DNA from: Monocercomonoides exilis PA203
Taxonomy: Eukaryota > Protista > Preaxostyla
DNA length: 33,060 nucleotides
Direction: 5' to 3'
NCBI GenBank assembly: GCA_001643675.2
Contig: LSRY02000090.1
Coordinates: forward strand, 1 to 33,060
The translations under genes were made by a program, and so were the position numbers. Below are positions 1 to 33,060 of the stretch, piece after piece. The notes below the pieces were generated by a model, which did not search any database, had not been told where the DNA came from, and saw nothing but the letters and a program-made list of their open reading frames with translations. Each line of letters begins with the position of its first letter. Position 1 is the stretch's first letter.

Positions 1-12586: not shown

Positions 12587-15500
12587 ATGGATCAAACCGA
12601 AGAAAGCCCTTCGTTAGACGAAGAGTTTGAAATTCCAACAGCAAGCGAATTGCAAAGTTTTATTGAAGAATTCTACGAGAATTACAAAAAAAACAAAAGT
12701 TTGACCGTTTTTTAGAAATAATAACTATGAAATTTTCTTTTTAAAAAATATGTGAATAGCAATTGAATCCCATGAAATTGTTGAAATGGAAGAAGAAGGA
12801 GATGTTGACGAATTAATGCCGCAAGCTGAAAAGAGGAAAAGCTCAAAACTTGTTCGAGAAGCATGGCTTGGTGAAAAGCAAGATTCAGAAGAAGATGAAG
12901 ATGATGATCAAATTAGAAGAATTGTTTTGAATCGAAGAAAAAGCAGCAGTTTACGAATGAGAAACAGCAGAAGCAGTTTTTTGATGGGAAATCACATTCA
13001 AAGCAATGAAAATAAAGAACGATCGAATCATTGTGTTATTACTGATGAAGCGAGCTCAAAAAGGAGAATTGTTGACGATACAGATGATGAGCAAATGTCA
13101 GACGAAGATTCTTACGAAGAGGATAGTAGTTCAGAAGATGATCATGAAGATTCTGATGATAAAGCTGAAGGATTCATCAAAACGTTCAACTTCTTGAAAA
13201 CTTTTGAACAGAGACATAAAAGTTTAACTGGACAAAAAGAATATCTCGAAGAAAATGATGTATCGATTGGACCAGATCACCATTCAGAAGAGAATACGTC
13301 ATTTGAAACCCATTTGGAAAGAAAATCTTGCGAAATAGAAAATGACAAATCTGATCATGAAAATTCTGATCAGAAACATTTGAGTTGTGATCAACAAACA
13401 GCGGAAAATAAAATTATAACTGTTCAGAAGAAAAAGGTTCAATGCATTGAAATTGTTGACTCGGATGATGAATATGAACAGGAGGAGACAACTGTGGATC
13501 ATACTAATGTTGAACAAAGTGATAAAAAGGAAAAACTTGTCTGTGAAGCAGAAAATAACCCAGCAGATTTATCTGAAAACTCGATCAATCAGGATTCATC
13601 AAAGGAATTATTGTCTGACATAACCACCAAAGAAAAGGATCAAGAATCAACTACGAATGACATCTGCGGAAGTGACGTGAACATTCAATCACTTGAAGAT
13701 CAAGGTTTTAATGTTGCGAAGATGAAAGATCATTATCTGTTAATGAAATATTACGAAAAGAAAATGAACGAAGAGAAGGAGTTGCTTGAAAAAATCCAAC
13801 TTGAGAAGGAGCAATTGTGCGAGAATGATTGTTTGGAGGAGGAATTATCTCATTCAGATATTGTGGAAGCAAAGATTCAGGAACTCAAACAACAAGGAAA
13901 GTTTGTGTCCGAAGAACAATTTTTGCGTAAAAGGGCACTGAAAAGAAAAGTCGCAGATTCAGGTTTGGTTGCATTTTCAGAAGAGAACTTGAATCACAAA
14001 GATAAAGAAATCACTCAATACATTCCCAAAGAACATGGAAACAAAGGCTATGAGAACATGTCGGACGAATATGGCAAGCAAAATTTGAGACTTGATAAAG
14101 AAAGAAACAGACAAACACTTATGGATGTTGGATTGACAAACGAAAAAAAACAAAATATTGCTGAGCATTTCCTTCATCAGAGGAAATATGCACAGTCAAC
14201 ATTGCATAAGCATGCATGGGTGTTGCGGTTGTATGATTATTTTGCTGAGGATATGGACTTCAAGCCGTTTCCAATGATGCTGGAGTGTGTGAGAGGATTC
14301 ATTCGTTTTTTGGCTTACGATTGTCGATACTGTGTTGGATCCATCTATGCTGTTGTCCTTCCATCATTGAAACGAATACAAGTGAAAATGTATAACAAGC
14401 CTATTGACGTTCAGCTGAACACAGAATTAAACCTCATAGTGAATGAAATGAGAAGGGATAAATCTTTAAAACAAAAGGGTGAAGGGAAAGAGCCCTTGAT
14501 GACATTTGATGTTAAATACTTAGTTCAAAGCATACCAGATTACTTCATGTCAAAAGCTGAGGAGTGCTCTCTTTTTCTTTTCGCACTTCACACTGGAGCC
14601 AGAGCCATCACATGCGGAAATGTGAGGCTCTGTGATGTAAGACAAGTAATTATCGAAGATGATTCTATTTTTTTAAAAATTCGACTAATGAGAAATAAGG
14701 GAAATGACAAGTGGAATCACATAGTTCTGCTTGAAAACCAAACAGAAGAAAACAAATCACTAGATGCTGTGTACTGGATGAGACAGCACATTCTTCAAAA
14801 GTTTGGTAAGGACTTATTTAATAAAGAAGAGTGGCCTTTGAAAGAAAAATCAGAAGAATTAATTTGGAGCTGGAGTTCAGAAACAATGAGAACCAGATTG
14901 AAGAAGAGACTGGAACTTGCTGGTTTTCCTCCAGAAAATTTCGGGTTTCATTCATTTCGCAGTGGATTCTTATGCTCTGCTTTGATGAATGCTGGTTCAA
15001 ACAAAGAGAAAAGAAATTCAATTCTTGAAACATGTGCATTTATTGCTGGTTGGATTCCATATTCAAGGTCACAAATGGTGTATGTGAAAAAATCTGCATC
15101 ACAAAATTTTATTGCTTCTCGAGTAATAATGACAAGTTCTGACAAGAGGAAAAAATCATTCGTTGAAAAGAAGTTGTTGAGAACTGAATCATTTCATGGA
15201 TTTAAGTTACAGCCTATTAAATGGAATGATGACATTATTTTCGTAAATTTCTATCATCAAATTTTGAACAAGCTGAAAAAGGAAAGAGATGGAAAGCGCA
15301 ATTCAACGGATACGTGTAGATACTTGTTTCATAGAGCTCTCTCTCAATACTCAGAAGAAGAGCCAGTTTTGGAGGAGAAAGCGAAATTAAAATATCTTCC
15401 ACTATTGGAGAAGAGTAAATCAAGTTCACACTTTCAAATAAAATCTAATATGAGGAGTGAAATCGCGAGGAAAGATTTGTTGTTTATTCTGAAATTGGAT

Positions 15501-15827
15501 CAGTCAAAATTGAATGAGATGGTTGAGATGTTTTGGAGTTTTATGAAAGAGAGGAATATTGTCGAGAAAGAAGTGAAAACAAGAAATATTCAACTAAAAA
15601 ATGAAAGTGAGACGAAAATGAAATTTGAGAAAAGAGAAAAAGATAAAAACGGAAAAAGAAAAAGAAGAATATGGACAAAAGAAGAAGATGATATTTTGAA
15701 AGAACACAAAAATAAGGGAGAAAAGTGGATTGAAATAAGCAAATTTCTTGAAAATAGAACTGCAGGAGATTGTTATGACAGATGGAGAAACATTAAGAAT
15801 AAAGAAAAAAAAGAAAATTTGTCTTAA
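12587..15827 (+). CDS. YR1: tyrosine recombinase (lambda integrase/Cre fold) with acidic N-terminus and C-terminal Myb/SANT domain; join(12587..12698,12760..15827), ~1059 aa
   Basis: Catalytic motifs in canonical order: HTGAR (R at 14601), RNKG, FHSFRSG (14949-14960), AGW (15051), VYVK (Y at 15081). Upstream exon MDQTEESPSLDEEF... splices in frame to the 1013-aa ORF. Confidence 0.9.
12699..12759 (+). other. Predicted 61-nt spliceosomal intron of YR1
   Basis: GTTTGA...AATAG, AT-rich; removal joins ATG 12587 in frame with ATG 12786. Confidence 0.75.
15654..15797 (+). other. Single Myb/SANT repeat at the YR1 C-terminus
   Basis: KRKRRIWTKEEDDILKEHKNKGEKWIEISKFLENRTAGDCYDRWRNIK has the three spaced Trp, WTxEED and RT...DRWRN hallmarks. 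Confidence 0.9.
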
Positions 15828-16650
15828 TATTTCCTTTTTTTCTTTGTTTTATTATTTCTTTTTTGTTTTTTTATTAATTTATTCTTTCTTTTCATTATCC
15901 AAACATTTTGTTTCTTATTTTGAATTCAAACTTTAATCATTCAAATGAAACAAACAAATAATTCAAAGATAAATTTTAACAAATATTGATGAATTTTCTA
16001 TTTTAATTTTCTGAGTTTCTCAAAAATAAGTTTATTGACTTGTTCTTCTCAATCAAGTATTATATGTTCATTTTATTATTATATTTAAAAAGTTATATTG
16101 TTTATTGTTTATTCATTTAAAAAATGGGAAAGTTTTTTTTTTGAAAAGTCAAAATTTTTCTACATGTTGAATTTATGAGTCAAATCATTTTTTTATCATT
16201 TTTGTAAATACATGTATCAAATTACTACACGATGCAAATAATATAATGTGAATTTTTTGTTTTTCATAAAAATTCAAATTTCGAAAAATATCTTGGACAT
16301 ATGTCGAAAAATGATTCTTATTGTTTTTTGTTTTTGTTTTCCATTTAAAACATATTTTATTTTTCAAAAATAATTTCTCATACACATATTTGATTAATGA
16401 GCTTTTTTTGAATAATTGAAATGTTTTATTCTATTTATTTCAACAGATTTATGGAACAATTCGTTTTTATCTTTGAGTTTATTATAAAATGAACAATCAA
16501 ATGTGATAGTCATACAGATGACTCATGATTTAACATAACATTGATTAATTTTTCGATCAATTTTGTTGAAAATATTGCTTTTCATGCACCGAACATGATG
16601 TTTTTTACATCATCTTTCATTAAATATTTTTAAATATCAGAAAAAATAGG

Positions 16651-18705
16651 TTACGGATTTATTATAACCGACATTTTATAAAATAAATCTCGTTTATGAC
16701 TACCGGTCTGCGCTAACCCTAACCCTAACTTCTTTGATTCCTCTTCCTTGAATGAAATGCCATGAAACACCTCCAACTCTAACAGTGTTTCATCGAAGAC
16801 CTGCTGCTTTTGACCTTCAGAGGGAGGAGCGATTAGGCGAGATGCAACCATCGCCCGTTTCACAGCATCTTTGATGTAGCCGCATTGGGCTAAGCGAAGA
16901 GGGTTCCATCCTGCAATGAAAGCAGTCTTTTCCATGATGGCACGTTGTGTTTCAGCATCTTGATTGGACATTATCAGTGCTGTGCAGATAAACCCACTGC
17001 GCAGTGAGTGGAAGCAGAACAGGTGTCGTGGGTATCCTGCTGTTTCGGCCCTTCTTTTGAAACGTTCCCTCATGCAATCGGGAGTCAAAGGCCATATGAG
17101 CTTGTCAAGGTTTGTCTTATCTTTATCTTCATTCCAATTTGATAGTCTAACTCCTGTTTTCTGATAGATGTGAAGAGAAAGCCAATAAACCGGATCATCG
17201 TCTTTCTCCTCTTCCTCATTTCCCTCAATTGTGACTTCTCTTCCCCAATCATATTGCCCCTTCGCGCGATAAAAGATGATTGTGCACAAAAGTTTCTTTG
17301 TCACTTTTGATTTAATCACTTTTGTTATATGACACAGTTTAACATTCGACAACGTGACGGCGCGCGCACCTGTGTGGACTGCCACAAGAAACAAAGAACT
17401 TTCAAGGGCCTTGTCGAGATGCCTTGTTGGAATAAATTTGACAATTCTCTTCACATCCATCAGCAACGCAGGTTCTTTTTTTAACACTTTTTTTTTCACA
17501 TCACTTGAGTATTTCAAACAACGAACAGCATGTTTCATTGTTTCAATTGTTCTTTTATTTAGACGCATTCCTCTTTTAATAAGGTTCAATCTTTTAATGG
17601 ATGGAATGATGATATAGCATATGGAAGAAAGTGGATAGTGGCACTCCTTGCCACAGAATAGGACAAACCCTCTGGCCATCCGATGATGCAATGGCCAAGG
17701 TTCTAGCCCAATCTTGTGAGCCCAGGTGGTCAGAAGCCGCTCGACCCAAGAATGTTTGCGTCTTGTGGCTTCTGACCAAATCCTGTCAACTTGTAGATAT
17801 TTCTTTGTTCCCTCCACTCCAACGCGAGCGAGGGCGCTATCCATTTTGGTTGGATGGAAATACAAATCAGTTGGGCATGATGAGCAAGAGGAAGAAGCAG
17901 AAGCTGAGGCTGAGGCAGATGCAGAGGATGAAAAGGATTGAGAAGAGAGAGAAAAGGATAAATTTTCATTTGAAGATGATTTCTGATGAGATATCTCGGA
18001 TAATGCTTTTGCTTTTTCCATATAATATTGTTTATTATTTTTCAAATATTGTCTTTCTTCTTTCAATTCAATTAATGTTTCTTTAATTACATCTTTTTCC
18101 ATTTCTTTAATTTCTTCTTCACTCCCATCTGACTCTCCAGAATCTTCCTCAACTGGAATGTTATCTTCAGAATAATCTGAGACATCCAATTCCACAGAAC
18201 AATCTGAGACCTCCTCGCTGGTCTCAGTATCACTATCTTCAGAAAATCTTTTTTTCTCTTTTTCTATTTCCTCTTTCGTTTTATTTCGAGATGGTAAAAT
18301 TCTGTTAAGAGAAGGCGTTTTTGTGGGATTTTGAAGAGGAGGATGATGGAGTGATCTTGAATTCGTGGGAGTTGAAGAAATGGAAGAAGAAGATGGTAGC
18401 TGAAAACTGTGAAGTGGAGTTGTTCGAACTGGAGAAAGAAGTTCATTCATCATGCGCAACATTTTTGCGCAGACTTCTTCTCTGCTTATAAATTCTGTGT
18501 TCGTTGTTTGTTCATTTTCAGAAACTGTTGGTGTTGAAGGTGGATAAATAATCTGTGTAATTATTTGGTGATAAATAATGAAATAAAAATAAATAATTGA
18601 TATATCAAAATAAAAATTTCAAACATTTTGCATTGAATCAAATTCTTCATTGTTGATTTTTTCCAAACCAGAGGCACATTCGTTTGTTTCATATTTTGTT
18701 TCCAT
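16651..18705 (-). CDS. YR2: tyrosine recombinase paralogue, C-terminally truncated; complement(join(16651..18552,18625..18705)), ~660 aa
   Basis: Motifs HTGAR, RAKG, FHSLRSG, AGW and GYIK are collinear with YR1. Similarity ends near EVFHGISF (YR1 ESFHGFKL), just before the telomeric tract. The 5' exon METKYETNEC... splices in frame. Confidence 0.85.
16713..16729. repeat. Interstitial telomeric tract 1
   Basis: CTAACCCTAACCCTAAC, same orientation as the terminal telomere; it reads as LGLGL in the YR2 frame. Confidence 0.9.
18553..18624 (-). other. Predicted 72-nt intron of YR2
   Basis: Minus strand GTTTGA...ACACAG, AT-rich; joins a 27-codon exon to 30 open codons that precede ATG 18462. Confidence 0.75.
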
Positions 18706-18907
18706 TGTTTAGATATTTCCAATTAGAATTAATTCAAAAACTGAGTAATTCATTATGGTTATGCTCAATATTTAGAGGAAAAAAAAGTGATATGAAAAAA
18801 TCATTGGAAATTTAAAAAGTTAAGTATAAAAATTATATAATACAAGTGTGTATTTCTTTCTTCCAGTTGAAAATAAGCTCATATCATTCCTCTAAACTAA
18901 ATGTACT

Positions 18908-18931
18908 CCTATCCTAACCCTAACCTAACCT
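18908..18931. repeat. Interstitial telomeric tract 2 (slightly degenerate)
   Basis: CCTATCCTAACCCTAACCTAACCT, same orientation as the telomere. Confidence 0.85.
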
Positions 18932-19910
18932 GGATGAGTTCTGAATGAGAATGCTCGGCCAGCTTATCTGCTCTGATAAATGCGATAATTTTGTCAAACA
19001 AACAACTTTTCTCGTTCAAGCTCATGTCAAGCATTGTCAGACTACGCAGCATGCAAAATAGATGGTAGAAGTCACGAATATCATCGTTGAATGCAATAAA
19101 AACTAGAATAATTTCAAAACTTCTGAATCTTTTGAAAAAGGATAAAATGGCTTCTCTCTCTTTGCGGTATTCCTGTTCATGGCCAATCTGTATTCATTCA
19201 AAAAACACCTTTAATGAAAAATGAATGAAATAAAAAAGTCAAACCATCTTTTTTTTTGGACTTGAAATATTTTTCCATCTCCAAGGGATTGGTAATTATC
19301 TGTCAAACTGGTTTTCTTGTTCTTAGAATCCATTGTGAAGTTGGCTGTGATATCTGATGAAAACACATATTCTCCAAATTAACTCCTTTTCAATGACTTA
19401 TTCAACGCCATGTCTTTGCTGACAGCATACCAGTAGGATTCGTGTAAATGGCAATGTGCTTGTTGTTAAGGCCTGCTGAGTGTTTTGCTCAACTCGTTTC
19501 CTCCATTGTCCAATACCCCAATTCTCTTTCCTTTTCCACAAAACCAACCTCCCTTTACAAATCACGCAAAACAAGTCCTGCCCAAAAGATATGCCAAGCG
19601 AAACACATTTCCCACAAAATGAACAAGCAGTTCAATTCTATCTTTCTGGCATTCAACTCGCTTTTTCTGCATCTTGATTGAATTATTTTTCTTTCAAAAT
19701 TTCGCAGGAGATGTTGAATCATATGTTTTGTAATTTTTAACCAAGTTCAAATTCCTTGAAATTTCCCCCACTTATTCACTTTTCACAAGCAATAGATGCA
19801 AACAGCCACTCGCTCCTTCATCTGCAAGAAAAGTCCCTGTTCTTCTGCATTGCTATAACTTGAATGGGTGCATCCGAAGCCGTGTGCTTAAACAGCTTAA
19901 ACATGCTCTG
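18932..19910 (-). pseudogene. Decayed unknown gene running into telomeric tract 2
   Basis: Minus-strand peptide stretches (LKITKHMIQHLLRNFERKII...ILWEMCFAWHIFWAGLVLRDL; IRDFYHLFCMLRSLTMLDMSLNEKSCLFDKIIAFIRADKLAEHSHSELIQ then VRLGLG*) with internal stops and frameshifts, plus a probable short GTTTGA..AAG intron near 19210-19245. Confidence 0.5.
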
Positions 19911-20280
19911 GCTGCAGTAAATAATTTATCAAAAATCTTCACTTAAAAAATTATAGGTTCATCACCCTTATTTCTTTGTAAAAATAGATTATTTTGTTTC
20001 ATTGATTCACTTGTTTTAATGCAAATGACATCGACGGCACATGAAAATGTGTGGGCTTCAGCTTTATTAGATATTTGATTTGGTGCTTTTAATTCTTTTA
20101 ATTTGAACAAAACACGAATATTTCGAAAATGAATTTATTAACTGTTTTGAAATAATTTTACGATTTCACAGTCACCTTCAGCGAAACAAATATTTCTTGG
20201 TATGCTGGAGTTTATAAGAAATGAATGGTTAAATAAATAAATGCTTCTTTTTTCTCTTTTGATTTTTTCACTTTTTTTAG

Positions 20281-20657
20281 AGAAACTTTCACAGCTGGAA
20301 TATTTCCCAGAAAGCGAGCAGAAACAGAAAATTGAAGAATTGAACAATATTTTGGAAGAAATGGATAGAAAAGAATTTGAATCAGTTTTCACAAAAGAAC
20401 TGTTCAATGAAATGGATGAAATGATAAAAGAAGAGAAGCTTTCGATGAGAAATGCAATTTTGCTGCTGAAGCACATTGGATATTTGCATACATCGAGAAG
20501 AATGTTTATTTATGGCTTTCAAGAAACTTCGTTGAACAAAAGATTTGAAAAGATGATTTTTTACGAAAATAAGAAAAAAGAAGGAAAGAACGAAAAGCTT
20601 TTTGTTGATCTTTGCGAATGCTGTTTTTCTTTGAGCTTCTTCTTCACATATGGGTGA
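20281..20657 (+). pseudogene. Short or truncated member of an expanded helical-protein family typical of Monocercomonoides
   Basis: EQKQKIEELNNILEEMDRKEFESVFTKELF...AILLLKHIGY...KNEKLFVDLCEC matches a family I recall from that genome (not searched). Preceded by a GTATGC...TTTTAG intron (~20200-20280); stops early. Confidence 0.6.
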
Positions 20658-21421
20658 TTTTTTTTGAAATCATAAAAAATAACGAAGTTTGATCATAAAA
20701 AATTTTCATAAAGGGTGAGGTTGAAAAGATTAATTTTATTTGAAAATGCATGAAAATATTGATCGATATATTATAATTATTAATTATTTGTTGATTTTAA
20801 TTTGTTTCCAATCGTTTTTATTTCAAATATCGAGAAATAAAAATAATTTCTAAAAAAAAAACGAAAATTCGATAAACCTAATAAAACATTAGTTAACTGG
20901 TTTATAAAACAAAAAAACAATAATGACAATACACAATCAATCAATTTTTTATATAAAAATTAATTTTATGATGTTATTGCAAAGAAATTTTTAAATTAAT
21001 TTTGAAGATCATAAAACATTTGTTAAATTTTATCAATTCACATTAACACTTACGCAAAAATATAATAGTAACATAAGACACTCATCAAGAAATCAACTGT
21101 TTGTTGATAAATTTGTTTGCAAACAAGTAATCTTAGAAATATTTAATTATTATCTAAATATCAAACAAAGTTTAAGATAAATAAAGAAAATATTAAAAAA
21201 TGAAAAGAAACTCGTCAATTTTTGCTTTTTCCACAAAAAATGCTTCTATCGCACGAACATCTTCATTTTATCTTCCTCTCTTTGTTTCTCCTCTGATTCT
21301 CTCTATCTCCTTCTCATCAATAATATGTCATCCAGTTATCTGCCTCCTTCGATGCTCTGTTTTTGTCCGCCTGTTCGTTTTGAGAACAGATTGGTTAATA
21401 ACCAGTTTCACATGAAAGGAT

Positions 21422-21898
21422 ATGAACAACAAAATGGTGCATGAATATAAAGCGCTGAACCATTGTTCTAGTATCCTTGTAGCGCCCATTTCTCCATATC
21501 GCTTCTGCATCCCCTTCCGCGGAACTCGCATCCCTCCGTTCACTTTCTCTTTGCTCGCTGGAGTTGACGTTGTGTCCATCTGCCCGTCTGTTCTGGCTGA
21601 CTCCGATGATTTTGGGCTGCCTGCTCCAGGATCCAGAAAAGTCTTCGCTTTGGACTCTGCCTGCGTCACCTTTCACCGCGCTCACCAGATATTCGTTAAC
21701 CAGCACACTGGCTTCTCTTTCCATCAGTGCGGCTCCCCGCTTTCCTCCGCGCTTCTCTCTCCACAGTCGTCCACCACATCTCCCCTTCCATCGGCAACAT
21801 CCTCTGGATCTGATGCTCCTCCTTCTTCGACGCCCCGACCTCCCTTGCAAACATCCGATCCGAGTTCGTACAGTAGAGTCTTATTCTTGTTCTTTTAA
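21422..21898 (+). CDS. Hypothetical protein exon/ORF (158 aa, Ser/Pro-rich end)
   Basis: ATG-initiated ORF in a GC-richer island; no recognisable domain; may continue to ~22450 via introns. Confidence 0.35.
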   Translation: MNNKMVHEYKALNHCSSILVAPISPYRFCIPFRGTRIPPFTFSLLAGVDVVSICPSVLADSDDFGLPAPGSRKVFALDSACVTFHRAHQIFVNQHTGFSFHQCGSPLSSALLSPQSSTTSPLPSATSSGSDAPPSSTPRPPLQTSDPSSYSRVLFLFF

Positions 21899-22449
21899 AC
21901 ATTATCAGTTGGCTACAGATGCATTTCTCAATGGCTGTATCATCCTTAAAGTTATTCCTCCCTCTATTTCTCCCTTCGCATCCCTCCTCTTTTCTCTTTC
22001 TTTCCATCCTTTCCTTCTTCCTTCTCTCCTTCTCTCTCATCCTCCTTGCCCAGATCTCATCCTCTCTCATTTCCAGTACTTTCATTCCTTTCTCAGTTAA
22101 CCTCAGCTCCGGAGGGCATTTCAGTATGAGGCCAAAATCCCTTCTTCTTCATAGCACACAAGCTTCTCAATGCACCATCCATCAACAGGCAGAAGCAATA
22201 CGTTGTCTTCCATTGTGCTTCTCCGCCTGCATGTCTCAGCACATCCGACCCAGTGGTGGAGAAGAGAAGGAAGTGTGAAATGGAGCGAGCACTGTATTTC
22301 TTGAAGAACAGAAGAAGAAGAGGAAGATGAAGAAAACGAAGAAGAAGAAGAATACATAAGTGAGTCTGAATGTGGAGACGATGTTGAAATAGTCAGACGA
22401 ATTTATACTGAAGAAGATGGAAATAATTTTCCATCTGGTTTAGAAAAGG

Positions 22450-25400
22450 CTTTTGATGAGAAGTGATGATACCATTTGGCTGATTTTCTGCATCATCTTC
22501 GTTTTCCTCATGTGTCGTTTCAGGAGAACTGTGAGTTTGTGCTATTTTGGCTTCAATTTCGCTTTTTTTTCATTTTCATTTCCTTTCTCAGATTTCTTTT
22601 TTGAAGAAATAGAATGGGAGAGCAGGATTGATGAAAATGGAGAAGAGGACAATGAAGATGAAGATGGATATGAAAAAGCAGTGGAAGAAGATGACATCAA
22701 AGAAGAAGGTGATCGAGACGAGTTCCGCTTCTAACTTGCTTCCGGCTTCCTCTTTTGTTTTTTGAATTCAGCTGCATTTTGCGTGAGAGTTGAGAATGGA
22801 TATATTATAGAGATCGGTTTGAGGGTGTTGCTGCTGTGTTTTTTATTTTTATTTTTATTTTTTTTTTTTATTTTTATTTTTTTTTGATTGTGTGTGAGTG
22901 GTTGGCGGCAATGAAGAAATTGTTTGAAAACAGATGCATTTTAAGAGAATGATAAGGAAGATGAACCAGAAGATGAAGAAAAAATAAATGATGATGATGT
23001 AGCTGTAATAGCTTTTGAATGAAGAGATATGGCCGATACTGATGATCTGGGTTTTGAATGAGATGACTTTGAGGAATGAGTTTGTAAAAAATGCAAAGAA
23101 GAGGAGGATGAAGAAGCAAAAGTGTTTGGAGTTGACAGAGAAGGATGTGGAACTTCAACTTCACTTCTCTAAGCAGAAGAATCCGAAGAAGGAGGAGAAG
23201 AAGAAGCTTCTTTCATGCTTTTTTTGCTGTGTTTGACGATTATCTTGTGAAATACAAAGAAAACTTACAAATAGTGAGTTTTTCTTATAAGGATCAGAAG
23301 AAGAAAAATAATAAGTTTTGAAATCGAACATCTTAAAACGCATTCGCATTTTCACTTCGCCTTGGCTCCGAATGTTTTTGTTTTTTTTTGGAACATAATT
23401 TTCATTTTGCTTTTCTTTTTATTCTTCTTTTGATGTTCTTTTGAAGGAGACATGTTTTCTGAAATATTATCATCTCCTTTTTCTATAGACAGAAATGTGA
23501 TTTTATTCTGAATGACATCTGCAAAGCTTCCATATTGAACAGCTTGCCAGAAAAAATTATTGATCTTTTCGAATCGACAGCGCCTTCATTATCCAAACAA
23601 CTGGAGGCGATTCGAAATGCTCCTTCATCAACACCTTCCTCTTGTTCACTTCGCTTTTGAAGTTCGATTCGCTTTTCTGAATTTTCTTCTTCTTCAAATA
23701 CGAGACAAACGCATTTCTCTTCTTCTCAGCCTTCTCCAGCGCTTTCCTCTGCTCGTCTTCGAGCTTTTCCCGCTCTTTCTCTGAGTTCTCATTCTCTTCC
23801 TCCAGCTGCTCCTTTGTCTCCTTCTCTGCCTCTTCCTTCTGTATCTTCTCTATCTTCCACTGTGTCGCTTTCTCTTTCTCAATTCTATCGATGCGGCTTG
23901 GAATAGCCGACTATATAGGTTCAGGAAAGCACAATGACGAAGAAGAAACGGGATGCTAAATTTGATTGGTGAAAGTTGGGGTATTGGTGGAAAAAGGAGA
24001 TATAGATAACTTTGAAAAAGGAGGTGAAAGTGATGGTGTTGAAGGAGGTAAAGCATTATCAATATGATTGTAATCAGATGGAATTTGTGAGGATAGAGAA
24101 GAAGAAGATAAGATGATTATAAAGAAGAGGAGAAAGGAGAAGAAGAGAATGATGCTGATGTAGTTGGCTGAGGAGTTGATTGAAGAGTATGATTTGGTCC
24201 ATTTAACGTTGTGTTAATAGCATTTTGCTGGTTAAAAGGCAAGTTTTTCATTCTTTCTGCTTCTCTTTCTCTTTCTTCTCTCAGCTTCCTTTCTTTTATT
24301 CACCTCAATCTTTCATCAAATTTCTGTCTCACCTTCATTCATTGCTCCTTTCACCACATCCACATCTTTCATTTCCTCCTCAAACAACTTGTCATCTGCA
24401 CGCGCAATATCACCAGCTGACATCAGAGTCAGTATCCTTTCATGTGTCAGCAACGAATACAGCGAAAGAAAATCTGTATTCTTTTTCTCCTCTTTCCTCC
24501 TCTTCATCCCTACCAATGAAGCATGAATGCCGCTTCGTGGATCCTTTGCGTATTTGTTGGAACTTTGTGGAGGGATCAATAAAGAAATCTGAGGGATAGA
24601 CAAAGCAGAGGATGATGATTGAGAAACAGATGGGGTCAAAGCTTTGTTAGCAGTTGTATTCTTTGACATAAAGAAATCATCATCTTCTTCTTGAAGCAGA
24701 ACCATGTTATCTTTGCTGCATTTCTTCCTTCAACCTGCCATGTTTTTTTGTCTTTTCCTTTGGATCACTGAAAAACGTTTTGAAGCGCTGTGAATAAGAA
24801 GAAAATGATGATGAAATCACTGAATATGTGTCACGAGCATGCCTATCTTTCAACGAAGCTGATTTCGACACTTCAGACTCACTTCCGTTCAAAACACTCT
24901 GCTCGCTTTTCCTTCTCTCTTCTTCCTTTTTGTCTTCGACAATAAATTGCCCCTTTCCTCTTATATTTTTCCTCATTGCATTCTCCCCTGCTGCTTCTGC
25001 TTCCTGCTTTTTGACAATTGAACATTAAAACTCTTTCTCTGAAACGACTTTTCTAGACAATTGTTATTCTTCGAAGTATAAAACTCTAAATGATGTTCTG
25101 CTTCCATCAAATGACTCCAAATGGATCATTCTATCAACTTTTCTATTTGAAGTTCCATCTTTCTCTATCTTTTAATATTTCTCATGTTCAATTCTTTTTC
25201 CTCTTTCTCTTCCTCTTTCATTCATTTGTTCATTCTCGTTCATATTCTTCATTTTCTTCCTGTTGACCTCTTTTTCTTTTCTTCCCAGCATCTGCCTGAA
25301 GAACTCCACCTCAAACAAAAGGGCATCCGCATAACAGAAGAACGATGGATGGAAAAGCGGTGTTAACGAAGGAGAAGAACACATCAGAGTGAATTGGTGA

Positions 25401-26830
25401 GTGTGTGGGTGTGTTATAAAAAGAAGGCGCGCGTTTTGATGAGTGAGGGAGTTGAGAAAGAGGCAGCAGAGACAAGGGTGGAGTCGTGAGATGGAAAGCA
25501 GAGAGGAAGAGGAGAGAGGATTAGGAATTGTTTGTGTGATTGAACTGAGCCATGGCTCGCTGCTGTCAAAGGAAGTTTTCACAGAGGAAGCTGAAGAAGA
25601 TGTAAATAAAGATGTTGCTGTTGGGTTTGGAAAAATAGAAGCAGAACTTGATGATGATGAAAAGAAAGAAGATTCATTTAAAGTCATTTCAAATGTTGTT
25701 GTTTGAGCATTTGCTGCTTGATAAATCTGTTTGTTTTTGTGGAAATACGGATGAATAGCGATTGTGGGGACGATCATTCCTCCTCTCTCTTTCCTCTCCC
25801 GCTCTTCTTCTGCCCTTTCTTCTTCAAAGTCATCCAAGTCCAAAATGTCGTATCGAGTGCCTGAAACATCATAGCTCAGTTCGTTGAGCCTTCCTTCTCC
25901 CCCAAAAGACGATGCAGAAATCGGAGAATGGCGCACCAGCGAAGAACGAGGCGATGAGTTTTCAGTCAATTCCTTGTCCTCCTTTGCATGTTTTGTCTTT
26001 GATATTTTGTCTTTGTTCTCTGTCAGCTTTTTTCAGCCTCTCTCTTTCTGAGATCAGATCCTCCAGCGACTCAAAGCAGATGACCATTTCTCTGCCCCAC
26101 TTCACTCCACCCACATAATTGAATGAAACATCAATGTACGGAGTGAATAAGGCATTTTGCGAAGAAATCTGTGATTGTTCTGTTTCAGAAGAAAAAAAGG
26201 AAGAAGAAGAGGAAGAAGAATTGGAAGGATAAGAAGAAATTGAAGATGAAACAGAAGAAGGAGAACAAGAAGATGAAAATGCAGAGGAAAAGAGATAAAC
26301 CTGAGGTATATCATGAGGAGCAAAAGAGTTGGAGTGATGAAGATGGAGATGATGACTTCATTTTCGATGAGAAAGATGAAAAAGATGAGAAGAATTGGAA
26401 GAAGGAAGGAAGAAATCAGTTGTGGTGTTGTTGGGGTATTTGTATGAGGAAGAAGGATGGGAATAAATGGAAAAAGAAGAAGTAGAAGCAGAAGAAGAAG
26501 ATCATAACGAAGATGAAATTCCTGAAATTCCTTGATATTCTCCATGCTTCTTCTGTTTGTTTGCATCATCATTCATTCTGTTTGAAGATAAATTGAAATT
26601 CTGCTTGTCTGGAGAAGGAAGAAGATGTGTTTCTTCTCTTTGAAAAGAGCGATGGGGAAAGGAAAAGATATTGGATTTGAGACGATCAGATGAAGAGGAG
26701 GAAGAAGATGATGAGGAAGATGATAAAGAAGAAGAAGAAGAAGAAGAAGAAGAAGAATTTAATTAAGCAGAAGGAGAAAGAGAAGAAAAGGAAGAAGAAG
26801 AAGATAATGAAATATGAAGGGAATCTTGAT
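22450..26830 (-). pseudogene. Fragmented large low-complexity (S/E/K-rich) hypothetical gene
   Basis: Successive minus-strand ORFs 25172-25969, 24707-24976 and 24316-24705 have natural-looking sequence but are separated by stops or frameshifts. The cause (decay, introns or assembly error) is unresolved; limits are approximate. Confidence 0.4.
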
Positions 26831-27037
26831 TTGTATTATTTATTGAAGTGACAGAAGAAGAAGAATTTAATGGAGAAGGAGAAGAAGAGGGAGAAAGAGA
26901 AAGAGAAGAGGAGGAGGAGGAAGAAGAAATAAAAGAGAAGGAAGAGAAGGAAGAAGAGAAGAAGAAAGAAAAAAGAATAATTCCATTTGAAATTCAAAAT
27001 TTTAATATAACATTTTGGAAGATGTTTATTTCATTGG

Positions 27038-29782
27038 ATGAGAGAGAAAGAGAAAGAGAAGGAGAAGGAGAAGGAGAAGAAGAAGAAGAAGGAGAAGGAG
27101 AAGGAGAAGGAGAAAGAGAAGGAGAAAGAGAAAGAGAAAGAGAAAGGAAGGGAAGGAAAGGAAGAAGAAAAGGAAGAAAGAGAAGAGAAAATTAAAGAAG
27201 AAGAAATAAAAGAAGAAGAAGAAGAAGAATATCAAAGAGGATTTATATTGGAAGATGTGGCAAAGGACAATGAATTATCAAATGAAGAAAGAAGAAAGAA
27301 AGAAGGAGAAAGAGAAGAAGAAGGAAACAAAAAAGGAGAAAGAAAAGAAGAAGAAGAAATAAACAATGAGAAAGAGGAAAATGTTTTGTTTTGTATAAAA
27401 ACTGGATTTAAACTAGATGAAGATGAAGAAAGTGAAGAAGCTAACGAGAAAGAAGAGAAAGAAGAGAAAGAGAAAGAAGAGAAAGAGAAAGAAGAGAAAG
27501 AAGAAGAAGAAGAGAAAGAGAAAGAAATAAAAGAAGAACTAAAAGAGAATAATAATAATAACATCAGTTATGATAAAGAAATGATTGACTGTTATTCAAC
27601 ACCAATGGAATTGATGGAGAGCATAGAAAAGATAGCTGAAGAGAGGAGGAGGAGGAGAAGAAGGAGAGAGAGAAATATTGAAGATAAACCAATTGAAAAG
27701 AAAGAAGAAGAGGAAGAAGAAGAAATGAAGATAGAGAAGAAGGAAGAGAAGAAGGAAGAGGAGAAAGATGAAATAAAGAAAGAAATGAAGAAAGAAAGTG
27801 AAAAAGAAGAAGATAAAAATGAAAAGAAGAAGAAGGAAAAGAAGGGTAACAACGTCATCAAGAATGAAATAGAATCAACAAAACAAGTTACAAAGAAGAA
27901 AATCAAAGAAGAAGAGAAAGAAGAGAAAGAAGAGAAAGAAGAGAAAAAGGAGAAAGAAGAGGAGATTGAAAAGAAATTGGAGAAATTAGAGAAGTATTTG
28001 AAAGAAGAAGAAGAAAACAAAAAGAAGAAAGCGGAAGAAGAAAGAGAAAGAGAAAGAGAAAGAGAAGAAGAAGAAGAGAAGAAGAAGAAGATAAAAGAGG
28101 AGAAGAAAAAGCAAATGATGGAGAGGAAGAAGAAGATAATGGAGCAGCAGATGAAGAAAGAGGAAGAGAGGAGGAAGAAAAGAAAAGAAGAAGCAGAAAC
28201 AAAAAGAAAAGAAATTGAAGAAATCCAAAGAAGAAATGAAGAAATGTATAGAAAACAAAGAGAAGAGCTAGAAATGAAGCTGAAAGAAGAAGAAGAGAAG
28301 AAAAGGAGAATTATAGAAGAAAGAAAGAAAGCAATAGAAGAAGAGAAGAAGAAGAAAGAATTTAGAGAGAAAGAGAAGAAAGAGAATGAGAAGATGAAGA
28401 GAATGGAAGATATTTGTGTGGAAAGGATGAAGAAGAGGAAGAAAAGAGAAGAAGAAAGAAGAGAAGAAGAAGAAAGAAGAAGAATGTTTGAAGAAGAAGC
28501 AAGAAGTGCATTAGAGATGGAGAGAAGAAGAAGAAAGGAAGAAGAGAAGAAGAAGAGAGAAAGAGAAGAAATGAAGAAAGAAGATGAAATGATGATGATG
28601 TTTAGAGAGAAAGAGAGAGAAAGAGAAGAAGGAGAAGCCAAAGAAAGAAAGATGATGGAGAAGGAAGAAGAAGAAATAAAGAGAAGAATAGAGAAGATGA
28701 TGAAGGAGAAAGAGAAGAAGAAGAGAGAGAAAGAGAAGAAGGAGAGGAAGAAGAGGGAAATGGAAGAAAAAGAGAGGAGAAAGAAAGAAGAAGAAGAAAG
28801 AAGAAGAGAAGAAGAAGAAAGAAAGAAGAAAGAGGAAGAAATGAAAAGAATAGAAGAAGAAGAGAGGAAGAAGAAAGAAGAAGAAGAAAGAAGAAGAAGA
28901 TTAGAGCAGAGAAGAAGGGATAAAGAGAGAGAGAGAGAGAAGAGAAAGCAAATAGAGGCAGAAAGAATGAAGAAGGAGAAAGAGATGGAGAGGAAGAAGA
29001 AAGAAGAAATAAGGAAGAAAGAGGAAGAATTGAAGAGGAAAGTGAAAGAAGAGCTTAGAAAAGTGTATTTGATGGAGAAGAAGCAAAGAGAAGAAGCAGA
29101 AGAAAGAGAAAGAGAAAGAGAAAAGGAAAAGGAGAAGGAGAAGATGAGAAGGAAGAAAATAGAAGAGGAAATGGAAGAAGAAAGAAGAAGAAAGAAGAAG
29201 AAGAAGAAAGAAGAAGAAGAAGAAAGAAAGAGAAAAGAAAGAGAAGAAGAAGAAGAAGAAGAAGAAGAAGAGAAGAAGAGAAGAAGAGAGAAAAAGAAGA
29301 ATGTTGGAGCAAATTATGAAGATGGAGAGAGAAAGAAGAGAACAAGAAAGATTGAAGAGAATAAAAGAAGAAGAAGAAGAGAAGGAGAAAGAGGAAGAGA
29401 AGGAGAAAGAGAGAAAGAGAAAGGAAGAAGAAGAAGAAGAGAAAGAGAGAGAAAGAAGAAGAAAGGAAGAAGAAGAAGAAGAAGAGAAGAAGAGAAAGAA
29501 GAGGAAGAAGAGGAAGAAGAGGAAGAAGAGGAAGAAGAGGAGGAAGAAGAAGATTTAGAGGAAGAAGATGATGACATTGAAAATGATGAATATGAATATG
29601 AAGAAGAAGAAGAAGAAGATTATGAATTGGAAGAAGAAGAGGATGATGAAGAAGAATACGATGAGGAGGAGGAGGGAGGAGGGAGGAGGAGGAGGAGGAG
29701 GAGGAGGAGGAGGAGGAGGAAGAAGAAGAAGAAGAAGAAGAAGAAGAAGAAGAAGAAAAGAAGAAGAAGAAGAAGATGTTGA
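27038..29782 (+). CDS. E/K/R-rich coiled-coil / single-alpha-helix hypothetical protein (914-aa ORF; ends uncertain)
   Basis: Long open frame with charged helical pattern (MMERKKKIMEQQMKKEEERRKKRKEEAETKRKEIEEIQRRNEE); both ends lie in slippage-prone purine repeats. Confidence 0.55.
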   Translation: MREKEKEKEKEKEKKKKKEKEKEKEKEKEKEKEKEKGREGKEEEKEEREEKIKEEEIKEEEEEEYQRGFILEDVAKDNELSNEERRKKEGEREEEGNKKGERKEEEEINNEKEENVLFCIKTGFKLDEDEESEEANEKEEKEEKEKEEKEKEEKEEEEEKEKEIKEELKENNNNNISYDKEMIDCYSTPMELMESIEKIAEERRRRRRRRERNIEDKPIEKKEEEEEEEMKIEKKEEKKEEEKDEIKKEMKKESEKEEDKNEKKKKEKKGNNVIKNEIESTKQVTKKKIKEEEKEEKEEKEEKKEKEEEIEKKLEKLEKYLKEEEENKKKKAEEEREREREREEEEEKKKKIKEEKKKQMMERKKKIMEQQMKKEEERRKKRKEEAETKRKEIEEIQRRNEEMYRKQREELEMKLKEEEEKKRRIIEERKKAIEEEKKKKEFREKEKKENEKMKRMEDICVERMKKRKKREEERREEEERRRMFEEEARSALEMERRRRKEEEKKKREREEMKKEDEMMMMFREKEREREEGEAKERKMMEKEEEEIKRRIEKMMKEKEKKKREKEKKERKKREMEEKERRKKEEEERRREEEERKKKEEEMKRIEEEERKKKEEEERRRRLEQRRRDKEREREKRKQIEAERMKKEKEMERKKKEEIRKKEEELKRKVKEELRKVYLMEKKQREEAEEREREREKEKEKEKMRRKKIEEEMEEERRRKKKKKKEEEEERKRKEREEEEEEEEEEKKRRREKKKNVGANYEDGERKKRTRKIEENKRRRRREGERGREGEREKEKGRRRRRERERKKKKGRRRRRREEEKEEEEEEEEEEEEEEEEEEDLEEEDDDIENDEYEYEEEEEEDYELEEEEDDEEEYDEEEEGGGRRRRRRRRRRRRKKKKKKKKKKKKKRRRRRRC

Positions 29783-29908
29783 TGGAGTTGAAGAAGAAGA
29801 GGAAGAGGAGGAGGAGGAGGAAGAGGAAGTAGTAGTAGTAGTAGAAGAAGAAGAAGAAGAAGAAGAGGAAGAGGAAGAGGAAGAGGAAGAGGAAGAAGAA
29901 GAAGAAGA
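29480..29908. repeat. (GAA)n/(GAG)n/(GTA)n microsatellite cluster
   Basis: Direct reading, e.g. (GGA)n near 29680-29720 followed by (AGA)n. Confidence 0.9.
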
Positions 29909-29909
29909 T

Positions 29910-32116
29910 TGGTGGAAGTGAAAGGAGGTTTTGCAAAGAAAGTGATTGAAGTGCATTTGAACATGTTTCATCTGCTGCTTCTTTCTCCTCATCCGAAGAT
30001 GATGAAGCGAAAGAGCAAGATATTTGGACATAGCAACATTCAGTTGTTTCACAATCAACTGGCAATGATGACGATTAAAAGGAAGATGATATCAAAGATG
30101 ATGCTAATTCTTGATACTCCGTTCTTTCAGCAGTTGCTCCTTCAAATTGTTCAGATTTGGACGAATAAATTTGGTCATCCAATGGTCCTTCTAAAGATTC
30201 TGAGGTTTTCGTGTTTGCATATCCTTCTCAGCGTCTTCTTCATTCTCTTTCACTCTCACTCTCTTCTTCTTCGTTTTCTTTTCTGACTTTTTCAAGTTCT
30301 TTGTTAATTTCTTTTCTTAATTCCTTTTATAACATCCTTTCATCTGGTTTGATTGCAATTCACCTCAATCTCCCTCATTTCCTCGACCTCCTTCATCTTC
30401 CAAATCATCATTTCACCTCTTCATTTTCTCCTCTTTCTATCCCTTTCGATCTGAGCACTCAACAAAACGAATCAGAATTCTTGTGATTATTAAAAAATAA
30501 GGTTCATCTTTCCCTTTTGCCTCTGGCTCAACAGAACTCTTCATCTGATGTCCAGCCCTTCTTCTGTGTGGATGAAGACATGTAGAATAGGAAGAAAGCA
30601 AACCAAGTGGAAAAGCAGAGAAAAGAGAAGAAGAAGAAGAATGGGTAGGTTGCTGTTTATTCTGTGCCTTTGAATGAATACGGAGTTGCAGTTGAGAAAA
30701 GCAGAAGAGGGAAAATGAGTTTCTGGAAGCTGAGTAAAATCGAAGTTGGAAATTTGCACAAAGTTGCCTTTTTTGTCACTTTATGAATTAATCAAACGAA
30801 AATGCCTCCGTTGCAGTCATTTGTTTCCGTCTTTCATTCGCCTCGCTTTATCTTCTTTTAAGCTGTTTTTCTTTCTGTTCTCAAAAAGAAATGAGATATT
30901 TTCCTTTATATTTTCTGCAGTTGCACCTATTTTCAGCTTGCAATCACGGTGCAGGCGGAGGAACGAACGAATAATAAACAGCACTAGCAGATACCAATAA
31001 AATTCGCGGTTGATAATAACTTCTGGTATTTTTATAGGAAATTGTATTGCCGTTTAAAAAAATACAGTTGTTGATGTAATAGATGCTTCTGCTTTTGCTT
31101 CTGCTGTTTCGATCGTGTTGGGAGTGATTTTTCCTGATCGTTCGTTTTGTGTTCTCGTAATCATCGGAATCATCACACATGGAGTTTCTTTCTTCTTCCA
31201 TTTAATCATATTTCATTTCCTTATCTTCTTCATTCATTTCTCCTACTCTTTCTATTTCTCTCCCTTTTCTCAGAGAAAATTCTTGATCCTTCATCTTCAT
31301 CTGCAAATTCAGTTGTTCTTCATTTGATCGATTGAACGGCAAATGGGGAGATCTGAACGTAAACAACACATTGCTTCCAAATTCAGTCGAAATTTTCAAT
31401 ACAAATTGGATAATGCATCAGAGATGATGATATAATGGAATGGGATGTGGAAGAAGAAGACGAAGATTAAGAAGAAGAAGAAGAAGAAGATATTGAAGTT
31501 TCAAATGCCATCTGATATTCAATGTCTGCCTCCTGCTTCAAATGTCCAACAAATTGATTTGCAAATCAAATTGTTATTCCATCAGAACATGACAATAATT
31601 CTCCAAAAATGCTCAATGTGAAGAAAGTGCCAAATCCATTTCTGTGAAAGTGACTTGTCTCTCTTTTAGGTTGTATCGACTTTCTTGTCTTCTGTGTTAC
31701 TTTTTTATTCTTTAGCCATCTTCTCTTTGTTTCATTCATCTGTGTTGAGTAAAAGGTAATTAACATTTTCCAAAAAGAATCTCCAAAAGCAATATCTTTT
31801 CGAGCAATGTTCAAAAAATGAATTTTTATCAGACAAGCTCAGTTTTCGCTCATTCCGTATCCGAAAAATAGAAAGACGAAGACGATGCAGAAGAAGATTG
31901 CCAAATACGGCTGTCAGCAATAAAATATAATGAAGAAGATGAGCAGATATTGTGAATAAATTCTCTCTCTGTTGGAGTGGCTCGTAGGGAAGTTGAGCCA
32001 AATGAGAAGAAGTCAGCAGCATTTCCAGCAGAATATTCAGCAAAACGAGAATCACCAAAATTAACAGTGCTATCAGAAAAACATTTTGTGTGTTGAATGA
32101 AACAATCATTGGCCAT
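29910..32116 (-). pseudogene. Fragmented hypothetical gene
   Basis: Short minus-strand ORFs (31850-32116, 30944-31201, start of 29055-30065) with protein-like composition and intervening stops. Confidence 0.3.
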
Positions 32117-32934
32117 TGAAATGTTTCATTTGTGTAAGGCTCTCTTGTTGTTCAACAAATCCATATCAATAATTTTGTTGAATAATCTGAGGCTGAAAAT
32201 GAATGATGAATTCATAAAATTTTCCGCTTGAACACGCCTTTATGTATATAATCATTTTTGAAAGTTATTGTTCTCCACACAAACAAAAAAATATGGAAAA
32301 AAAGTTCTTTATTTGAAAAATAAAAATATAACGATCAAATCTGGCTTTTGTTTATCAAAAATGAATCCTTTCAAAAGAAAACATAACGGAATTGGAAACA
32401 AGAGCGTCAAACGGGATGTGAAAAATCTAGAAAATATTTTCGGAAAATGTCGGAAGACCACGCCGAACTTGTTCTCACATCATTTTTACAATCTACGGAA
32501 AAAGGAAAAAACTTTTGGAGGCATTGTCCACTTTGAAAACATGTTTGTATTTGTTTAATTATAAAATACAAAAAACAATTATTCTAACAACTTTATTTCA
32601 TTTAAATTTGGATTTTTATTTACTACAGCTTTTCCGACAGAACACTACAACGAAATAGATCCTCACTCAGATTCAGAAAGCACTGAATCATTTGAAGATT
32701 ATCCTTTGACAAAATGTGATAATAAAAATAAATATATTCATAAACAACATTTTCTGCAGTTTCCATTTGTTAAAATTAAATCAACTAAAATTCACAAATA
32801 CAACAAGAAAAACAGCTAAGCCTGAGTTCACAACAAATTAGTTCTATCAATTCACAGACAATATACAATACATCAATATTTCGCATTCCAAACATCAACA
32901 ATCCAATTTTAACATCATCATTTATGAATATTGT

Positions 32935-33059
32935 TCAGTCAGATCCTTCTAATATTCATTCAAATACTTCTCCAGCTCCCTCAATGCAGAATAACATTAC
33001 AAATTCAGTCAGTCAGATCCTTCTAATATTCATTCAAATACTTCTCCAGCTCCTCAATG
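32935..33059 (+). repeat. ~51-bp direct repeat, period 74 bp
   Basis: TCAGTCAGATCCTTCTAATATTCATTCAAATACTTCTCCAGCTCC(C)TCAATG at 32935 and 33009; may continue beyond the window. Confidence 0.85.
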
Positions 33060-33060
33060 A

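What the first reader, a model, noticed from the sequence alone, without database searches (positions are those of the whole stretch)
12587..15827. Intact eukaryotic tyrosine recombinase fused to a Myb DNA-binding domain, as the last intact gene before the telomere
Seen: full R-K-HxxR-W-Y catalytic set, a predicted spliceosomal intron, and one C-terminal Myb repeat ending RTAGDCYDRWRN. Known: eukaryotic YRs occur in DIRS/Ngaro retroelements, Cryptons and Starship captains. Single C-terminal Myb domains ending in D(R/K)WR bind TTAGGG in TRF1/TRF2/Tbf1, but DCxDRWRN also resembles Reb1/TTF1-type Myb, so specificity cannot be read from sequence. I know of no described YR-Myb fusion. Inference: a recombinase steered to telomeric or subtelomeric DNA by its Myb domain.
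Basis: partly seen in the sequence, partly recalled or inferred. Interest (0 to 1): 0.92.

Follow-up and report, generated by a model that had tools for sequence, protein, structure and literature searches.

The report
Chromosome-end recombinase–Myb mobile element family
The gene is real and intact: a Cre-like tyrosine recombinase fused to a Myb DNA-binding domain. It belongs to an undescribed family of about 100 single-gene DNA elements stacked at the chromosome ends of the protist Monocercomonoides exilis, and relatives in other microbes sit beside short stretches of their own host's telomere repeat.

Summary
The gene at 12587-15827 (+) has a 61-nt intron, which comparison of copies supports. 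It encodes a two-domain Cre-like tyrosine recombinase (YR) with R606, K638, H722, R725, W756 and Y766 invariant in 23 relatives, plus one C-terminal Myb repeat. The genome is Monocercomonoides exilis; public annotation calls these genes hypothetical.

- **Family:** it has at least 103 YR-core copies. At least 58 lie within 51 kb of a telomere I saw directly, and 25 more lie within 51 kb of a contig start. Only three degenerate loci are clearly internal.
- **Element structure:** each element has a short telomeric tract on its centromere side. For this subfamily it is exactly 16 nt at all 7 genomic ends. The distal side is variable, and elements are stacked on older, truncated ones.
- **Orientation:** orientation toward the chromosome end is specific to each clade.
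- **Selection:** dN/dS between copies is 0.13-0.25.
- **Other hosts:** of 23 environmental contigs with homologues, 15-17 carry telomere-type tracts. Ciliate-code homologues carry (TTGGGG)n instead of (TTAGGG)n, so the tract follows the host telomere.

The best reading is a new Crypton-like, telomere-homing DNA element family. How the elements join chromosome ends, and what the Myb domain binds, remain inferred. About 35 first-stage notes on other windows of this genome flagged the same family; none had been followed up.

The parts
1..3311 (.). Terminal telomere array, (CCCTAA)n as read on the + strand. This is the left end of contig C92.
   Evidence: (period 6, 560 copies)
171..190 (-). One copy of the recurrent 11-nt telomere variant TTCAAACTAGG. 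It occurs 101 times genome-wide, always inside terminal arrays and in telomere polarity.
3312..10652 (.). GC-rich satellite of 348-bp units, about 21 units. It is found at only four chromosome ends (C92, C34, C3, right end of C25). The telomere joins it at a different phase of the unit at each end.
10621..10703 (.). Palindrome with 38-nt arms that are 79% complementary. The inner 16 nt of each arm are perfect and flank a 7-nt spacer. It lies between the satellite and the element, and the same site is present at C34 and at the right end of C25. It is a candidate recombination site, not tested.
10715..16728 (+). Element A, about 6.0 kb. Order: AT-rich 5' region, YR-Myb gene, 0.9-kb 3' region, terminal telomeric tract. 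The right boundary is sharp; the left boundary is approximate (where similarity shared with the right end of C25 stops).
12587..12698 (+). Exon 1 (37 codons plus 1 nt), with the conserved start codon.
12699..12759 (+). 61-nt GT..AG intron, kept in all three full A copies.
12760..15827 (+). Exon 2, stop codon included. It encodes an acidic low-complexity N-terminal half, the YR and the Myb domain.
14103..15185 (+). Two-domain Cre-like tyrosine recombinase (core-binding plus catalytic domain). Catalytic codons start at R 14601, K 14697, H 14949, R 14958, W 15051 and Y 15081.
15672..15794 (+). Single C-terminal Myb repeat.
16713..16728 (+). The 16-nt telomeric tract CTAACCCTAACCCTAA that ends element A on the centromere side. 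It is identical at all 7 A-type ends in the genome, which have unrelated flanks.
16729..18912 (-). Element B, an older YR element of the opposite orientation class. It is truncated on its distal side and has lost the Myb-coding part. The open frame 16651-18462 runs 78 nt into the end of element A.
18913..18931 (+). Short telomeric tract on the centromere side of element B.

Best explanation
The gene is the recombinase of a Crypton-like DNA element that lives at chromosome ends. The element is one member of a large, old family that has not been described.

**Shown**
- The protein is a complete Cre-like tyrosine recombinase with a C-terminal Myb repeat.
- The element has a fixed end made of 2-3 telomere repeats on the centromere side and a variable distal side.
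- Copies sit almost only in the last tens of kb of chromosomes. They form stacks in which each older, more proximal element is cut off on its distal side.
- Orientation toward the chromosome end is inherited within clades.
- Copies are under purifying selection.
- Relatives in other hosts carry that host's telomere repeat.

**Inferred**
- The Myb domain binds the telomeric tract.
- The recombinase uses telomeric repeats as its recombination substrate.
- It excises the element as a circle between flanking telomeric tracts, and joins it to a short or freshly healed telomere.
- Telomerase then caps the new end.
- Erosion followed by the next addition builds the stacks.
For: - **Enzyme:** catalytic residues are invariant in 23 sequences, and the fold matches Cre.
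- **Location:**
- **Fixed tract with unrelated flanks:** 7 of 7 A-type ends carry it, and the related A2 subfamily has the same tract. The opposite-orientation pairs L025/L029 and L026/L027 are 99.7-99.9% identical from the tract onward but have different flanks.
- **Stacking on truncated older elements:** seen in the window (A on B), at the left end of C25 (A2 on A), on C39 (a 190-nt remnant of A on another element) and in L023.
- **Orientation is clade-specific:** three clades at 99-100% support.
- **Selection:** dN/dS is 0.13-0.25.
- **DNA-level spread:** the intron is kept in all copies.
- **Other hosts:** 15-17 of 23 environmental contigs carry telomere-type tracts. Four ciliate-code contigs hold one 99.6-99.9% identical element between (TTGGGG)n tracts, with four different left flanks and three different distal neighbours. 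That makes it a discrete unit with two defined ends.
- **Family size:** 289 clusters at E<=1e-30.
Against: - No recombination product, circle or empty site was observed.
- Proximal tracts are short (13-80 nt) although terminal arrays are about 3 kb. For subfamily A the tract is always 16 nt, which random integration into long arrays does not predict.
- For the C-orientation elements of M. exilis I could not define a distal terminus.
- The Myb domain resembles c-Myb more than TRF-type telobox domains.
- The recurrent telomere variant TTCAAACTAGG first looked like a recombinase footprint. It is better explained by templated synthesis.
- Expression is untested.
Confidence: 0.6

Rival explanations
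1. The elements form a subtelomeric gene family spread passively by recombination between chromosome ends, as yeast Y' elements are. A critically short telomere invades an interstitial telomeric tract at another end and copies outward (break-induced replication). The YR-Myb protein would then be a host or selfish factor with some other telomere-related role, not the agent of movement.
For: - Proximal tracts are short and the distal sides are variable.
- Older elements are eroded, which fits repeated erosion and end-copying.
- Copies of A on C92 and C34 share the distal satellite.
- Telomerase is present, so ends can be healed.
Against: - It does not explain why the catalytic residues stay invariant across hosts as distant as a metamonad and ciliates, or dN/dS of about 0.15.
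- Nearly identical copies have different distal neighbours. The copy on C5 lies 50 kb from its contig start and the copy on C64 lies 9 kb from its own. The ciliate-code element has three different distal neighbours and a constant distal end.
- The tract is a constant 16 nt at 7 A-type ends joined to non-telomeric flanks with 0-3 nt of overlap. Annealing at variable registers would not produce that.
Confidence: 0.2
2. The recombinase only makes extrachromosomal circles, each holding the element plus one telomeric tract. A short chromosome end then anneals to the tract and copies the circle, as in the roll-and-spread telomere-circle model recalled from work on Kluyveromyces lactis. Addition would be by replication, not by strand exchange with the chromosome.
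For: - It explains a tract length set by the element, addition at the terminus, variable distal ends, both orientation classes and a need for an active recombinase.
- Retention of the intron fits a DNA template.
Against: - No tandem arrays of the same element were seen, and rolling-circle copying would be expected to give them. Stacks are made of different subfamilies.
- No circle was observed.
Confidence: 0.12
3. The elements are non-autonomous retroelements added to chromosome ends by reverse transcription primed from the telomeric overhang, as in Athena/Coprina Penelope-like elements or HeT-A/TART.
For: The class that includes element A has exactly the geometry of those retroelements: the 3' end with a C-strand telomeric tract faces the centromere, and the 5' end faces the telomere and is often truncated.
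Against: - The elements encode no reverse transcriptase.
- The intron is kept in all three A copies.
- A whole clade has the opposite orientation, which overhang-primed reverse transcription cannot give.
Confidence: 0.03
4. The elements are linear episomes or plasmids whose recombinase acts like a protelomerase on the palindrome at 10621-10703, and which occasionally fuse to chromosome ends.
For: A lox-like or telomere-resolution-like palindrome (perfect 16-nt arms around a 7-nt spacer) sits at the distal edge of A and of A2.
Against: - The palindrome occurs at only three ends in the genome and is absent from the other subfamilies.
- The fold search ranks Cre and Xer-type recombinases first; no protelomerase was among the top 50 matches.
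Confidence: 0.03

Closest known systems
Crypton DNA transposons (Goodwin 2003; Kojima and Jurka 2011, PMC3212892)
   Same: - One gene encoding a tyrosine recombinase, often with a C-terminal DNA-binding domain.
- No reverse transcriptase, no terminal inverted repeats and no long terminal repeats.
- A short sequence at an element end matches the target.
- A circular intermediate has been proposed.
   Different: - The DNA-binding domain is Myb, not GCR1_C.
- The end sequence is 2-3 telomere repeats rather than 4-6 bp.
- The niche is the chromosome end.
- Pfam models for CryptonA (DUF3504) and for GCR1_C do not match.
- Relationship to the named Crypton groups was not tested by phylogeny.
Telomere-repeat-specific tyrosine recombinases of endogenous nimaviruses in crustaceans (PMC10871703)
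   Same: A eukaryote-resident tyrosine recombinase is associated with insertion into the host telomere motif, (TAACC)n in that case.
   Different: - Those are virus genomes of hundreds of kb (pemoniviruses 300-360 kb).
- Their recombinase carries C2H2 zinc and SAM-like domains, not Myb.
- They target telomere-like microsatellites genome-wide.
- Here the element is 3-6 kb with a single gene.
Telomere-specific retrotransposons (TRAS/SART of Bombyx, HeT-A/TART of Drosophila, Athena/Coprina Penelope-like elements). Recalled from memory apart from PMC8557442.
   Same: - The same niche and the same stacked, terminally truncated arrays separated by short telomeric tracts.
- Two orientation classes, as in TRAS versus SART.
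- TRAS1 is recalled to use a Myb-like domain to read telomeric repeats.
   Different: Those elements move through RNA with their own reverse transcriptase. These have none and keep their intron.
Yeast Y' elements and other subtelomeric duplicons bounded by interstitial telomeric tracts (general knowledge)
   Same: Blocks bounded by short telomeric tracts, amplified among chromosome ends, and carrying one large ORF.
   Different: Y' encodes a helicase and spreads by homologous recombination. Here the ORF is a site-specific recombinase with a conserved active site, and units have different neighbours on both sides.
Tel-1 elements of the Tetrahymena germline (Cherry and Blackburn 1985; recalled from memory, not checked)
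   Same: Internal telomeric C4A2/G4T2 tracts at the ends of transposon-like elements in a ciliate. The ciliate-code relatives found here are likewise bounded by (TTGGGG)n.
   Different: I know of no protein assigned to Tel-1. The environmental ciliate host here is unidentified, so identity between the two is only a lead.

Membership tests
Tyrosine recombinase superfamily (Cre/Xer/lambda Int type) | Catalytic R, K, H-x-x-R, H/W and Y residues, in order | tested here: met
   R606, K638, H722, R725, W756 and Y766 are invariant in 23 sequences.
Tyrosine recombinase superfamily (Cre/Xer/lambda Int type) | Two-domain fold: helical core-binding domain plus catalytic domain | tested here: met
   The AlphaFold2 model (pLDDT 86.5) matches Cre over about 340 columns at E 2e-6. 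Pfam Phage_integrase matches only weakly, in 7 of 23 members (best E 9e-5).
Tyrosine recombinase superfamily (Cre/Xer/lambda Int type) | Recombination activity on a defined site | not testable with these tools
   This needs biochemistry or population long-read data.
Crypton | The YR is the only enzyme encoded, with no reverse transcriptase or RNase H | tested here: met
   The 6-kb element has a single long ORF, and the only Pfam hit is Myb.
Crypton | No terminal inverted repeats or long terminal repeats | tested here: met
   No terminal repeat pair was found in 10500-19100. The only strong inverted repeat is the local palindrome at 10621-10703.
Crypton | Short (4-6 bp) direct repeats at both termini that equal the target | tested here: inconclusive
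   One end carries a 13-20 nt telomeric tract. Environmental elements of the G class (the orientation whose ORF points toward the chromosome end) have telomeric tracts on both sides. The distal end of element A is not defined.
Crypton | YR sequence groups with a named Crypton clade (F, S, A, I) | not tested
   No Crypton reference sequences were at hand. DUF3504 (CryptonA) and GCR1_C (CryptonF) do not match.
DIRS/Ngaro/VIPER YR retroelements | Reverse transcriptase and RNase H genes beside the YR, with split or inverted terminal repeats | tested here: not met
   No reverse transcriptase ORF is present and the intron is retained.
Starship captains | DUF3435-type YR at the end of a large cargo element | tested here: not met
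   There is no DUF3435 match, and the elements are 3-6 kb with no cargo.
Myb/SANT DNA-binding domain | Three-helix repeat with regularly spaced Trp residues, above the Pfam cut-off | tested here: met
   PF00249 scores 32-33 bits against a cut-off of 24.4. The model shows three helices at residues 526-573.
TRF/telobox-type telomere-binding Myb | Groups with TRF1, TRF2 or Tbf1 rather than c-Myb, and binds ds telomeric repeats | tested here: inconclusive
   By whole-chain E-value the query scores better on chains with several c-Myb repeats (6e-12; family profile 1.8e-15) than on TRF1/TRF2 (0.2; profile about 1e-3). The single c-Myb repeat R3 gives 7e-5. The third helix (DRWRN-IK) resembles the telobox by eye. 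Binding was not tested.

The most novel reading that the evidence does not exclude
The elements may be part of how chromosome ends are rebuilt, not mere parasites of the telomere. When a telomere is lost or critically short, a YR-Myb element would be recombined or copied onto the end and then capped by telomerase. That would be a DNA-based counterpart of the retrotransposon telomeres of Drosophila. The system would be old enough to be shared by metamonads and ciliates, and could explain the long-unexplained internal telomeric tracts of ciliate germline genomes (Tel-1).
Probability: 0.25. Interest if true: 0.92.

Novelty: new variant of a known kind. Interest (0 to 1): 0.85.

Why it matters
All small telomere-specific mobile elements I know of, or found in the searched literature, are retroelements. 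The only recombinase-based case I found is a group of giant viruses of crustaceans.

A compact, single-gene DNA element that homes to chromosome ends would be a new way of occupying the telomere niche. Its end sequence tracks the host's telomere repeat, and the family has hundreds of members in metagenomes.

It offers four things:
- a natural site-specific recombinase whose target is the telomere repeat;
- a readable record of repeated erosion, healing and re-addition at about 85 chromosome ends of one organism;
- a possible identity for classic unexplained ciliate elements;
- a test case for whether DNA elements can contribute to end protection.

It also shows that the public annotation of M. 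exilis hides the family behind truncated models of hypothetical proteins.

Tried and rejected
1. **Expression and splicing from public RNA.** No RNA run was listed.
2. **Fetching more chromosome ends.** Contig ends were instead inferred from telomere and variant-repeat coordinates. About 15 matches remain unplaced.
3. **Pfam on the whole protein.** It gave no recombinase family. The recombinase identity rests on the alignment, the fold and weak Phage_integrase hits in relatives.
4. **The variant TTCAAACTAGG as a recombinase excision scar.** I now doubt this reading.
   - It is the only complex variant in about 8 kb of telomere.
   - New telomere junctions form a nested series: flanks ending in AAAC, AAC, AC or C are followed by TAGG and then TTAGGG.
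   - That points to copying of one fixed template, either a telomerase RNA region or microhomology-primed copying at such a variant.
   - Searches for an internal locus with that sequence found none, so the template is not located.
5. **Retrotransposition model.** Rejected on intron retention and on the opposite-orientation clade.
6. **Random integration into long telomere arrays.** Not supported for subfamily A, whose tract is always 16 nt.
7. **Other checks.** Rfam found nothing in the window. The protein language-model atlas gave only generic integrase-like clusters. Cluster look-ups gave no organism names outside M. exilis.
8. **Spliced protein.** It was not joined; exons were treated separately by reference.
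Full report
**Where the window lies.** The closest database protein is annotated as an uncharacterized protein of Monocercomonoides exilis. The assembly size of 82.3 Mb in 101 contigs matches the published long-read assembly of this amitochondriate oxymonad (PMC8767320). The window is the left end of contig C92.
- Positions 1-3311 are (CCCTAA)n.
- Positions 3312-10652 are about 21 units of a GC-rich 348-bp satellite.
- AT-rich DNA and the gene follow.

**The gene.** A 1013-codon ORF runs from 12786 to 15827. Removing 12699-12759 (61 nt, GT..AG) joins the ATG at 12587 in frame. In the two closest copies (C34, C76) the internal ATG is ACG, while the exon-1 ATG and the splice sites are conserved. 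Four of five exon-1 substitutions are synonymous.

The N-terminal half is acidic and of low complexity, with no domain hit. Residues 440-800 are a tyrosine recombinase.
- In a 23-sequence alignment of paralogues and environmental homologues, R606, K638, H722, R725, W756 and Y766 are invariant.
- An AlphaFold2 model (pLDDT 86.5) matches Cre over both domains (E 2e-6, about 340 columns). XerA, lambda Int, XerH and IntI follow.
- Pfam does not recognise the recombinase in this protein and does so only weakly in 7 of 23 relatives.
- Public gene models are truncated or labelled hypothetical. P0001, for example, stops before the H-x-x-R motif.

Residues 963-1003 are a Myb repeat above the Pfam cut-off. 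Whole-chain E-values favour PDB chains holding two or three c-Myb repeats (6e-12; family profile 1.8e-15). The single c-Myb repeat R3 gives 7e-5, and TRF1/TRF2 give 0.2 (profile about 1e-3). Specificity therefore cannot be read from sequence.

**A family at chromosome ends.** The full protein finds 46 places in the genome. A recombinase-core query from a different clade finds 103. Telomere positions came from direct sightings and from a telomere-embedded variant repeat that marks at least 55 ends.
- At least 58 of the 103 lie within 51 kb of a telomere seen directly.
- 25 more lie within 51 kb of a contig start.
- Three loci are clearly internal (C30 at 385 kb, C15 at 1.03 Mb, C52 at 124 kb). 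All three are degenerate or fragmentary.
- About 15 are unplaced.

Subtelomeres of that size make up roughly 5% of the genome. Paralogue pairs show dN/dS of 0.13-0.25. Several pairs at different ends are 99.7-99.95% identical.

**Anatomy of the elements.** The repeat unit that contains the gene ends sharply at 16728 in the 16-nt tract CTAACCCTAACCCTAA.
- All seven ends of this type in the genome carry exactly this tract, in chromosome polarity. The flanks are unrelated in the copies whose flanks I could read.
- Subfamily A2, which is 51-54% identical in protein, ends the same way.
- The other side faces the telomere and is variable. On C29 the copy is cut at residue 811 and capped by telomere. 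On C39 only the last 190 nt remain. At the left end of C25 a copy cut inside the ORF is joined to the tract of an A2 element.

In the window, element A sits on element B (16729-18912, minus strand). B belongs to the opposite orientation class, has lost its distal Myb-coding part, and has its own proximal tract at 18913-18931. In that class the tract lies about 450-600 nt upstream of the ATG and the ORF points to the chromosome end.

A maximum-likelihood tree gives three M. exilis clades at 99-100% support. Two have only the A orientation and one has only the B orientation. The common rule is a short telomeric tract on the centromere side and a variable distal side, with stacking on eroded older elements.

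**Relatives elsewhere.** A profile search of 1.84 billion proteins finds 289 clusters at E<=1e-30. Many span the recombinase through the Myb domain. I recovered DNA for 23 environmental contigs, and 15-17 carry telomere-type tracts beside the ORF or at the contig end.
- L041 and L042 together give a complete unit: flank, (TTAGGG)3, body, ORF, then a terminal array of at least 19 repeats.
- Four contigs (L046-L049) hold one element, 99.6-99.9% identical. It has four different left flanks, (TTGGGG)n tracts of 21-33 nt on the proximal side, a constant distal end, and three different distal neighbours.
- Their ORFs have 25-28 in-frame TAA/TAG codons and stop at TGA. This is the ciliate nuclear code, and such ciliates are known to have TTGGGG-type telomeres.

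The tract therefore follows the host's telomere repeat, and the unit is discrete with two defined ends. Several bodies begin next to the tract with a GCAAC(T)CG-like motif. This is a candidate recombinase site.

**Mechanism.** Shown: an intact recombinase under selection, elements bounded by telomeric tracts, confinement to chromosome ends, clade-specific orientation, and DNA-level spread (the intron is retained).

Inferred: the Myb domain reads the telomeric tract, and the recombinase recombines telomeric repeats. In this reading it excises circles and joins them to short or newly healed telomeres, and telomerase (TERT is present) then caps the end.

Against simple integration into long arrays, proximal tracts are short and are constant at 16 nt for subfamily A. 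That fits addition onto very short telomeres, or a defined element end.

The rivals are passive break-induced copying (Y'-like), circle-templated copying, retrotransposition in trans, and a protelomerase-like episome. Their weights are given in the rival section.

**Literature.** The two M. exilis genome papers do not mention these elements. The Crypton survey lists GCR1_C as the only fused DNA-binding domain, and a 2026 CryptonA paper has no Myb or telomere link. Full-text searches for tyrosine recombinase with Myb or with telomere-specific transposons found only the nimavirus case.

About 35 first-stage notes of this scan flagged the same family on other windows of this genome. None had been followed up.

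Noticed in passing
window 171-190; 101 places genome-wide: The 20-mer GGGTTCAAACTAGGTTAGGG, holding the telomere variant TTCAAACTAGG, occurs 101 times. All 100 listed places lie inside terminal arrays in telomere polarity. New telomere junctions often read flank-(A)(A)AC then TAGG then TTAGGG. This suggests copying of one fixed template, possibly the telomerase RNA region next to its template. No internal locus with that sequence was found.
   Followed up: partly
window 3312-10652: A GC-rich (56%), G-skewed 348-bp satellite in a genome region of about 30% GC. It is present at only four chromosome ends (C92, C34, C3, right end of C25). It lies next to two recombinase subfamilies that are only 51% identical, yet the satellite itself is 97% identical between them. 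The telomere joins it at a different phase at each end.
   Followed up: partly
window 10621-10703: A palindrome with perfect 16-nt arms around a 7-nt spacer (38-nt imperfect arms) at the satellite/element border. It is present at exactly three ends. Its geometry is that of a lox- or FRT-type site.
   Followed up: partly
P0001 (MONOS_15979) and other MONOS models: Public gene models of this family are hypothetical proteins. The model for the C34 copy skips the catalytic H-x-x-R to Y region and the Myb domain through a probably wrong intron.
   Followed up: partly
window 18927-22650: Two dispersed repeat families lie just inside the recombinase stack. One spans 18927-20652 and is 75-83% identical to many internal loci. 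The other spans 20648-22650 and is 88-99% identical to its copies. These are ordinary interspersed elements rather than chromosome-end elements.
   Followed up: no
window 27038-29782: A 914-codon ORF made largely of AAG/GAA-rich low-complexity repeats (tandem repeats at 27698-29908). It may be a Lys/Glu-rich protein or just open simple sequence.
   Followed up: no
L037:1384-1470: In an environmental relative, the telomeric tract is followed by TTCAAAC and then by three 20-nt direct repeats upstream of the recombinase ORF. These are possible arm-type binding sites.
   Followed up: no
C47:9137, C59:43251, C34:44539, C12:1585066 and others: Further intact subfamilies with much longer open frames (1164-1608 aa), 30-31% identical in the recombinase core, also lie near chromosome ends.
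   Followed up: no
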